Shown piece by piece: positions 1 to 64,000 of a stretch of 64,000 bases of DNA. A program made the position numbers and the translations under genes. The DNA is from an uncultured Gemmatimonadales bacterium (GTDB taxonomy: Bacteria > Gemmatimonadota > Gemmatimonadetes > Palauibacterales > Palauibacteraceae). How positions within the stretch are numbered: the first letter of the stretch is position 1; every line of letters starts with the position of its first letter. A model generated the notes under the pieces. It was given only the letters and a program-made list of their open reading frames with translations. It was not told the origin of the DNA and made no database searches. The stretch is from the NCBI GenBank assembly GCA_963783385.1, contig CAWANJ010000001.1:64001-128000 (forward strand). The letters are read 5' to 3'.

Positions 1-21
1 GGAAGAGGGCGCGCGTCGGGT

Positions 22-1683
22 TCACGATCGTCCCCCGGGTCCGGCGGCCAGGTGGTGGCGGATGAGCGGGCGCGTGCCGGGAGCCAGGTAGTCCTCGGCC
101 CGGGCCTCGGCGGCCTGGTCCAGGGCCGTGACCCGCGCGTGCTGGCGCAGGTGCTCCGCCCACGACTGGACCAGGAAGAGCTCCACGTAGCGGTCCGGAT
201 CGGAGGAGTCGGCGAACAGGTCCCAGTAGTAGGCTCCGCTCCGGCGCCGGCGCCTGCCCACGTCGGCCATCGCCGCCTCGAAGGCCTGGTGGCGGCCCGC
301 CGCGACGTGGTAGTCGACGGTCACCAGGACGGGGCCGCGGTCGTGCTCCACCTCCTCGGAGAGGATCGGGGCCGGCCAGTGCCGGGTCGGCGACAGGTCG
401 AGGCCCTCGGTCTCCCGGATGCGGAAGCGCCCCCCGACCACCACGCCCAGGACCACCACGGCCCCGGCGGCGGCCAGCGCCCCGGGTAGACCGACGCGGC
501 CCGCGACCACGCCCCACAGGATGCTGCCCACCGTCGTGCCCCCGAAGAACACGAGCACGTAGAGCGACATGCCCCGGGCCCGGACCCAGGAGGGGAGGAC
601 GGTCTGGGCGGCGGTATTGAAGCCCGACAGGAGGTTGAGCCACGCTCCGCCCGCCGCGAACACGATCGCCAGGAAAGGCCCCAGGTCGCGCACCTGGCCC
701 ACGGCCGCCAGGCAGACGCCGAACACGACGATGGACACCGTCACCACGCGGTCCAGGGTGAGCCGCCGGCGGAGCGGGCCCAGCACCACGGCGCCCGACA
801 CGGCCCCGATCCCGAACGCCGTGACCACGAGGCCGAAGCCCCCGGCCGAGAGTCCCAGCCTCTGGCGCGCCACGAGCGGCAGGAGGGCCCACAGCGCGCT
901 TCCCGCGAACACGAACAGGCCGACCCTCACGAGGACCGAGACCATCTGCGGCGTGTGCCGGACGTAGCGCACGCCCGTTCGGACGGCTCCCGGGAACGGC
1001 TCCCGCGGGAGCTCGCGGCTCTCCGCCGGCCGCTTCCAGCGACCGAGCACCCCGACCAGCCCGAGGTAGGAGGCGGCGTTGGCCAGGAAGGCCACTCCGG
1101 CGCCGGCCGTGGCCACCAGCACCCCTCCGAGGGCCGGGCCGACGGCGCGGGCGATGTTGACACCGACGCTGGACGACACGATGGCCGACGGGAGCTCGTC
1201 GCGGGGAACCAGCTCGGGGAGAATGGCGGTCCAGGCGGGCTGGTTGACCGCCGCCCCGAAGCCCAGCAGCAGCGTGAACAGGAGGAGGCTCCACGGGGTG
1301 ATCCAGCCCAGCACGGTGAGCACGCCCAGGGTTCCGGCCGCGAGCAGCTGCCATACCTGCGCCCACAGGAGGACGCGCCGCCGGTCGACCAGGTCGGCCA
1401 GCGCCCCCGCGGGGACCACCAGCGTGAACATGGCGAGGCCGGTGGCGGCCTGGACCAGCGCCACCATGATCGGCCGCGGCGCCAGATCGGTCATGAGCCA
1501 CTGGGCCGCCACCTGCTGCACCCACGTGCCGACGTAGGAGACCACGTTGGCAGCCCAGATCGCCCGGAATACGGGGTGACGGAACGGCGTCCACGGCGAG
1601 GTCGGAGCCGTCTTGCCGCTCCCGGTGGCCCGGTCTACCATCGTCCGGCTCGCTTCACGTCCATCGCGGCTGGAGGTTCGCAT
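22..1683 (-). CDS. MFS transporter (MFS_3/transmembrane secretion effector type) with soluble C-terminal domain
   Basis: About 12 hydrophobic segments, motif GALADLVDRRR, and a C-terminal GPVLVTVDY...SWAEHLRQH domain typical of this subfamily. Start uncertain (ATG 1683, 1641 or the 1695 ORF start). Confidence 0.9.
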   Translation of the reverse strand: MRTSSRDGREASRTMVDRATGSGKTAPTSPWTPFRHPVFRAIWAANVVSYVGTWVQQVAAQWLMTDLAPRPIMVALVQAATGLAMFTLVVPAGALADLVDRRRVLLWAQVWQLLAAGTLGVLTVLGWITPWSLLLFTLLLGFGAAVNQPAWTAILPELVPRDELPSAIVSSSVGVNIARAVGPALGGVLVATAGAGVAFLANAASYLGLVGVLGRWKRPAESRELPREPFPGAVRTGVRYVRHTPQMVSVLVRVGLFVFAGSALWALLPLVARQRLGLSAGGFGLVVTAFGIGAVSGAVVLGPLRRRLTLDRVVTVSIVVFGVCLAAVGQVRDLGPFLAIVFAAGGAWLNLLSGFNTAAQTVLPSWVRARGMSLYVLVFFGGTTVGSILWGVVAGRVGLPGALAAAGAVVVLGVVVGGRFRIRETEGLDLSPTRHWPAPILSEEVEHDRGPVLVTVDYHVAAGRHQAFEAAMADVGRRRRRSGAYYWDLFADSSDPDRYVELFLVQSWAEHLRQHARVTALDQAAEARAEDYLAPGTRPLIRHHLAAGPGGRS

Positions 1684-1851
1684 GGGTCCTGCCACGACGC
1701 TCGTACGCCGAGCCTTCGGGGCCCGGGGCCCGTGCCCCGTCTCTCGTCGCCGGCCAGAACGCCTCCTTCGCCCTGGACGTGCTGCACTGGCTGTCGGGCC
1801 TCCTGCCGTGAGGCGGAGCGCCGGCCGGGCCGGCGCCCGCCGCTCACCGCG

Positions 1852-3843
1852 TCAGCTGCGGCCCGCCTTCGGCGCGGCCACGCGATACAGGCCCCACGCG
1901 ACCAGGGCGAGCAGGAAGAGTCCCGGGAGTGCCGACTCGTGCACGCCCCAGAAGGCGAGCACGTTCGAGCGTCCCGAGAGCACGATCGGGATGGCCATGA
2001 AGATCCCGACCAGGGCCTCGCCGGTGATGAAGCCCGAGGAGAGCAGGAGCCCGCGCTGCGCGGCGTCCTTGCGGTCGTCCTCCGAGTCGAAGCTCCGCTT
2101 CCGCAGGGCCCGCTTGACCAGCGGCGCAACGACGCCCCCGATGAAGATCGGGGTCGACAGCTCGACCGGCAGGTAGATCCCCACCGCCACGGCCAGCACC
2201 GGGGTCCGGAAGGGGGCGTCCCGCTTCTCGAGCCACATGTCGAACGCGATGATGGCCACCGCCACCCCCATCCCGATGAACACCATGGTCCACGGGAGGC
2301 CGCCCTCGAACACCCCCTTGGCCACCGATGCCATGAGAGTGGCCTGCGGAGCGGTGAGGGACTGCGGGTGCGCCGGCGACTGCGGACCGATTCCGTAGGC
2401 GTTGAGGAGCAGGTTCAGCACGGGGGCCATCACGAAGGCCGACACGCCGGTGCCCACGATGAGCATGACCTGCTGCTTCCAGGGCGTGGCGCCCACCAGC
2501 CAGCCCGTCTTCAGGTCGTGGAGGTTGTCGCCGGCGATGGCCGCGGCGCACGCCACCACCGCGCCGATGAGGATGGCGGCCGCCGCCCCCTTCCCTCCCG
2601 CCTGCCCGAACACGACCAGGAGGAGGAGCGAGGCGAACAGCAGGGTGGCGATCGTGACCCCGGAGACCGGGTTGTTGGATGATCCCACCAGCCCGGTCAT
2701 GTAGCCGGAGACGGCCGAGAACACGAAGCCAGCGATCACCATGATGATCGCCATGGCCAGGCTCATGGCCAGATGCCCGACCAGATAGTGGTACAGGAAG
2801 AAGAGGGGGATGATGGAGAGAGCGATCACCAGCAGCACCCACTGCATGGGCATGTCGCGCTCGGTGCGCAGGGTGGACTCGACGCCCCCCTCGCGCAGCG
2901 CCCGGTAGGCGTCGAAACCGGAGCGAATCCCCGTGACCACGCTCCCGCCCATGCGGATCAGGGCCCACAGGCCGCCGACCACCATGGCCCCCACGCCCAG
3001 GTAGCGGGTCTGGGTCGACCACACCGTGAGCGCGTGCTCGGCGGCCGTCTGGCCCGCCGGCAGCCCTCCGTGTAGCCAGGTGTAGATCGGAATGGCCACC
3101 CAGAAGTTGAGGATGCCCCCGCCGAACACCAGGCAGGCGATGTTGAGCCCCACGATGTAGCCCACGCCCACGAGAGCGGGCGACAGGTTCGTTCCGATGT
3201 AGAACAGGCTCTTGCCGCCGAAGATTCCGACGGCCCACTCCGCCGTCTCCTTCCACAACCGAAGGCCCGTCTGCGAAAACTTGAACAGGGCGGACACGAT
3301 GGCGGCGCCGGCCACGAACCAGACGCCCGTCCCGCCGCGCTCGCCCGTCTCCAGGACCTCGGCGCAGGCCACGCCCTCGGGGAACTGGAGCGGGTTCTCG
3401 ACGATGAGCGCGCGCCTGAGGGGGACCGTGAACAGCACGCCGAGGATGCCGCCGAAGCCGGCGATGAGGGTGGTCTGGACGAAGTCGAACTGCGTCCAGG
3501 TCCCCAGCAGCACGAGCGCGGGGATCGTGAAGATGACGCCGGCCGCCAGTGATTCGCCCGCGCTGGCGCACGTCTGTACGATGTTGTTCTCGAGGATGTT
3601 CGAGCGCGGGAACAGGCGCAGGATCCCCATCGAGATCACGGCGGCCGGAATGGAGGCCGACACCGTGAGACCGGCGAACAGCCCCAGGTAGGCGTTGGCC
3701 CCGGCCAGCACGAGGGCCAGGATGACGCCCAGGATCACGGCCTTGACGGTGATCTCGGGCAGGGACTGCGAGGCCGGGATGAAGGGGCGGTGGGACTCCG
3801 ATCCGGACGCGCTTGCGCGGGCTGAGGGTCGGGCGCTCGCCAT
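1852..3843 (-). CDS. OPT family oligopeptide transporter
   Basis: ANAYLGL.AG.TVSASIPAAVIS, ENNIVQT.ASAGES, FPEG and APQA.LMA motifs. ATG 3843 has GGAG/AGGGG upstream. Confidence 0.95.
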   Translation of the reverse strand: MASARPSARASASGSESHRPFIPASQSLPEITVKAVILGVILALVLAGANAYLGLFAGLTVSASIPAAVISMGILRLFPRSNILENNIVQTCASAGESLAAGVIFTIPALVLLGTWTQFDFVQTTLIAGFGGILGVLFTVPLRRALIVENPLQFPEGVACAEVLETGERGGTGVWFVAGAAIVSALFKFSQTGLRLWKETAEWAVGIFGGKSLFYIGTNLSPALVGVGYIVGLNIACLVFGGGILNFWVAIPIYTWLHGGLPAGQTAAEHALTVWSTQTRYLGVGAMVVGGLWALIRMGGSVVTGIRSGFDAYRALREGGVESTLRTERDMPMQWVLLVIALSIIPLFFLYHYLVGHLAMSLAMAIIMVIAGFVFSAVSGYMTGLVGSSNNPVSGVTIATLLFASLLLLVVFGQAGGKGAAAAILIGAVVACAAAIAGDNLHDLKTGWLVGATPWKQQVMLIVGTGVSAFVMAPVLNLLLNAYGIGPQSPAHPQSLTAPQATLMASVAKGVFEGGLPWTMVFIGMGVAVAIIAFDMWLEKRDAPFRTPVLAVAVGIYLPVELSTPIFIGGVVAPLVKRALRKRSFDSEDDRKDAAQRGLLLSSGFITGEALVGIFMAIPIVLSGRSNVLAFWGVHESALPGLFLLALVAWGLYRVAAPKAGRS

Positions 3844-3962
3844 GCTTACCCCTGGAGCGAGGGTCTCGGGATGAGGAGGGACGTGTTGCGCGACGCTAGG
3901 AAGCCCATGCCGGGCGCGCAAGAGCGGGCGCCACGGAAGAGGTCGCGGGGGACGACGCGCGG

Positions 3963-4772
3963 GTGACCCATCCGTGGTGGTCCTACCCGGCCCTGGCGGC
4001 CGTCGGCCTGGTGGCCGGCGCCCTAAACGTCATCGCCGGCGGAGGCTCCTTCCTCACCCTTCCGGCCATGATCTTCCTCGGCCTGCCGCCCACGGTGGCC
4101 AACGGCACCAACCGAATCGCCATCCTGGTGCAGAACGCCGGCGCCGTGTGGGGCTTTCAACGCCGGCGCCTGGTGGCGTGGCGCTGGGTGGTGCGGGCCG
4201 CCCTGCCGGCCGTGCTCGGCGCGATCCTGGGGGCGTGGCTCGCCGTGCGGATCGGGGACCGCTCCTTCGAGCGCATTCTCTCGGTCCTCATGGTGGTGGT
4301 CTCGCTGGCGTCGCTGTGGCGCCCGGGGAGCGGAGCCGCGCGCTCGGAGAGCAGCGGAGAGCGGCCCGAGGAGCCCGGCCTCGGGCCCGACGCGGTGCCG
4401 GCGCCCCCCGCCGCGGCCGGGGCCAGGCTCGCGCTGGCCGGCGGCTTCTTCCTGGTCGGCGTCTACGGCGGATTCGTCCAGGCCGGCACCGGCTTCCTGT
4501 TCCTGGCCGTGCTGACCTGGGCAGGCTTCGACCTGGTGCGGGGCAACGCCCTCAAGGTGCTCGTCATCCTCCTGTGGACGCCGCTCGCCCTGTGGCAGTT
4601 CGCCGCGGGCGGACAGGTGGACTGGCTGCTGGGGCTGGCGCTCGCGGCGGGGAACTTCTCGGGGGCGCTGGTCGGCGTGCGGCTCACCGTGCTCAAGGGG
4701 AGCCGCTGGGTGCGGCGGGTGGTGACGATGACGGTGATCGCGTTCGCGTTGCTGCTGTGGGTGCTGCCCTAG
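3963..4772 (+). CDS. Sulfite exporter TauE/SafE family (TSUP) membrane protein
   Basis: AGGGSFLTLP...ANGTNR and YGGF.QAG.G motifs, about 8 TM segments. Confidence 0.9.
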   Translation: MTHPWWSYPALAAVGLVAGALNVIAGGGSFLTLPAMIFLGLPPTVANGTNRIAILVQNAGAVWGFQRRRLVAWRWVVRAALPAVLGAILGAWLAVRIGDRSFERILSVLMVVVSLASLWRPGSGAARSESSGERPEEPGLGPDAVPAPPAAAGARLALAGGFFLVGVYGGFVQAGTGFLFLAVLTWAGFDLVRGNALKVLVILLWTPLALWQFAAGGQVDWLLGLALAAGNFSGALVGVRLTVLKGSRWVRRVVTMTVIAFALLLWVLP

Positions 4773-4924
4773 GGGGAATCGGGCCCCGTGACGCACCGGG
4801 GGGCTTCACTATTAGGGCCGACTAATCTACCTTGCAGGTGGTACTCGGCCGGCCCGGGATGGCCGGTCCGTCGGGGGGCGGAGCTCCGCCCCCGCGTCCC
4901 TCTCCAGGCCTCGAGGAGGCACCC

Positions 4925-5506
4925 ATGATGCCACGCTCGCCCCGACGACGAATCGGCGGCCCGGCCGTCGGCGCCGCCGGCCTGCTCGCCCTGCTGCTCC
5001 TGGCGCCGGTAGCGGCCGGAGCCCAGGTCGACCCGGCGGCTCGAGACGCGATGATCCGGAGCGCCATGAGCGCCGCGCCCGCCGAGGTGTCGCTCGCCGC
5101 CACCGTCCGGGACTGGCAGGGCAACATCCTGCGCGAGGGCACCAACGGATGGACGTGCATGCCCGACATGGCCGACCAGCGGGGCGACTCGCCCATGTGC
5201 CTGGACGCAGTCTGGATGGCATGGGTGGACGCGTGGCAGAACAAGAAGCCCTTCCGCGCGGACCGGATGGGCTTCGGCTACATGCTCCAGGGCGACTTCC
5301 CGACCAGCAACACCGACCCCTACGCACAGAAGGCGACGCCCGACAACCAGTGGCTCGAGGACTCGGGTCCGCACGTCATGATCCTGGTGCCGGACGCCAC
5401 GGCCCTGGCGGACCTCCCACGGACGCCGCATGAACAGGGACCCTGGGTGATGTGGGACGGAACACCCTACGTCCACATCATGCTCCCGGTGTCCCGGAAG
5501 CCCTAG
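4925..5506 (+). CDS. Secreted conserved hypothetical protein
   Basis: GAGGAGG RBS before ATG 4925, signal peptide ending AGA-Q, globular domain with motifs LREGTNGWTC, PMC, YMLQGD, GPHVMI, YVHIM. Confidence 0.8.
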   Translation: MMPRSPRRRIGGPAVGAAGLLALLLLAPVAAGAQVDPAARDAMIRSAMSAAPAEVSLAATVRDWQGNILREGTNGWTCMPDMADQRGDSPMCLDAVWMAWVDAWQNKKPFRADRMGFGYMLQGDFPTSNTDPYAQKATPDNQWLEDSGPHVMILVPDATALADLPRTPHEQGPWVMWDGTPYVHIMLPVSRKP

Positions 5507-5572
5507 GGAGAGCAGATCACGACTCGACCGGAGGGGGCCCTTCCCCGCGGCCCGCCGGTCCGGCCGATTCGT

Positions 5573-6964
5573 TCAGCCGCGCGGGCTCCGCCTCCGCTCG
5601 CGATAACGCTCCATGCGGCGCGCCAGGGTGCGCCGGTGGACCCCGAGGATCTCGGCCGCCCGGGTCCGGTTTCCCCCGGCCTCCTCGAGCACGCGGAGGA
5701 TGTACTCGCGCTCGAGCCGGTCCAGGTCCCAACGCTCGTCCTCGGCCCGGCTCAGGAGATCGCCCGCCTTCCCGCGCCCGCGGCGCGTGGTGGGCTCGAA
5801 CCGGATGGCCGGCTGGCCCGCGTACAGGAGCATGGCCCGCTCCACGAAATGCTCCAGCTCGCGCACGTTTCCGGGCCACGGGTATTCCTGCATGCGTACG
5901 AGCGTCTCGGGCAGGATGGCGGGCGCCTCGACGTCGTTCTCCTCGGCGAAGCGTCGCCGGAAGTGCTCGGCCAGGAGAGCGATGTCCTCGCGGCGCTCCC
6001 GCAGGGGCGGCACCCGGATCGGAAATACGTTGAGGCGATAGAACAGGTCTTCCCGGAAGCGGCCCTCCTCGACCGCCTCCTCGAGGTCCTCGTTGGTCGC
6101 CGCCACGAGGCGGAAGTCCACCGGCACCGTCCCCCCGCCGCCGACCCGACGGATCCGCCGCTCCTCGAGCACCCGGAGGAGCTTGACCTGCACGTCCACC
6201 GGGACCGTGGCCAGCTCGTCGAGGAAGAGCGTGCCGCCGTGCGCCTCCTCGACCAGACCGGGACGATCGGCGTGCGCCCCCGTGAAGCTCCCCTTGCGAT
6301 GCCCGAACAGCTCCGCCTCGAGCAGACTCTCCGGGAGCGCCGAGCACACCACGGCCACGAACGGGCCCTCGGCCCGCGGCGAGATCTCGTGGATGGCGCG
6401 GGCGACGAGCTCCTTCCCCGTCCCGGTCTCTCCGGTCACCAGCACGGTGGAGCGCGTCGGGGCGACGCGCCTCACCAGGCCCAGGGCGCGCCGGATGGCC
6501 GGAGAGCGACCGATGATTGGGACGCGCAGGTCGTCCTCGCCCTCCTCGCGGCGGCGGAGAGACCGGCGCCGCTCCGACTCCGCCGCGGCCCGGGTGACGG
6601 CCTCGATCAGGCGGTCGGTCTGAATCGGCCGGGCGAGGCAGTCGGCCGCGCCCCGGTGCATGGCCTCGACCGCGTCCGCCACGTCCCCTTCCTCCGCGAC
6701 CGCCACCAGGCGGGCATCCGTCTCGAGGGGATCGATGCGGGAGAGCACCTCGAGGCCCGAGATTCCCGGCAGCCGGGCCGCGAGCACGGCGGCGTCGAAG
6801 CGGCCCTCACGCAGGCGAAGAAGCCCCTCGTCCCCGCGACCGCACGCCTCGACCCGGAAGCCGCGCTCGCCCAGGACGGCGGCGAGAGCCGCGCGCAGGC
6901 GGGGGTCGGCCTCGACCACGAGGACCCTGTAGACACTGCGCCCGTCGGCAGGCTTGTGTGGCAC
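5573..6964 (-). CDS. Sigma54-dependent enhancer-binding protein (NtrC family) with degenerate receiver domain
   Basis: Walker A GETGTGKE, GSFTGA loop, Walker B LFLDE, RFREDLFYRLNV, PWPGNVREL and a Fis-type HTH (GNRTRAAEILG). Start placed at GTG 6964 (uncertain). Confidence 0.93.
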   Translation of the reverse strand: MPHKPADGRSVYRVLVVEADPRLRAALAAVLGERGFRVEACGRGDEGLLRLREGRFDAAVLAARLPGISGLEVLSRIDPLETDARLVAVAEEGDVADAVEAMHRGAADCLARPIQTDRLIEAVTRAAAESERRRSLRRREEGEDDLRVPIIGRSPAIRRALGLVRRVAPTRSTVLVTGETGTGKELVARAIHEISPRAEGPFVAVVCSALPESLLEAELFGHRKGSFTGAHADRPGLVEEAHGGTLFLDELATVPVDVQVKLLRVLEERRIRRVGGGGTVPVDFRLVAATNEDLEEAVEEGRFREDLFYRLNVFPIRVPPLRERREDIALLAEHFRRRFAEENDVEAPAILPETLVRMQEYPWPGNVRELEHFVERAMLLYAGQPAIRFEPTTRRGRGKAGDLLSRAEDERWDLDRLEREYILRVLEEAGGNRTRAAEILGVHRRTLARRMERYRERRRSPRG

Positions 6965-7117
6965 CGCGGCGTCCCTCGCTATGTTCGCCTCGTCCGGGGT
7001 CCGCCGCGGGGCCTCGAACGGCCGGGTGGGCGTCGCCCTCACTTCAGGGGATTGTCCAAGATATGCGATGCGGAGAGACGCGAAACGGGAAGAAACGCCG
7101 AAGAGGGGGAATTTCCG

Positions 7118-7161
7118 AAAAAGTCGAAACCCCCGACCGGACTCACGGGTCCGATCGGGGG
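7118..7161 (-). terminator. Rho-independent terminator
   Basis: Minus strand reads CCCCCGATCGGAC-ccgtga-GTCCGGTCGGGGG followed by TTTCGACTTTTT. Confidence 0.8.
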
Positions 7162-7417
7162 CCTCGTTGCGTCGGCGAGCCAGAGTCAGTCGGTTTGGCG
7201 TCACCCCGTGTGGTGACCTGACTTGAGGCTCTTTCCCTCGTCGTCACTCGAAAGTCACGACTCAGGCGTCCCCGTTCCCGGGACTACGGCTGCGGCCGAC
7301 GACCTTGCAGCCGGTCTGGGCGGGCCAAACTCCCGCCAGACGAGACGCCCTCCGGCCCGAACCGTCGGGCGTCGCATCCCACATCGTGGTCGCCGAAGCG
7401 TCCTCGTCGTGGGCGGA
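7118..7417 (-). ncRNA. Putative sigma54-dependent structured small RNA (~300 nt), family not recognised
   Basis: Bounded by a -24/-12 promoter and an intrinsic terminator. Seven consecutive hairpins including two UUCG loops, a GGAA loop and a tandem GA/GA internal loop. No convincing ORF. Confidence 0.65.
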
Positions 7418-7427
7418 GGAATGATAG

Positions 7428-7443
7428 AGCAACGCCCGTGCCC
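7428..7443 (-). promoter_or_regulatory. Sigma54 (-24/-12) promoter
   Basis: Minus strand GGGCACG-GGCG-TTGCT versus consensus TGGCACG-N4-TTGCW (one mismatch). Confidence 0.75.
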
Positions 7444-7544
7444 GGCCGGGCCACCTGCCGACCGCATCCGGCGCGCGCCGCGCACCGTATGGGCTCCGGC
7501 CGAATTTCGGGGGCCACGGGCTCGAAGCGAGAAGCCGCCGCTCG

Positions 7545-7593
7545 CGACAAAGTGTCACGAACGACGGCTCCCGGGCCCCGACAGAGTGTCACG
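7545..7593. promoter_or_regulatory. Tandem palindromic upstream activator (enhancer) sites
   Basis: CGACAaagTGTCACG (7545-7559) and CGACAgagTGTCACG (7579-7593), 34 bp apart, about 130-175 bp upstream of the predicted sigma54 start site. Confidence 0.65.
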
Positions 7594-7801
7594 CCAGGGG
7601 CGAGGCGCGGCCCCGGAGACGACCCTCCGGGTGCGCCCGCCCGGGGGCTACGCCTGCGACGTCACGGTGCGGCGCGACGTGCCGCGCCAGGCCATCAGCC
7701 GGAAGATGGCCGGCACCCCCGGCGACCTGGCGAACCTGCGCGAGATTCTCAGGACGCTCGCTCCCGCCGCCTGAAGCGTCCCGGTCATCGGCCGGTGGGC
7801 C

Positions 7802-10800
7802 TCAGCCGCCCCCCTTCTTCCCATTGCCGGCCGCGCTCTTGTCGGGATAGGCCGGCGCGGGCGGCACCGGGTTCGGGTGCTCCCGCATCTCCTTCCGGAG
7901 CTCCTGCACGGCGGCGCGGAGCTGCGCGTCGTGGCCCCCGAAGGTCTGGTGCGGCGCGTTGTCGACCTCGATGTCGGGATCGACCCCGTGACCCTCGATG
8001 AGCCACTGCCCCTTCGGGCCGTACACGCCCATCTCGGCCGCCGAGGCGATGCCGCCATCCACGAGCACGTTGTCGAAGCTGAGCCAGATCTCCCCGCCCC
8101 ACGTCCGGGTGCCGAGCAGCTTGCCCAGCCCCAGCCGCCGAAAGCCCGCGCTGAACGCCTCGCCGTCGGATGCGGTGTGCTCGTTGATGAGCGCGATCGT
8201 GGGCCCGCGGAAGGCCTCCTGCATGTTCCAGCGTGGGCGCCTCCTTGCGAGCCTTGAAGTACATCCAGGCGCGCCGCATGAGTTTCTCCAGGATCCAGCT
8301 GTCGATGTTGCCGCCCCGGTTGTTGCGCACGTCGATGATGAGGGCCTGGCGGTCGAACACGGGGTAGAACTGGCGCTCCCATGCGGCGATGTCCGAGGAG
8401 CCCATGGCGCGCAGGTGCACGTACCCGATCGAGTCGTGGCTGAGGCTGTCGACCTCGAGCCGGCGCGTGTACTCCCACTCGTCGTAGCGCAGGTCGGCGG
8501 CCTGCCGCTCGCCGATGGGCGTCACGATGGCCCGGCGCTCCGCGCCGCCGGCCGCCGGCCGGATCGACAGCAGGATCTGCTTGCCCGCCTTGTGCCGCAG
8601 GAGGGCGCGGTAGTCCGGGACGGACAGCGTCGAGACGCCGTCGATGGCCGTGAGCACGTCGCCGTCGCGCGCCTCGACGCCCGGCCGGGCCAGCGGCGAG
8701 AGCTGGTCGGGAAGGTCGGGGTCGGCGCGGTAGATGTGCTCGACCCTGTAGCCGCCGGCCTTCGGATCCCGCTGCAGCCGCGCCCCGAGCGAGGCCACCT
8801 GGATGGTGTCCTGGCCCGGGCGCATGTCGCCGCCCACCACGAAGGTGTGGAGCGCCGAGAGCTCGGCCACCATCTGGCCGATCACGTCGGACAGCTCCTC
8901 GCGGTCCGTGACCCGCCGCGCCAGCGGGAGGTACTTCTCCTCCATGGCCGGCCAATCGACGCCGTGCATGCCGGGGTCGTAGAAGTAGTCACGGTGCAGC
9001 CGCCAGGCCTCCCGAAACATCTCCATGTACTCGCGCCTCGGGTCCACCTGCAGGGTCCAGTCCCCCAGGTCGACCTGGTCATCGGCCAGCTTGGAAGGAG
9101 GCTTGGGGCCGGCGCCGAACACGTACAGGTCGTCCCCCTTCCGCACCAGGATCTTCTTCCCATCAGCCGACAGCTCGTAGCTGCGCACGCCCTCGACGAG
9201 GGTGGTGGGCTCGGGCTCGTGGTTGGTGATCTCGAGCGCCTCGAGCTTCCTGGTGCGCCGCTCCCCGTTCTCCGACGAGAGCCAGAAGAGCGTCCCGTCC
9301 CCCGCCGACAGGTCGGCGTAGTTGCCGGGCGGGACCGGGACCTCCTCCAGGCGGTCCTGGATCCCCTGAAGCTGGACCCGTACCCGCGGGGGGCGTCGAG
9401 GTCGTGTCGGACCCACCCTTCCCCCTCGCCGTGCGATCCGCCCCCGCCTTGCCACCGCGCTCGCCGGACGCCGACGGACGCGGGCTCGAGCTCGTCGTCG
9501 GGCCGGAAGGGCGAGCGCGTGCCGGGCTCGAGGGCGAGCGCGTAGATCCTGGTGGTGCGGGTGAAGTAGGGCTCGGGCTGCCGGGCGCCCCACGGCGAGC
9601 CCACCGAGGACACGAAGTGCCGGTCGGAGAGGAGGTACAGCCACTTCCCGTCCCGGCTCCATGAGGGCGAGTAACTGGCGTAGCGCGTCGTCGTCACGGG
9701 TGTCGTCGAGCCGTCGTCCACGCCGTACAGGACGACCCGCTCGAACCCGTTCTCGAGCGGCTCCACGTAGGCCAGCCAGCGCGAGTCGGGCGACCAGGCC
9801 AGGTCCCCGAAGTCCCCGTACTCCGAGCGGGCGATCTCCTTGGAGCGCCCCGTGGAGGTGTCCAGGATCCAGAGCCGGTGGTCCTTGTCGTAATGGGCGA
9901 CGCGACGCCCGTCCGGCGCGGGAACGGCGTCCCAGCGCATGATCGTGCCGTCGTGGGTGAGCTGACGTGGCTTGCCGACGCCGTTGGCCGGCAGCTTCCA
10001 GATCTCGACCTCTCCGGTGGAGTCCGACAGCGCAATCAGCGAGTCGCCGCCGGGAGTGAAGCGGGCCCGCCGGTAACGCACGCTGTTGGTGCGTGTCGCT
10101 TCCACGAAGCGGCCCTGCCGCGCGGGGGCCACGAACAGCTGCCCGCGGGCCGTGAGGACGACCCGGTCGCCCGTGGGGGAGAGGTGGACGGCGGTCAGGT
10201 AGTCCATCGGGTCGTGGACCCAGTGGGGCCGAAGCTGGTCGAAGTCGGAGGCCAGGCGAATGGGAACGGTCCGATCCTGGCCGGAGGCGATGTCGAGCAC
10301 GTGGAGGTCGGCGCCGGCCTGGTACACGACGCGGCCGTCGGAGAGGGAGGGTGACTCGAGGTTGTAGACCTCGTGGTGCGTGAGCTCGTTAGGTCTCCGC
10401 CGTTCTCGTCCATGGACCACAGGTTCATGACGCCGTCGCGGTCCGAGGCGAACACGACCCGGCCCTCCCACAGCATCGGGTCCTTGCTCGTGCCCGGATA
10501 GTCGGTGGTCAGCGGCGTGGCCTCCTTCGCTCCCGTCTCGTACTTCCACAGCTGCTGCACGCTCCCGCCCTCGTAGCGATCGGTGTGGCTGCCCTGGAAG
10601 GGGAGGCGCGTGAAGTACAGGACCTTGCCATCGGGGCCGTAGACGCCGTCGGAGGCCTGCGCCAGCGGGAGCACCGTGCGATCGTGCGTCGCCGTGTCGA
10701 GAGCCACGAGCTGCGCGTTGGGAAGGGTCGAGTAATGACGCGTCGTGTACAGGATCCGTCCGTCGGGCGTCCATCCGACCACGGTCGCCCCGCCGCCGTC

Positions 10801-11230
10801 CCAGCTCCGCCTCACGGGCACGCCGCCCGCGATCGGCATCGTGTACACCTCGGTCGGGCCCTCGTAGGAAGCCGTGAACGCGAGCGTGCGGCCATCGGGC
10901 GAGAAGGCCGCGTCCCGCTCCTCCCGCAGCCCGGTCGTGAGCCGTCGTGCCTCGCCGCCGTGGATCCCGACCGACCACAGGTCGCCCTCCGCCGTGAACA
11001 CGATCGTCGTGTCGTACAGGGCCGGATACCGGTAATAGCCCGGCTCGTCGGCGCTGTCGGGCGCCGGCCGCCCGGACGGCGCGCGGCCCGGCGCCCGGTG
11101 GCCGGGGCCGCGCTGTGGCGAAGGCGGTCGGCGAGGAGGCGGCGATCGCGGGGGCCGGGGCGGTCGCGGTCAGCGAGGCGACGAAGATCAGGACGGTGGA
11201 GAGCACCGACGAACGGCGGGCGGTCATCAC
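7802..11230 (-). CDS. Tricorn-like S41 peptidase (beta-propellers, PDZ, catalytic domain); 4-5 frameshifts in this sequence
   Basis: Signal peptide, YYRYPALY..TIVFTAEGDLW, PD40 repeats, AWRLHRDYFYDPGMHGVDW, IDVRNNRGG and TASDGE...GTRTWGG, spread over different frames. Shifts near 11080, 10390, 9470/9385 and 8230. Confidence 0.85.
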
Positions 11231-11299
11231 GGGCTCCTTGACGCGGGTGGTCGTGCGCGCGGCCCCGGCCCGGCACGGCCCGGCGAGGCCGGCCCAACG

Positions 11300-12736
11300 C
11301 TAGAGGAGATCACCCTCCCCGGCAAGGCGCTCGGCGCGGCGCGCGATGGCCCGCACCAGTCCTCCGAAGATCACCGCGTGCGCCGGATACAGCCCGTACC
11401 AGTACAGGAGCCCCGGCAGGCCCCGCGGCGCGAAGTAGGCGGTCTGCACCAGGCGCGTCCCCTCGCCTTCGCCGCGCGTCTCCCACTGGAGCCAGGCCCG
11501 ACCGGGGAGCCTCATCTCGGCGTGCAGCCGCAGTCGCTCCGGCGGCTGCACGACCTCCGCGCGCCAGAAGTCGACCGCCTCGCCCACACGCAGCTCGTCG
11601 GGATGGCGCCGGCCGCGCCGCAGCCCCGGCCCCCCGGCCACCCGGTCCAGGAGCCCCCGCAGCCGCCACGCCCACGACCAGGCCGGCCAGCCCCGGTCGC
11701 CTCCCAGTCCCGAGAACACGCGGTACACGACCTCGGGCGGGGCCGCCACGCGTAGCTCGCGCGCCTCGCGTACGAGCCCCTCCCGCTCCTCGAGCACACG
11801 GGGGCCGGGCCGTCCGAGCGCGTCGGACCAGCGCGTGATCACGGCCCCGGACACGGTCTCGTCCAGCGCCCGGCGGACCGCCTCCCGGTAGGGAAGCGGC
11901 TCGATCCCGGGATACAGCCGGCGCGCCCGTTCGACGTCCGCGGTCACCGGCTGGAGGACGCCCTCGATGAGGGGGACGGCCAGCCGGTTGGGGATCGGCG
12001 TGACGAGGCCCACCCAGCGCGCGGCCAGGCTCGGCGCCAGGACCGGAACCGGGAGGATGATCCGCTTCAGCCCCCGGACCTCGGCGTACACCTCCATCAT
12101 GCTCCGGAAGGTGAGGACGTCGGCTCCCACTTCGATCACCTCGCCCGGTCTCCCCTCGCCGGCCTCCAGCAGGTAGGAGAGAATGTCGTCGACCGCGATC
12201 GGCTGCACCGGGTTTCGGATCCAGCGCGGCGCCACCATGAGCGGGAGCCGCTCGGTCAGGTAGCGCACCATTTCGAAGGACGCCGAGCCGGAGCCGATGA
12301 CCGGTCCGGCCCTCAGCTCGGTGGCGTCACACCCCCGGCGGAGGACGGCGCCGACCTCGGCGCGGCTGGACAGGTGCTCCGAGCGGACCGCTCCCCCCGG
12401 GACCAGTCCCCCCAGATAGACCACGTGGCACGCGGCCTCCCGGGCGGCCGCGGCGAACGCGGCCGCGCCACGGCGGTCCCGCTCGGCGAAGTCGCCGCCG
12501 GCCCCCATCGAGTGGACCAGGTAATAGGCGACGTCGCACCCGGCGAGCGCCGGCCCGAGCGACGCCGGTTCGAGCACGTCCCCGGCGACCACCTCGACCT
12601 CGGACGCCCAGGGCGCGCCCGCGGCCCGGTCCGGGTCGCGCACGAGGGCCCGGACGCCGTGGCCCCGCGCCAGGAGCAGCGGTAGGAGCCGGCCACCAAT
12701 GTAGCCGGTGGCTCCGGTGACCAGGATGCGCACCAC
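11300..12736 (-). CDS. Atypical SDR (NAD(P)-binding) with C-terminal DUF2867 domain, YbjT-like
   Basis: TGATGYIGG, YYLVHSM, IGSGSASFEM and AEMRLPGRAWL. GGAGG RBS before GTG 12736. Confidence 0.9.
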   Translation of the reverse strand: MVRILVTGATGYIGGRLLPLLLARGHGVRALVRDPDRAAGAPWASEVEVVAGDVLEPASLGPALAGCDVAYYLVHSMGAGGDFAERDRRGAAAFAAAAREAACHVVYLGGLVPGGAVRSEHLSSRAEVGAVLRRGCDATELRAGPVIGSGSASFEMVRYLTERLPLMVAPRWIRNPVQPIAVDDILSYLLEAGEGRPGEVIEVGADVLTFRSMMEVYAEVRGLKRIILPVPVLAPSLAARWVGLVTPIPNRLAVPLIEGVLQPVTADVERARRLYPGIEPLPYREAVRRALDETVSGAVITRWSDALGRPGPRVLEEREGLVREARELRVAAPPEVVYRVFSGLGGDRGWPAWSWAWRLRGLLDRVAGGPGLRRGRRHPDELRVGEAVDFWRAEVVQPPERLRLHAEMRLPGRAWLQWETRGEGEGTRLVQTAYFAPRGLPGLLYWYGLYPAHAVIFGGLVRAIARRAERLAGEGDLL

Positions 12737-12756
12737 GTTCGTCCTCCGCCGGGGCC

Positions 12757-15183
12757 TCAGACCGCGCGGCGCCGCGCGAGCCGCGCTTCCATGGCCTCGG
12801 GCGGGAGCGGCGCGTCGAAGAAGAAGCCCTGCGCCCACTGGCAGCCGACCGAGCGCGCCGCGTCGCGTTGCGGCTCCGACTCAATGCCCTCGGCCACCAC
12901 CGGGAGACCCAAATGCTGTCCCAGGGTGGCCACCGCCCGGCAGATGGCCAGGTCCGAGGGATCGCCTGGCAGACCGTGCGTGAAGCTCATGTCGAGCTTG
13001 AGCACGTCCAGCGACAGCGTCTTCAGGTACTGGAGGCTGGCGTAGCCGGTCCCGAAATCGTCGAGCGCCACGCGGCAGCCCAGGCCCCGCAGCCGGGCCG
13101 TGTGCTCGGGCCGGAGCATGGCGCCCGTCTCGGTGACCTCGAACACGAGGCGGGCCGGATCCATGCCCGTTTCGTCGAGGACGTGACGCACGCGGCCCAT
13201 GAGGTCCGGGTCGTCGAACTGACGCGGACTCAGGTTCACGAAAAGGGTCACGGCGTCCTCTCCGACGCGCCACGCCGAGCTCTCGCGGCAGGCTCGACGC
13301 AGGATCGCCTCCCCCAGGGAGAGGATGAGGCCCGTCTGCTCCGCCACCGGGATGAACTCGGCGGGCGGGCACAGGCCGCGCCCGGGATGCTCCCACCGCG
13401 CCAGCACCTCCGCCCCCACCACCTCTCCCGTCTGGAGGGAGACCACGGGCTGATAGTGGCATACGAAGGCGTCGGTGAGGATGCCGCGGCGGATCTCGTT
13501 CTCGAGCTCGAGGCGGCCCTGCTCCCGCCAGGTCCAGTCCTCCTCCGGATGGAACAGCCGGTACGCGGGACCCGGCTCCCGCTTGGCCCGGTAGAGAGCC
13601 AGATCGGCCGCCCGCACCAGCCGGTCCACGTCCGGCAGCTCCCCCTCGATCCAGCTCGCTCCCGGCCCCACGTACACCAGGCCGACGCTGGCCGAGAGGT
13701 GGATCTCCTGGTCGTCCGCCAGGAGCGGCCTCCGGAACAGGCCCGTGAGACGCTCGCCGGCGGCGGTCGCCTCCGCCTCGCTCTTCAATCCGGCCAGAAG
13801 GACCATGAACTCGTCCCCTCCCACCCTGGCCACGGTGTCGTGGCCGCGGAAGGCGTCCCGGAGTCGGGCAGCGGCCCGCTGGAGCACCGTGTCCCCGGCC
13901 TGGTGCCCCAGACTGTCGTTCACCCGCTTGAACCCATCCAGGTCCACGAACAGGAGAGCGAGCCCCTGCCCGTTCCTGTGGTGGTGCTCCAGCGCCATCG
14001 CGGCCCGGTCGTGGAAGAGGGTGCGGTTGGGCAGGTCGGTGAGGGAATCGTGCAGAGCCCGCCGCCGCAGCTCCTGCTCGAGAGCGCGCTGCCGGGTGAC
14101 GTCCCGGACGATGCCCTGGAAGCCGATCGGCCGACCGTCGACGTCGCGGACGACGGTGGCGCTCAGGAGCGCCGTGATGGCGCGACCACCGCGTCCCCGG
14201 AGCGCGACCTCGAAGTCGCGCACCGAACCGTGCTCCAGGATGACCCTGCGGAAGTCGGCCCGATCCTCCGGGTCGGCGTACAGGGTGAGCGCATCCGCCC
14301 CGACCGCCTCCCCCGGACGGAATCCGAACAACTCGCGAAACGCCCGGTTGGCCTCGACGATCGTCCCGTCCAGCTGGCTGAAGTAGACCGCCTCCTGCAC
14401 CTCCTCGAACAGGGTAGCGTAGCGGGACTCGGTGGCCCGCGCCGTCTCCTCGGCCCGGAGCTGGTCGGTGATGTCCAGCGCGAGTCCGACCGCGCCCACC
14501 AGGACGCCGTCGGGGTCACGCTGCGGCTCGACCCGAACCCGGTAGTGCCGTCCGGCCCACTGGGTCGCGTAGCTCACCGGCTCGCCCGTCTCGAGGACGG
14601 TCCGGTGCGCCGCGATGGACTCGAACCCGGGCTCGTCGGTGCCGAAGAACTCCTGCAGGGTCACGCCGACCGTCTGACCCGGGTCGAGGCCGAGCGCCTG
14701 AAGACCGGCGCCAATGCTCTGCGTGAAGCGCAGGTCCCGGTCCACCGCCCACAGGATGGCCGGCACCTGCTCCAGGAACAGGCCCAGCCGACGTCGATCG
14801 GTCCGGAGGCCCTGGAGGGCCCGGGCGTGCTCCTCCGCCGTCACGCTGGCCCGGCGACCGCGCCACACCAGCCAGGCCGAGGCCCAGATGACCAGGCCGA
14901 TCACCAGCCGGTTCACCAGGAGAACGTGGCTGTAGCCATGCTGTCCGAGCACCGGCCCCAGGGCGGCCAGAGTCGTGGACAGAGCCGCGATGGCGAAGGG
15001 GAACAGGGCCCCCGGATACCAGGATCCGACCAGCACGGCCAGCACGTAAGGCACGACGCCCAGGGCGCGGAACGGCGGGCTGGAGACGTCGTAGGCGAAG
15101 GTGAGCGCGCACACGAGGACGGCGAGCGCCACGGGCATCACCCGGGCCCGGCGGCCGGCGGACTGCAATGCGGGGCGGCTCAA
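12757..15183 (-). CDS. Membrane-anchored PAS-PAS-GGDEF-EAL diguanylate cyclase/phosphodiesterase
   Basis: N-terminal TM segments, two PAS domains, RGHD I-site with intact GGDEF, EVL variant of EAL and DDFGTG. Start may be ATG 15138. Confidence 0.93.
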   Translation of the reverse strand: MSRPALQSAGRRARVMPVALAVLVCALTFAYDVSSPPFRALGVVPYVLAVLVGSWYPGALFPFAIAALSTTLAALGPVLGQHGYSHVLLVNRLVIGLVIWASAWLVWRGRRASVTAEEHARALQGLRTDRRRLGLFLEQVPAILWAVDRDLRFTQSIGAGLQALGLDPGQTVGVTLQEFFGTDEPGFESIAAHRTVLETGEPVSYATQWAGRHYRVRVEPQRDPDGVLVGAVGLALDITDQLRAEETARATESRYATLFEEVQEAVYFSQLDGTIVEANRAFRELFGFRPGEAVGADALTLYADPEDRADFRRVILEHGSVRDFEVALRGRGGRAITALLSATVVRDVDGRPIGFQGIVRDVTRQRALEQELRRRALHDSLTDLPNRTLFHDRAAMALEHHHRNGQGLALLFVDLDGFKRVNDSLGHQAGDTVLQRAAARLRDAFRGHDTVARVGGDEFMVLLAGLKSEAEATAAGERLTGLFRRPLLADDQEIHLSASVGLVYVGPGASWIEGELPDVDRLVRAADLALYRAKREPGPAYRLFHPEEDWTWREQGRLELENEIRRGILTDAFVCHYQPVVSLQTGEVVGAEVLARWEHPGRGLCPPAEFIPVAEQTGLILSLGEAILRRACRESSAWRVGEDAVTLFVNLSPRQFDDPDLMGRVRHVLDETGMDPARLVFEVTETGAMLRPEHTARLRGLGCRVALDDFGTGYASLQYLKTLSLDVLKLDMSFTHGLPGDPSDLAICRAVATLGQHLGLPVVAEGIESEPQRDAARSVGCQWAQGFFFDAPLPPEAMEARLARRRAV

Positions 15184-15363
15184 GACGGGTCACCTCGTAG
15201 AGAGCGGTCGACGGCGCACGCGCGGACCGGCCGCTCAACATAGCGAGAGCGGTGCGCCGGGGACACGACCGCCGGCACCGCCCCCGGTGCGGACGCCGGC
15301 ACTCGAGACCGGTTCGGGGTACATTCGGGGTGCGCCGACCGACGATCCCCGTACCCCGGACCC

Positions 15364-17565
15364 ATGGCACCCCTGGATCCCCTGGACAGACTGAACCCCG
15401 AGCAGCGGCGGGCCGCAGAGCACGTGGAGGGCCCCCTCCTCGTGCTGGCCGGCGCCGGGAGTGGCAAGACGCGCGTGCTCACGACCCGGGTGGCCCGGCT
15501 CATCGACGAGCACGGCGTGCCGCCCGAGCGCATCCTCGCCGTCACCTTCACGAACCGGGCGGCCGCCGAGATGCGCGAGCGCATCGAGCGTCTCCTCGGG
15601 GGGCCGCCCGCCGGCCTGTGGGCCGGCACCTTCCACGCGTTCGGGGCCTGGCTGCTGCGGCGGCACGCCCCGTCGATCGGCCACTCTCGCCGCTTCTCCA
15701 TCCACGACGCGGACGAGTCGCTGGCCCAGGTGGGCCGGGCCCTGGACGACCTGGGGCTCGACCGTCAACGGTGGCGCCCGCGGGCCATCCGGGGCCGGAT
15801 CGCCGCCGCCAAGCACTGGCTGCTCACGCCGGACGCTCACGCCGCCATGCTGGGCGCCGATCCGAAGCCGCTCGAGCGCGTGGTTCGCGACGTCTACGCC
15901 GCCTACCAGTCGGCGCTGGCCCGGCAGGACGCGCTCGACTTCGAGGACCTGCTCATGAAGGCGGTCGAGCTCCTGCGGGACGAGCCCGAGATCCTGGAGC
16001 GCTACCGTCGCCGGTTCGCGTTCATCCTGGTCGACGAGTACCAGGACACGAACCACGCGCAGTACCGTCTCGTCCAGCTGCTGGCCGCCGGGCACCGGAA
16101 CCTCATGGTCGTGGGCGATGACGACCAGTCGATCTATGGATGGAGGGGCGCGGACATCCGGAACATCTTCGAGTTCGAGGAGGACTTCGAGGGCTGCCGG
16201 ACCGTTCGACTGGAGCAGAACTACCGTTCCACGGGCCGCATCCTGGCCGCGGCGAACGCGGTCATCGCCCACAACCGCAAGCGCAAGGCGAAGACTCTCT
16301 ACACCGACGGGCCCGAGGGGGAGAAGCTCCTCGTCGTGCGGGCGTCCGACGACCGGACCGAGGCGCGCTGGATCGCGGACGCGATCGAGGAGGGCGTGAC
16401 CTCGGCCGACGGCCACCGCTACCGCGACTTCGCCATCCTGTACCGGACCAACGCGCAGTCCCGAGCTCTGGAGGACGCGATCCGCCGGCGCGGCATGCCC
16501 TACCAGATCGTGGGCGGCGTCCGCTTCTACGAGCGACGGGAGATCCGGGACGTCCTCGCCTACCTGCGCCTGATCTCGAACCCGCGCAATGTGGCCGCGT
16601 TCGAGCGGGCGGTGCGCTGGCCTCGCCGCGGGGTGGGGGAGGTCACGCGCGGGCGCCTGCTGGCCTGGGCGCGGGAGACCGACCTCACACCCGTCGAGGC
16701 GGCCACGAGGGCCCGGGAGGCCGCGGACGTCCCGGCGGCCGGCGCGCGCGGGCTCGAGGCCTTCGGCGAGATGATCGGCCGCTACCGGTCCCTGGCGCGG
16801 GCGGTGCCGGCCGCGGAGCTCCTCCGGCGCCTCGTCGAGGAGCTCGACCTGCTGCAGGCCCTGCGCGAGGAGGGGCCCGAAGGGGAGGAGCGGGCCGACA
16901 ACGTGTCCGAGCTGGTGGGGGCGGCGGCCGAGGTCGACGAGCGCGGCGCGCGGCCGCGGGAGGGCGCCGCCGTGCCCCTCACGCCGGAGGCCGAGCTCAC
17001 ATCGCTGGATCGGTTCCTCCAGGAGGTCGCGCTGGTGGCGGACGTGGACCGCGCGGATCCGGACGCCGACGCCGTGCTGCTCATGACGCTCCACAACAGC
17101 AAGGGCCTCGAGTTCCCACGGGTCTTCCTGGCCGGCATGGAGGAAGGGCTGTGCCCGCACTCGCGCTCAGCCGGCTCGGAAGACGACCTGGAGGAGGAGC
17201 GGCGCCTGTTCTACGTGGGGCTCACGCGTGCCCGCGAGCGGGTCGTTCTCACACACGCCGCTTCGCGGCGCCGGTTCGGCCGCCGGAGCTGGTCGGCGCC
17301 CTCGTCCTTCCTGCGCGAGCTGCCGGCCGAGCACGTGGAGGAGCTCCGTACCGGGCTCGCCGGGACACCGGACGTCGAGGACGCCCGCTCCGTCGACTGC
17401 CCCTTCGAAGTCGGCGACGCGGTTCGCCACCCGCGGTTCGGCGAGGGAACGGTGGTCGAGGTCCATGCGGAGGGAGGCGATCCCCGGCTCGTCGTCACCT
17501 TCGCGGACGGACGTACGCGTCACCTCATCCTGGCGTACGCGCGGCTGGAACCCGTCTCCGACTAG
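15364..17565 (+). CDS. pcrA: ATP-dependent DNA helicase UvrD/PcrA
   Basis: AGAGSGKT, VDEYQD, GDDDQSIYGWRGA, LEQNYRST, TLHNSKGLEF, EERRLFYV and a C-terminal Tudor-like domain (VRHPRFGEG). Confidence 0.95.
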   Translation: MAPLDPLDRLNPEQRRAAEHVEGPLLVLAGAGSGKTRVLTTRVARLIDEHGVPPERILAVTFTNRAAAEMRERIERLLGGPPAGLWAGTFHAFGAWLLRRHAPSIGHSRRFSIHDADESLAQVGRALDDLGLDRQRWRPRAIRGRIAAAKHWLLTPDAHAAMLGADPKPLERVVRDVYAAYQSALARQDALDFEDLLMKAVELLRDEPEILERYRRRFAFILVDEYQDTNHAQYRLVQLLAAGHRNLMVVGDDDQSIYGWRGADIRNIFEFEEDFEGCRTVRLEQNYRSTGRILAAANAVIAHNRKRKAKTLYTDGPEGEKLLVVRASDDRTEARWIADAIEEGVTSADGHRYRDFAILYRTNAQSRALEDAIRRRGMPYQIVGGVRFYERREIRDVLAYLRLISNPRNVAAFERAVRWPRRGVGEVTRGRLLAWARETDLTPVEAATRAREAADVPAAGARGLEAFGEMIGRYRSLARAVPAAELLRRLVEELDLLQALREEGPEGEERADNVSELVGAAAEVDERGARPREGAAVPLTPEAELTSLDRFLQEVALVADVDRADPDADAVLLMTLHNSKGLEFPRVFLAGMEEGLCPHSRSAGSEDDLEEERRLFYVGLTRARERVVLTHAASRRRFGRRSWSAPSSFLRELPAEHVEELRTGLAGTPDVEDARSVDCPFEVGDAVRHPRFGEGTVVEVHAEGGDPRLVVTFADGRTRHLILAYARLEPVSD

Positions 17566-17690
17566 CGGTCGGCACCGGCCCCGCCGCACCCGTCCCCCCG
17601 CCGCGCTGTCGGGCCGGCAGGCTCCCTGCCGAGACGGCCCTAGGCGACCGCCAGAGCCCGCAAGAATGGCGGGTTTCGGGCCCCTGGACC

Positions 17691-17706
17691 GGGCACGCGG
17701 ATTGCG
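17691..17706 (+). promoter_or_regulatory. Sigma54 (-24/-12) promoter upstream of hsp20
   Basis: GGGCACG-CGGA-TTGCG, 85 bp before the ATG. Confidence 0.65.
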
Positions 17707-17790
17707 ACCCCGAAAGGGGTGCGTTCCGGTGGCGGAGGCCCCGGGACGGGACATCGATGACTGGAAAGCGAGACACGAGGGAGGTGCACG

Positions 17791-18246
17791 ATGCTTCCGG
17801 AGACGACACGGAGGGAACGGGGAGTCGTACGTCGCCCGTGGACGGGGACCCTGCGTCCCGATCTGGCGAACCTGTTCGATGACTTCTTCGGCCGTCCGCT
17901 CAGCACCTGGAGCGCGTGGACGCCGGCGGCGGACCTGTACGAGACGCCCGAGGCCTTCGTCCTCGAGATGGAGCTTCCCGGCTTCGATCTCGACGACATT
18001 GAGCTGACGATGGAGAAGGGCGTGCTCACGGTCGCCGGCGAGCGCAAGACGGAGGAGAAGGAGCAGGAGAAAACCTATCACCTGCAGGAGCGGTCGGTGG
18101 AACGGTTCACCCGCAGCTACGCGCTGCCGCGCTCCGTCGAGGTCGATCGGGTGGACGCCAACTTCTCGAACGGGGTGCTCAAGGTCTTGCTGCCCAAGGC
18201 GGCCGAGGCCAAGCCCCGCCGGATCGAGGTCAAGCCCAAGAAGTAG
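17791..18246 (+). CDS. Hsp20/alpha-crystallin small heat-shock protein
   Basis: GGAGG RBS; P.ADLYET, ELPG, F.RSY.LP, A.FSNGVLKV.LPK and C-terminal IEV motif. Confidence 0.95.
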   Translation: MLPETTRRERGVVRRPWTGTLRPDLANLFDDFFGRPLSTWSAWTPAADLYETPEAFVLEMELPGFDLDDIELTMEKGVLTVAGERKTEEKEQEKTYHLQERSVERFTRSYALPRSVEVDRVDANFSNGVLKVLLPKAAEAKPRRIEVKPKK

Positions 18247-18287
18247 GGTCGCGGACCGCGGCGACGCCGCGCGTTCGAGGTCGTAGG

Positions 18288-18318
18288 AGGGGGGGCCGCA
18301 GGATCGGCCCCCCTTTCT
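18288..18318 (+). terminator. Intrinsic terminator after hsp20
   Basis: GGGGGGCCG-caggat-CGGCCCCCC followed by TTTCT. Confidence 0.7.
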
Positions 18319-18443
18319 CACGTTCTCCACCCGGCCCCTTCCCGTGCGGTGGCGATGCCGGGCCGGGGCTCGTCTATTGTATGCCGTCGTCGCGCGTGGG
18401 CCGGGTCGCCCCGGCCGACGCTTCCCAGCCACGGAGGCAGGAG

Positions 18444-19133
18444 TTGGAGAGCCACATCTCACGCGAGCCGGTGCGGGACGCCGTGCGCCGGGTTCTGCTG
18501 GAACGACTCCTGGCTCGCGAGCTGGCACCGGGCGAGCGTCTCAACGAGTCGCGGCTGGCGAGCGAGTTCGGTATCAGCCGAACTCCGCTGCGGGAGGCCC
18601 TCCTCCAGCTGGCGTCGGACGGCCTGGTCGAGAGCCGTCCGGGCCGCGGCTTCTTCGTGGCCGGCATGGAGCCGGCGACGGCCCACGACCTGTACGTGCT
18701 CGTCGGCGAGCTCGAGGCGCTCGGCCTCCAGCGCACCGGTCGACCGGACGAGGACACCCTGGAGACCCTCCGGGACCTCGACGCGCGGCGGGCGCGGCGG
18801 CCCGAGGACTACGACGGCGCCCACGCCGTCGACCTGGACATGCAGTGGCACCACGAGCTCCTGGCCGGTTGCCCCAATCGGCCGCTCCTCGACCTGCTGG
18901 AGGTGTGCCGGCGACGCCTGTACCGTTACGTGTACGTCCACGCCGCCGACTTCGGGCTCGTGGGCACGACCGGGCTCGAACAGCACGGGCGCATCCTCCG
19001 TGCGCTGGAGACGGGGCTCGTCGACGAAGCCACCGGCCTGCTCAGGCAGCACTGGCGGTACGCGGCCGACGTGATCCTCCGGCGGCTCGAGGATGCCGAC
19101 CTGTCCCCCGTCCGAAACGGTGACCGGTCCTGA
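18444..19133 (+). CDS. GntR family transcriptional regulator (FCD domain)
   Basis: PGERLNE..LA..FGISRTPLREAL wHTH; WHHEL and EQH..I in the FCD domain. Start TTG 18444 (GGAGG RBS) or ATG 18381. Confidence 0.9.
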   Translation: MESHISREPVRDAVRRVLLERLLARELAPGERLNESRLASEFGISRTPLREALLQLASDGLVESRPGRGFFVAGMEPATAHDLYVLVGELEALGLQRTGRPDEDTLETLRDLDARRARRPEDYDGAHAVDLDMQWHHELLAGCPNRPLLDLLEVCRRRLYRYVYVHAADFGLVGTTGLEQHGRILRALETGLVDEATGLLRQHWRYAADVILRRLEDADLSPVRNGDRS

Positions 19134-19149
19134 CCGCCGGGACGACCGC

Positions 19150-20046
19150 TCAGTCGGGGCCGGGCTGCGGCACCGGATGGCCCGCCTCCGCCAGCAGGCG
19201 CTCGCTGACCTCCCACAGCCGTGAGGCGAGATCCCGATCGTAGGCCGCCGCCGCCGCCCGGGCGGGTTTCTCCCCCATCACGTACAGCTCCCGCACCCTC
19301 GCCAGCTCCGGATCGATCACCAGTCGCTCGACCCGCTCGCCGCCCCTGTCGGGCGATCCCATGAACGGCTTGGCGAGGCGCGCCACGAGGCTGGCGAAGT
19401 CCCGGTTCCCGTTCCAGATCCGCGTGGCCAGCATGCCGGGATGGAGGGCGAAGACGCCCACGCCCGGATCGGAGAGGCGCCGCCCGAGCTCGAACGCGAA
19501 CAGCACGTTGGCCAGCTTGGAGTCGGCGTAGGCCTGCCAGCCCGAATAGCCGTCCGTTCCGCGGAGGATCTCATCGAGGGGACGCCGCTGCAGCCGGCCG
19601 GCCCGGTGCGCCTCCGAGCTCACCACGACCACGCGGCCCTCGGCGGCCCGCACGCGGTCCAGGAGGAGGCTCACGAGCTGGAAGTGACCCAGGTGAGTCA
19701 CGGCGAGCGTGCGCTCGACCCCGATCCCGGTGCGTTCCAGCGCCGCCCGGTACACGCCGGCGTTGGCCACGAGAGCGTCGAGGCCCTGGAGCCGGTCACT
19801 CACCTCGCCGGCCGCGCGTCGCACCTGGTCCGGCTTCTCCAGGTCCGCCAGCACCAGGGTCGGCTCCGGGCCGCGGGCCCGCCGGGCCACCGCGCGGCAT
19901 GCGGCCTCCCCCCGCTCCGGATCCCGGCACAGCATCAGGACGTGCCACCCGCGCCCGGCCAGGCGCTCTGAGGCGGCGCGTCCCACGCCCGAGTTGGCAC
20001 CGGTGACGAGCACGGTGCGCACACGGTCCCGGTCCAACATCGCCAT
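19150..20046 (-). CDS. Short-chain dehydrogenase/reductase (retinol-DH/WWOX-like)
   Basis: TGANSGVG, NAG, VSSEAH, catalytic YADSK and HPG. Confidence 0.9.
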   Translation of the reverse strand: MAMLDRDRVRTVLVTGANSGVGRAASERLAGRGWHVLMLCRDPERGEAACRAVARRARGPEPTLVLADLEKPDQVRRAAGEVSDRLQGLDALVANAGVYRAALERTGIGVERTLAVTHLGHFQLVSLLLDRVRAAEGRVVVVSSEAHRAGRLQRRPLDEILRGTDGYSGWQAYADSKLANVLFAFELGRRLSDPGVGVFALHPGMLATRIWNGNRDFASLVARLAKPFMGSPDRGGERVERLVIDPELARVRELYVMGEKPARAAAAAYDRDLASRLWEVSERLLAEAGHPVPQPGPD

Positions 20047-20376
20047 GGCCTTCCCTTCCGTGCGGGTCGAGGTCCCCGGGATCCGCGGATCTCGGGCCCG
20101 GGGCCGTGACGCTCGTCTTCCCGGGCACCCGGGGGTACATCGATGCCTCCACTCGGAGGCATCGCCGCCACACCTGCCTGCAGGTCTCGTACGAGGGACG
20201 CGACGTCGCGGCCTCCATCGCGCACGGCGGCATGGAGCGGGTCGGGCGCTGACCCCGCCGCCGGGCCTTGCCCGGGCACCGGCCGCGCCGCTACTAAGAG
20301 GCCCGACGGAACGTCGCACTGCGGGGCGGTCCCGCGTCGCCCCGACCGGCCCAGGGATCCCTCAAGGAGATGCACT

Positions 20377-22533
20377 ATGCGCCTCATCGCCGTCATCGCC
20401 TCCGCCCTCACGCTGACGGCTGCTCCGGCCCACGCTCGGACCACGCTCCCCGCCGCGAGACCGGGGGCCGTCATGAGGACGGCCGCCCGCGGAGCGGAGG
20501 GGCTACGCAGGGCCCCGGCGGCCGCCGACACCACGCGCTTCGGCTACCTGGATGTGTTCGACCTGGAGTGGGCCGGGGACCCGCAGATCTCGCCGGACGG
20601 GTCCCGGGTGGCGTTCGTGCGCACGGGCTTCGACATCATGAAGGACCGGGAGCGCGCGAGCCTGTGGGTCGTGAACGCCGATGGCACCGGTCTCCGAGCC
20701 CTCACGGACGGCTCGCGGCACGCCTCGTCGCCGACCTGGTCGCCGGACGGGTCGCGCCTGGCCTACGTGGCCCACGGGGAGGAGGGCGCCGAGATCCGCG
20801 TCCGGTGGCTGGACACGGGCCAGGAGGCCGTGCTGGCGCGGCTCCAGCACGGGCCGCGGGGCCTCGCCTGGTCGCCCGACGGCACCCGCCTGGCCTTCGC
20901 CACTTTCGTCCCCGGCGAGCCGCCGCCCGCCATCGCGCACATGCCGCCCAAGCCCGAGGGGGCGGACTGGGGTCCACCCATCCACGTGGTCGACCGGGTC
21001 ACCTGGCGTCTCAACGGCCAGGGGCTCCTGCCACGCGGTCACACCCACGTGTTCGTGCTGACCGCCGAGGGCGGCACGCCCATGCAGGTCACCCTGGGCC
21101 CCTACGACGACGGCGCCCCCGCATGGTCGCCGGACGGAAAGACGCTGTACTTCTCGGGAGACCGGCACGCGGACGCGGACTACGACCCGTCGAACTCCGA
21201 GGTGTACGCCGTGCCGGCGGCCGGTGGGCCGGTGCGGGCGCTCACCGACCGGCACGGTCCCGACGGGAGTCCGGCCGTGTCACCCGACGGCTCGAAGGTC
21301 GCCTACGTCGGCTACGACGAGCACTACCAGGGCTACCAGGTCCGCCGCCTGTACGTCATGAGCTCGGACGGCAGCGGCTCGCGTGTCCTGACCGGTGACT
21401 TCGACCGCAGTGTCGGGAGTCCCACCTGGGCCGCCGACGGCAGCGGGCTGTTCGTCCAGTTCGACGACCACGGCGACACGAAGGTGGGCTTCGTCGGCCT
21501 GGATGGGAAGGTGAGCGTCCTGGCGGACCACGTCGGAGGACTCTCCATCGGTCGGCCCTATCCGGGCGGCAGCTTCAGCGTCTCGGCTTCGACGGGCCGG
21601 TTCGCGTTCACCCAGACGCTGTACGACCACCCCGCCGACGTGGCGGTCGGGAGCCGCAAGGGCGGGCCCGCCTCCGCGCGCCGGGTGACCCGTCTGAACG
21701 ACGATCTCCTCGCCCACCGCGCCCTGGCCACCGGCGAGGAGATCACCTTCGAGTCCTCCTACGACGGCAAGGAGATCCAGGGATGGATCCTCAAGCCGCC
21801 CGGCTTCGACGCCGCCCGCAAGTACCCGCTCATCCTGGAGATCCACGGCGGTCCCTACCTGAACTACGGGGACCGCTTCGCGGCCGAGGACCAGCTTTAC
21901 GCCGCGCACGGCTACGTGGTGCTGTACGTGAACCCGCGCGGCTCGACCAGCTACGGTCAGTCGTTCGGCAACGCCATCCACCTGGACTATCCGGACCACG
22001 ATTACGACGATCTCATGTCGGGCGTGGACGCGGTGACCCGAAAGGGCTACGTGAGCGCCGACAGCCTGTACGTCACCGGCGGGTCGGGCGGCGGCGTCCT
22101 CACGGCGTGGACGGTGGGGCACACGACCCGCTTCCGGGCCGCGGTCGTGGCCAAGCCGGTGATCAACTGGTACAGCTGGGTGCTGACCGCGGACATGTCG
22201 CTGTTCGGGCTGAAGTACTGGTTCTCGGGATATCCCTGGGACAACCTGCAGAACTACATGGAGCACTCCCCCATCACCTACGCCGGCCACGTGAAGACCC
22301 CGACCATGATCATGACCGGCGGTCAGGACCTGCGGACGCCCGATGGCGAGGCGGAGCAGTTCTACCAGGCGCTCAAGCTGCAGAAGGTCCCCTCGGTCAT
22401 GGTGCGCATCCCGGACGCCTCCCACGAGATCGCCGGCAAGCCCAGCAACATGATCGCCAAGACGGCCTACATCCTGGGCTGGTTCGAGCGCTACCGGGAT
22501 GGGTCGGCCAGCGAGGCGAACGGAGGCCAATGA
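20377..22533 (+). CDS. Secreted S9 family peptidase (acylaminoacyl/dipeptidyl peptidase)
   Basis: Signal peptide, PD40 repeats, IHGGP, nucleophile GGSGGG, Asp (DLRT) and His (SHEI). Confidence 0.93.
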   Translation: MRLIAVIASALTLTAAPAHARTTLPAARPGAVMRTAARGAEGLRRAPAAADTTRFGYLDVFDLEWAGDPQISPDGSRVAFVRTGFDIMKDRERASLWVVNADGTGLRALTDGSRHASSPTWSPDGSRLAYVAHGEEGAEIRVRWLDTGQEAVLARLQHGPRGLAWSPDGTRLAFATFVPGEPPPAIAHMPPKPEGADWGPPIHVVDRVTWRLNGQGLLPRGHTHVFVLTAEGGTPMQVTLGPYDDGAPAWSPDGKTLYFSGDRHADADYDPSNSEVYAVPAAGGPVRALTDRHGPDGSPAVSPDGSKVAYVGYDEHYQGYQVRRLYVMSSDGSGSRVLTGDFDRSVGSPTWAADGSGLFVQFDDHGDTKVGFVGLDGKVSVLADHVGGLSIGRPYPGGSFSVSASTGRFAFTQTLYDHPADVAVGSRKGGPASARRVTRLNDDLLAHRALATGEEITFESSYDGKEIQGWILKPPGFDAARKYPLILEIHGGPYLNYGDRFAAEDQLYAAHGYVVLYVNPRGSTSYGQSFGNAIHLDYPDHDYDDLMSGVDAVTRKGYVSADSLYVTGGSGGGVLTAWTVGHTTRFRAAVVAKPVINWYSWVLTADMSLFGLKYWFSGYPWDNLQNYMEHSPITYAGHVKTPTMIMTGGQDLRTPDGEAEQFYQALKLQKVPSVMVRIPDASHEIAGKPSNMIAKTAYILGWFERYRDGSASEANGGQ

Positions 22534-23876
22534 GCGAGATCGTCACCGTCGTCGGGGGCGGGCTGGCCGGGCCCGAGGCCGCCTGGGGCCTGGCCGAGCG
22601 CGGACACGCCGTCCGGCTGGTGGAGATGCGTCCCGGCGCCTCCACCCCCGCCCACCGCACCGGGCTCCTGGGCGAGCTCGTGTGCTCGAACTCCTTCAAG
22701 AGCGAGGATCCGGCCAACGCGCACGGGGAGCTGAAGCGGGAGATGGAGGAGCTCGGCTCCCTGTTCCTGGCCTGCGCCGAACGGGCCCGGGTGCCGGCCG
22801 GCTCGGCGCTGGCGGTGGACCGGGAGCTGTTCGCGCGTGCAATGTCCGGGGCGGTCGCCGAGCATCCCCGCATTGAGAGGGTCCGGGAGGAGCAGCGTGC
22901 TCTGCCGGAGGGCCCGGCGATCGTGGCCACGGGCCCGCTCACCTCGGATGCGCTCTCGGCGGCGATCCGAGCGCGGCTCGGGGACGAGGGGCTCGCCTTC
23001 TTCGACGCGCTCGCGCCCATCGTGGCGCGCGACTCACTGGACGAGTCGATCGTGTTCGCGGCAGGTCGCTACGGCGAGTCGGACGACTACCTCAACTGTC
23101 CCATGGGGCCGGAGGAGTACGAGCGCTTCATCGACGCGCTCCTGGTTGCGGATGTCTACCCGGGCCACGACTGGGAGAACGTGCCCTACTTCGAGGGCTG
23201 CCTCCCGATCGAGGTGATGGCGTCGCGCGGCCGGGAGACGCTCCGCTTCGGCCCCATGAAGCCGATCGGGCTCGCCGATCCCCGCACCGGGAACCGGCCG
23301 CACGCGGTGGTCCAGCTCCGCCGGGAGGACCGGGAGGGGCGCATGTGGAACATGGTCGGCTTCCAGACCCGACTCCGGCACGGGGAGCAGGACCGGGTGT
23401 TCCGGCTCATCCCCGGCCTGGCCGAGGCGGAATTCCTGCGACGCGGCGGGATCCACCGCAACAGCTACCTGAACTTCCCGGGCTGCCTCACGCCCTGGGG
23501 GTCACCGCCCGATCGGCCCGACCTCGTGTTCGCTGGCCAGCTCACCGGGGTGGAGGGCTACGTCGAGTCGGCCGCCAGCGGCCTCCTGGCCGCCGTGACC
23601 ATGGACCGCGTGCTGCGCGGCCTCGAACCCGCGCTCCCGCCGGGCACGACGATGCTCGGCGCGCTCATGCGCTACCTGCGCGAGGCCAAGCCCGGCCGGT
23701 TCCAGCCCATGAACTCGAACTGGGGCCTGGTGGACGCCCTCCCCGAGCGCATCCGGGACCGGAGGGAGAAGCGGCGACGGCTGTCGGAGCGGGCGATCGA
23801 GGACCTCCGCGCGTGGATGGCAGCGCACGGAGTCGAGGCGATCGAGGCCCGGGCGCCGGCCGCGACGAGCCAATGA
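22530..23876 (+). CDS. trmFO: Folate/FAD-dependent tRNA (uracil-5-)-methyltransferase TrmFO
   Basis: VGGGLAGPEAA, ELVCSNS, FEGCLPIE, FGPMKP.GL, HRN.Y and AGQLTGVEGYVESAASG. ATGA overlap with the upstream gene. Confidence 0.95.
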   Translation: MSEIVTVVGGGLAGPEAAWGLAERGHAVRLVEMRPGASTPAHRTGLLGELVCSNSFKSEDPANAHGELKREMEELGSLFLACAERARVPAGSALAVDRELFARAMSGAVAEHPRIERVREEQRALPEGPAIVATGPLTSDALSAAIRARLGDEGLAFFDALAPIVARDSLDESIVFAAGRYGESDDYLNCPMGPEEYERFIDALLVADVYPGHDWENVPYFEGCLPIEVMASRGRETLRFGPMKPIGLADPRTGNRPHAVVQLRREDREGRMWNMVGFQTRLRHGEQDRVFRLIPGLAEAEFLRRGGIHRNSYLNFPGCLTPWGSPPDRPDLVFAGQLTGVEGYVESAASGLLAAVTMDRVLRGLEPALPPGTTMLGALMRYLREAKPGRFQPMNSNWGLVDALPERIRDRREKRRRLSERAIEDLRAWMAAHGVEAIEARAPAATSQ

Positions 23877-24529
23877 TCCGGTCGGGCGAGGCGGGAGAGT
23901 CTCCGGCGGGCCAAGGCGGGGCGCCCTCGGCCGACGAGGCCACGCCGCCCCGCCTGGTGCTCGCCTCCGGTTCTCCGCGGCGAGCGGAGATCCTGCGCAG
24001 GCTGGGGCTGACGTTCGAGGTCCGACCGACCGGCGTGGACGAGACCTTGCTGCCGGGTGAGTCGGCACGCTCGGCGGCCGAGCGACTGGCGGGCCTCAAG
24101 GCGGCCGCGGCGGTCCGGCCCGGGGCCCTCGTGCTGGCCTGCGACACGGTGGTATCGCTGGACGAGGCGGTCCTCGAGAAGCCGGGCTCCTCGGAGCAGT
24201 CGATCGCGATGCTGGGACGCCTCTCGGGCCGCGAGCACCTTGTATACACCGGGATCGCCCTGGCCACGCCCCGACGCACGGAGACGGCGGTGGAGGCCAC
24301 GCGGGTCCGCTTCCGGGACCTGGGCGAGCGGGAGCGCCAGGAGTACGCGGCCACCGGCGAGCCGTTCGACAAGGCGGGGGGCTACGGCATCCAGGGCCTG
24401 GGCGCGGCGCTCGTCGAAGGGATCGAGGGCGACTTCTTCAACGTCATGGGTCTGCCGGTGCAGCGGCTGCTGGAGCTCCTGGAACGCTTCGGCTGGAGGT
24501 ACGCCTTCGGGAGCCTGCGGCCCCGCTGA
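23873..24529 (+). CDS. maf: Maf family nucleoside triphosphate pyrophosphatase
   Basis: LVLASGSPRR, CDTVV, LEKP, DKAGGYGIQG and NVMGLP. Confidence 0.93.
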   Translation: MIRSGEAGESPAGQGGAPSADEATPPRLVLASGSPRRAEILRRLGLTFEVRPTGVDETLLPGESARSAAERLAGLKAAAAVRPGALVLACDTVVSLDEAVLEKPGSSEQSIAMLGRLSGREHLVYTGIALATPRRTETAVEATRVRFRDLGERERQEYAATGEPFDKAGGYGIQGLGAALVEGIEGDFFNVMGLPVQRLLELLERFGWRYAFGSLRPR

Positions 24530-24668
24530 CCGACCCAATGGACCCCCGCGGCACGGTTCTCGTATGGGACACGGCGGGTCCCGCCCGGGGTACAGGGCGC
24601 GGCCCGTGAGAGCCACGACCGGCGGACGGAGGGCCCCCGCCGAAACGAACCCCCGGATTCGAGGCTGG

Positions 24669-25679
24669 ATGACAGACGAGCTGCTGGACCTGGCGGTGAT
24701 CGGTGCCGGACCCTGCGGGTTGGCCGTGGGCGCGGCGGCGCGGGAGGCAGGGATGCGATGCGTGCTGTTCGACCGCGGTCCGCTGACGGCGACCATCGTG
24801 CGGGAGTACCCCCCCTACGTGAGCTTCTTCAGCACCGCCGACAAGTTGGAGATCGGCGGCCTGCCCTTCCCGATCGAGCGAGGCAAGCCCACGCGGGAGG
24901 AGGCGCTGGTCTACTATCGCCGGGCCGCCGAGTTCTTCGATCTGGACGTGCGCCAGTTCGAGGAGGTCCTGGCCGTCGAGGGCACGGAGGGAGACTTCCG
25001 CCTCCTGAGCCGACGTGCCGCCGGGGAGGAGCGCTCCACCCGAACGCGCGCCGTCGTCGTGGCCACCGGGAGCTTCGACGCCCCCAACCCCCTGGGCGTG
25101 CCCGGAGAGGAGCTCCCCAAGGTCAGGCACCGCTACGACGAGCCCCACCCCTACTGGCGGCAGGACGTCGTCACGGTGGGGGGCGGGAACTCCGCGGTCG
25201 AATCGGCGCTCGAGCTGTGGCGCGCCGGCGCCCGGGTGACCTTCGTGCACTTCGCCCACGAGCTCGACAGGGGCGTCAAGCCCTGGGTCCTGCCGGACAT
25301 CCGCAACCGGTTCGAGAAGGGCCAGATCCCCGTGCGCTGGGGTACCCGGGTCGAGCGCATCACCCCCGCCACGGTCGTCCTGCGCGACGTGGAGACGGGG
25401 GCCACCGACGTGATCGCCAACGACTGGGTGCTCGCCATGACCGGCTGGCACGCCGAGCCCCGGATCCTCCGGGACCTGGGGGTGCCCGTCGACGCGGACT
25501 CGGGGGTGCCGGAGCACGACCCCGACACGCTCGAGACCCCGGTCGCCGGCGTGTACATCGCGGGCGTGCTCACGGCCGGCAACGACGCCAACCGCATCTT
25601 CATCGAGAACGGCCGGCACCACGGCCGGTGCATCGTGGACTCAGTGCAGGACACCGGAATCCGGCTCGCCGGCTCCTGA
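24669..25679 (+). CDS. ypdA: YpdA family putative bacillithiol disulfide reductase
   Basis: IGAGPCGL, FFSTADKLEIGG, KPTREEALVYY, GGGNSA, VKPWV.PD and FIENGR.H. Confidence 0.88.
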   Translation: MTDELLDLAVIGAGPCGLAVGAAAREAGMRCVLFDRGPLTATIVREYPPYVSFFSTADKLEIGGLPFPIERGKPTREEALVYYRRAAEFFDLDVRQFEEVLAVEGTEGDFRLLSRRAAGEERSTRTRAVVVATGSFDAPNPLGVPGEELPKVRHRYDEPHPYWRQDVVTVGGGNSAVESALELWRAGARVTFVHFAHELDRGVKPWVLPDIRNRFEKGQIPVRWGTRVERITPATVVLRDVETGATDVIANDWVLAMTGWHAEPRILRDLGVPVDADSGVPEHDPDTLETPVAGVYIAGVLTAGNDANRIFIENGRHHGRCIVDSVQDTGIRLAGS

Positions 25680-25732
25680 GGGGCGCGCGCGGCGCCCCGG
25701 AGCCGACGAGCGGCGGTGGGTGAACCGGGCGC

Positions 25733-26050
25733 CTAGCCCTCCGCCGGGGCCGCGGCCGAAGACCCGTCCAGCCGGTTCGCCAGCGCCGCCTGGTCCTCGG
25801 CCGCCCGCTCCCGAAGTCGAGCCAGGAACGGGTTAAGGGCCTGCAGGATGCGGGACGCGTCGGCGGGCTGGAGGTCCGAGACGGCCACGTGCGTTCGAAA
25901 CGTGACCGGCCCGTCCGCTGGACCGATGATCGTGTACATGCTCGGGCTCCCGTATCGACTCACTCGCAGACCCACCGTCTTTCCGGGGATGTTTCCCCGG
26001 AGAGACGACTCCGCGCCGACCCGCGTCACCGTCGTCGCGCCACTGGCCAT
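25733..26050 (-). CDS. Small hypothetical protein
   Basis: Fills the gap between ypdA and mgtE, GAGGGG upstream of ATG 26050, C-terminal helix. No recognisable family. Confidence 0.45.
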   Translation of the reverse strand: MASGATTVTRVGAESSLRGNIPGKTVGLRVSRYGSPSMYTIIGPADGPVTFRTHVAVSDLQPADASRILQALNPFLARLRERAAEDQAALANRLDGSSAAAPAEG

Positions 26051-26249
26051 GCCGGGCACGCCCCTCTTCGGAGGCCAACCTCCCCGGTCTCCCGGGTGTT
26101 CCGGCTGCATCATCGGTATTGCATGATCGAGGCCGGACGAACGACGCCCAATGCGTCCTCACCTTTCCTCCCATGGCAGGGCCATCGATCTTCCGTGGTC
26201 GAGCCCGAGGCGCGGACGCTGACACTTCGAGGACGGCCGGGAGGCACCC

Positions 26250-27587
26250 ATGATCGGCACGCAGATCCCGACCCCCGACACCGAGCGTGGCGAGGCGATC
26301 GAGCTGTGGGAGGCCTGGCCCGCGCTGGACGCCGAACAGCGCGTCGCGGCCTTCCGTCGACTGCCCCGGGCGGTGGCCGACGACTTCTTCCTTTCGCTGG
26401 ATCCACGGGAGCAGGCCGAGCTGGTGACGGGCCTCCCGGCCGGCGAGCGCATGGTGTGGATGCGGCTACTGCCACCGGACGACGCGGCCGACCTGGTGCA
26501 GGAGGCCCCGCCCCAGACGGCTCAGGGACTCCTCGGCCTGCTCGACCCGACGACCGGCCGCGAGGTCACGGCCCTGCTGGCCTACGGGGAGGACGTGGCC
26601 GGGGGTCTCATGAGCCCCCGGTTCGCCCGCGTCCGGCCGGACATGACCGTGGGCGAGGCCTTCGCCTACCTGCGGCGGCAGGCGCCCCAGCTGGAGACGA
26701 TCTACTACATCTACGTCCTGGACTCGGCGCAGCGCCTCCTCGGCGTGCTCTCCTTCCGGGACCTGTTCGAGTCGCCCACCGACCGGCGGGTCGACGAGAT
26801 CATGCAGCGCGACGTCGTGGCCGTGCCCGAGACGATGGACCAGGAGGACGTGGCGCACCTGTACCGCGAGCACGACCTCCTCGCCCTCCCCGTCGTCAGC
26901 GAGGAGGGGACGCTCAAGGGCATCGTGACCTTCGACGACATCGCCAATGCCATCCGCGAGGAGCAAACGGAGGACATCCAGCGAATCGGCGGCTCGGAGG
27001 CCCTGGACACCCCCTACATGGCGACGCCCTTCTTCCGCATGGTACGCAAGCGGGCGGGCTGGCTGTCGGCGCTGTTCATCGGCGAGATGCTGACGGCCAC
27101 CGCCATGGGGCACTTCGAGGGGGAGATCGCCCAGGCCGTGGTACTGGCGCTGTTCGTGCCCCTCATCATCTCGAGCGGCGGCAACTCGGGCTCGCAGGCC
27201 ACCACCCTCGTGATCCGAGCCCTGGCACTGGGCGAGGTGAGGCTACGCGACTGGTGGCGGGTGGCGTGGCGCGAGCTGCGCTCGGGCTTCACGCTGGGCT
27301 CGATCCTGGGAACGATCGGGATCCTGCGGATCCTGGCGTGGCAGGTCGGCGGTCTCTACGACTACGGTCCCCACTACTCGCTCGTCGCCCTCACGGTGGG
27401 ACTGGCCCTGGTGGGTGTGGTGACCTGGGGCACGATGGCCGGGTCGATGCTGCCCTTCGTGCTCCGCCGGCTGGGCTTCGACCCGGCCAGCGCGTCGGCG
27501 CCCTTCGTGGCCACCCTCGTCGACGTGACCGGCCTGGTGATCTACTTCACCGTGGCCAGCCTCATCCTCCTGCACGTGGGCGTCTGA
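26250..27587 (+). CDS. mgtE: Magnesium transporter MgtE
   Basis: AGGLM plus CBS pair, GGNSGSQ and DPA.AS.PFVATLVDVTG. GGAGG RBS. Confidence 0.95.
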   Translation: MIGTQIPTPDTERGEAIELWEAWPALDAEQRVAAFRRLPRAVADDFFLSLDPREQAELVTGLPAGERMVWMRLLPPDDAADLVQEAPPQTAQGLLGLLDPTTGREVTALLAYGEDVAGGLMSPRFARVRPDMTVGEAFAYLRRQAPQLETIYYIYVLDSAQRLLGVLSFRDLFESPTDRRVDEIMQRDVVAVPETMDQEDVAHLYREHDLLALPVVSEEGTLKGIVTFDDIANAIREEQTEDIQRIGGSEALDTPYMATPFFRMVRKRAGWLSALFIGEMLTATAMGHFEGEIAQAVVLALFVPLIISSGGNSGSQATTLVIRALALGEVRLRDWWRVAWRELRSGFTLGSILGTIGILRILAWQVGGLYDYGPHYSLVALTVGLALVGVVTWGTMAGSMLPFVLRRLGFDPASASAPFVATLVDVTGLVIYFTVASLILLHVGV

Positions 27588-27644
27588 GAGCGGCGGGCGC
27601 GCCCCGCGCCCGCGAGACGGCCCCTCCGGAGCTCCGCGTGGCCC

Positions 27645-30600
27645 CTATTCCCGCTCCCGCACCCCGGCGGCCACGCCGACCGGGTCCTGCCCCAGCCAGT
27701 ACACGCCGTCCGGCTTCACCTGCCGGGGCCACACTTCGTCGAGGGTGTTCCCATCGTACAGGCGGCCGTTCTTCATCACGTAGCGGATGGAGTTCGTGTT
27801 GTGAATGTCCTCCAGGGGGTTCCGGTCCAGCACCTGCAGGTCGGCCAGCTTGCCGGGCTCGATCGAGCCGAGGTCCCCGTTCAGCCCCAGGTCGTCGGCC
27901 CCCATGATGGTGGCCACCCGCAGAGCCTGCATGGGCGTCATCCCGCCCGAGGCCACCATCCACAGCTCCCAATCGTAGCCGAGGCCATCGAGCTGGCCGT
28001 GACTTCCGATCCCGAGCCGTCCGCCGGCCTCCATGATCTTGCGGGCGTAGGTCGCGATGTGGGAGAACACGTGCTCGTCGTCCCGGAACCAGCCGCCCGG
28101 CCCGGGGCCCGTGCCCTGGCCCCGCCGACGCGTCTTGGAGTCCAGCTCCTGGTGCGGCGTGAAGTGCCGTAGCTTCGCGTCGTCGTGGGGGTTATGGCGC
28201 GTGTAGTAGTAGTTCTCCCCCCAGGGGCCGCCGTACGCGACGATGAGGGTGGGCGTATAGGCGCTCTTCGTGTGCGCCATGAGCTGGATCACGTCATCGT
28301 ACAGCGGGAAGATCGGCAGGGCGTGCTCGTGCCCCGGGTAGCCGTCCAGGACGTGCGTCATGTCCAGCTTGAGGTCCAGGCCACCCTCGGTGGTCGGCAG
28401 GAGGTGCTGCTCGCGCGCGGCCATGATGACCCACTGCCGCTGCTGCCGGTTCCCGGTCATGTACATCTTGATGTACCGGGTGTGGTAGTACTCGCTGTAG
28501 CGATCGAGGACGTCGCGCGCCTCGTCCAGGCTCGAGATCATCTCCGAGCTGAACACCCCGGGTCCGGTCGAGAAGATGCGCGGACCCAGCATGCGGCCGG
28601 CCTCCACCCGGTCCGCGTAGGTGAGGACGTCGGTGGTGGACGTCTGGGGGTCGCGGGTCGTCGTCACCCCGTACGCCAGGTTGGCCATGTACTTGGGGAC
28701 CTGCGTCTTGTGGAGACCCCACACCGGCCACGGATGGGCGTGGGTATCGACGTAGCCCGGGATGATGGTCTCTCCGGAGACGTCCATGATGTTCGCGCCC
28801 TCGGGAATCGTGACCTGCCCGCGGGCCCCCACGCCCTCGATGCGAGCGTCCCGGATGACCAGGTCCGCGTTCTCGATGACCTGGTCGCCCTTCATGGTCA
28901 CGACCCGGGCGCCCCGGAGGACCAGCGTGCCACGGGGAATGTCGCGTGGGGCCCGAACGACGACCCGCTTCTCGACGGGCCGGTAGGCGGGCTCCTCCTT
29001 CTCGTCCTTGCCCTCCTCCTCGGTCGCTTCGGGCTCCGTGGCCTCCGCTCCGGCGCCCTTGTCTTCGCCGGCTTCCTCCTCGCCCTTCTCGGCCGCCTTC
29101 TCCCGGGCCTCGGCCCGCTTCGCCGCCTTCACGCTGTCCTCGGCCGCGCGCGCGGCCACGAGATCGTAGGCGAAGTGAGCGTTCCCGATGGACCAGTGGA
29201 CGGTACCGCCGTCCGCGCCCCAGGCGATGAACTGGCCGCCCACGTCCGTGAGCTTCTTCACGGGCACGGCCGCCTTGTCGGGGGTCCCCACCGAGACCGT
29301 GGGGGTCTCCCCGCCGACGAAGGGCACGGTGACCACGTACACCTGGTGGTTGACGTGGGCGAGGGCGCGCTGCTCGTCCGGGCCCATGTAGACCTCGTCG
29401 GCCCGCAGCGGCTGGCGCGACCCGGGCGGGGTGGCGCCCGTGACCTTCAGATAGCTGCGCGAATCGGTCCCGTCCCAGCGGATGGAGACGAGACCGTCCC
29501 GGACGCTGTACAGAAAGATCCGGTCCGGCTCGGCCCGGGTGAAGTGCGGGTTTCCGCGACCCTCGGTGGGAGCGATCACGGTCGCCGTGCCCCCCGACGC
29601 CGGGACCCACACCAGGTCCTCGCGCGCGCCGGGCTCGAACGGTCCCTGGTGCTCGAAGTAGGTGCGGGCCGGCCCGCGCACGGCCACGATCCGCTCCCCG
29701 TCCGGGGACCAGGCCGGCTCCTGGTAGAGCGCGTCCATCGTGGTCAGCCGCTGCGGGCGGCCGCTCCCGTCTGAGCGTATCCGGTACAGGTCCCCGCCGG
29801 CGCTGTCCGACCACGTGGCGTAGGCGATCCAGCCGCCGTCCGGCGACCAGGTCGGCTCGGCCTCAATGAGGTCCTCCGACGACGTGAGCCGCTTCGGCTG
29901 CCCATCGGGCCAGTCCATCACGTAGAGTCGGTCGAGCGCCGTGAACGCCAGCCGCGTCCCGTCGGGCGAGGGTACGGCGTCCCGGATCTGGCGCACCACG
30001 AAAGTGGCCGAATCGGGGATCGGGTACTCGAAGTCGAGCCTCGGTCCGAGCGGCACGTCGGTGTGGACGGTGAACGGGATCTCGGAGGGCGCCGACCCGT
30101 CGACGGGAACCCGCCAGATCTTCCCGCCGTAGGTGACCACCAGGGCCTTCGAGTCCGGCGTGAAGGACATGCCCGGATAGACGTCACGGCTGGCGCTCGA
30201 CTCCTGGTCGTCGCGCTGCACCGGGTAGGCGAGCCACTTCTCCTGCCCGGTGGCCAGGTCACGGATCCGAAGGCCGGTCTGCGCGTCGTGACGCGTGCCG
30301 TACACCAGCCAGCGACCATCCGGGGAGAGGGTGGGTCGGAACGCCGAGCCGTAGCGGTCCGTGCGCGTGAAGGTCTCGCCGGTCTTCCGATCGTACTCGA
30401 CCAGCTCGTACTGCGGGAAGATGGCGTTGTATTGCCAGGTGCCCTCGCGCTGCGCGAACCAGATGTAGCGAGGGTCCTTCCCGAAGGCGGCGCCCGTGAG
30501 CCGGAGGCCGCGCGATCGGCCACCGCCCGATCCCTCCGGGTCCTTGACCAGCTGGATGCCGGTGCCACCCTCCACGTGGTACATCCACGGCTTGGCGGGT

Positions 30601-31145
30601 GCGAAGCCGTTCTGCTTGGAGGCGACCAGGTAGTGTCCGTCCGGCGTCCACTCCGGGGACTGGTAGAGGTCGTGCTTCCCCTTCGTCACCTGCACCGTGT
30701 CCCTCCCGTCCACCGACACGATCCAGAGGTTCTCCGAGCCACTCCGGTCCGACACGAAGGCCACCCGCTTCCCATCGGGGCTGAAGCGCGGCTGCCCGTC
30801 GAACGCCTGGCCGGTGGTGAGGGGCGTGGCCTCGCCCCCGTCGATCGGTAGGACGTAGAGGTCACCCAGGTAGTCGAACACGATCCGGCGGCCGTCGGGG
30901 TTCACGTCCAGTGACATCCACGAGCCCTCCGACTCGGTCAGCCGCAGCGTGTCCGCGGTCTGCAGAGGCAGCGGCTTCCCGGACGCCCGGTCCTTCGTCC
31001 CCTTCCCGGGCGTGGTGTCGGGTGCGCTAGCCGCCCGGCGCGCGGCTTCGGCCACCGCCGTCGCCGCCCGGGCGGAGGAGGGGGCCCGCAGCCAGCCCGC
31101 GAGCGCGACGAGGAAGAGGGACGGAAGAAGCCTGGCGAGGCGCAT
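27645..31145 (-). CDS. Secreted amidohydrolase with N-terminal TolB-like (PD40) beta-propellers
   Basis: Signal peptide, EGSWMSLDV.PDG, multiple SPDG repeats, PGYVDTHAH, GVTTTRDP, GSHGQ and GSIEPGKLAD. Confidence 0.92.
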   Translation of the reverse strand: MRLARLLPSLFLVALAGWLRAPSSARAATAVAEAARRAASAPDTTPGKGTKDRASGKPLPLQTADTLRLTESEGSWMSLDVNPDGRRIVFDYLGDLYVLPIDGGEATPLTTGQAFDGQPRFSPDGKRVAFVSDRSGSENLWIVSVDGRDTVQVTKGKHDLYQSPEWTPDGHYLVASKQNGFAPAKPWMYHVEGGTGIQLVKDPEGSGGGRSRGLRLTGAAFGKDPRYIWFAQREGTWQYNAIFPQYELVEYDRKTGETFTRTDRYGSAFRPTLSPDGRWLVYGTRHDAQTGLRIRDLATGQEKWLAYPVQRDDQESSASRDVYPGMSFTPDSKALVVTYGGKIWRVPVDGSAPSEIPFTVHTDVPLGPRLDFEYPIPDSATFVVRQIRDAVPSPDGTRLAFTALDRLYVMDWPDGQPKRLTSSEDLIEAEPTWSPDGGWIAYATWSDSAGGDLYRIRSDGSGRPQRLTTMDALYQEPAWSPDGERIVAVRGPARTYFEHQGPFEPGAREDLVWVPASGGTATVIAPTEGRGNPHFTRAEPDRIFLYSVRDGLVSIRWDGTDSRSYLKVTGATPPGSRQPLRADEVYMGPDEQRALAHVNHQVYVVTVPFVGGETPTVSVGTPDKAAVPVKKLTDVGGQFIAWGADGGTVHWSIGNAHFAYDLVAARAAEDSVKAAKRAEAREKAAEKGEEEAGEDKGAGAEATEPEATEEEGKDEKEEPAYRPVEKRVVVRAPRDIPRGTLVLRGARVVTMKGDQVIENADLVIRDARIEGVGARGQVTIPEGANIMDVSGETIIPGYVDTHAHPWPVWGLHKTQVPKYMANLAYGVTTTRDPQTSTTDVLTYADRVEAGRMLGPRIFSTGPGVFSSEMISSLDEARDVLDRYSEYYHTRYIKMYMTGNRQQRQWVIMAAREQHLLPTTEGGLDLKLDMTHVLDGYPGHEHALPIFPLYDDVIQLMAHTKSAYTPTLIVAYGGPWGENYYYTRHNPHDDAKLRHFTPHQELDSKTRRRGQGTGPGPGGWFRDDEHVFSHIATYARKIMEAGGRLGIGSHGQLDGLGYDWELWMVASGGMTPMQALRVATIMGADDLGLNGDLGSIEPGKLADLQVLDRNPLEDIHNTNSIRYVMKNGRLYDGNTLDEVWPRQVKPDGVYWLGQDPVGVAAGVRERE

Positions 31146-31307
31146 ATGGGGTCGCTCCGGTCTCGGGTCATCATGGAGGGTGACCTGCGGCCGGCTGGCC
31201 CGCAGGGGGCCGACCGGGCGGCGCGCCGGGGCGACCGGCGCCGCGTGGCCGGGCAAGATGGTGGAGAGGGCCCGACACGTCCAGCCCACTCCGGGGCGAG
31301 GTCCGGC

Positions 31308-31791
31308 TCAGCCCTCGCCGGCCAGGAGGGACGGCGTCACGAACCAGGTCAGGCGCCAGCGACGACCGTCGTCCGCGCTCACCAGCCGCAGCACGGCGCC
31401 GGTCGGCACCTCGACGACTTCGGCGTTCTCGTCACCGGTGAGCAGGAGTGACACCAGCCGCTCCACGTGCGGGAGGTGGCCGACCAGGAGGAGCGGGCCA
31501 TCGGACTCGTGCTCCCTCACGGCGTCACGAACGTCGGACGGATCCGCCAGGGGCGACAGGTCGGAGCGCTCCGTCAGAATGCGACACGCCCCCGATCGCC
31601 CCGGCCAGGAGGTCGGCGGTCTCGCGGGCCCGAAGCTTGGGGGAGTGCCACACCTCGGGGATCCGCGCGCCCGCGGCCGCCATGGCCGTCCCCACGCGCC
31701 GGGCGTCGTCACGCCCCGCCTCCGTGAGGGGACGATCTCCTCCACGACTCTCGTCGGCCGCCCGGGCGTGCCGGGCCACGTACAGCTCCAT
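31308..31791 (-). CDS. sixA: Phosphohistidine phosphatase SixA (frameshifted in this sequence)
   Basis: LYVARHA...RPLT..G...HSPKLRARETA in one frame continues as LLLVGHLP in another. Shift at the G5 run 31589-31593. Strong RBS. Confidence 0.8.
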
Positions 31792-31909
31792 CGTCCTCTC
31801 CTCCCCTTGTATCTCTGCTTCAGTGCGCTACAAATGGAGAGGGGGCGGCAGCTCGAAATCCCCTGGGTCCTCGAGACCGTGACTGAGCATGAGCGTCGCT
31901 CCCTCCTGC

Positions 31910-33883
31910 TCAGGCCGCCGCGCCCGCGGACAGCCGGCGCTTCATCCACTCGATCTGGCCGCCCTGGCGGAGGATCTCGATCTGCCGCTCCGACAGGTCG
32001 TGCCGGGCCGCGTAGCTCTCGTCCTTCGTGACGTTCCTCACCTCGACCTCCGCCCCCGCGCCCAGGACCTCGTCCAGGCCCTCGACCCGCAGGACGTCGC
32101 CCTGCTCGATCCTGTCGTAATCGTCCGGGTTCTCGAAGGTGAGCGGGAGGACCCCGAAATTGACCAGGTTCTGCCAGTGGATGCGGGCGAACCCCCTGGC
32201 CAGCACCATCCGCAGCCCCAGGTAGCGCGGCGCCAGCGCGGCATGCTCGCGGCTCGATCCCTGCCCGTAGTTGGAGCCGCCGACCACGGCATGCCCCCCC
32301 TCGTCGCGGGTGTCCATGGCCTTCCGGTAGTAGTCCGGATCGACCACGTCGAAAGCGAACTTCGCGATCTCGGGAATGTTACTCCGGTAGGGCAGCACCT
32401 CGGCCCCCGCCCGCAGGATCTCGTCGGTCGAGATGTTGTCGGCGGCCTTGAAGATCACCGGCACCTCGAGGACGTCGGGCAGCCCTTCCAGCTCGGGCAG
32501 CGACACGATGTTCGGGCCCTTCCGCAGCGACACCTTCCTGGACGCCTCGGGGGGCGGCGGCGCCTGGAGCGACTCGGTGTTGAGAATGGGCTCCCGCGGA
32601 TCCGACACCCGCGGATAGGCGAGACCGAGCTCCTCCTCGAGCGTGCGCGGATCCGTGATCACGCCCATGAGCGCCGAAGCGGCGGCCGTTTCCGGGCTCA
32701 CCAGGAAGACCCTGTCGTCCTTGGTGCCCGAGCGATCCGGGAAGTTCCGGGGCACCGTCCGCAGGCTGCGCGTGTTCGTGGCCGGCGCCTGCCCCATGCC
32801 GATGCAGCCGTTGCACCCGGCCTGGTGGATGCGGGCCCCGGCGTGGATCAGCGAGAGGAGATGTCCGTCCCGGTCCAGGTTCTCGAGGATCTGGCGGGAG
32901 GTCGGGTTCACGTCGAACGACACGTCCAAGTGCACCTGCCGGCCCTTCACGATCTCGGCGGCCACGGCGAAGTCCCGGTAGCCGGGGTTGGCCGAGGAGC
33001 CGATGTAGGCCTGCGAGATCTCCCGGCCGGCCAGCTCGGACACCGGGACGACGTTACCCGGACTGGAGGGCTTCGCGATCAGCGGCACGAGCTCCGAGAG
33101 GTCGATCGCCTCGTCCACGTCGTAGCCGGCGTCTTCGTCGGCGACCAGCTCGGTCCAGTCCTCCTCCCGGCCCTGCGAGGCCAGGAAACGGCGCACCTCG
33201 TCGTCGGAGGGAAACACCGTGGTCGTGGCCCCGAGCTCCGTGCCCATGTTGGCGATGACGTGCCGGTCCATGGCGGACAGGGACGCGAGGCCGGGGCCGT
33301 AGTACTCGAGGATGCGGCCCACGCCGCCGTCCACGTCGTGCCGGCGCAGCATCTCGAGGATGACGTCCTTGGCGCTCACCCAGTCCGGGAGCTGGCCGGT
33401 CAGCCGAACGCCCCAGATCTCGGGCATCTTCACGTAGTACGGCTCGCCCGCGATGGCCATGGCCACGTCCAGGCCGCCGGAGCCGATGGCCAGCATGCCG
33501 ATGGCGCCGGCGGCCGGCGTGTGGCTGTCCGAGCCCACCATCGTCTTGCCGGGCACGCCGAAGCGCTCCTGGTGCACCGGGTGGCTCACGCCGTTTCCGG
33601 GGCGGCTGTACCACAGCCCGAACTTCCGGCAGGCGCTCTGCAGGAAGAGGTGGTCGTCGGGGTTCTTGAAGTCCTCCTGGATCAGGTTGTGGTCCACGTA
33701 CTGGGCGGAGACCTCGGTCCGGGCGCGCTCGAGGCCCATGGCCTCGAGCTCGAGCATGACCAGCGTGCCCGTGGCGTCCTGGGTGAGGGTCTGGTCGATC
33801 CGGAGGCCGATCTCCTCGCCGGGCGCCATCTTTCCCTCGAGGAGGTGCGACTCGATCAGCTTGTGCGCGACGTTCAGCCCCAC
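31910..33883 (-). CDS. Aconitate hydratase (657 aa type)
   Basis: QDATG, DHN, GSDSHT, AGCNGCIGMG, RNF, DNISTD and NYGQGSSREHAAL. The usual GSC motif reads GSS here. Confidence 0.92.
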   Translation of the reverse strand: MGLNVAHKLIESHLLEGKMAPGEEIGLRIDQTLTQDATGTLVMLELEAMGLERARTEVSAQYVDHNLIQEDFKNPDDHLFLQSACRKFGLWYSRPGNGVSHPVHQERFGVPGKTMVGSDSHTPAAGAIGMLAIGSGGLDVAMAIAGEPYYVKMPEIWGVRLTGQLPDWVSAKDVILEMLRRHDVDGGVGRILEYYGPGLASLSAMDRHVIANMGTELGATTTVFPSDDEVRRFLASQGREEDWTELVADEDAGYDVDEAIDLSELVPLIAKPSSPGNVVPVSELAGREISQAYIGSSANPGYRDFAVAAEIVKGRQVHLDVSFDVNPTSRQILENLDRDGHLLSLIHAGARIHQAGCNGCIGMGQAPATNTRSLRTVPRNFPDRSGTKDDRVFLVSPETAAASALMGVITDPRTLEEELGLAYPRVSDPREPILNTESLQAPPPPEASRKVSLRKGPNIVSLPELEGLPDVLEVPVIFKAADNISTDEILRAGAEVLPYRSNIPEIAKFAFDVVDPDYYRKAMDTRDEGGHAVVGGSNYGQGSSREHAALAPRYLGLRMVLARGFARIHWQNLVNFGVLPLTFENPDDYDRIEQGDVLRVEGLDEVLGAGAEVEVRNVTKDESYAARHDLSERQIEILRQGGQIEWMKRRLSAGAAA

Positions 33884-33972
33884 GGCCGTCTCCCCGTCGA
33901 TGCCCTCGTTCCGGCTGCGGCCCGACGTCCGGTGCGGACGCAGGCCGCAGCGCTCCTGCCGGGGTCATCTCC

Positions 33973-33988
33973 GGCAAGGGCCATACCG
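33973..33988 (-). promoter_or_regulatory. Candidate sigma54 promoter upstream of aconitase
   Basis: Minus strand CGGTATG-GCCC-TTGCC, 90 bp before the start. Confidence 0.55.
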
Positions 33989-34025
33989 ACGGCGTGGACG
34001 GCGGACGGACCCGGTGGACCGTGGC

Positions 34026-36168
34026 TCAGCGCCGGCCGCCCGTGGCGGTCGTGTCGGACGCCGCCTGCTCCGGGCTCTCCACGGGGAGACGGTCGGGCGC
34101 CGACCAGTGACGCTGGCCGCGCACCCAGCGCTGGAACCAGCGCAGCTCCTCCACGATCCGGGTGCGCTGGTGGTGGGGCTCCCGGAAGCCGTGCGGCTCG
34201 CGCGGCATGCGCAGGAAGCGGTCGGGGACGCCGAAGTGACGCAAGGCGGCGTGGAAGTTCATGGATTGCATGGGAGTGTCCGTGCGGTCCCGGTCGCCGT
34301 GGAACAGAAGGGTGGGCGTCTTGACGTTCTCCATGTGCCAGTAGCTGGAGCGCTCCCGCCAGAAGGCGCCGTTGGACCACGGATCCCCGCCCAGGTACCA
34401 GCGCGCCACGTCGAAGTGGAAGCCCGGGCCGTACTCGGCCGGCCAGTCGGTGACCATGGCCCCCAGGCTGGCGGCCTTGAATCGGGTAGTGCGGGTCAGC
34501 GTCCACCCTCCCAGGATGCCTCCGTAGCTCCAGCCCTTGATGGCCAGGGAGTCGGGATGCGCCACCCCCTGGCGCACCATCGCATCCACGCCGCTCATCA
34601 GGTCCTCGTAATCCCCGCCCCCGATGTCGCGCATGTTGCCGCGCAGCCAGGCATCTCCATAGCCCGACGACCCCCGCACGTTGGGCTGGAGCACGACATA
34701 GCCGTGCGCGGCCAGCACCTGCGCGTCGGCGTCGAATCCGCGCGTAAAGCTCCCGGCGGGCCCTCCGTGCACCTCGAGCACGAGCGCTCCGGGCGCCTTC
34801 CAGCCGGACTCCTCCGGCGGCCTGTACAGGAGACCTTCGCACGTCCTGGCCGTCCGAGCTCTTCCAGCGGACCACACGGGGGCTGGCCAGGTCCTTCCCC
34901 TCGACCTCCACGTTGGAGCGGGTCAGACGCTGCGGCCGGAAGGGTCGGGTCGTGGCCACGTACACGTCCCCCGGCACCGCGGGCGTGCTGAGCTCGTAGG
35001 CCACCCGGCCGTGGTCACGCGACCAGGTCGGCGCCCCCACCACCCCCTCCAGCCGGCTCACCTGCCGGACCCGGCCCGAACGGGGGTCCAGGCGATACAG
35101 GTCGGCCGTCGTCCGGACCTGCGCGGAGAAGTCGATCGTCCCGTCGGGCGCCCAGGCGTAGTCCCCGATCGCGCCGGCGAAGTCCGGGGCGAGCTGCCGC
35201 ACCGAGTTCGTGGCCAGCTGCAGGGCGTACAGGTTGCCCTGATCCAGCCTCCAGGTGGCCGTATCGGGTGCCAGCCACGTGAGGGTGCCCCCGTCCGGAG
35301 ACCAGCCCGGATCCGACTCGGGAGCCTGGTTGTGCGTGATCCGCCGGATCTCGCCGTCCCCGGCGTCCACGAGGGCGATCTCCGTCCGGTACGCGTCGTT
35401 CCGATGGTCCTCGGTCCGGTAGGTGAACGCCACGTGCCGGCCGTCGGGGGCGACGGCCATCGCGTCGATGATGCGGTGTCCCGTGGTCAGGGGATGCTCG
35501 GTCGCGGAGTCCGGGTCCGCCTCGATCCGCCACAGGTTGGACCAGCGTCCGCGTCGCTGTCCGTTCGGACCCCCGTCGACGGAGACCGCGTCGTAACCGG
35601 CCCGGACCGAATCCCGGGCCGTACGGGTCAGGCTGTCATCGGCCACGAAGTAGATCACGCGGGAGTCCGGACCCCAGGCGTACCGCTGGATCGAGGTGGC
35701 GTGCTGGGTGAGCTGGCGAGCCTCGCCGCCATCCGTACGGATGAGGAAGAGCTGCCGCCCGCCTTCGTCGCCCTCGTCGTCGCCGGAGTCGTCCTGATCC
35801 GTGCTGCGCAGAAACGCGATCCAGCGGCCGTCCGGCGACCAGCGCGGATCTCCGTCGCCCTCCTGCGACATGAACGGTCGAGGGTCGGTGCCGTCGGCCC
35901 GCACCATCCACAGGTAGCTGTCCCGTTCGTTGTCGTTCCAGCTCAGCGTCCGTCGGGTGTACAGCACCCGGGTCCCGTCCGGCGAGATGCGGGGATCGGT
36001 GACGCGGACGAGGTCGATGGCGTCATCGATCGTGAACAGGTCGCCCTCGACCGCGGCCGTGCTCCGGTCCGCGGATTGCTGCGCCGCGACCGGAGAGACC
36101 ATGAGCAGGACTGCGAGGGCCAGGATGGGACCCGGCAGCGCCGGGGCCCGCAAGGTGGGTCGGATCAT
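34026..36168 (-). CDS. Secreted S9 family peptidase (one frameshift near 34840)
   Basis: Signal peptide and PD40 propeller in one frame; VHGGP, GWSYGG, DRT and PHG catalytic domain in another. GGAG RBS at ATG 36168. Confidence 0.88.
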
Positions 36169-36321
36169 GGAGGCTCCGTGAGCATCGGGTGCCCGGTGCG
36201 TTCGGGCCCCGGCGTGGAGCCGGGGTGGCTGCAGGATAGGAATCGAGACGGGCCGCTCGCAACCGGCTCCCCGCAGCGTGCGGGGACGCCGTCCACGGCA
36301 CCGGACCGGGGAGCGGCACGA

Positions 36322-36337
36322 CGGCCCGCAGCTTGCC
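36322..36337 (+). promoter_or_regulatory. Candidate sigma54 promoter upstream of bactofilin
   Basis: CGGCCCG-CAGC-TTGCC, 92 bp before the ATG. Confidence 0.4.
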
Positions 36338-36428
36338 GGGGCATCGGGAGACGACGTAACCTTTCGAGGTCCCGCGCCCGTCGCCCCCGCAGGTCGAGAC
36401 GCCGTAGGACGAACTTCAAGAGGAGCCC

Positions 36429-36968
36429 ATGACACCTGTATTCGAGGGACTGTCGCGGAAGGGAGCCGACTCTCCGTCCGCCCCGGAATCACGCCCCACC
36501 TCGGCCACGCCCAGCGTGATCGGGGGCGGGATGGAGCTCGAGGGCCAGCTCACGGCGCGGGGCGACCTGCGCATCGAAGGCCGAGTGAAAGGGTCCATCC
36601 GGACCCAGGGCGAGGTCGTCGTGGCCCGGGAAGGCGTCGTCGACGGGGACATCGAGGCGGCGGAAGTCCACGTCGGGGGCCGGGTGAGCGGCACCGTGAT
36701 CGCGACGGGAGCGGCTCGCTTCATGGAGGGCTGCCGGGTGGACGCGGAGATCCGCGCCCCGGTGGTTTCCATCGAGGAGGGAGGCACCGTCAACGGCCGC
36801 CTGGTGATGGAGACTCGCTCCTCGGGTGGGTCCTCGTCGGGATCCTCCGCGGGCGGTCCCGGCGGCGCTTCGTCGAAGTCGGGTTCGGGATCGGAGAAGT
36901 CATCGCCGGGCGGCGGCTCCTCCGAGAGCGGTGCGTCGGGCAAGTCCGGAGGCGGCAAGTCGAGCTGA
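36429..36968 (+). CDS. Bactofilin (polymer-forming cytoskeletal protein) with Ser/Gly-rich tail
   Basis: SVIG..MELEG.L...GDLRIEGRVKGSI...V.G.I.A..V.V.G.V.G...IEEGG.VNG pattern. GAGGAG RBS. Confidence 0.92.
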   Translation: MTPVFEGLSRKGADSPSAPESRPTSATPSVIGGGMELEGQLTARGDLRIEGRVKGSIRTQGEVVVAREGVVDGDIEAAEVHVGGRVSGTVIATGAARFMEGCRVDAEIRAPVVSIEEGGTVNGRLVMETRSSGGSSSGSSAGGPGGASSKSGSGSEKSSPGGGSSESGASGKSGGGKSS

Positions 36969-37164
36969 TCGGCGAGCGGGCTTCGGGGCCGGCCTCCCAG
37001 CCGCCACCCCACCCCTCCTCACACCCCCACCACGCACGGCGGCCGGACGGCGGACCCTCGAGGGTCCCGTCGCCCGGCCGCTCTGTCGTTGCCCCGCCTG
37101 CCCGTCCGGGCCCGCAGGATCCGACGGTCGGATCCGGCGGGCCCGGCTTCGGGGTCCCGGTGCC

Positions 37165-37803
37165 CTAGGGGAAGTGGACCTGGATTCCGCCCCACAGCGG
37201 CAGGGTCCAGGAGCTGCTCGTCCCCAGGGGCTGGAGATCGGGGCTCCCGTTCACACGCTGGAACAGGTCGTCGCCCTTGGTGAACGCGAGGTTGAGCTGC
37301 ACCCCGCCGAACAGGTCGACCTGGGGACTGACCGGAAAGAGCAGCCGGGCCCCGCCCGTCAGACTCAAGTAGGTGTGGGACGGCCCCGACCCCGAGAAAT
37401 CGAGGGTGGTGGCGCCCAGGCCCCCGTTGACGGTGAACTTCACGTTCCCCGACACGGGCGGAGCCAGGTTCGTCTGGAGCCCCACCGTATAGTGCCACAG
37501 GTTGAGGCTGCGGAAGTCCTGCGCGGCCGGGATCGAGCTCCCGTTCAGGGCCTCCAGGCCCCAGTCACCCCGGACCGCGAATCGCGGGCTGAACCAGTAG
37601 GCGCCCCCGAGGTTGGCCGCCAGGCCGATGTCCTCCAGCTTGCCGATCCCGCCGAACGGGACCGCCAGACCCAGCCGGCCGTCCACTTCGAAGCTGGGTT
37701 CGAAAGGGCTCTGCGCGCGGACCGGGGTGGCCCCCGCCGCCAGCAGGACGATCGCGCCGAAGGCGGCCGTCCATCCCCCCATCACACGAGCCTTCTTCAT
37801 GCA
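37165..37803 (-). CDS. Outer-membrane beta-barrel protein (8-stranded OmpA-like)
   Basis: GGAGGAGG RBS, signal peptide (VRA-Q), alternating amphipathic strands and C-terminal IQVHFP. Confidence 0.8.
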   Translation of the reverse strand, partial: CMKKARVMGGWTAAFGAIVLLAAGATPVRAQSPFEPSFEVDGRLGLAVPFGGIGKLEDIGLAANLGGAYWFSPRFAVRGDWGLEALNGSSIPAAQDFRSLNLWHYTVGLQTNLAPPVSGNVKFTVNGGLGATTLDFSGSGPSHTYLSLTGGARLLFPVSPQVDLFGGVQLNLAFTKGDDLFQRVNGSPDLQPLGTSSSWTLPLWGGIQVHFP

Positions 37804-37864
37804 TCCTCCTCCAAGGTCATGTCTCGCTCTCGTCTCGAGCGCCGGTCGCGCAGCGAGCGGGGCG

Positions 37865-37895
37865 ACGGATCCGTTCAATGGACGAACGGACCCGC
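37865..37895. other. Intergenic stem-loop between the two OMP paralogs
   Basis: Minus strand GCGGGTCCGTTC-gtccatt-GAACGGATCCGT, 12-bp stem with no U-tail. Confidence 0.45.
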
Positions 37896-37939
37896 CTCCG
37901 CGTCACGTGCCCGCGTCTCTCCTCGCCCACAAGATCCAC

Positions 37940-38569
37940 TCACGGCAAGTGCAGCGCCACGCCCGCCTGCACGGGGAACGACCAGGCACGGTCACCGATG
38001 GGCGACGTCTGGCCCAGGGCCGCGAAGTCCTCGGGACTGGTGAACATGAGGTACGCCCGCCCCTGGACGAACACGTCCAGAAGCGGCATGGGGCTGTAGC
38101 CCGCCCGCACGAAGCCGCTCGTGGTCAGATACGTCTTGGAGGCGGAGCTCTGGTCGAACTTCCAGGTGGTCGCCCCGACCCCGACACCGGCCGACACCCG
38201 CCACGGGATGATGATCGGCCTGAGGAGCTCGAGCTCGAGCCCGGCGCCGTAGTGCCACAGCTTCAGGTCGTCGTAGGACGTGAGCGTGTTCGGAACCGTA
38301 GCGCCGAGCAGCGTCTCGAGATCGGCGTCGGCCCGCAGCCGGAGCCGACTGGCCACCCGGTAAGAGACGCCGACACCTGCGGAGAAGCCCGGGTCCTCGA
38401 CGTTGGCCAGGTCCCCCCCGGGAATTCCGATCCCGGCCCGCCCCTCGACCGAGAGATTGCGGGCCACCCCGATGGCGGTGCCGACCTGGGCCCGCCCGGC
38501 GAGGGGCAGGGCGAGCAGCAGAGCGGCCGCCCCGAGCGCGGCGTGGAGCGTCGAACCACGACGAGACAT
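37940..38569 (-). CDS. Outer-membrane beta-barrel protein, paralog of 37165-37803
   Basis: AGGAGG RBS, signal peptide (GRA-Q), shared LWHY and GATT motifs, C-terminal VALHLP. Confidence 0.8.
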   Translation of the reverse strand: MSRRGSTLHAALGAAALLLALPLAGRAQVGTAIGVARNLSVEGRAGIGIPGGDLANVEDPGFSAGVGVSYRVASRLRLRADADLETLLGATVPNTLTSYDDLKLWHYGAGLELELLRPIIIPWRVSAGVGVGATTWKFDQSSASKTYLTTSGFVRAGYSPMPLLDVFVQGRAYLMFTSPEDFAALGQTSPIGDRAWSFPVQAGVALHLP

Positions 38570-38769
38570 TTTGTCCTCCTGGTCAATTCATGCAGAGTCG
38601 CTGGGAGTCATCCGCAGCGGTGCGCACCGTGCGGCTGGGAGAGGAACGTTGGCCCTCGGCGGAGCGCGTCGGGCATGTGGCCCCACCGCTGCAAGATGCG
38701 GTCCCGTCATCCGGGGGCCGCGGCCCGTGTCCGCGGCCCGGGCCCGGCACGTCGGCGACGGGCCCGGGA

Positions 38770-39318
38770 TCAGCGCAGGATCAGGGCACGCGCGACGAAG
38801 GGGACCAGGAAGAGCAGGTTGTGCAGCTCCGCCACCACCGAGGCGCCCAGGTGCTCGTTCACGAGCTCGAGGTCCAGGTCGAGGGAACCGAGCGGGAGCC
38901 AGCGCGGGATCTCGGCCAGGAAGCGCCGGTACGGCTCCCCGTACAGCTCCGCCAGCACGCCCTCCTCGTACCGCACGACCACGGCGTACACGGCCAGGAA
39001 CCAGGCCGCCGTCGGCACGACGAGCCACAGCAGACCCGAGGTGGCCACCAGCCCCGCCCCGATCAGCGTGTTGCCCCAGTAGATCGGGTTCCGGATCCGG
39101 CGGTACGGACCCGAACGGGTCAGCGTGGTGTCGATCCGCAGCCGGTAGTGCAGGTGCTGCTGGGCCCACACCCGCAGGAACACGCCGCACGCGAACAGGC
39201 CGAGCCCCAGTGACCAGCACAGGTACGGGCGGTCCACCCTGCCTGCCGTCGCGAACAGCGCGAACAGCAGCGGCGGAGCCACGAGCCAGCCTCGGAAGCG
39301 GTAGAAGAAGCGTTTCAC
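38770..39318 (-). CDS. ICMT/PEMT family membrane methyltransferase
   Basis: LRVWA...L...GPY..IRNPIY.GN and the EE..L...YGE.Y..F...PRW motif. Confidence 0.85.
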   Translation of the reverse strand: MKRFFYRFRGWLVAPPLLFALFATAGRVDRPYLCWSLGLGLFACGVFLRVWAQQHLHYRLRIDTTLTRSGPYRRIRNPIYWGNTLIGAGLVATSGLLWLVVPTAAWFLAVYAVVVRYEEGVLAELYGEPYRRFLAEIPRWLPLGSLDLDLELVNEHLGASVVAELHNLLFLVPFVARALILR

Positions 39319-39381
39319 CTTGGGTGCTCGCCGGAGATCTCTCGACGGAAGGGCGAGTGGACGACTAAGTTGCGCGCCAAG

Positions 39382-40257
39382 ATGGTCACCCCGGAGCCCG
39401 AACGACAGAGCCGCTTCCTGGACCGGCTGAGGCAGCCCGAGCCGCTCGTGGCCGCCGAGCTGCGTCCGCCGCCCGCCGATCTCTCCTCCGCCGACGGCAT
39501 GGAGAGCTGGATCGACCTGCACCACGCCCTGCGTCGTCTGGGGCAACGGGACACAGCGGTCTTCCTCACCGACGACGCGATCGGCGAGCGCGAGGAGGAG
39601 AACCTCCGCCACCTGGTCACGAATCTCGCGGGGGACGTTCCGAAGCAGCGCCTGGTGCCCTTCCTGACCTGCAAGCACCCGCTGTCGTACTGCCTGCGCT
39701 ACGCGGACCGGGCGGCCTCCCAGGGGATCGAGGCCCTGGTCGTCCTCGGCGGGGACGCGACGGCCGGTCCTCCGCGCTGCCTGCCGCACGCCTTCCTCCT
39801 GCGCCAGGAGATCCGGCGTCGCGTGCCGGGGCTCACGCTGGGAGGATGGACGAATCCCCATCGGGATCCGGCCGAGCAGGTGCGATTCCTCCTGGACGAG
39901 ACGTTCACGGGGGAGTTCTACCTGAGCCAGGTGGTGTCCCACCACAGCGCGCGCCGCGTGGAGGCCTTCGTCCGGGAGTCGCGCAGACGCGGCCTCGAGC
40001 TTCCGGGCGTGTTCGGGGTGTTCTACTACCGGAGCGCCAACCCCTCCACCCTCTCCGCCCTGTCACGGTTCTTCCCGGTGCCGGCCGAGGAGGTAACGCG
40101 GGAGTTCGAGCGCGGCGACACGGCCGAGGAAATCTGCGCGCGGTCGATCCGCGCCCTGCGCGCAGCCGGAGCCCGGCACGTATACGTCAGCAACCTGGGC
40201 CATCGCAGGGCGCCCGAGCGCCTGGACGGGATCCTGGAGGCACTGGCAGCGGACTGA
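39382..40257 (+). CDS. Methylenetetrahydrofolate reductase (MetF)-like protein
   Basis: AELRPP, VFLTD, PFLTCK, LVVLGGD, NP and FYLSQ align with the MTHFR TIM-barrel motifs but are divergent. Confidence 0.7.
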   Translation: MVTPEPERQSRFLDRLRQPEPLVAAELRPPPADLSSADGMESWIDLHHALRRLGQRDTAVFLTDDAIGEREEENLRHLVTNLAGDVPKQRLVPFLTCKHPLSYCLRYADRAASQGIEALVVLGGDATAGPPRCLPHAFLLRQEIRRRVPGLTLGGWTNPHRDPAEQVRFLLDETFTGEFYLSQVVSHHSARRVEAFVRESRRRGLELPGVFGVFYYRSANPSTLSALSRFFPVPAEEVTREFERGDTAEEICARSIRALRAAGARHVYVSNLGHRRAPERLDGILEALAAD

Positions 40258-40304
40258 GGGGCCGTGTCCGGCCCCCTTCCCCTCTCCAGCGACCCTCGGC
40301 GCCG

Positions 40305-41009
40305 CTAGTCCCCGCCCGCGCCGTCCCCCGCCGAACCCACGATGCGGGCCGAGTCGATCGCGTCCAGCTTCGGGAAGGAGTCCTCCAGGTAGCGGTTGCC
40401 GTCGCGCTGGATGAGGCCCTGGTCGGGTCCCTGTCCGCGCGGGGCGCCCTCCCCGTATCCAGCGTACAGCGAGTCGACGGCCGTCATGCCCTCGACCACC
40501 TCTCCGAAGGGGGCGAAGCCCATGCCGTCCAGGCGGCTGTTGTCGGTGAGATTCACGAACACCTGGGTCGTCCGGGTGTCGGGCCCCGCGGCGGCGAACG
40601 CCAGCGTGCCACGGGTGTTGCTCTTGCGGACCGGGTCGTCGCGGATCGGCCGTCCGCGCCAGCCCGCCGAGGCCGCCGGGTCCCCCGAGATCCCGAACTG
40701 GGCCACGAAACCGGGCAGGACGCGGAAGAACCGGTTCCCATCGTAGTAGCCGGCCCGCACGAGCTCGTAGAAGCGGTCGGCGCCCCGCGGCGCCCAGGCC
40801 CGGTGGACCTCGACGGTGAAGTCGCCGGCGGTCGTCGCGAACCGCACCCGGAAGCTGTCCGGGGCCGCGGCGCGGTCGCTCGCCCCGGCGTCCGCCGAGC
40901 CCTCGCCGGCGGAGGCCTTTCCGCCAGCGCCCCGGCACCCCAGCAGCGTGAGGCCCACCAATCCGCCCAGGCTTCCGATCACCCGCCATCGTCGTGTAGC
41001 TCGCAGCAC
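40305..41009 (-). CDS. Cyclophilin-type PPIase lipoprotein
   Basis: GGAGG RBS plus GTG, lipobox LLGC, WAP.GA.RF, FFRV.PGFVAQFG, RTTQVFVN and FAPFG.V. Confidence 0.9.
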   Translation of the reverse strand: MLRATRRWRVIGSLGGLVGLTLLGCRGAGGKASAGEGSADAGASDRAAAPDSFRVRFATTAGDFTVEVHRAWAPRGADRFYELVRAGYYDGNRFFRVLPGFVAQFGISGDPAASAGWRGRPIRDDPVRKSNTRGTLAFAAAGPDTRTTQVFVNLTDNSRLDGMGFAPFGEVVEGMTAVDSLYAGYGEGAPRGQGPDQGLIQRDGNRYLEDSFPKLDAIDSARIVGSAGDGAGGD

Positions 41010-41207
41010 GCTCGTGCCTCCATTCGTGGATCTGCCCGTTCGCTCACCCGGCCGTCGCCGGGCCTCCAAGCTGGAGGAGGCGAGCCCCGCCGTCCAGGGT
41101 CGGCGTGCCGGGGGGAGACCAACGTCGGGCGCCGGTCCGCTGTACTTTCGAGAGAGGAGGACCGGCGACGCATACGGAACGGGCTCGCGCACAGGAGGCG
41201 CCACCAC

Positions 41208-41825
41208 GTGGAGCACGCCGGCGACGGCAGTCGGCCCCGGTCCGGGGACGCGCTCGACGACGGGCGACTGGTGGCGCGGGTCCAGGAGGGCGACGGAGAC
41301 GCGTTCGACACGCTCGTGCGTCGCCACATGCGCCGCGCGTTCTCGATCGCCTTCCGGCTGCTCGAGAACCGGGCCGACGCGGAAGACCTCGTCCAGGAGG
41401 CCTTCCTGGCCGCCCTGGAGGGCATCGACGGCTTCGAGCCGGGACGCCCCTTCGGCCCGTGGCTGTTCCGGATCGTGGTGAACCGCGGCCTCAACGCCCG
41501 GAAGGCCCGCTCCCTCCGCCGGACGGAGGCCCTGCCGGTCGACGTGCTATCGCGGGCGCCGCCGCCCGACCGCCACGCCGAGCGCGCCGAGCTGCACGAC
41601 GCGCTGGCGGCGGCCCTGGCGCGGCTGGACGGACAGCGCGGGGCCATCGTGCGGCTCCACGAGCTCGAGGGCTTCACGAGCCCCGAGATCGCGGAGATGC
41701 TCGAGCTGGCCGAGGGCACCGTGCGCTGGCACCTGCACCGGGCGCGCGCGGAGCTCCGGGAGGTGCTGGGAGCCTTCGGGCGGGACGCGGCCGGCGAGAC
41801 GAACATTGAGGAGAGGAAGCCATGA
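41208..41825 (+). CDS. ECF sigma-70 factor
   Basis: AGGAGG RBS; GD.DAF..LV, DAEDLVQEAF, F.PWLFRIVVN and EIAEML....GTVR..LHRAR. Confidence 0.92.
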   Translation: MEHAGDGSRPRSGDALDDGRLVARVQEGDGDAFDTLVRRHMRRAFSIAFRLLENRADAEDLVQEAFLAALEGIDGFEPGRPFGPWLFRIVVNRGLNARKARSLRRTEALPVDVLSRAPPPDRHAERAELHDALAAALARLDGQRGAIVRLHELEGFTSPEIAEMLELAEGTVRWHLHRARAELREVLGAFGRDAAGETNIEERKP

Positions 41826-42268
41826 CCGAGGAGAGGGGGACCGGGACGGGGAGCGGAGCCGGCCGCGACACCGGCGATGACGAGCTCCGTGGCCACCTCC
41901 GGCAGAGTGTTCCGTTGCCACCCCTGGACGAGGTGGCCTGGAACGACCTCGCGCGCACCATAGGATCGCGAGCCGAGCCCTTCCTGCGGGCCCGGCGCCG
42001 TCCGCCCTGGTGGCGGCACGCCTCGCGCTGGGCCCGCGCCGGCATCCCGCTCGCGGCGGCGGCGGTCCTCGCCCTGGCACTGCTCCTGCCCCGGGCGGCG
42101 CCGCGCGCCGTCCGCCCCACCGCGGCGCGACTCGGCTCCGCCGCGGCCTCGGCGCCCGCCGGCGCCGGAGTGGCCGCGGGCGACGCTTCCGTGGATCCAC
42201 TGCTGGCCTTTCTCTCCACCGCCGATGACGGAGAGACGCTGCTGATGTCGGCCCTCGAGGAGGAGTAG
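41822..42268 (+). CDS. Putative membrane anti-sigma factor
   Basis: ATGA overlap with the ECF gene and a single TM after a basic/Trp segment. No ZAS HxxxCxxC motif. Confidence 0.65.
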   Translation: MTEERGTGTGSGAGRDTGDDELRGHLRQSVPLPPLDEVAWNDLARTIGSRAEPFLRARRRPPWWRHASRWARAGIPLAAAAVLALALLLPRAAPRAVRPTAARLGSAAASAPAGAGVAAGDASVDPLLAFLSTADDGETLLMSALEEE

Positions 42269-42763
42269 ATGGAAGAGCGCGTCCCGGGCGGCGACCGTGC
42301 CGCCCCCGTGAGCGGCCGGGAGTCGCCGCGTCCGGACGGCCGCGGTCGACTGGTGGCCGGGCTGTTCCTGGCCCTCGCGGTCCTGGTGGGCCTCCTGGGA
42401 GGCATCGTCATCGACCGAGCGCTCCTGGCCCCGGACACGGCGGGTCCGGTTCCCTCAGGCGACACGGGGGTGGCGGCGGGGGCCCCGTCGGGCGGTCGGG
42501 TGCTGGCGTGGATGGCCGACAGCCTGGACCTGAGCCCCGAGCAGAGGGTGCGCATCGCGGCCGTGGTCCGCGACGAGCAGCGGCGGGCCCGCGAGCTCAC
42601 CGTGCGCGTCCGGCCCCGATACCAGCAGGTACTCCGGCGCACGCGGCTCCGGGTGCTCGCCATCCTGACCCCCGACCAGCGCATCCGGCTCCGGCACCTC
42701 CTGGCGGAGCGGCGGGCGGCTCGAGGCGACCGGGACTCCACGACCCGGCGTCGCCGGCCCTGA
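42269..42763 (+). CDS. Membrane-anchored periplasmic helical protein, Spy/CpxP-like
   Basis: N-terminal TM followed by two LSPEQ/LTPDQ-type motifs (LDLSPEQR, ILTPDQR). Confidence 0.7.
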   Translation: MEERVPGGDRAAPVSGRESPRPDGRGRLVAGLFLALAVLVGLLGGIVIDRALLAPDTAGPVPSGDTGVAAGAPSGGRVLAWMADSLDLSPEQRVRIAAVVRDEQRRARELTVRVRPRYQQVLRRTRLRVLAILTPDQRIRLRHLLAERRAARGDRDSTTRRRRP

Positions 42764-42844
42764 CCGAAACGTGCCCGGGCGGAGCGGGTATCCCTCGCCC
42801 ACTCGTTCACGACAGGGACGATCCCCGGGCACGGAGGCGGCCAG

Positions 42845-43609
42845 ATGCCGGATGAGGGCCAGCGCGAGTCTTCCGACGTTGTGACCGTCGAGAGCCAGCC
42901 GATCTTCGACATCGTCGAAGACACACTGCTCGACCTGTGGAAGGCAGTGGACGACCTGGCGAGGATCCACGCCCCGCGCCTTCCCTACTACCGCGTCACC
43001 ATCTTCGGCTCCTCCCGGATGCGGGAGGGCGATGCCCTTTACGGCAGTGTCCAGGAGCTGGCGCGCGAACTCTCCCTCATGGGCTGCGACATCGTCACCG
43101 GGGGCGGGCCGGGCCTCATGGAGGCGGCCAACCGGGGCGCCGAGGAGGGCGACGTCGACAACCGGACGCGCTCCTTCGGCCTCAACATCGAGGTCCCGCA
43201 CGAGCAGGAAATCAACCCCTACGTGGAGAAGGCCTACGTGCACCGCACCTTCTTCACGCGGCTGCACCACTTCGTGCGCCTGTCCAGCGCCTTCGTGGTC
43301 GTGCCCGGCGGCATCGGCACGACGCTGGAGGCGCTCATGGTGTGGCAGCTCATGCAGGTGCGCCACATCACCGACCGACCGTTCATCATGCTGGGGACGA
43401 TGTGGCGGGAGCTGGTGGCCTGGGGACGACGGTTCATGCTGGACGGCGGGACCCGGCCGCTGGCGGGCCCGGACGACCTGGACCTGCCGCGGTGCGTGGG
43501 GAGCGTCGACGATGCCGTGGCCATCATCCGCCGCGACCTGGCCCGCGTGCGCGGTGAGGTCGACGCCGACGTGGACGGCGAGGAGGGTTCGAGTTCCGCG
43601 GGAGGTTGA
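42845..43609 (+). CDS. LOG family nucleotide monophosphate phosphoribohydrolase
   Basis: VTIFGSSR, TGGGPGLMEAANRGA, FFTR and PGGIGTTLE. Confidence 0.92.
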   Translation: MPDEGQRESSDVVTVESQPIFDIVEDTLLDLWKAVDDLARIHAPRLPYYRVTIFGSSRMREGDALYGSVQELARELSLMGCDIVTGGGPGLMEAANRGAEEGDVDNRTRSFGLNIEVPHEQEINPYVEKAYVHRTFFTRLHHFVRLSSAFVVVPGGIGTTLEALMVWQLMQVRHITDRPFIMLGTMWRELVAWGRRFMLDGGTRPLAGPDDLDLPRCVGSVDDAVAIIRRDLARVRGEVDADVDGEEGSSSAGG

Positions 43610-43834
43610 AACCGCGCGCCCCCGGATTCGGTAGTAGGACACGAGGGCGATGAGGCGGAGGCAACCTTCTCTGCCCGGTGCACGTCCAACACTCGGATCG
43701 GGGCGGAGGAGTCCTCCCCGACATCCGATGGACGGCACACAGCATGGCGAGGTGGACTCGCCGGTGCGCGGCACCCTCCTGTGGCAAGGAACTCAACGCC
43801 ACTTCAACGTGGCCAAGTCCGCGCGCCGGTGGTC

Positions 43835-43872
43835 CCCTCACCCTCACCCTCACCCTCACCCTCTCTCTCCCC
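43835..43872. repeat. Hexamer tandem repeat (CCCTCA)4 plus CT run; G-quadruplex-type on the minus strand
   Basis: CCCTCACCCTCACCCTCACCCTCACCCTCTCTCTCCCC is seen directly. Confidence 0.8.
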
Positions 43873-44015
43873 AGCATCGCCCACCCTGTCGGCCGTTCCC
43901 CGCACCCCCTCCCTCCCTCGCCATCGCGGCGCCCGGTATCCATCCTGCGAGTATCGGGGCGGCTTCGACCGCGTGACCGAAGACGGAGACGGGTCTCGAG
44001 GACGGCGGAAAGGCA

Positions 44016-45329
44016 ATGAGCGACCAGGACGGTGAGGGCAGCAGGGGCATCGGCTTCTTCGAAGCCGCCTCCATCGGCGTAGGCGGGATGGTCGGCGGCG
44101 GGATCTTCGCCGTCCTCGGCCTCGCCGTGGAGCTGGCCGGCGGCGGGACCCCGGTGGCGTTCGTGGTGGCGGGCCTGGTGGCGCTGGTCACGGCCTACTC
44201 CTACAGCCGGCTGGCGGTCACCTTCCCGAGCTCGGGCGGCACGGTTACCTACCTGAACCAGGCCTTCGGGACGGGCGCCGTCACCGGCTCCCTCAACGTG
44301 CTCCTGTGGCTCAGCTATATCGTAATGTTGTCGCTGTACGCGTTCGCGTTCGGCAGCTACGGCGCCACCTTCTTTCCCGAGGCGTCCCGGGGCCTGTGGA
44401 CCCACGTCCTGCTCAGCGCCGCCGTGGTGGGCATCGCCGGCCTCAACCTGCTGAGCGCCGGGGTGGTGGGCGACATCGAGGACTGGATCGTCGGCATCAA
44501 GCTGTTGATCCTCCTGTTCTTCGTCGCCGTGGGCCTGGGCGGCGTGCAGGGTGCCCGCCTGGCGCCGGCCGCCTGGAAGCCGCCGCTCCAGCTCGCCGCG
44601 GGCGGCATGATCATCTTCCTCGCCTACGAGGGCTTCGAGCTCATCGCCAACACGGCCGAGGACGCGCGTGACGCCGAGCACACGGTGCCCAGGGCCCTGT
44701 TCGCCTCGGTGGGCTTCGTGATCGTCCTCTACGTGCTGGTGGCGCTGGTCACGGTGGGGAACCTGCCGGTCCACCAGATCGTGCAGGCCAAGGACTACGC
44801 CCTCGCCGCGGCCGCCCGGCCCTTCCTGGGCCAGTTCGGCTTCACCCTGATCGCGGTGGCCGCCATGCTGTCCACCGCGTCGGCCATCAACGCCACGTTG
44901 TACGGATCGGCCCGTCTCAGCTACATCGTGGCCAAGGACGGCGAGCTACCGAAGGCCCTGGAGAAGAAGGTGTGGCAGCGGCCGGTCGAGGGGCTCCTGA
45001 TCACGGCCGCGGCCACCCTGGTGGTTGCCAACCTCCTCGACCTCTCCAGCATCTCCACCGTGGGGAGCGCCGGCTTCCTGCTCGTGTTCGCGGCCGTGAA
45101 CGCGGCCAACCTCAGGCTGGCCGACAGGACCGGAGCGCGTCGCTGGATCGCGTGGACGGGGCTGGCGGGCTGCCTGGCGGCCCTGGCAGCGCTGCTGTGG
45201 GAGACCCTGACCACCTCCCCCGCCCACCTGTGGATCCTGGCCGGCCTCGTGGTGCTGTCGGTGGCGATCGAGACGGGCTACCGGGCCGCCAGCGGCCGGA
45301 CCATTCACATCCAGCCCGGCGGCAGCTGA
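44016..45329 (+). CDS. APC family amino acid permease
   Basis: GGMVGGGIF, SY..LA..FPSSGG and FLAYEGFE, about 12 TM segments. Confidence 0.92.
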   Translation: MSDQDGEGSRGIGFFEAASIGVGGMVGGGIFAVLGLAVELAGGGTPVAFVVAGLVALVTAYSYSRLAVTFPSSGGTVTYLNQAFGTGAVTGSLNVLLWLSYIVMLSLYAFAFGSYGATFFPEASRGLWTHVLLSAAVVGIAGLNLLSAGVVGDIEDWIVGIKLLILLFFVAVGLGGVQGARLAPAAWKPPLQLAAGGMIIFLAYEGFELIANTAEDARDAEHTVPRALFASVGFVIVLYVLVALVTVGNLPVHQIVQAKDYALAAAARPFLGQFGFTLIAVAAMLSTASAINATLYGSARLSYIVAKDGELPKALEKKVWQRPVEGLLITAAATLVVANLLDLSSISTVGSAGFLLVFAAVNAANLRLADRTGARRWIAWTGLAGCLAALAALLWETLTTSPAHLWILAGLVVLSVAIETGYRAASGRTIHIQPGGS

Positions 45330-45372
45330 GATCGCCCGCGGGGACCCGCTCGCCCCCGGTTCTCGAGGAGCG

Positions 45373-46494
45373 TCAGATGTAGCGGTCGACGGCCGGCAGC
45401 AGGGCACGCACCGATGCCGGAAGCGCGCCGGGAGCGCCGGGCGCCATCAGCTCGCGCACGCGGTAGGGAGCCGGCCCGGCCCCCGGAGCGCGCGGCGCCG
45501 CGATCCAGCGCATGCGGGGCATCGCCGGAGCGTTGGGAAGCGCGGGCGGCGCCAAGGTGCGCGCCCCGCCGTCCTGCACGCGGAACCAGCGCGCCGACCG
45601 CTCCCCGGGCGCCGGCCGCTCGGGCAGGTCGACGGTGACCGTCTGCCGCTTTCCCTTGCGAATCACGGTCACGGCGAGCGCTCCCTTGTCGGCGGAGTGG
45701 ACCGCCTCGACCACGGCGCCGGGATCCTCGACCGGCTTGCCCGCCACCGAGACAATGACGTCTCCGGCCTTCAGCCCCGCCTTCTGCGCCGCCGAGCCCT
45801 CGGTCACCTCGCTGATGAGCGCGCCGTGGCCGTCGCTCACCCCGAAGTAGTCGCCCAGCTGTTTGCCGAGGGGCTGCAGCATCACGCCCAGCCGGCCCTG
45901 GCCGCCGAAGGAGAACATGAAGCTCCGGCCGCCGCCCGGCGCGCTGAAGATCTCGCCGCGGAAGTTCCGTCGCATCTCCCGTCCGGCGCTGTCCATCCTG
46001 ACCCGCACGCTGTCCAGCGTCTCCCGCAAACGCTGCCGGGTGCTGTCATCGATGATCTTCCGCATCCGGATACGGATGTCGCGGTCGGGGCCACCGTACC
46101 AGCTCATCCCCGGCCGTTCGCCGATGCGCACCCGGGCCTCGTGGGACGAGCCGTTGCGCACGTACGCGAGCGTCACCTCTCGCCCGGGGGGCGTCTCGCC
46201 CACCATCCGGGTGAGGGCGGCGACGCTTTCCACCCGCTGTCCGTCGAAGGCGGTGATCACGTCGTCCTTCTGGAGGCTGGCGGCCTGGGCCGGCGAGCTG
46301 TCGGCCACCGATTCCACCCGGGCCCCGCGCACGGCGGGCAGGTGGAGACGGGCGGCCGACGCGCTGTCCACGTCCGCGACCTGGACGCCCAGGAAGCCGG
46401 CGTCCTGGGGGGCGGGGGCGGCGCGAACCGCCTTCGGGGCCAGGACGGCGGCCACGAGGGCGAGCGCGAGAGCGGTGTCCCTGGCGAGTCTCAT
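45373..46494 (-). CDS. Secreted tandem-PDZ protein without a protease domain
   Basis: Signal peptide, PDZ1 (GFLGV...SPA..A.LQKDDVI), helical linker, PDZ2 (GRLGV...SAA.KAGLKAGDVI) and a Pro-rich tail. Confidence 0.85.
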   Translation of the reverse strand: MRLARDTALALALVAAVLAPKAVRAAPAPQDAGFLGVQVADVDSASAARLHLPAVRGARVESVADSSPAQAASLQKDDVITAFDGQRVESVAALTRMVGETPPGREVTLAYVRNGSSHEARVRIGERPGMSWYGGPDRDIRIRMRKIIDDSTRQRLRETLDSVRVRMDSAGREMRRNFRGEIFSAPGGGRSFMFSFGGQGRLGVMLQPLGKQLGDYFGVSDGHGALISEVTEGSAAQKAGLKAGDVIVSVAGKPVEDPGAVVEAVHSADKGALAVTVIRKGKRQTVTVDLPERPAPGERSARWFRVQDGGARTLAPPALPNAPAMPRMRWIAAPRAPGAGPAPYRVRELMAPGAPGALPASVRALLPAVDRYI

Positions 46495-46660
46495 CGGCAT
46501 CCTCCGGGGTGAGCGCCCGCGCGACGCCGGACTGGGGGCGGTTCGCAGGCCGGGCTGTGCGCCCTGGTTCCGGACGTTCGACAGGTCCGGGGGGAGGAGG
46601 GTTGCCCGCGGATTTCGCGGGCCAAAGGAGCCGGGCGGCCCGGGCGTCGGCGACCCGTGG

Positions 46661-47608
46661 TCAGGCCGCCGGGGACCCCACGGCCGGAGCCCGGAGCGGG
46701 ATCTGCACGTCGAGGGCGGCGGCCAGGACGCCGAAGCTGGCGGGCCCGGTCCCGAACAGCTCTCCGTCGCCGTTCCAGGGCAGGTCCGTCTCCGCGTCCA
46801 CGTGCACCCGCCGGCCGCGGGTCCAGACGACCGCCGGGTCGTCGAGGTGGCGCCCGCGGAGGGCGCGCGTGATGACGCGAAGGAGTGCCGGAAGCGAGAC
46901 GGCGCGGAGCACCAGCACGTCCAGGATGCCGTCGTCGGTCCGTGCCCCCGGCGCCATCGGGATGCCACCCCCGAAGCGGGGCCCGTTGGCGACGAGGACC
47001 GCCAGCGCCTCGCCCGTGGCCATCCTCTCCCCGTCCACCGACACCTCGACCGGCCATGCGCGCCGGGCGGCGATCTCGTCGAGGGCCGCGCGCAGGTACA
47101 CCCACCGCCCCCAGGTCCGGCGCCGGCGCGGCGTGATCCGCGCCGCCATGCTTCCCGCGAAGCCTCCCATGGCGAAATTGGCCGCCCGAGGCCCGGCGAG
47201 GCCGGTCACCTCGACGAGGTCGAGCGGGCCCGCGGCGCCCTCCTCCAGCAGCGCGGCCGCGCTCTCCAGGTCCGGGGGCATCCCGAGCGCGCACGCCAGG
47301 TCGTTCCCCGTGCCGAGCGGCACGAGCGCCAGCCTGGGCGCCGGGCCGGTCCCGCGCCGCGCGGCGAGCCCGTTCACCGCCTCGTGGAGCGTGCCGTCAC
47401 CGCCGGCCACGACGAGCGTGCCGGCGCCCGCGTCCGCCGCCTCCCGAGCCAGCCCGGCCGCATCCCCGGGGCCGGAGGTCACGCGCACCTCGTCCACGCC
47501 GGCGCGCTCGAGTACCGCGGCCACGTCCGGCCGGCGCCGCGCGACCGGCGCGGCCGGGTTCAGGATCGCGATCCTGGGATGGGGGGCGGGGGACGGCCCG
47601 CGCCTCAC
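46661..47608 (-). CDS. Diacylglycerol/lipid kinase family protein (YegS/DgkB-like)
   Basis: ILNP, AGGDGTLHEAVNG, PLGTGNDLA, ANG..FGGG and DGE. GTGA overlap with addA. Confidence 0.9.
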   Translation of the reverse strand: MRRGPSPAPHPRIAILNPAAPVARRRPDVAAVLERAGVDEVRVTSGPGDAAGLAREAADAGAGTLVVAGGDGTLHEAVNGLAARRGTGPAPRLALVPLGTGNDLACALGMPPDLESAAALLEEGAAGPLDLVEVTGLAGPRAANFAMGGFAGSMAARITPRRRRTWGRWVYLRAALDEIAARRAWPVEVSVDGERMATGEALAVLVANGPRFGGGIPMAPGARTDDGILDVLVLRAVSLPALLRVITRALRGRHLDDPAVVWTRGRRVHVDAETDLPWNGDGELFGTGPASFGVLAAALDVQIPLRAPAVGSPAA

Positions 47609-50600
47609 TCGCCGACCTCCCGGACCTCGCCCGGCGCCAGGAAGACGAGGCGGCCCCGAACGGCGGAGCGCGGCAAGCCGTACGTGGCCGCGACCGCCTC
47701 GCGGTAGGCCTCGATCTGCGGACGATAGAACTCGGTCCGGGCGGCGAGCGCCGCCTCGTCCCCCGCGACCAGGTCGTCCGTCTTGAAGTCGAGGACCTCG
47801 GCGGCCACCACCGCGCCGGCGCCGGCACCCGGACCGCCCGAGGCCCCCGGCCCGGACCGCACGAGCACCAGGCGGTCGATGACGCCCGACATCACCTCGC
47901 CATCGACGCGGCAGGCGAAGGGGCGCTCGCGATGGAGCTCTAGCGTGCACCCCGGGTCGACCGCGGCCCTCGCCCGCGCTTCGGCCGACTTCCGGGACAG
48001 GGCGTCCCGCACCGGAGGCCGACGCATCCAGGCCGCGAAGCGCTCCGCGAGCCGCTCCAGCTCCGCCCCGGGGAGCTCGAACGCCTCGGCCACGACCAGG
48101 GCCCGGAGGGCCGCGTCCTCCGGGATCCCGTCCTCGATCCACCCGATCGCCTCGCACCAGCGGTGGACGATGGTTCCGGACCGGCGGGCCGCGGAAGTGT
48201 CCAGGCGGAGAAGGCGCTCGAGGTCGACTTCGCCCCCGCCCTCCAACTCGGAGGGGGAGCGGCGGGCCAGGACACGGGTCCGGGGCGCTCCGGCGTCCAC
48301 ACGCACCCGCGGCTCCGCGCCGATCTTGATCTCGAGGCTCTCCGACAGGCCCTCCAGGCCCCCGGCCCAGTCCGCATCGCCCAGCTCCAGCAGCGTCTCC
48401 CTCTCGTGGACCGGCCCTTCGGCGCGTCCCAGCGCGGCTCTCACCAGGCGCGCATAGGACTGGACGCTCCTGAGCCGCTCGCCCTCGTCCGCGGCGACGA
48501 GGAGGTGGAGGGCGTGCCGGGCCCGCGTCACGGCCACATACAGCCAGCTCAGCCGGTCCCGGAGGTGGCTGGCCTGCATCTGCCGGTATGCCTCCTCCGC
48601 CTCCGGGAACAACGGCCGGAGCTTCTTGCCGATATACGGAAACACCCGGACAATGCGGCCCGTGGCCGGATCCCGCTCCGGCATGACCACGTCCGTTCCG
48701 CGGCGGTGCAGCCCGAAATCGAGCTCGGGCAGGACGACCACGTCGAATTCCAGCCCCTTGGCCTGGTGGACGGTCATGACGCGCACCGCCGCGCTCCGAG
48801 GATCCTCGACCGTGTGGCTCTCCACGTAGCGAATGAAGTCCCCGGGGCGGAGGGTCGCGCGCTCGTCCCACCGGAAGCCCAGCTCCACCAGCTGCTCCAG
48901 GCGGCGGAGCTCGCTCTCGTCCACGAACGGTGCCAGCTCCCGCGTCCACGCGGAGAGCGCCTCGCCGTACCCCTGCCGGAGGAGCCTCCTTCTCACACGC
49001 GCGCCCAGACGCCGGGCCCCGGTCTCGTCCGTGAAGTCCGTGTAGCCCACCACGCCGCCCAGGGGGCCGGCGGCGACCTCGTAGCGGGCCAGCGTATCAC
49101 CCGGGTGGTCGGCGGCCCACAGCAGGGACAGGAGGGCGCTCACCGGCGCCGCGTCGTCCACGGTCGTCCCGCCCTCCTCGCTGGCCATCACGCCCCTGCG
49201 GCGCAGCTCGAGGATGAGCCGGGCGACGGTGTCGTTGCGGTTCACGAGGACACCGATCTGGGCGCCAGGCAAGCGCTCGTGGATTCCGGCCACCCGCTCC
49301 GCGGCGAAGGCCATCAGGCGGGGCCGGTCGGAGCCCGTCCCTCCATCGTCGGGACCGACCTCGACCGTGACGTGCCCCGGGGCGTCCCGGAGGGGATCGG
49401 CGGGCTCGTGCGGCTCGAACGTCGCCCCCCACGTGCGCGCCACCGAGGCTCCCTCGTCGAGCGCATCCAGCACGGGGTTGACCGCCACCTCCCCGAACAG
49501 TCGGTTCACGAACTCCAGCACGACGGGGCTCGAGCGCCAGCTCCTGGACAGGGTCCGCGACGGCAGATCGTACCGCCGCTCGACCCGGTCGACGAGCTCG
49601 GGGTCCGCATTGCGCCACCCGTAGATGGACTGCTTGGGATCGGCCACCACGACCAGCGACCCGCGCCGCTCGATGGCGTCGGCCAGCGGCTCGAGCGCGG
49701 CCCACTGGGTGATCGACGTGTCCTGGAACTCGTCGAGCAGGAGGTGCTCGGAGCGGCGGTCCATGCGATAGGAGAGGTCCGGGCGGGCGGCCAACGGGCC
49801 CGGCGAGCCCACCCGATAGGCCAGGTCCTGGAAGCGGTAGGCGCCCGTGCGGTCCTGGAGGTCGCTGAGGGCCGCGTCGTACAGGAGCGCGATCTGGCCC
49901 AGGGCGCGCGCCTGCGCGTCGTACTTGGGCCCGAGCTCGGCCCTGGCGAGCCGCCTGGCCTCCTCGAGCGCCGGCGACAGCTCCTCCGGAAACGGCTTCC
50001 TGTAGTAGGCCTCCTCCCCCGCCAGCCACTTCGCCCCGAGCCCGGTCGTCCACAGGGCCTCCCACGCCCCTTCCCGGATCGCCGCCGCGGCGGCCTCGAG
50101 GGCCGACGCCCAGCGCGAATCCGGATCCCCCCTCGCTGTGAGCGGTGCGCCGATGGCCGCCACCCGGTCCGCCAGCTCCTCGCGGGTCCGCTCCGGGTCG
50201 CCCACCGGCTCCCGGTCGGCGAAGGGCGACCACGGGTCGGGCGCGGACGGCTCGATCTCGCGCAGCACCTCCTGGAGCCCATCGACCTGCTCCACGAGAC
50301 GATCGTGGACACGCCGGTCGTGGTCGCCGCGCGCGATCATCCTGAGGAGCTCGAGGAGGGCCTCGTCGTCGTGGGCGTCGAGGAGGGCCTGCACGGCCCG
50401 GGACCGCGCCTCCTCCTGCTCGTCCGCCTCCGCGATCCGCCAGGAGAGCGGGAGGCCGAGCTCGGGCCCGAAGCAGCGGGCCAGGCGGACGAAGAACGCG
50501 TCGAGGGTCCCCACGTCCGCGTGGTGCAACGCCCCGACGACGCTCTCGAGCAGCGCCCGGGCGCGCTCACGGTCCAGGGCGGAGGTCCCCGAGCCGACGT

Positions 50601-50886
50601 CGGCGCCGGAGTCGGCGCCCGTCTCCGCGGAGAGCTGTGTCGCCAGCCGGAGGGCCTCGGCGTCGTCGACGGCGGCCCGGGCCAGCCGCAGGAGAACTCG
50701 GCCCAGGATCTCGCCGGCCGCCTTGCGCGTGAAGGTCGAGGCGAGGACGCGCTGCATCTCCACGCCGGCCTCCAGGAGGACCAGGATGCGGTTCGAGATC
50801 TGGAACGTCTTCCCGGTTCCGGCCGAGGCACGGATGAGCTCGTGGGGCCAGCGCCGCGTGCTCACCGGCACCTCCTCGCCGCTCAA
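47605..50886 (-). CDS. addA: AddA/RecB-like helicase-nuclease
   Basis: ASAGTGKT, TFTRKAAGEI, LLDEFQDT, DPKQSIYGWR, TVHQAKGLEFD and YVAVTRA; C-terminal nuclease GVIDRL...DFKTD...Q..AY. Confidence 0.9.
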   Translation of the reverse strand: MSGEEVPVSTRRWPHELIRASAGTGKTFQISNRILVLLEAGVEMQRVLASTFTRKAAGEILGRVLLRLARAAVDDAEALRLATQLSAETGADSGADVGSGTSALDRERARALLESVVGALHHADVGTLDAFFVRLARCFGPELGLPLSWRIAEADEQEEARSRAVQALLDAHDDEALLELLRMIARGDHDRRVHDRLVEQVDGLQEVLREIEPSAPDPWSPFADREPVGDPERTREELADRVAAIGAPLTARGDPDSRWASALEAAAAAIREGAWEALWTTGLGAKWLAGEEAYYRKPFPEELSPALEEARRLARAELGPKYDAQARALGQIALLYDAALSDLQDRTGAYRFQDLAYRVGSPGPLAARPDLSYRMDRRSEHLLLDEFQDTSITQWAALEPLADAIERRGSLVVVADPKQSIYGWRNADPELVDRVERRYDLPSRTLSRSWRSSPVVLEFVNRLFGEVAVNPVLDALDEGASVARTWGATFEPHEPADPLRDAPGHVTVEVGPDDGGTGSDRPRLMAFAAERVAGIHERLPGAQIGVLVNRNDTVARLILELRRRGVMASEEGGTTVDDAAPVSALLSLLWAADHPGDTLARYEVAAGPLGGVVGYTDFTDETGARRLGARVRRRLLRQGYGEALSAWTRELAPFVDESELRRLEQLVELGFRWDERATLRPGDFIRYVESHTVEDPRSAAVRVMTVHQAKGLEFDVVVLPELDFGLHRRGTDVVMPERDPATGRIVRVFPYIGKKLRPLFPEAEEAYRQMQASHLRDRLSWLYVAVTRARHALHLLVAADEGERLRSVQSYARLVRAALGRAEGPVHERETLLELGDADWAGGLEGLSESLEIKIGAEPRVRVDAGAPRTRVLARRSPSELEGGGEVDLERLLRLDTSAARRSGTIVHRWCEAIGWIEDGIPEDAALRALVVAEAFELPGAELERLAERFAAWMRRPPVRDALSRKSAEARARAAVDPGCTLELHRERPFACRVDGEVMSGVIDRLVLVRSGPGASGGPGAGAGAVVAAEVLDFKTDDLVAGDEAALAARTEFYRPQIEAYREAVAATYGLPRSAVRGRLVFLAPGEVREVGE

Positions 50887-53708
50887 GCGTCCTCCTCGTC
50901 GTCGGACCCGGGCTCCTCGTCCTCACCGGGCACGAGGCGGCCACGGCCCAGCAGCCCTCCAAAGGGGCTGTAGCGATCCACCGGCTCCTCCACTCGATAC
51001 TCGATCCGCCCGGAGCGCAGGAGGCGGATGCACGCACGCGCCGCCTCGTCCGCGTCGGCCAGGTCGTCGGCCGTCCACCCGGCCAGCGCGTCGGCGGTCT
51101 CCCGGCGCGAGAGGTTGACGTACCCGAGCCGCAGAATCGCGCCCCCTCCAGCCGGCTCCTCCGGAAGCGCTCCCGCCTCAGCCAGTCCCGGCAGCAGGTG
51201 GCGGTAGAGCGGCAGCTGCAGATCCCTCCAGGCCCCGTCACGGCGGCAATGCGCCTGCTCGGGCTTCCGGGCCCGGGCCGACGTCTTGTAGTCGAGCACG
51301 GCCCACTCCCCGGTGCGCGCATTGCGGTCGATCCGGTCGATCCGGCCGGTCAGCATCATCGGCTGGTCGTCGACCAGGAAAGGCACTCCGGCCTTCGGGG
51401 TGTCGAGCTCGACGGCCATCGTCTCCCAGCCCTCCCGAAGCCAGGCCACCTGCCACTCCGCGAAGCCCCGGAGCCGGTGCCGCAGCTGCTCGACCTGGAG
51501 CTGCACGGCCGGCAGGGCCGCCCCCCCGAACCTGTCGAAGACGGCGCCATCCAGGAACGCGTCCAGGGCGCGGCCGACCACCTCCGGATCCGTGGAGCGC
51601 GCGGCCTCGCTGGTCCCGAAGCGGCGCAGGACCCGGTGCGCGAGCTCCCCGAACAAGAGCGCGTCCATCTCCCGGGCGCGGTCGTCCACCTCCCGGAGCG
51701 CCAGGAGATGCCCGAGCGCATACTGGTACGGGCGCTCCAGCAGGAGCCGGAAGGCCGTCACCGGCAGGGTGGGCGGCATGGGCCGGACCTGGATCGCCGG
51801 CTCCGGCGGGAGCCGGAAGGAACTCCGCTCCGCGGCCGTCGCGCCCGGCCGAGGCAGGCGCGCCCGTCGTGCGGGCACGTCCTCGAACAGTCGCTCCACG
51901 CGCCGCGCCAGGCGGTCCCCCTCCGTGGCCAGGAGGAGACGGCTCGGCCGCAGGGGGTCTCCGTCAGCCGTCCTGCGGCCGGCCACCACGCGGACCTCCT
52001 CCCGCGAGGCCAGCATGGCGGACAGGAGGTAGACATCGCGCGCGTGGCGCCGGGCGTCGTCCATCAGGCCGAGCCGGGTCCGCAGCGCGTCCGGCAGGAA
52101 GAGGTCCGAGTGCACCGAGCCGGGCACGTGGGCCTCGTCCAGGCCCGTCAGGACCAGGACCGGTGCGTCGTCCAGGTGCAGCTCGAGCCAGCCGAGCAGC
52201 TCGACGGCCGAGCGGTCGGGCATCGGAGGTACGGCGTCGGCGCGCAGGTCGGCCAGCAAGACCCGGATCGCGGCCGCCGCGTCGCAGGATCCATCGAGAT
52301 CGGGATGGAGACTCCCCAACGCGGAGGCCGCGTCGCGGACAGCCTCGCAGGCCTCCACGAGCCGGCGATCCGCGGGCCGCGAGCGGTCCAGAGGACGTCC
52401 GCCATACACGCGCGCCAGGAGTGCCACGATCTCGGGCATCCACTCCGACACCGCCCGGCGGCCCCGGAGTCGGCCCAGACCGAGCTCACGGTCCAGGGCC
52501 TCGGCGACGTCGGCCAGTCCCTCCGCCCGCGCGCTCGCGCCCGCTCCGCGACCGCCGACGCGGGCGGGAAGCCGCTCCGCGAAGGCCCTGTCGGAGACCT
52601 CCAGCGCTCCGGGGAGCTCCAGCCGCGCCTCGACGTCGGGGTGTCGCAGGAGGGCGGCGAAGGCCGGGTAGCGGCGCTCCTCCACGTAGTCCGCCACCGC
52701 CTGCAGGAGCCGATACGGGTCCGTGCGCGGCAGCGGTGTGCCGGCCGCACTGCGGTGCGGCACCCCGTAGGCCCCGAGCCGCTGCTCGAGGTAGGGGACG
52801 AGCTCCGGGTCCGGCACCCCGATCGTGACCTGGTCGGGGGCGCGGGCGGCGCCCGGACCGGACAGCGCCCGCACGACCTCGTCGGCCTGCTCCGGCGGCC
52901 GGCCGGCCACGTGCAGCGCCTCGTCGGAGAGGTCGACGGTGCGGTCTTCCCAGGCGGCCGACTCGACGCAGCCCAGCGCGTCGAACGCGTCGGCCAGCGC
53001 CTCCGGAGCGTGGACGAGGGCGGTCACAGGGGTCTCCAGGCCCTCGAGCATGGCCCGCGTGACCTTCGGGAGCTCGACAACGCCCACCAGGAAGAGGTCC
53101 CGGTCCAGCTCGACCCGCTCCTCCCGGACGGCACGCCAACGCTCCTGCTCGCGGTCCGACGACCCGAGCGAGTCCAGGAGGCGTTCGTAGGCCCGTCCGG
53201 CGTCGGCGAGCACGCTCCACCGTCCACTGTCATCGAAGCCCGTTCCGTGCCGGAAGGCACGCGCCACGTCCTCGAAGCCGAGGCCTTCACCGGCAAGCTC
53301 CACGTAGAGCGCCTGGACGCGCCGCGCGAGCTCGGTCCAGCCCGGCAGGTCGTCAGCGTCGGGCGCTCGCGGAAACACCGCCTCGCGACGTTCCGAAGCC
53401 AGCTCCCGAAGGGCTCGGGTCCAGGCCGCGCGGCTCTCGGCCGAGCTCGCCGGATGCCGGACGGGCCGGTAGAGCCGCTCCGGCAGGTGCCCGACCGTCA
53501 CCGTGTCCGGAGGCGTCAGCACAAGCCCGCGGGCGTCGGCCTCCTGTATGAGACGCTCGACGAGACGGCGTCCAGCGCGCGCGGCCGGGAGCGCGACGAG
53601 CACGCGCCCGAGGTCGAGCGAGCCCGGTTCCGCGTAGCGCTCGGCCAGCACACGGCCCGCCACCGGCAGCGCCGGCTCGTGCCAGGGGAGGAACGTGGGC
53701 GGGATCAT
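50883..53708 (-). CDS. addB: AddB-like protein (inactive helicase plus PD-(D/E)XK nuclease)
   Basis: Overlaps addA. C-terminal FG.L.H, GRIDRID, LDYKT and LQLPLY motifs. Confidence 0.85.
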   Translation of the reverse strand: MIPPTFLPWHEPALPVAGRVLAERYAEPGSLDLGRVLVALPAARAGRRLVERLIQEADARGLVLTPPDTVTVGHLPERLYRPVRHPASSAESRAAWTRALRELASERREAVFPRAPDADDLPGWTELARRVQALYVELAGEGLGFEDVARAFRHGTGFDDSGRWSVLADAGRAYERLLDSLGSSDREQERWRAVREERVELDRDLFLVGVVELPKVTRAMLEGLETPVTALVHAPEALADAFDALGCVESAAWEDRTVDLSDEALHVAGRPPEQADEVVRALSGPGAARAPDQVTIGVPDPELVPYLEQRLGAYGVPHRSAAGTPLPRTDPYRLLQAVADYVEERRYPAFAALLRHPDVEARLELPGALEVSDRAFAERLPARVGGRGAGASARAEGLADVAEALDRELGLGRLRGRRAVSEWMPEIVALLARVYGGRPLDRSRPADRRLVEACEAVRDAASALGSLHPDLDGSCDAAAAIRVLLADLRADAVPPMPDRSAVELLGWLELHLDDAPVLVLTGLDEAHVPGSVHSDLFLPDALRTRLGLMDDARRHARDVYLLSAMLASREEVRVVAGRRTADGDPLRPSRLLLATEGDRLARRVERLFEDVPARRARLPRPGATAAERSSFRLPPEPAIQVRPMPPTLPVTAFRLLLERPYQYALGHLLALREVDDRAREMDALLFGELAHRVLRRFGTSEAARSTDPEVVGRALDAFLDGAVFDRFGGAALPAVQLQVEQLRHRLRGFAEWQVAWLREGWETMAVELDTPKAGVPFLVDDQPMMLTGRIDRIDRNARTGEWAVLDYKTSARARKPEQAHCRRDGAWRDLQLPLYRHLLPGLAEAGALPEEPAGGGAILRLGYVNLSRRETADALAGWTADDLADADEAARACIRLLRSGRIEYRVEEPVDRYSPFGGLLGRGRLVPGEDEEPGSDDEEDA

Positions 53709-53865
53709 GGTCCGGGAATGATGCTCGCGGCACGGGGACGGGTTCTGGGTCGGCGGCCGCGACGGGCGCGGTGGGCTCGACCGGGTCTGGCTCGCCCCCA
53801 TCCTACGGAACACATCGTGCGCCCGCACCCCGGTGATCCCGCACGGTGCTCGGTGTTGTTGCACG

Positions 53866-53896
53866 TTGACATACAATTATGGCTGACTTGTACCCT
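53866..53896 (+). promoter_or_regulatory. AT-rich promoter/operator candidate between addB and the aldehyde dehydrogenase
   Basis: TTGACA-19 bp-TACCCT with a TACAA-N11-TTGTA inverted repeat. Confidence 0.4.
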
Positions 53897-53935
53897 TCCG
53901 TGCGGGGGCCTTCGACGGACACGGAGAGGACGAGC

Positions 53936-55300
53936 ATGGCCTTCGAGAGCATCAACCCGGCTACCGGCGAGCGGCTGCAGCGCTTCGACCCGACGCGCCC
54001 CGCGGACGTGGAGGCGAGCCTGGAGCGCGCGGTGGAGGCGTACCGCGCCGGGCGCGAGGACGACTACGAGGCCCGCGCCGAGAAGCTCCTGCGCGCGGCC
54101 GAGATCCTCGAGCGGGGCGCCGAGGCGTTCGGGCGCATCATGACGCTGGAGATGGGCAAGCCGATCGCCCAGGCGGTCGCGGAGGCGAAGAAGTGCGGTC
54201 TGGCCTGCCGCCACTACGCCGAGCACGGGGCGGCCTACCTGGCCGACGAGCCGGTGGACACGGACGCCCCATCCAGCTTCCTCCGCTACGAGCCGCTCGG
54301 CCCCGTGCTCGCGATCATGCCATGGAACTTCCCGTTCTGGCAGGTCATCCGCTTCGCCGCTCCCGCGATCATGGCGGGCAACGTGGGGCTCCTCAAGCAC
54401 GCGCCCAACGTCCCGCAGTGCGCGGTGGCGCTCGAGGGCATCTTCCGCAGGGCCGGATTCCGGGAGGGGACGTTCCAGAACCTGTTCCTGGAAACGGACC
54501 GGGTGGCCGACCTCATGGGCGACTCGCGGGTCCGGGCGGTGACGCTCACGGGCAGCGTGGCGGCGGGGCGGGCGGTGGCCTCCGGGGCGGGCGCCCATCT
54601 CAAGAAGACGGTGCTGGAGCTGGGCGGGAGCGATCCCTTCATCGTCATGCCGAGCGCCGACCTCGACCGGGCACTCGAGGTGGCCGTGCGCGCCCGTCTC
54701 CAGAACAACGGAGAGTCCTGCATCGCGGCCAAGCGCTTCATCGTGGCGGAAGAGATCGCCGACGCCTTCCGGGACGGCCTCGTGGAGCGGTTCGGCGCTC
54801 TCACCCTGGGCGACCCTCTGGACGAGGGCACGGACGTGGGCCCCCTGGCCCGGGAGGACCTCCGGGATCACCTGGCCGACCAGGTCCGGCGCACGGTGGA
54901 CGCGGGAGCGGAGGTCCTCCTCGGCGGCGGGATCCCGGAGCGCACCGGGTGGTTCTACGAGCCCACGGTCCTGGACAGGATTCCGGAGGCCACCCCGGCG
55001 CGGGACGAGGAGCTGTTCGGGCCAGTGGCCAGCCTGTTCCGGGCGCGGGGCGCGGAGGAGGCGCTCCGACTGGCCAACGACACTACGTTCGGCCTCGGAG
55101 CCTCGGCGTGGACGAACGACGAAGGAGAGCGCAGGTTGTTCGTCGAGGGACTCGAGGCGGGCAACGTCGCCATCAACGGAATGGTGGCCTCCGACCCGCG
55201 CATGCCCTTCGGCGGCGTCAAGGACTCGGGCTACGGCCGCGAGCTCGGCCGCGAGGGCATCCGCGAGTTCGTCAACGTCAAGAGCGTGAAGGTCCACTAG
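53936..55300 (+). CDS. NAD(P)-dependent succinate-semialdehyde dehydrogenase (Sad/GabD1-like)
   Basis: [29 protein letters not shown], catalytic [14 protein letters not shown] and PFGGVK.SGYGREL. Confidence 0.92.
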
Positions 55301-55350
55301 AGGCACGGACGGCCGGGGGCGACCGGCCCGACACGAGGAGCGAGACAGCC

Positions 55351-55956
55351 ATGCAGCGATCCCCTGATCCCCGGGCTCTCACGCCCGCACCCCTCCGCGC
55401 AGCCCTCCCGGCCGCGGTCGCGGCGGCCCTCGTCGTCGCCGCGGCGTGCGGAGGAGGGAGCGGAAGCTCCGAGGGCGGCTCCGCCAGGGCCGCGGACTCG
55501 GCCTTCGGCGACTGCTCGGCGGCCTCGCACTACGACAGCACGGCCATGCAGCGGCAGGCGGATGGCCTGCAGATCCAGGACTTCGCGGCGGGCAGCGGGC
55601 CCGCGGCCGTCACGGGCGACACGGTGGAGGTCCACTACACGGGCTGCCTCACGGACGGTAAGAAGTTCGACAGCAGCTACGACCGGCAGGAACCGTTCGA
55701 GTTCGTCCTCGGCACGGGAAGCGTCATTCCGGGATGGGACGAGGGCATCCAGGGCATGCGCCCGGGAGCCAAGCGGCGGCTGGTGATCCCGCCCGACCTG
55801 GCCTACGGGCCCCGGGGCGCCGGCGCGGTCATCCCGCCCAACGCGACCCTCATCTTCGACGTCCAGCTGGTGTCCGTGAACGGCGCCACCGGACAGGCGG
55901 CGGACTCCGCCTCCGCTCCGGGCACGTCGAGCGGAGACACGGCGGCGGGCTCCTGA
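55351..55956 (+). CDS. FKBP-type PPIase lipoprotein
   Basis: Lipobox [25 protein letters not shown] and IPP.LAYG...[11 protein letters not shown]. Confidence 0.93.
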
Positions 55957-55960
55957 GAGA

Positions 55961-56017
55961 GGCGCCGCTCCGTGGCGCCGCTCCGCGGGGCGTGCGCCTC
56001 GGATGGGGCGCCGCTCC
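55961..56017. repeat. Three copies of GGCGCCGCTCC in a convergent intergenic gap
   Basis: Copies start at 55961, 55974 and 56007. Confidence 0.4.
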
Positions 56018-56020
56018 CGT

Positions 56021-56416
56021 TCAGCGGATCATGACGTAGGACTGGGACACCGGGCTCAGGACCCGGAGTCGGATCTGGTCCCCGGGCCGGGGGAACAGCT
56101 CCTGTGAGACGTACTGCCCCGCGCCGCCCGTGATCAGGTTGGCGATGAGCCGGATGCCCCCGCTCCCGATGATCAGGGACTGGGGCACCACGTAGCTGGC
56201 GCTGTCCTGGACTGCCAGGACTCCCAGCGAGTGGGTCAGCGTCTCGTGGGCCACGTACACGTGTACGGCCGATACGCCCTGATTGTAGACCCACACGCTG
56301 ACCGGGTCCGGCGCCCCCCTGGACTGTTTGGACAGGGTGGCGCACGCCCCCGAGGCCAGCGCCAGCACCACGAGCCCGCCCAGCCACCGCCGGGCGCGGA
56401 CCGCCGAGGGCCTCAC
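56021..56416 (-). CDS. Hypothetical lipoprotein (paralog of 56933-57376)
   Basis: Lipobox SGAC and a beta-rich domain. GTGA overlap with the OsmC stop. Confidence 0.8.
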   Translation of the reverse strand: MRPSAVRARRWLGGLVVLALASGACATLSKQSRGAPDPVSVWVYNQGVSAVHVYVAHETLTHSLGVLAVQDSASYVVPQSLIIGSGGIRLIANLITGGAGQYVSQELFPRPGDQIRLRVLSPVSQSYVMIR

Positions 56417-56895
56417 GACCCATCTCCGGGGCCGCTCGCTTCATCCTCGATGTCGGCCGTCCAGGACACGACCACCGCGCCGCGCAGGCTCTGCGCCGTC
56501 GGGCACCTGGACTGGTGCCGATCCAGCGCACGCTCGACCCGCTCCCGCGTCCCGGCCGGGATTCGCAAGCGGTAGTGGATGCGGATCTCCGTGAGCACGG
56601 GCACGCCGTCTCGCACCTCGTTCACGCCCTCGACCTCCGCGGTGATCGCGTCGGGATCGAGCCGGACCTCGCGCACCTCCAGTGCGCCGTTGAGGGTTCC
56701 CAGCATTCACCCGCCCGCGGTGGCGACCAGGAAGTCCACGGGGAGGGGGAGGTCCTCCGCGTCGATTCCGTAGTGCTCCTTGATCGGGCCGTGCACGCCC
56801 ATGTCGAATTCGTGCCCCGTCGCCAGCCGAGCGCGGCGATGCACTCCCCGCACCTTCCGGACGGTGCACCGCGACACGTAGAAGGGGTCGGTCAT
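56413..56895 (-). CDS. OsmC/Ohr-family peroxiredoxin, predicted selenoprotein (UGA codon 63)
   Basis: Two in-frame ORFs joined by TGA at 56707-56709: P.DFLVATAGG-U-MLGT...HQSRCPTAQSL. SECIS-like hairpin downstream. Confidence 0.8.
56667..56695 (-). promoter_or_regulatory. Bacterial SECIS-like element
   Basis: CCUC-aacg-GCGCAC-uggag-GUGCGC-GAGG; the apical loop begins 25 nt after the UGA and has G at position 2. Confidence 0.65.
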
Positions 56896-56932
56896 CCTCA
56901 TCTCCCGGTTGGAATCCTGGCCGGCCCGCCCG

Positions 56933-57376
56933 TCACCGGACGCTGATCACGGACTGGCTGAGCGCGTTGTTGATCGTCCATTCGATCCGGTCTCCGGCCG
57001 ACACGAACACCGGCTCCGAGATGTACCCCTGGACGGACCCGATCGGGTCGGCGATGAGCCGCACGCTCTGATCCGATGCGAGGATCGAGCGGGGGATCAC
57101 GTACGTGGCCGTGTCCATGCTGCTCAGCTGACCCAGGGACAGGTTCTGTCCGGCGCCCATCACGTAGACGTGCACGGTGTTCCAGTTGTAGTTGCGCACG
57201 AACAGGGTCACGGGCGCGTCCCGCATGGACGTGTCGCCGGCCGCGCCCTTCCCTCCCATGCTCGCGCACCCTGCCACGACCAGCCCCGTGAGGAGCAGCA
57301 GGCCGAAACGAAGGGAGAGCCTTCGGGCCAGGCGGCGGCTACGGGCGACCGACGAGGCGAAGCGTGAGGTACCCAT
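56933..57376 (-). CDS. Hypothetical lipoprotein
   Basis: GGAGGA RBS, lipobox VAGC and V.N....VHVYV...SLG...Y..P...RLIA...GD.I motifs. Confidence 0.8.
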   Translation of the reverse strand: MGTSRFASSVARSRRLARRLSLRFGLLLLTGLVVAGCASMGGKGAAGDTSMRDAPVTLFVRNYNWNTVHVYVMGAGQNLSLGQLSSMDTATYVIPRSILASDQSVRLIADPIGSVQGYISEPVFVSAGDRIEWTINNALSQSVISVR

Positions 57377-57427
57377 GGCTTCCTCCGGCTGGGTTGGGAG
57401 GCGGCGGTGCACCGACTCCCCAGCAGG

Positions 57428-58297
57428 TCAACTTCCGTGCCCGCCGGCGCGTCCGCGTTCGGCGGATTCCAGCAGATCGAGGACCGCGTCCGGGGCGTCG
57501 ACGTTGAGCCAGTGTCCCCCCTCGACCCTGTGCAGGTGGACCCGGCCGGTGACCGCCCCGGCGGCCTCGATGCGCTCGCACGCCTCTTCCGACAGGACCG
57601 GAGACCGTGTGGCCTTCACGAAGTGCAGGTCCATCCCGGGCGGCGGCTCCTCCACGACGGCCCACAGGTCCACGTCGAAGAAATCCGCGAGGAGGGCCTC
57701 CATCCCGTCCAGGTCGAGACGCCACCGCCATCCCTCCCCGGTACGCGCGAGATTGGTGGACATCCAGCGCGCGACCGGCTTCGGGAAGCCGTGCGCGCCC
57801 AGCGCCCTCTCGGCCTCCTCTCGCGAGCCGAACGGGCCGCTCTCGGTTCTGAGCGCCTCGAGCATGCGCACGGCGCCGCCCTCGGGCTCCCGGGCGGCCG
57901 GGGTCGAGTCGATGACCCACACCGTATCCAGTCCCTTCGCCCCCGATGCATACGCCAGGGCCACCTTGCCGCCGAAGGAATGACCCAGGATGCCCGACGG
58001 GGCCCGGCCGGTGGACCGGGCGAGCCGGGCCACGTCATCCGCGCACGCCTGAATGGTATGGGGGGGCGGGAACCCCGTCGAGTCCCCGTGCAGTCGGAGG
58101 TCGACGAGGACGGCTCCCCGGCCGCCATCGGCGTCCACCCAACGGCGGGCGACCGACCTCCAGTTCCGGCCCGCTCCGAAGATGCCGTGGAGGAAATAGG
58201 TCCACCGTTCGGTACCCGGGGCTCCTGCGGCCCGCGATCCGGAGGTCGCCTCCCCTCCGGCCTCCACGAGCTCGTGGGCGAGGACCGGACCGCTCAC
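57428..58297 (-). CDS. Alpha/beta hydrolase (YbfF/ABHD11-like)
   Basis: LHGIFG..RNW, DLRLHGDS, GHSFGGK and GHWLNVD. Confidence 0.9.
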   Translation of the reverse strand: MSGPVLAHELVEAGGEATSGSRAAGAPGTERWTYFLHGIFGAGRNWRSVARRWVDADGGRGAVLVDLRLHGDSTGFPPPHTIQACADDVARLARSTGRAPSGILGHSFGGKVALAYASGAKGLDTVWVIDSTPAAREPEGGAVRMLEALRTESGPFGSREEAERALGAHGFPKPVARWMSTNLARTGEGWRWRLDLDGMEALLADFFDVDLWAVVEEPPPGMDLHFVKATRSPVLSEEACERIEAAGAVTGRVHLHRVEGGHWLNVDAPDAVLDLLESAERGRAGGHGS

Positions 58298-59268
58298 GGC
58301 TGTGCCCGGCGGGCGAACGGCCCCATGATCGCCTCTATACGCCCGAGCGTCTCCGGCTCGAGCTCGATCCCGGCGGCCGCCACGTCCTCCCGGACCTGCT
58401 CGGGCCGGGTGGCTCCCACGATGGCCGAGGCCACGCCCTCCTGGTGCAGGATCCAGGCGAGGGCGACCTGGGCCACGCTCAGCCCGCGCGGTTCGGCGAC
58501 CTCCGCTCGTAGCCTATCGACCGCTTCGAGGACCTCGTCGGCCAGCACCGCCCTCATGAATCGGCGGTCGTCGTCATCCGCCCCGCGGCTCCCGGACGGG
58601 GCCGCTTCGCCGGGCCGGTACTTGCCCGTGAGCGCGCCGCCGGCCAGGGGACTCCACACCACCTGGCCGAGGCCCTCGCGTCGGCAGAGCGGCAGGACGG
58701 CCTCCTCGATCCGCCGGGCCAGGAGCGAGTACTGCGGCTGGTTGCTGACCAGGGGCCGCAGCCCGAGACGCCTCCCCGCGCGCAGGGCGTCGCCGATCTG
58801 GTCGGCGCTCCACTCGCTCACCCCCGCATGCAGGACCTTGCCCCGCGCGACGAGGTCGTCCAGGGCCCGGAGCGTCTCCTCGAGCGGGACGGAGGGATCG
58901 AACCGGTGGCACTGGTACAGGTCGATGTAGTCGAGCCCGAGGCGGCGGAGAGAGGCATCGCAGCTCTCCAGAATGTGCTTGCGTGACAGACCCCGGTCGT
59001 TGGGACCGTCCCCGGTGGGGAAGAACACCTTGGTCGCCACGACCACGCTGGGGCGGGGCACCTCCCGCAGCCAGCGGCCCAGCGTCTCCTCGGCTTCTCC
59101 CCCGGCGTACGCATCCGCCGTATCGAAGAAGTTCACGCCGGCCTCGTACGCCGCCCGCAGGCAGGCGTGCGCCCTGTCGTCCTCCACGCGGCGGCCGTAG
59201 GTGAGCCAGGACCCGAGGCCGATCGCGCTCACCCTGAGCCCCGATCGCCCCAGCGTACGGTACTCCAT
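58294..59268 (-). CDS. Aldo/keto reductase (Kv-beta/YajO-like)
   Basis: YR.LG.SGL.VS, FFDTADAY, ATKV, GLSRKHI, DLYQCHR and WSPLAGG.LTGKY. Confidence 0.93.
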   Translation of the reverse strand: MEYRTLGRSGLRVSAIGLGSWLTYGRRVEDDRAHACLRAAYEAGVNFFDTADAYAGGEAEETLGRWLREVPRPSVVVATKVFFPTGDGPNDRGLSRKHILESCDASLRRLGLDYIDLYQCHRFDPSVPLEETLRALDDLVARGKVLHAGVSEWSADQIGDALRAGRRLGLRPLVSNQPQYSLLARRIEEAVLPLCRREGLGQVVWSPLAGGALTGKYRPGEAAPSGSRGADDDDRRFMRAVLADEVLEAVDRLRAEVAEPRGLSVAQVALAWILHQEGVASAIVGATRPEQVREDVAAAGIELEPETLGRIEAIMGPFARRAQP

Positions 59269-59450
59269 GTGCGCCCTCCCTCGCATTTTTCGAAACCTGG
59301 TTCGGCCGCGGGAGTCTCGTGCCCCTGCACCATCCGTGCGCCCGCTTTCGGACGCCAGCCGGCGTCGCTATCGTGGGCGGCCATTCCCCTGGAGACGTCC
59401 CGGACAGCCGCCGGGCACACGGGGGAGCTCGGCTCGCGACCGGGAGAGCC

Positions 59451-61893
59451 ATGTCCAGGACCCTTCCCCGACTCGGCTCCGGCTTTCTGGCCGCCGCGGT
59501 CCTCGCCACGGCCCTGGGGTCACGCCCCCTGGCGGCCTCCTGGACCGCCCTCGGCGCACGTCCGGCGCGCGCCGGCGCGGCCGGGGCCGTTCAGGCCGAC
59601 ACGACCGCCCTCGTGTTCCGTGGCGACCGCGGCCAGACCGGCGTGCAGGTCCCGCGGCTGGACGCCTCCGTGCGGATCGACGGCTCGCTGGACGAGCCCG
59701 CCTGGAGTCGGGCCGCTCTCCTCACGGGTTTCACGCGCTACCTGCCGCAGGACGGCCTCCCCGCCGAGGACTCGACACAGGTCCGTCTGTGGTACTCGGC
59801 CGACGCGCTGTACGTGGGGATACGGGCGTTCGAGGTCCACGGTACCGTGGGCGCCAGCATGGCGGCCCGCGACAAGATCGGCAACGACGACCGCGTCCGG
59901 ATCCTGCTCGACACCTACGACGACGCGCGCCGCGCCTTCGCGTTCGGCGTCAACGCCTTCGGGGTGCAGGAGGACGGCGTGCGCATCGAAGGTCAGGGGA
60001 AGACAGCCGGCCTGTTCACGGCCGACCGCTCCGTCGATCCGGCCGACCTCACGCCCGACTTCGTATACCAGTCGCAGGGCCGGCTCACGGAGGGCGGCTA
60101 CGAGGTGGAGATGCGGATCCCCTTCGCCAGCCTGCGCTTCTCCTCGTCCCACGACCAGGTGTGGGGGTTCAACATCGTCCGCCGCGTTCCCCACTCCGGC
60201 CGTGAGCTCACGTGGGCGCCCGTGCACCAGGGCCAGACGTCCTTCCTGGCCCAGGAGGGCACGCTCCGGGGCCTCCGCGACCTGCGTCGCGGCGCGACCA
60301 TGGACATCAACCCCGTCGCCACGGCCCGCACGGAGGGCGCCCCGGGGGCCACGGGCTGGCACTACGACTCGCCCTCGCCGTCCTTCGGCCTCAACCTTCG
60401 CTACGGCGTCACCTCGGACCTGAACCTGAACGCGACGGTCAATCCCGACTTCTCCCAGGTGGAAGCCGACGCCGAGCAGCTGTCCTTCGATCCACGCCAG
60501 TCGCTCTACTACGCCGAGAAGCGCCCCTTCTTCCTGACGGGCAGCGAGCACTTCTCGGCGCCCAGCAACCTCATCTACACCCGGCGCATCGACAATCCGG
60601 ACGTGGCCGCCAAGCTCAGTGGCACGATCCGGGGCCTGAGCGCCGGTGTGCTGACCGCCCTCAACGCGCCCGAACCGGGGCAGACCGGCCGATCCCTGTT
60701 CGACATCCTCCGGCTGCAGGGGAACCTGGGCTCGGAGTCCACCGTCGGGCTCCTGTACACGAACCGCATCCACGACTCGGACTACAACCACGTCGTCGGT
60801 GCCGACACCCGACTGGTGCTGGGTGGCGCCTACGTGGTCTCGGCCCAGGGCGCCGCCTCCTTCAGCGGCGACAACGCCGGCTCCACCTGGGGCCCCCTGT
60901 GGAACCTCAGGGTGGAGCGCTCCGGACGCGTGTTCGGGGCCGCGGCGAGCTTCCAGGCCATCCATCCCGACTTCCGCACCGACGCGGGCTTCCTCAGCCG
61001 TACGGGAGTCGTGCACGCCGCATTCCAGCCGCGCGTGAGCCTGTTCGGCTCGCCGGAGTCGGCCCTGGCGAGCGTCACCAACAGCATTTCGCTGTACGGC
61101 GACTGGCTGTACGAGGACCTGTTCGGTGGCCGCGGACCCGGAGTCCCTCAAGATGCACTTCACCTCCAACGTGGCCTTTCGGAGCGGGTGGCAGGCGGGC
61201 GCGTCCGTGCTCTTCGAGCGGTTCTACTATCCGCCCTACCTGTACCGAGACTACGCCCTCCTGCGGCCCGGTCCCACGGGGGCCGACACGGTCCCGTTCA
61301 CCGGCACGCCGTCCCTGGCCAACCTCGACTTCGTCGTGCTGCTGGCGACCCCCAAGTGGGACCGGTTCGACGCCAACCTGACGCTGATCTTCGGGCGGGA
61401 CGAGAACTTCTACGAGTGGGCGCCCGCCAACGTGCTCATCGTGCAGGGGGCCCTGAACTGGAAGCCCACCGATCGCCTGCACTTCGAGGCTACCTACGCC
61501 CGCCAGCAGTACATGCGCCCCGACGACCACAGCAACGTGGGGATCCGCGACATCCCGCGCCTCAGGACGACCTACCAGATCACGCGCGCCATCTACGTGC
61601 GCCTCATCGGCCAGTACGACTCGAACTACCAGGATGCGTTGCGCGACGACACGCGCACCGGCTACCCGATCGCCATCCGTGACCCCTCCACCGGCACCTT
61701 CGTGCGGACCACCCGGATTCGGAGCGGCCAGCTGCACGGCGACGCCCTGTTCGCGGTGCAGCCCGGCCCCGGTACGGTGCTCTTCCTGGGCTACGGCGCC
61801 GACCTGCAGGAGCCGGCCCGGTTCGGGTTCGGCGGCCTGAGGCGCTCGGGCGACGCCTTCTTCGTGAAGCTGAGCTACCTGCTCAGGATGTGA
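59451..61893 (+). CDS. CBM9-like plus DUF5916 outer-membrane protein (one frameshift near 61138)
   Basis: Signal peptide, [18 protein letters not shown] and [10 protein letters not shown]...EKRPFF; the C-terminal [11 protein letters not shown] lies in the next frame. Confidence 0.85.
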
Positions 61894-62051
61894 GGCCGGC
61901 CCGGCGCGGCGCGCCGGGCGTGTGGGGAGAGTCCCCACGCATCCGTGGGGAGAAGTCCGCGACGGCGCTCCGGGGCATGGCCAGGCCGCCCGACAGGATC
62001 GTATTCTGCATACCGTCCGCGATTCGGGCCTCCCACACGGAGCGTGTGGCC

Positions 62052-64000
62052 ATGCGATGCATCATCCGGAGGAGCCTCCTCGCCTCGGCGCTCCTGTGCG
62101 CCGCTTCCCTGGTTCCCGCGACCTCGCCGGCGGCCGCCCAGGTCCGGCTGCGGGGTGACGACCGCCTGCGCGCCGAACGCTGGAAGACGGAGCACGCGCT
62201 CGACTCGATCGCCGTGATCGATCGCAAGGTGATGGTGCCGATGCGAGACGGCGTGCGGCTGGCCACCGACGTCTACCGACCCAGGGATGCGCGGGGACCG
62301 GTCCCCACGATCTTCGTGCGCACGCCCTACAACTTCAACTACTGGGACATCCAGCTCGGGGCGCCGCGGGACATGACGCGGATCCTGGATGCCGTGAAGC
62401 GCGGCTACGCGTACGTGGAGCAGAACGAGCGCGGTCACTTCTTCTCGGAAGGCAACTACGACATCCTGGGCCCGCCGCGCACGGACGGCTACGACATGCT
62501 GTCGTGGATCGGCGAGCAGCCGTGGTCCAACGGCAACGTGGGCCTCCTGGGCTGCTCCTCCACCGCGGAGTGGCAGATGGGCGTGGCCGCCACCGGCAAT
62601 TCCCACCTGGCCGCCATGAACCCGCAGGGCTTCGGCGCGGGCGTGGGCCGCGTGGACGGGTGGTACGAACAGGGGAACTGGTACCGTGGCGGCGCCGTTC
62701 AGATGCTGTTCATCGCCTGGATCTACGGCGAGCAGAACCAGGTGCGGCCGATGTTCCCATCCGGCACCTCGCAGGCCGACCTCATCCGCGAGTCGAAGTC
62801 GTTCGACCTCGCCCAGCACCTTCCCCCGGTGGACTGGTCCAGGGCGCTCCGGCACCTGCCCGAGGAGGACATCATCAAAGCGGTGGATGGACCGCGCGGG
62901 ATCTTCGCCGACTCGATGCCGGTGGCCACGGGCGGGCGCATGATCCAGCGGACGCCCGACGACCCGGCCTGGTACCGAGGCGGGCTCTACAACGACAGCA
63001 TGCCCTTCGACGTGCCGGGGCTGTGGTTCATGTCCTGGTACGACGTGTCGATCGGCCCGAACCTGGCCATGTTCAACCACGCCCGCCGGGTGGCGAGCCC
63101 GAAGGTGCGCGACGAGCAATGGGCCATCATCGCCCCCACGCTGCACTGCTCCTACACGCGGGCCACGGAGAACACGATCGTCGGCCAGCGCAGCGTCGGC
63201 GATGCGCGCTTCGACTACAGCGACCTCACGTACGGCTTCTTCGACCGGTTCCTCAAGGGCCAGCAGTCCGGCACGGTGCTCGACACGACCCCGAAGGTCC
63301 GCTACTACCTGATGGGCCGGAACGAGTGGAAGTCCACCGACACGTGGCCGCCGGCGGGTTCCAAGCCCGTCACTCTCTACCTGTCCAGCGCCGGCCACGC
63401 GAACACCCTGTACGGTGACGGTGCGCTGGGCTCCGCCGCCCCCGGGGCCGATGCCCCGGACCGTTTCGTGTACGACCCCATGAACCCGGTGCCCTCCCAC
63501 GGCGGCAACGTGTGCTGCACGGGGAACGCGGTCGACGGAGGCGCCTTCGACCAGCGCGGCATGGAGGCTCGCAACGACATCCTGGTGTACTCGAGCGAGC
63601 CGCTGCGCCAGGGGATGGAGGTGAGCGGACCGGTGACCGTGACGCTGTACGTCTCCTCGGATGCGAAGGACACGGACGTTACGGCCAAGCTGATCGACGT
63701 CTACCCGGACGGCAGGGCCTACAACCTGGACGAGACGATCCAGCGCATGCGCTACCGGGACGGATACGGCAAGCAGGTGTGGATGGAAGCCGGGCAAGGT
63801 GTACGAGGTGAAGCTCGGCCCTCTCACGACGAGCAACTACTTCGAGGCCGGCCACCGCATACGGATCGAGGTGACCAGCAGCAACTTCCCGCGCTTCGAT
63901 CGCAACATGAACACGGGCGGCCACAACTACGACGAGGCGAAGGGAGTCACGGCCCACAACGTCGTGCACCACTCCAAGCGCTACCCGTCGAGCGTGACCC
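62052..64000 (+). CDS. CocE/NonD family hydrolase, runs off the window end (frameshift near 63790)
   Basis: Translated by hand from ATG 62052: signal peptide, [39 protein letters not shown], then [10 protein letters not shown] in a shifted frame. Missing from the ORF track. Confidence 0.9.

Follow-up and report, generated by a model that had tools for sequence, protein, structure and literature searches.

An uncatalogued double-pseudoknotted RNA of Gemmatimonadota with a predicted sigma54-type promoter beside a bEBP gene

A separate gene for a structured RNA

We identified a separate gene for a structured non-coding RNA of ~300 nt on the minus strand at ~7417-7118 of the window (the whole 64-kb stretch of DNA that was analysed). 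The RNA family to which it belongs is uncatalogued and much wider than the source locus; the RNA is conserved, its helices covary and it is highly abundant in environmental RNA. It consists of two 5' hairpins, a conserved core of ~180 nt and an intrinsic terminator; two long-range pseudoknots lock the core helices P3-P9, one between the P3 loop and the P8/P9 internal loop (PK1) and the other between the P4 loop and the 3' tail (PK2). In the source genus, sigma54-RNA polymerase would transcribe the gene from GGCACG-N4-TTGC, and the bEBP encoded directly downstream, with a receiver domain from which the phosphorylation residues have been lost, would bind two GAC-N5-GTC boxes ~110 and ~145 bp upstream and so activate it. 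We consider this model as a whole, namely an RNA gene of uncatalogued fold with a sigma54 promoter, two boxes and the adjacent bEBP as activator, to be probable. A preliminary description of the locus had proposed a discrete regulatory-type RNA of ~300 nt, and that proposal stands: the minus-strand RNA is conserved, covarying and non-coding, and all of the features then listed were found in place, each less frequent in chance controls than observed. The features are as follows.

7580-7590, minus-strand reading: distal enhancer-like box GACACTCTGTC with GAC-N5-GTC core, centre ~143 bp upstream of the -24 GG
7546-7556: GACACTTTGTC, the proximal enhancer-like box, whose centre lies ~109 bp upstream of the -24 GG
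7429-7442, minus strand: predicted sigma54-type promoter GGCACGGGCGTTGC, with -24 GG at 7442-7441, -12 GC at 7430-7429 and predicted start at ~7417
7378-7413, minus strand: P1 hairpin of the variable 5' domain, from single-sequence folding
7344-7373, minus strand: P2 hairpin of the 5' domain, with a tandem G-A internal loop here and GNRA-type loops in other genera
7314-7341, minus strand: P3 hairpin, whose loop GUUUGG (7330-7325) takes part in PK1; compensatory changes in 6/6 outer pairs (A4)
7287-7313, minus strand: P4 hairpin, whose loop CGUCGG (7301-7296) takes part in PK2; compensatory changes in 8/8 pairs (A4)
7268-7284, minus strand: P5 hairpin with conserved stem and variable loop; 100% of cells paired, one of five pairs covarying and four invariant
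7229-7266, minus strand: P6 junction helix with variable hairpin (7261-7240) and purine junction GAGGGAAAGAG (7239-7229)
7177-7231, minus strand: P7-P9 long hairpin, with covariation; PK1 is completed by its 3' internal loop CCAAAC (7198-7193)
7170-7175, minus strand: 3' tail CCGACG, which pairs with the P4 loop in PK2, with covariation
7118-7166, minus strand: intrinsic terminator, an 18-pair stem followed by UUUCGACUUUUU
5573-6964, minus strand: NtrC1-like sigma54 activator gene (degenerate receiver, AAA+ domain, HTH_8), the proposed activator of the RNA promoter

Fold and covariation

For the 311-nt minus-strand RNA the folding energy is -168.8 kcal/mol, compared with -138.7 +/- 6.1 for shuffled sequences (z = -4.96; 0/100 as low). 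Compensatory changes in alignments of 21 (A3) and 43 (A4) homologues were found for seven nested helices and two long-range pseudoknots. The hairpins first described from the single sequence (7413-7378, 7373-7344, 7341-7314, 7313-7287, 7284-7268, 7261-7240 and 7231-7177) correspond to helices that this covariation backs, and covariation of the stems, which had been named as a check on the RNA, was found in both alignments with shuffle controls. The pseudoknots, pairing 7330-7325 with 7198-7193 (PK1) and 7301-7296 with 7175-7170 (PK2), were absent from that earlier account.

Both alignments were fitted to the nested structure and are thus biased towards nested pairs, for which paired cells made up 94.5% in A3 (84.2% when shuffled) and 92.8% in A4 (78.1% when shuffled). 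Changes on both sides occurred in 33/56 pairs in A3 and 42/56 in A4, each matched by 0/500 shuffles, and slid controls for A3 gave 33-46%. The pseudoknots are free of this bias, as they were not part of the alignment model; cells were paired at 96.7% (A3) and 82.9% (A4) for PK1 and at 97.6% (A3) and 98.4% (A4) for PK2. Their partners change together among homologues, as GUUUGG/CCAAAC, GUUCGG/CCGAAC, GUCUGG/CCAGAC, GUGUGG/CCACAC and CUUGGA/UCCAAG for PK1, and as CGUCGG/CCGACG, CGCUGG/CCAGCG and UGCUGG/CCAGCA for PK2. Many G-U pairs, together with one invariant U-G, fit the minus strand only.

Two hairpins were predicted for the 5' domain in most of 16 homologues folded singly (more in G013a), despite their differing sequences. 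The P6 hairpin varies as well, being extended in G012 and G013a but missing in G013b. At the 3' end, the terminator of the preliminary description was recovered as the single minus-strand match of a terminator scan (stem 7166-7125, 18 pairs, then ACTTTTT), and an equivalent hairpin with UUUCG follows every homologue read, except for a truncated copy and the misaligned G277.

Expression in environmental RNA

Contigs from three RNA runs of three studies cover only this locus, from 7155, 7166 or 7172 to 7402 or 7406. In the three metatranscriptomes depth over the RNA was 470-1950, compared with 0-27 in the flanks and 0 in the bins 6504-7091 and 7428-7931, which would place the RNA among the most abundant transcripts of its carrier organisms in these environmental data sets. 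A discrete covered RNA had been anticipated, and it is there; the expected ends near 7417 and 7120 were not reproduced, with contigs ending at 7402/7406 and 7155-7172. The end at 7406 lies 11 nt inside the predicted start, and the other end falls short of the terminator hairpin. Adapter letters adjoin 7406 (runs X2 and X3) and 7166/7172 (X3 and X1). Either the RNA truly begins and stops elsewhere than predicted, or it may undergo processing; the termini of a transcript cannot be fixed from contigs.

Promoter, upstream boxes and adjacent bEBP

Sigma54 promoters carry GG at -24 and GC at -12, 10 nt apart, in a sequence close to TGGCACG-N4-TTGCW. The element GGGCACGGGCGTTGCT, found at 7443-7428 as first described, has this GG/GC spacing and is near-consensus. 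GGCACG-N4-TTGC has two matches in 64 kb against 0.11 expected (0/100 shuffles reach two) and 11 strict sites in the whole 3.54-Mb genome, and an identical copy of the RNA-promoter 14-mer stands before a pilin-like gene that neighbours another bEBP. Conservation of GGCACG and TTGC extends to 4/4 genus genomes, with a variable N4 spacer. Just downstream of the -12 element lies a conserved -10-like hexamer (TATCAT or TATGAG), so some sigma70 transcription is possible; a sigma70 scan of 6800-7800 returned no promoter.

The two boxes, CGTGACACTCTGTCG at 7593-7579 and CGTGACACTTTGTCG at 7559-7545, were likewise found as described. Their pattern, GTGACACTNTGTCG, has two matches in the window, compared with 0.05 expected, and 0/100 shuffles reach two. 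Among 54 GACA-N3-TGTC sites in the 3.54-Mb genome, this pair alone lies less than 100 nt apart, and among 58 relaxed sigma54-like sites only the RNA promoter has a box 40-300 bp upstream. Sites of bEBP activators are usually sought ~80-150 bp upstream, and the distances from the -24 element up to the boxes are 109 and 143 bp here. The boxes and their 34-bp spacing are kept in 4/4 genus genomes, where the sequence between promoter and boxes is variable.

Elsewhere in the family, most homologues with a recognisable promoter have a sigma70-type one, near-consensus in many lineages. The claim of a sigma54-driven RNA thus divides: it is upheld for the source genus (four of four genomes), where the promoter sequence points to sigma54 dependence, and it fails as a property of the family. 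This suggests that sigma54 wiring is lineage-specific rather than inherent to the RNA, and that sigma54 control says little about RNA function. In two further lineages, RNA copies with sigma54-like promoters carry GGGAC-N5-GTCCC (L094) or GGATGTCCCGCC (G086) ~105-130 bp upstream.

The source genome (G000) has the machinery for such control, with rpoN present (one Sigma54_DBD match, 218.5 bits) and ~10 bEBP genes (10 strong Sigma54_activat matches). The adjacent bEBP combines the Pfam domains Response_reg, Sigma54_activat and HTH_8, matches NtrC1 (4l4u) at 4e-93, carries a GSFTGA loop and has the NtrC-family architecture. Its receiver is predicted to be phospho-dead in the source genus, where in three aligned sequences Ala stands in place of the phospho-acceptor Asp, A-D in place of DD, Ala in place of Thr, and Arg or Met in place of Lys; four aligned orthologues from other genera retain the phospho-residues. 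These orthologues are reciprocal best hits with 53-58% identity, compared with 41-46% for paralogues. In other genera the boxes GGGACAAATTGTCC or AATGTCCC precede the orthologous bEBP genes themselves, in several loci with a GGCAC...GC site before the gene as well. Since GAC-N5-GTC boxes precede these orthologues, the bEBP can be linked to the boxes of the RNA gene, which strengthens the earlier proposal that the neighbouring bEBP is the activator; we infer that it probably is.

Distribution and genomic context

Homologues, ~65 in all, were recovered by DNA similarity and by a covariance model (R1); a second model, R2, has 84 positions and was made from 59/61 distinct 5'-core sequences, leaving out the truncated copy and L065. 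The distribution is patchy, with the RNA present in 15/114 genomes of its own family and in 20 (R1) or 21 (R2) of 151 in a sample of the phylum Gemmatimonadota. It also occurs in three Steroidobacteraceae MAGs and would thus extend to a small clade of that family; in a Steroidobacteraceae sample of 121 genomes, the query genome was the sole match. Three of 45 pattern-matching stretches (two from Actinomycetota, one from Streptomyces) had no R1 match and were taken as chance. Extra copies, tandem or dispersed, exist in G013, G061, G060, G058 and G012, with up to four full copies per genome. Several of the carrier genomes are single contigs.

Neighbouring gene families differ by lineage, and in many loci the nearest downstream ORF lies on the opposite strand; a co-oriented bEBP gene downstream of the RNA was found in the source genus only. 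The annotation took in 40/59 ORFs of at least 120 aa, mostly those closest to the RNA, and among them no protein partner was conserved across lineages. A phage or mobile origin was rejected, as the conserved-core pattern occurred in 0 viral contigs and the neighbours are ordinary chromosomal genes.

The absence of a known family, as first claimed, was borne out by 0 matches at gathering score to Rfam 15 in the 64-kb window. At E <= 10 there was only sub-threshold noise, the best match scoring 20.9 bits against a threshold of 80, and narK reached 17.3 against 43.2, over the promoter only. No Gemmatimonadota RNA of this kind was found in the titles and abstract openings searched.

Possible function and alternative readings

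We suggest that the RNA may depend on its three-dimensional fold for its action and bind or sequester a protein or a small ligand, rather than working through linear base pairing or a peptide. A fold-dependent role is favoured by the conservation pattern, in which conserved unpaired bases lie at junctions and the apical loops of P5 and P6 are variable.

A trans-acting sRNA that base-pairs through a single-stranded seed (e.g. the purine stretch GAGGGAAAGAG or the P9 loop) would also have a separate gene with its own promoter and intrinsic terminator, as well as regulated promoters in several lineages, and the unpaired purine-rich stretch at 7239-7229 is nearly invariant. However, known seed-type sRNAs are much smaller and have much simpler folds than this RNA, its conserved unpaired bases occur where helices meet, and internal pseudoknots take up two of its loops. 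Moreover, Hfq (PF17209) had 0 matches in G000, on which ground an Hfq-dependent sRNA of the Qrr/CrcZ type was rejected; CsrA (PF02599) likewise had 0 matches, and with it a CsrA sponge of the CsrB/RsmZ type was set aside, though GGA-containing loops exist in the RNA (two loops being engaged in pseudoknots). As G000 is 92% complete, either gene may have been missed. We hold a seed-based mode of action to be improbable.

The boxes of the RNA gene may first serve autoregulation of the bEBP, with the RNA lying in its leader, since like boxes directly precede the orthologous bEBP genes, in several loci along with a sigma54-like site. The RNA could then be a cis-acting 5' leader or attenuator, with boxes and promoter devoted to bEBP autoregulation and the structured RNA with its terminator controlling read-through into the bEBP gene, as a riboswitch or a protein-dependent attenuator would. 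Consistent with this, the RNA lies between promoter and bEBP gene on the same strand in 4/4 genus genomes, and our scan gave no convincing promoter for the bEBP gene alone; a block conserved between terminator and bEBP gene (TTTCGC at 7085-7080, TATCTT at 7063-7058) is weakly sigma70-like and fails the scan criteria. However, the variable and often convergent neighbours argue that the RNA is not a leader: it stands at unrelated loci with its own promoter and terminator, in tandem or in as many as four full copies. In addition, no RNA contig covers 7008-7091 between terminator and bEBP gene, against the high depth of the RNA itself, and the 18-pair terminator stem has no evident alternative pairing conserved across genera. 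A leader therefore seems to us a poor explanation, and a free-standing RNA with a fold-dependent role remains the preferred one.

We give still less credence to a divergent housekeeping RNA missed by Rfam models, foremost a 6S analogue that binds RNA polymerase. Extreme abundance in RNA libraries and near-consensus sigma70 promoters in many lineages would suit such an RNA, and the Rfam 6S model (RF00013) had 0 matches in G000 and in the five complete relatives that carry the RNA (0/5). This silence is uninformative, however, because the control found 6S in only 5/14 reference genomes; the architecture is a multi-hairpin double pseudoknot, unlike the long, irregular 6S rod with its open-promoter-like central bubble, and presence in 15/114 and 20-21/151 genomes is unfit for a housekeeping RNA. 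RNase P, tmRNA and SRP RNA were rejected as identities of the RNA, since each lies elsewhere in the genome. Finally, an mRNA for a 40-aa peptide (ATG 7384 to 7262) or other small protein can be dismissed: G000 has the ATG-initiated 40-codon frame, but codon conservation, which was to have marked a small-protein mRNA, was not seen, as the ATG is ACG in G001 and G002, a 1-nt indel falls in the frame in G002, substitutions are compensatory in helices rather than synonymous, and the overlapping frames 7262-7558 and 7223-7774 translate to no Pfam family.

Wider implications

To our knowledge, few large bacterial RNAs combine several covarying helices with long-range pseudoknots, and every class studied to date has given new biochemistry. 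We tentatively entertain, as a reading with a modest chance of being right, that this RNA founds a new functional class with a complex fold, be it a catalytic RNA, a sensor of a small molecule or a protein, or an RNP scaffold, mobile between phyla and wired to differing inputs. If so, a bare RNA gene would have moved between phyla, from Gemmatimonadota to Steroidobacteraceae, and its inputs would differ by lineage (among them sigma54 together with a bEBP linked to a PAS kinase, a promoter that depends on a palindrome, and a constitutive sigma70 promoter). The phospho-dead bEBP of the source genus might then in turn be under the control of the RNA or its product, which would close an RNA-protein feedback loop.

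More generally, the RNA is mainly restricted to Gemmatimonadota, a poorly studied phylum of soil and sediment, and the several single-contig carrier genomes would make experiments feasible if cultured strains exist. The locus illustrates how one RNA gene may exchange a sigma70 promoter for a sigma54 one served by a specific activator, and it offers a simple one-promoter regulon for the study of a bEBP whose phosphorylation site is gone.

Comparison with known systems

GlmY works by protein binding and not through a seed, and glmY/glmZ have sigma54 and sigma70 promoters mixed across species. The RNA described here likewise mixes sigma54-type and sigma70-type promoters across species, and like GlmY it has a gene of its own, with a predicted sigma54 promoter, candidate activator sites upstream and a response regulator of the NtrC family. 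In Enterobacteria, GlmY is a decoy RNA activated by sigma54 and the bEBP GlrR/QseF that sequesters RapZ (cf. PMC7073468). In contrast, the Gemmatimonadota RNA is about twice as long, is double-pseudoknotted and has no GlmY match in Rfam, and the bEBP beside it has a receiver that is predicted to be phospho-dead.

Qrr and CrcZ act with or on Hfq; Qrr RNAs are ~100 nt long, and CrcZ contains repeated A-rich motifs. Here too an RNA gene lies beside or near an NtrC-type activator, its predicted sigma54 promoter being preceded by two candidate activator sites, and the several paralogous copies in some genomes recall Qrr1-5. The sigma54 RNAs placed near such activators are Qrr with LuxO in Vibrio and CrcZ with CbrB in Pseudomonas (cf. 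PMC3730234, PMC11407668, PMC6296734). Unlike the Gemmatimonadota RNA, for which no Rfam match and no Hfq gene were found, they are without a compact pseudoknotted fold.

The orphan large structured RNAs of bacteria, namely raiA, OLE, ROOL, GOLLD and HEARO, are all Rfam families. None of their models matches the present RNA, which differs from them in its taxon, Gemmatimonadota, and in that no phage or mobile context was seen (0 viral contigs). It is like them in its length of at least 200 nt, in the many helices that covary and the tertiary pairings between distant parts, in having a promoter and a terminator to itself, and in its patchy, lineage-restricted spread and high environmental abundance.

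Locus organization and conserved fold

The RNA gene lies on the minus strand between a pair of enhancer-like palindromes (boxes) and the gene of a sigma54 activator (bEBP), in a locus with the following features:

7593-7579, minus-strand reading: distal box, CGTGACACTCTGTCG
7559-7545, minus-strand reading: proximal box, CGTGACACTTTGTCG, near-identical to the distal box
7443-7428, minus strand: -24/-12 element, GGGCACGGGCGTTGCT
3' of the -24/-12 element, minus strand: hairpin series, then an intrinsic terminator
5573-6964, minus strand: downstream NtrC-family activator gene (receiver, sigma54-interaction and HTH_8 domains)
Upstream of the RNA region: tricorn-type protease gene

The boxes, promoter element, hairpins and terminator noticed in the preliminary description are all present on this strand and commoner than expected by chance, and its reading as a whole is largely supported. 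The box pattern was matched twice against 0.05 expected, and GGCACG-N4-TTGC twice against 0.11 in the 64 kb. A terminator scan returned a single 18-pair stem (7166-7125) followed by ACTTTTT, a promoter scan found no sigma70-type promoter in 6800-7800, and the predicted fold of the 311-nt RNA is 5 standard deviations more stable than those of shuffled sequences. A minus-strand block at 7058-7100 (CTTCGGCGTTTCTTCCCGTTTCGC ... TATCTTG), located between the terminator and the bEBP gene, is kept in all four genomes of the genus; it fails the sigma70 scan and may be a weak promoter or leader element of the bEBP gene.

Homologues carry compensatory changes in two alignments, both of which were fitted to the nested helices and are thus biased towards them: with 21 sequences (20 of 23 family loci submitted, three redundant ones left out, one truncated and one poorly aligned copy kept), 94.5% of cells are paired, against 84.2% when shuffled and 33-46% in slid controls, and 33 of 56 pairs changed on both sides, a number reached by none of 500 shuffles; with the 43 matches of a species-wide scan, 92.8% are paired against 78.1% shuffled, and 42 of 56 pairs changed on both sides. 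Two pseudoknots are absent from the fitted model. In PK1, the P3 loop (7330-7325) pairs with the 3' internal loop of the long P7-P9 hairpin (7198-7193), and the partners co-vary (GUUUGG/CCAAAC, GUUCGG/CCGAAC, GUCUGG/CCAGAC, GUGUGG/CCACAC, CUUGGA/UCCAAG), while in PK2 the P4 loop (7301-7296) pairs with the 3' tail (7175-7170; CGUCGG/CCGACG, CGCUGG/CCAGCG, UGCUGG/CCAGCA). The 5' domain forms two hairpins of unrelated sequence in most of 16 singly folded homologues and more in G013a (one of two copies in a relative's genome), and P6 is an insert that varies. G-U pairs are frequent, one U-G being invariant, and identify the minus strand as the RNA strand.

Distribution and copy number

A DNA search of 41 related genomes recovered the stretch at 87-95% identity in all three remaining genomes of the genus and, at 73-79% identity, in two further genera, one with two tandem copies. 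We extended this with covariance models of the RNA core: R1, covering 181 positions (window 7343-7162), and R2, built from 59 diverse sequences.

Table. Occurrence of the RNA in genome samples (f3 to f6, lineages of the phylum-wide sample).
Own family, R1: 15 of 114 genomes (5 of 20 genera)
Sister family, R1: 0 of 31 genomes
Phylum-wide sample, R1: 20 of 151, one class throughout (f4 9/31, f6 8/16, f5 1/1, f3 1/71)
Phylum-wide sample, R2: 21 of 151

Since the two models give nearly the same phylum-wide count, the patchy distribution is not an artefact of sensitivity. A conserved-core pattern run over about 186,000 species, one genome each, matched 45 stretches, of which R1 confirmed 42; the three actinobacterial matches left were taken as chance. 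Among those confirmed, 35 are labelled as some form of Gemmatimonad, four as 'uncultured bacterium' and three as Steroidobacteraceae or Gammaproteobacteria. The gammaproteobacterial copies (loci L096, L102 and L132; also L138-L140) are full-length with similar flanking sequence, and R1 recovered each of the three from whole genomes; in genome G288 the flanking genes encode a LysM-domain protein and a PLP-dependent enzyme. A sample of 121 Steroidobacteraceae genomes contained the RNA in the query genome only, which is consistent with recent acquisition by a small clade, probably through inter-phylum transfer of the bare RNA gene.

In several genomes the RNA is present in two to four full copies and one truncated copy. 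G061 carries four full and one truncated on five contigs (L038, L046-L049), G058 two identical copies 6 kb apart (L036/L044), and G013 two copies in tandem, both of which have a sigma70-type promoter and a terminator of their own (L006/L034).

An independent chromosomal gene of no known family

The preliminary description could not assign the RNA to a family, and no gathering-score match to Rfam 15 was found in the whole window; a permissive search gave noise only, including a narK match (17 bits) limited to the sigma54 promoter. RNase P RNA, tmRNA and SRP RNA are each located elsewhere in the genome. The 6S model gave no match, nor did it in 9 of 14 control genomes; the fold here lacks the rod shape of 6S RNA. 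A small-protein mRNA is contradicted by the lack of conservation of the 40-codon open reading frame, whose ATG is ACG in two genomes of the genus, one of these with a 1-nt indel.

Flanking genes vary by lineage, encoding DNA polymerase I (from translation), RNase H, chorismate mutase, AMP-binding enzymes or a threonine-synthase-like PLP enzyme, and the next gene is often convergent with the RNA, which argues against a leader. Given these neighbours, the multiple copies and the absence of the core pattern from viral contigs, the RNA is an independent chromosomal gene.

Promoters

The source genome encodes one rpoN and about ten bEBPs, and contains 11 strict GGCAYG-N4-TTGC sites. An identical 14-mer outside the window (contig C1 613654-613667, minus) precedes a pilin-like gene (FTLIELL... 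N-terminus), with repeated TGTCTTGCAA-type sites upstream, directly downstream of a second bEBP gene; the element at the RNA is therefore of a typical sigma54 promoter form here. The second strict site in the window (GGCACGCGGATTGC, 17692-17705, plus) lies about 85 nt upstream of an ATG frame.

GACA-N3-TGTC occurs 54 times in the genome, and the only pair less than 100 nt apart is the one upstream of the RNA; among 58 relaxed sigma54-like sites, the one at the RNA alone has such a box 40-300 bp upstream. All four genomes of the genus retain the boxes at 34-bp spacing together with GGCACG and TTGC, while the intervening sequence varies. This conservation and uniqueness argue for the predicted sigma54-type promoter with tandem boxes.

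Elsewhere the promoter class differs: by regular expression, 15 of 43 copies have TTGACA-N17-TAnnnT types, three are sigma54-like and 25 are neither, one of the last having only 63 nt of upstream sequence. Several regex-negative f4 copies (L050, L051, L056-L058, L063) show by eye a conserved near-palindrome, TTCAGGG-N3-CCCTGAA, about 70-80 nt upstream, in place of a clear -35 element, which points to a further dedicated transcription factor in f4. In the window, the hexamer right after the -12 element (7421-7426, minus) is TATCAT, and TATGAG in G001 and G002 of the same genus; this is similar to the TATGAT -10 boxes found in sigma70-driven homologues and may have been left over from the ancestral promoter.

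Proposed link to the adjacent activator

The bEBP is NtrC1-like (4l4u, 4e-93). Almost all genera of the family have a reciprocal-best-hit orthologue, at 53-58% identity compared with 41-46% for paralogues. At the orthologue loci examined, the bEBP genes are preceded by GGGACAAATTGTCC or AATGTCCC boxes, at several loci also by a GGCAC...GC element. These boxes, of the same type as those at the RNA, support the ideas that GAC-N5-GTC is the site recognised by the orthogroup and that the RNA gene of this genus sits between a promoter of this kind and the bEBP gene, and they favour the proposed link to the adjacent activator. Of the two further sigma54-like RNA copies, one has a GGGAC-N5-GTCCC box about 105 bp upstream of the promoter; that of G086, which lies on a different contig from the bEBP gene, has GGATGTCCCGCC at about 130 bp, separated from the promoter by an A/T-rich stretch. 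From these related boxes, the RNA seems to be a recurrent target of the bEBP regulator.

The receiver is canonical in four of four aligned orthologues from other genera, and several loci have a histidine kinase gene just upstream of the orthologue (from translation; a PAS-PAS kinase in G086). The three sequences aligned from this genus have lost both acidic residues as well as the phospho-acceptor Asp (Ala in its place), the Thr and the Lys, and no kinase gene adjoins the bEBP gene, so that activity would be set otherwise or be constitutive. Constitutive activity would fit the high RNA level.

Expression

We compared window 6000-8500 with one metatranscriptome run from each of three studies, two of salt marsh and one of sediment. 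Contigs (0 to 7 differences) are limited to 7155/7166/7172 through 7402/7406 at word depths of 470-1950, and bins 6504-7091 and 7428-7931 are empty, which argues against DNA carry-over; the bEBP gene gave a few low-depth pieces, short partial matches that continue unlike the window. Two runs, which differ in adapter type, have adapter sequence adjoining 7406, and two have it at 7166 or 7172. Of the two TruSeq-type runs, X1 has the read-1 adapter at its low-coordinate end and X2 has the read-through adapter at 7406, a layout that fits a minus-strand RNA if the libraries are dUTP-stranded, as inferred. A discrete transcript had been predicted, and the RNA contigs are indeed confined to the gene; their boundaries, which cannot define transcript ends, fall 11 nt downstream of the predicted start and immediately short of the terminator hairpin. 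They fit either a library preparation in which structured or terminal sequence was lost or a processed species of about 240 nt.

Possible function and comparison with known systems

Conserved unpaired bases concentrate at junctions, namely GAGGGAAAGAG, AGGU in the P4 loop and the CCUGA strand. The P5 and P6 apical loops are variable, two other loops are taken up by pseudoknots, and searches of the genome, which is 92% complete, found neither an Hfq nor a CsrA gene. Together these favour a fold-dependent role, be it protein or ligand binding or sequestration, scaffolding, or catalysis, and make action through a linear seed less likely. Protein binding or sequestration specifically is a tentative choice among these.

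GlmY-GlrR, Qrr-LuxO and CrcZ-CbrB are comparable RNA-activator circuits, and the circuit here would work alike. The RNA itself belongs to none of the GlmY, Qrr and CrcZ families, nor to any Rfam family, and our literature searches returned no report of it; it is like raiA, OLE, ROOL and GOLLD, orphan large structured RNAs, in kind only. It is a new RNA family within a known circuit type, set apart by its double-pseudoknot fold, the switching of its promoter class from lineage to lineage, its probable inter-phylum spread and its phospho-dead activator.

Follow-up and report, generated by a model that had tools for sequence, protein, structure and literature searches.

A probable selenocysteine-encoding gene of the OsmC/Ohr fold in an uncultured Gemmatimonadales bacterium

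Gene Organization at the Locus

The minus strand of the window (the whole stretch of 64,000 nucleotides analyzed here, from an uncultured Gemmatimonadales bacterium) contains, according to the list of open reading frames (ORFs), two ORFs of 64 aa (56707..56901) and 97 aa (56413..56706) that lie in the same frame. An earlier note on this DNA had described two in-frame ORFs split by a TGA only; the ORF list bears this out and places them on the minus strand, the sole break in the frame between 56416 and 56895 being the TGA at 56709-56707. Read through this codon, the frame encodes 162 aa if translation starts at ATG 56901, and 160 aa if it starts at ATG 56895. The whole gene, counted from the latter, spans 56413..56895 (minus strand) and consists of 160 codons, from ATG 56895 to GGG-TCG at 56416, plus the terminal TGA at 56415-56413.

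The in-frame UGA (56707..56709, minus strand), predicted to encode selenocysteine (Sec, U), is residue 63 when counted from ATG 56895 and residue 65 when counted from ATG 56901, and falls at the peroxidatic position discussed below. The residues around it are ..PLPVDFLVATAGG-U-MLGTL.., and the peptide spanning the site reads ..VATAGG-U-MLGTLNGALEVR.. The codon of the second (resolving) cysteine, TGC, is found at 56503..56505 (minus strand) in the motif R-C-P-T-A; this residue is Cys131 in the 160-aa numbering (motif C-P-T-A) and Cys133 in the 162-aa numbering, in which U is residue 65, with a spacing of 68 residues between the two. The 160-aa read-through product of the earlier note, with P.DFLVATAGG-U-M and a CP motif 68 residues further on, was thus correct in its coordinates and motifs.

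Judged by the orthologue start positions and by the spacing of the sequence GGGAG (56906-56902), which lies 6 nt ahead of ATG 56895 and 0 nt ahead of ATG 56901, the second ATG (56895) is more likely to be the start. A start codon occupies the position of ATG 56895 in 18 of the other 19 orthologue loci, and lies one codon earlier in the remaining one (L041); in these reconstructions the start codon nearest to the expected place was taken.

The gene is flanked on the same strand by two ORFs encoding lipoprotein-like proteins that match no Pfam family. The downstream one (131 aa, 56021..56416, minus strand) begins with a GTG that overlaps the stop codon of the putative selenoprotein gene (GTGA), and the upstream one (159 aa, 56933..57412, minus strand) ends 37 nt before ATG 56895. 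The two are paralogous (37% identity across 94 residues; both N-termini resemble those of lipoproteins), and their arrangement around the gene was found only in the genus of the window and, in part, at one further locus; they are neighbors and not part of the enzyme. Further upstream, on the same strand, there are genes for an alpha/beta hydrolase and an aldo/keto reductase, and downstream, on the opposite strand, a gene for an FKBP isomerase. A Pfam search of 132 stop-to-stop frames of at least 450 nt in 15 orthologue loci revealed no common neighbor: FKBP was found in three loci, methionine sulfoxide reductase MsrB (SelR) in two, and the rest differ by lineage. As the neighbors vary in this way, the context gives no clue to the reductant of the enzyme. 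At loci L029 (952-1485, 2492-3013) and L042 (904-1545) the gene adjoins msrB (SelR domain), and L029 also has genes for a ferritin-like protein (Dps-type) and FKBP nearby. These MsrB-adjacent loci represent an oxidative-stress neighborhood that is not seen in the window.

Predicted Fold and Catalytic Positions

The translated product matches the Pfam family PF02566 (OsmC) over residues 51-147, that is, across the TGA, with 50.2 bits against a gathering threshold of 27.5 (E 3.6e-13). An AlphaFold model built from a 33-sequence alignment shows a single domain (mean pLDDT 93.9, pTM 0.85). Comparison of the model with the PDB by Foldseek gave 63 matches at E <= 0.001, with 2onf_A at the top (E 1.6e-9), followed by 1ml8, the Ohr proteins 6ebg and 6d9n, and the OsmC proteins 1ukk, 1nye, and 1qwi; all top matches listed are OsmC/Ohr proteins. 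In phmmer alignments with PDB sequences, U pairs with the first cysteine of Thermus thermophilus OsmC (1ukk) and of Ohr (6d9n), and Cys133 (162-aa numbering) with the C-P cysteine of the same two proteins. We take the first cysteine of OsmC/Ohr proteins to be the peroxidatic one and the C-P cysteine to be the resolving one; the placement of the UGA at the catalytic cysteine, as proposed earlier, agrees with this alignment.

Both redox columns (U/Cys and the C-P Cys) are invariant in all 33 aligned sequences, as are, upstream of the TGA, residues Y8, R22, a G-V-H motif, and D56. Comparison of the gene with 18 orthologues (L041 was left out since its register differs) revealed 368 synonymous and 311 non-synonymous codon changes in 1116 comparisons upstream of the TGA, and 500 synonymous and 389 non-synonymous changes in 1566 comparisons downstream of it. 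Both sides are synonymous to a similar degree, and purifying selection acts on both halves. On the evidence of its frame, domain match, and predicted structure, the minus-strand stretch 56413..56895 forms a single intact gene whose product has the OsmC/Ohr fold.

Conservation of the UGA Codon and Public Annotation

When related loci were read codon by codon, all 20 orthologue loci (65-99% identity, motif G-G-U-M-L-G-T-L) and all 20 paralogue loci (33-46% identity, motif G-G-U-L-T-G-T-L) had TGA at this column. Reference-genome and metagenome collections were scanned with an alignment of Cys forms as the query. Among 80 reference-genome loci, 77 had TGA, one had TGC, and two were left unparsed by the motif script; among 80 metagenome loci, the respective numbers were 72, two, and six. 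The titles of the reference-genome loci refer to Gemmatimonadota (including Longimicrobiales), Candidatus Eisenbacteria, Acidobacteriota, and one "Deltaproteobacteria" bin.

In a set of 61 related genomes, 35 had a match, and TGA was present within 50 of the 53 matches among those listed. The three matches that lack it are a partial one that lies entirely on the downstream side of this column, and two OsmC proteins with 24-25% identity. In a sample of 401 genomes of the phylum, 112 had a match at E <= 1e-15, with TGA in 150 of 150 among the matches listed (27 further matches exist).

Full-length homologues with cysteine at the U column are rare. Cysteine was found there in all 24 full-length database homologues of one alignment (A3), which had been picked for being Cys forms. 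The pairing of Cys with Sec that the earlier note had expected among homologues was thus observed, with TGA throughout the orthologues and paralogues that were read. Three database entries print a residue other than cysteine at the Sec column, glycine in P0004 and tryptophan in P0010 and P0011; these probably reflect TGA translated under another code table, and the entries were left out of the alignment. Related genomes commonly contain the paralogous Sec-containing OsmC-like clade (L123-L142), which has the motif G-G-U-L-T-G-T and the second cysteine in C-P-V; a search of the own genome of the window with the query for this gene did not find it.

Of the best 120 protein-database matches, 91 are pieces of 89-102 aa, as expected from the earlier suggestion that gene callers would split the gene, and the two fragment sequences that were inspected both start at the methionine directly after the TGA. 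The public name of these relatives is "OsmC family protein", carried by fragments of 89-96 aa, and the named homologues belong to Gemmatimonadota.

Such gene calls imply that the TGA is a real stop, and that the 97-aa C-terminal piece is made alone, perhaps together with a separate N-terminal peptide of 62-64 aa. The ATG directly after the TGA of this gene would provide the start of the C-terminal piece. Yet in many of the listed reference-genome loci the codon is followed by CUG or CUA (UGA-CUG, UGA-CUA) and not by ATG, so that the ATG is not a conserved start. Moreover, both the Pfam match and the modelled single domain extend across the TGA, the 62 codons upstream, which contain the invariant positions listed above, are constrained to the same extent as those downstream, and the C-terminal piece would be half an OsmC domain lacking the first catalytic residue. 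We consider termination at this codon very improbable, and read-through is the reading adopted here.

Stem-loop Downstream of the UGA Codon

A SECIS-like stem-loop is situated within the coding sequence at 56667..56695 (minus strand). It consists of a lower stem (56695-56692 with 56670-56667), a 4-nt bulge, an upper stem (56687-56682 with 56676-56671), and the loop UGGAG (56681-56677). The upper stem and loop read GCGCAC-UGGAG-GUGCGC (56687-56671), and the lower stem, CCUC/GAGG, is weaker. The stem-loop starts about 12 nt after the UGA codon, and its apical loop starts 25 nt past the A of the codon. Bacterial selenoprotein genes, according to the description of this element in PMC1088965, have a stem-loop directly downstream of the UGA, and its small apical loop contains a guanosine; the element described here agrees with this in its UGGAG loop 25 nt after the UGA.

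Folded as a single sequence of 73 nt, the region is not more stable than expected by chance (z = -0.94; 37 of 200 shuffles at least as stable), so that the case for the hairpin comes from the comparison of sequences. Covariation was assessed in 89 distinct 54-nt stretches from the UGA onward, taken from 97 Sec forms. In the upper helix (columns 23-28 with 34-39), 99.6% of the cells are paired, and both sides change in three of the six pairs; the most variable pair is A-U in 57 sequences, G-C in 26, G-U in five, and unpaired in one. The covariation score was 0.233 against 0.150 in shuffles, of which none out of 500 reached it, and slid controls gave 0.011-0.114. The lower helix is paired in 74.2% of the cells. 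The switch from A-U to G-C couples a synonymous change of an alanine codon (GCA to GCG) to a Val-to-Ala replacement (GUG to GCG), a coupling that protein constraint alone can hardly explain. The bulged hairpin noticed earlier, with its loop at 25 nt after the UGA, is thus present and conserved with compensatory changes; like the TGA, it occupies the same columns in all orthologues that were read.

Of the 72 metagenome Sec forms, 71 have the loop UGGAx and one has UGGCA; in the reference set the loop is also UGGAx, save for a few loci (e.g., L063, L064, L075, and L087). All three Cys forms for which DNA was available (L043, L151, and L153) have UCGAG, the guanosine at the second position of the loop being lost because the leucine codon is CUC in place of CUG. 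The upper stem partly persists in these forms, whose number of three is too small for a contrast with the Sec forms, with four of six pairs in L151 and six of six in L153 as counted by script, and six of six in L043 as read manually; the encoded peptide G-A-L-E-V/A-R therefore accounts for part of the stem. Among the paralogues, some share the same hairpin and others have a stem a few nucleotides further 5', with a GGA loop. A search of Rfam at E-values up to 10 matched no SECIS family; a match to the ASdes sRNA (14.7 against 40 bits) is an unrelated chance hit.

Selenocysteine Machinery

The own genome of the window contains the components of the Sec pathway (selA, selB, selD, and tRNA-Sec), as the earlier note had anticipated. 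First, selA was found with a score of 534.8 bits. Second, selD (362.7 bits; L001 1480-2520, minus strand, contig C9) has an in-frame UGA of its own in the motif SHGAG-U-ACK, a position that we take to be a known Sec/Cys site; on this reading, selD is a second selenoprotein gene of the genome. Third, a tRNA-Sec was detected with 76 bits and was also called by ARAGORN as tRNA-SeC with the anticodon TCA. Finally, selB is present, in two frames in the deposited assembly.

Compared with the intact selB of a sister genome, the deposited sequence has one extra base at L007 2163-2164 (contig C9, around 420107). In all four public runs, from four studies, the contigs that span this site lack the extra base and have exactly one base fewer. 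Four related genomes have selB in open frames of 746-895 aa, and a fifth, G017, has an in-frame TAA. Since the extra base is missing from the contigs of all four runs, the frameshift is, from these sequences, an error or rare variant of the assembly and not a loss at the population level; an assembly error is probable, and further single-base indels may be present in this assembly. Two matches with the GTPase region of the selB model, equal in score (C1:235451-236350 and C1:252691-253590), are probably duplicate EF-Tu genes.

The UGA could be read as another residue, as tryptophan or glycine under a different code, or as cysteine or tryptophan by near-cognate suppression, and the tryptophan (P0010, P0011) and glycine (P0004) printed in database entries at this column would fit the former case. 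Against this, TGA serves as an ordinary stop in the region, terminating both this gene and its upstream neighbor, and homologues without TGA have cysteine at the column, not tryptophan or glycine. The full Sec pathway, selD with a UGA at the known Sec site, and the conserved hairpin with a guanosine-containing small loop behind the codon also argue for Sec, and we judge decoding as any other residue to be just as improbable as a true stop. A pseudogene with a nonsense mutation, or a TGA created by a sequencing or assembly error, is the least probable explanation and is contradicted by the comparative data: the assembly contains one or more single-base errors or variants, as selB shows, but TGA is found in independent assemblies (20 of 20 orthologues, 20 of 20 paralogues, and 77 and 72 of 80 loci each), and both halves of the gene are under purifying selection.

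Proposed Function of the Protein

It appears highly probable that 56413..56895 is a genuine selenoprotein gene encoding a 160-residue protein of the OsmC/Ohr fold, with the UGA at 56709-56707 decoded as Sec, and that selenocysteine takes the place of the catalytic cysteine. The genuine selenoenzyme put forward in the earlier note is supported by the reading frame, the fold, the conservation of TGA, the hairpin, and the machinery, all of them features of sequence, from which we infer the incorporation of Sec. In the scheme that we infer for Sec insertion, peroxidase chemistry, substrate, and reductant, SelB and tRNA-Sec would decode the UGA as selenocysteine, guided by the downstream stem-loop. 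The Sec residue would then be placed at the start of a long active-site helix, in the place of the OsmC/Ohr peroxidatic cysteine. By analogy with these proteins, the enzyme would reduce a hydroperoxide via a selenenic acid, which may be captured by Cys131 as a selenenylsulfide and recycled by a thiol reductant.

The proposed reading corrects the annotation of what is probably an intact antioxidant enzyme, which now appears either as a truncated "OsmC family protein" or split into two fragments; the mis-annotation reaches this genome and well over a hundred related ones. It also marks the phylum as a consistent user of selenocysteine.

Evolution of Sec and Cys Forms

A quick maximum-likelihood tree was built from the 192 distinct sequences among 206 rows; the U/C column was masked, and 10 paralogues formed the outgroup. 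Metagenome rows shorter than 130 aa and the entries P0004, P0010, and P0011 were left out. In this tree, which has few columns for many rows and many open forks, 27 Cys forms are nested among Sec forms at several points, which requires a minimum of five changes of state. As the tree is rooted with Sec-containing paralogues, this nesting suggests that the Cys forms are secondary Sec-to-Cys replacements. Sec occurs at the same column in two old paralogous clades that are 33-46% identical, and about 97% of the sampled members (reference-genome and metagenome loci) are Sec forms. Sec is the parsimonious ancestral state, since the outgroup and the basal branches carry it. The three Cys forms with DNA have, in addition, lost the guanosine of the hairpin loop.

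We give an even chance to the view, drawn from these observations, that the OsmC-type peroxidase lineage has been selenium-dependent since its origin and remains so. If true, this would invert the common view of Sec forms as rare offshoots from large families of Cys proteins. The Sec and Cys forms would provide a natural pair for probing the contribution of selenium to OsmC-type peroxidase chemistry.

Comparison with Known OsmC-like Proteins

With the OsmC proteins of E. coli and T. thermophilus (1ukk) and with Ohr (6d9n, 6ebg, 1n2f), the predicted protein shares the fold and both aligned catalytic positions. It differs from these OsmC/Ohr thiol peroxidases in sequence (12-22% identity) and in the first position, which is predicted Sec here and Cys there. 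The best structural matches are two OsmC-like proteins from structural genomics, Ta0195 (2onf) and 1ml8, with TM-scores by target of 0.87 and 0.80 and identities of 14% and 22%, respectively; as no function is known for either, they say nothing on the mechanism.

Among the NCBIfam models tested, the best match was NF041052, "OsmC-related (seleno)protein" (OsmC_like_Se), with 24.5 bits against a cut-off of 95. The scores for the OsmC subfamily (TIGR03562, 15.8 bits against 85.8) and the Ohr subfamily (TIGR03561, 13.8 bits against 88.85) were also below the cut-offs. The paralogues and Cys forms scored 20.7-26.1 bits with NF041052 and likewise fell under the OsmC and Ohr subfamily cut-offs, and a search of the own genome with NF041052 gave nothing above its cut-off. 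As all scores lie under the cut-offs, these models would not flag the clade as a selenoprotein. The earlier assignment to the OsmC family thus stands at the level of the Pfam superfamily PF02566, and not, by NCBIfam score, at that of the OsmC, Ohr, or OsmC_like_Se subfamilies.

OsmC-like selenoproteins as such are no new kind of biology, having been published since 2005. The pages on this family in PMC1088965 report their prediction from the Sargasso Sea (three sequences, COG1765, motif UxxT). The table of the 2008 GOS survey lists five Sec forms of the OsmC-like protein, next to a figure of 161 in the adjacent column that is taken to be the count of Cys forms (PMC2398784), and entries for the family appear in reviews of 2022 and 2026 (PMC9312934, PMC13188914). 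The gene had earlier been called hidden, which holds for its absence from public annotation and not for its kind, in print since the 2005 account (PMC1088965). A literature search of titles and abstracts found no paper linking Gemmatimonadetes to an OsmC-like selenoprotein.

The present clade was compared with the family of Zhang, Fomenko and Gladyshev (2005) through the printed motif and counts. As described there (PMC1088965), the published proteins likewise combine the OsmC domain (PF02566/COG1765) with Sec in place of a redox cysteine, have Cys-containing homologues, and are encoded with a stem-loop downstream of the UGA whose small apical loop contains a guanosine. Their motif is given as UxxT, whereas the protein described here has U-M-L-G-T, with threonine at +4 (U-x-x-x-T). 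In the counts printed in the surveys, few Sec forms stand among many Cys forms, whereas in this clade the Sec forms dominate (77 against 1 in reference genomes and 72 against 2 in metagenomes). Thus, the protein is very probably of the same kind as the known OsmC-like selenoproteins, and it belongs to a widespread clade that scores under the cut-offs of the NCBIfam models tested.
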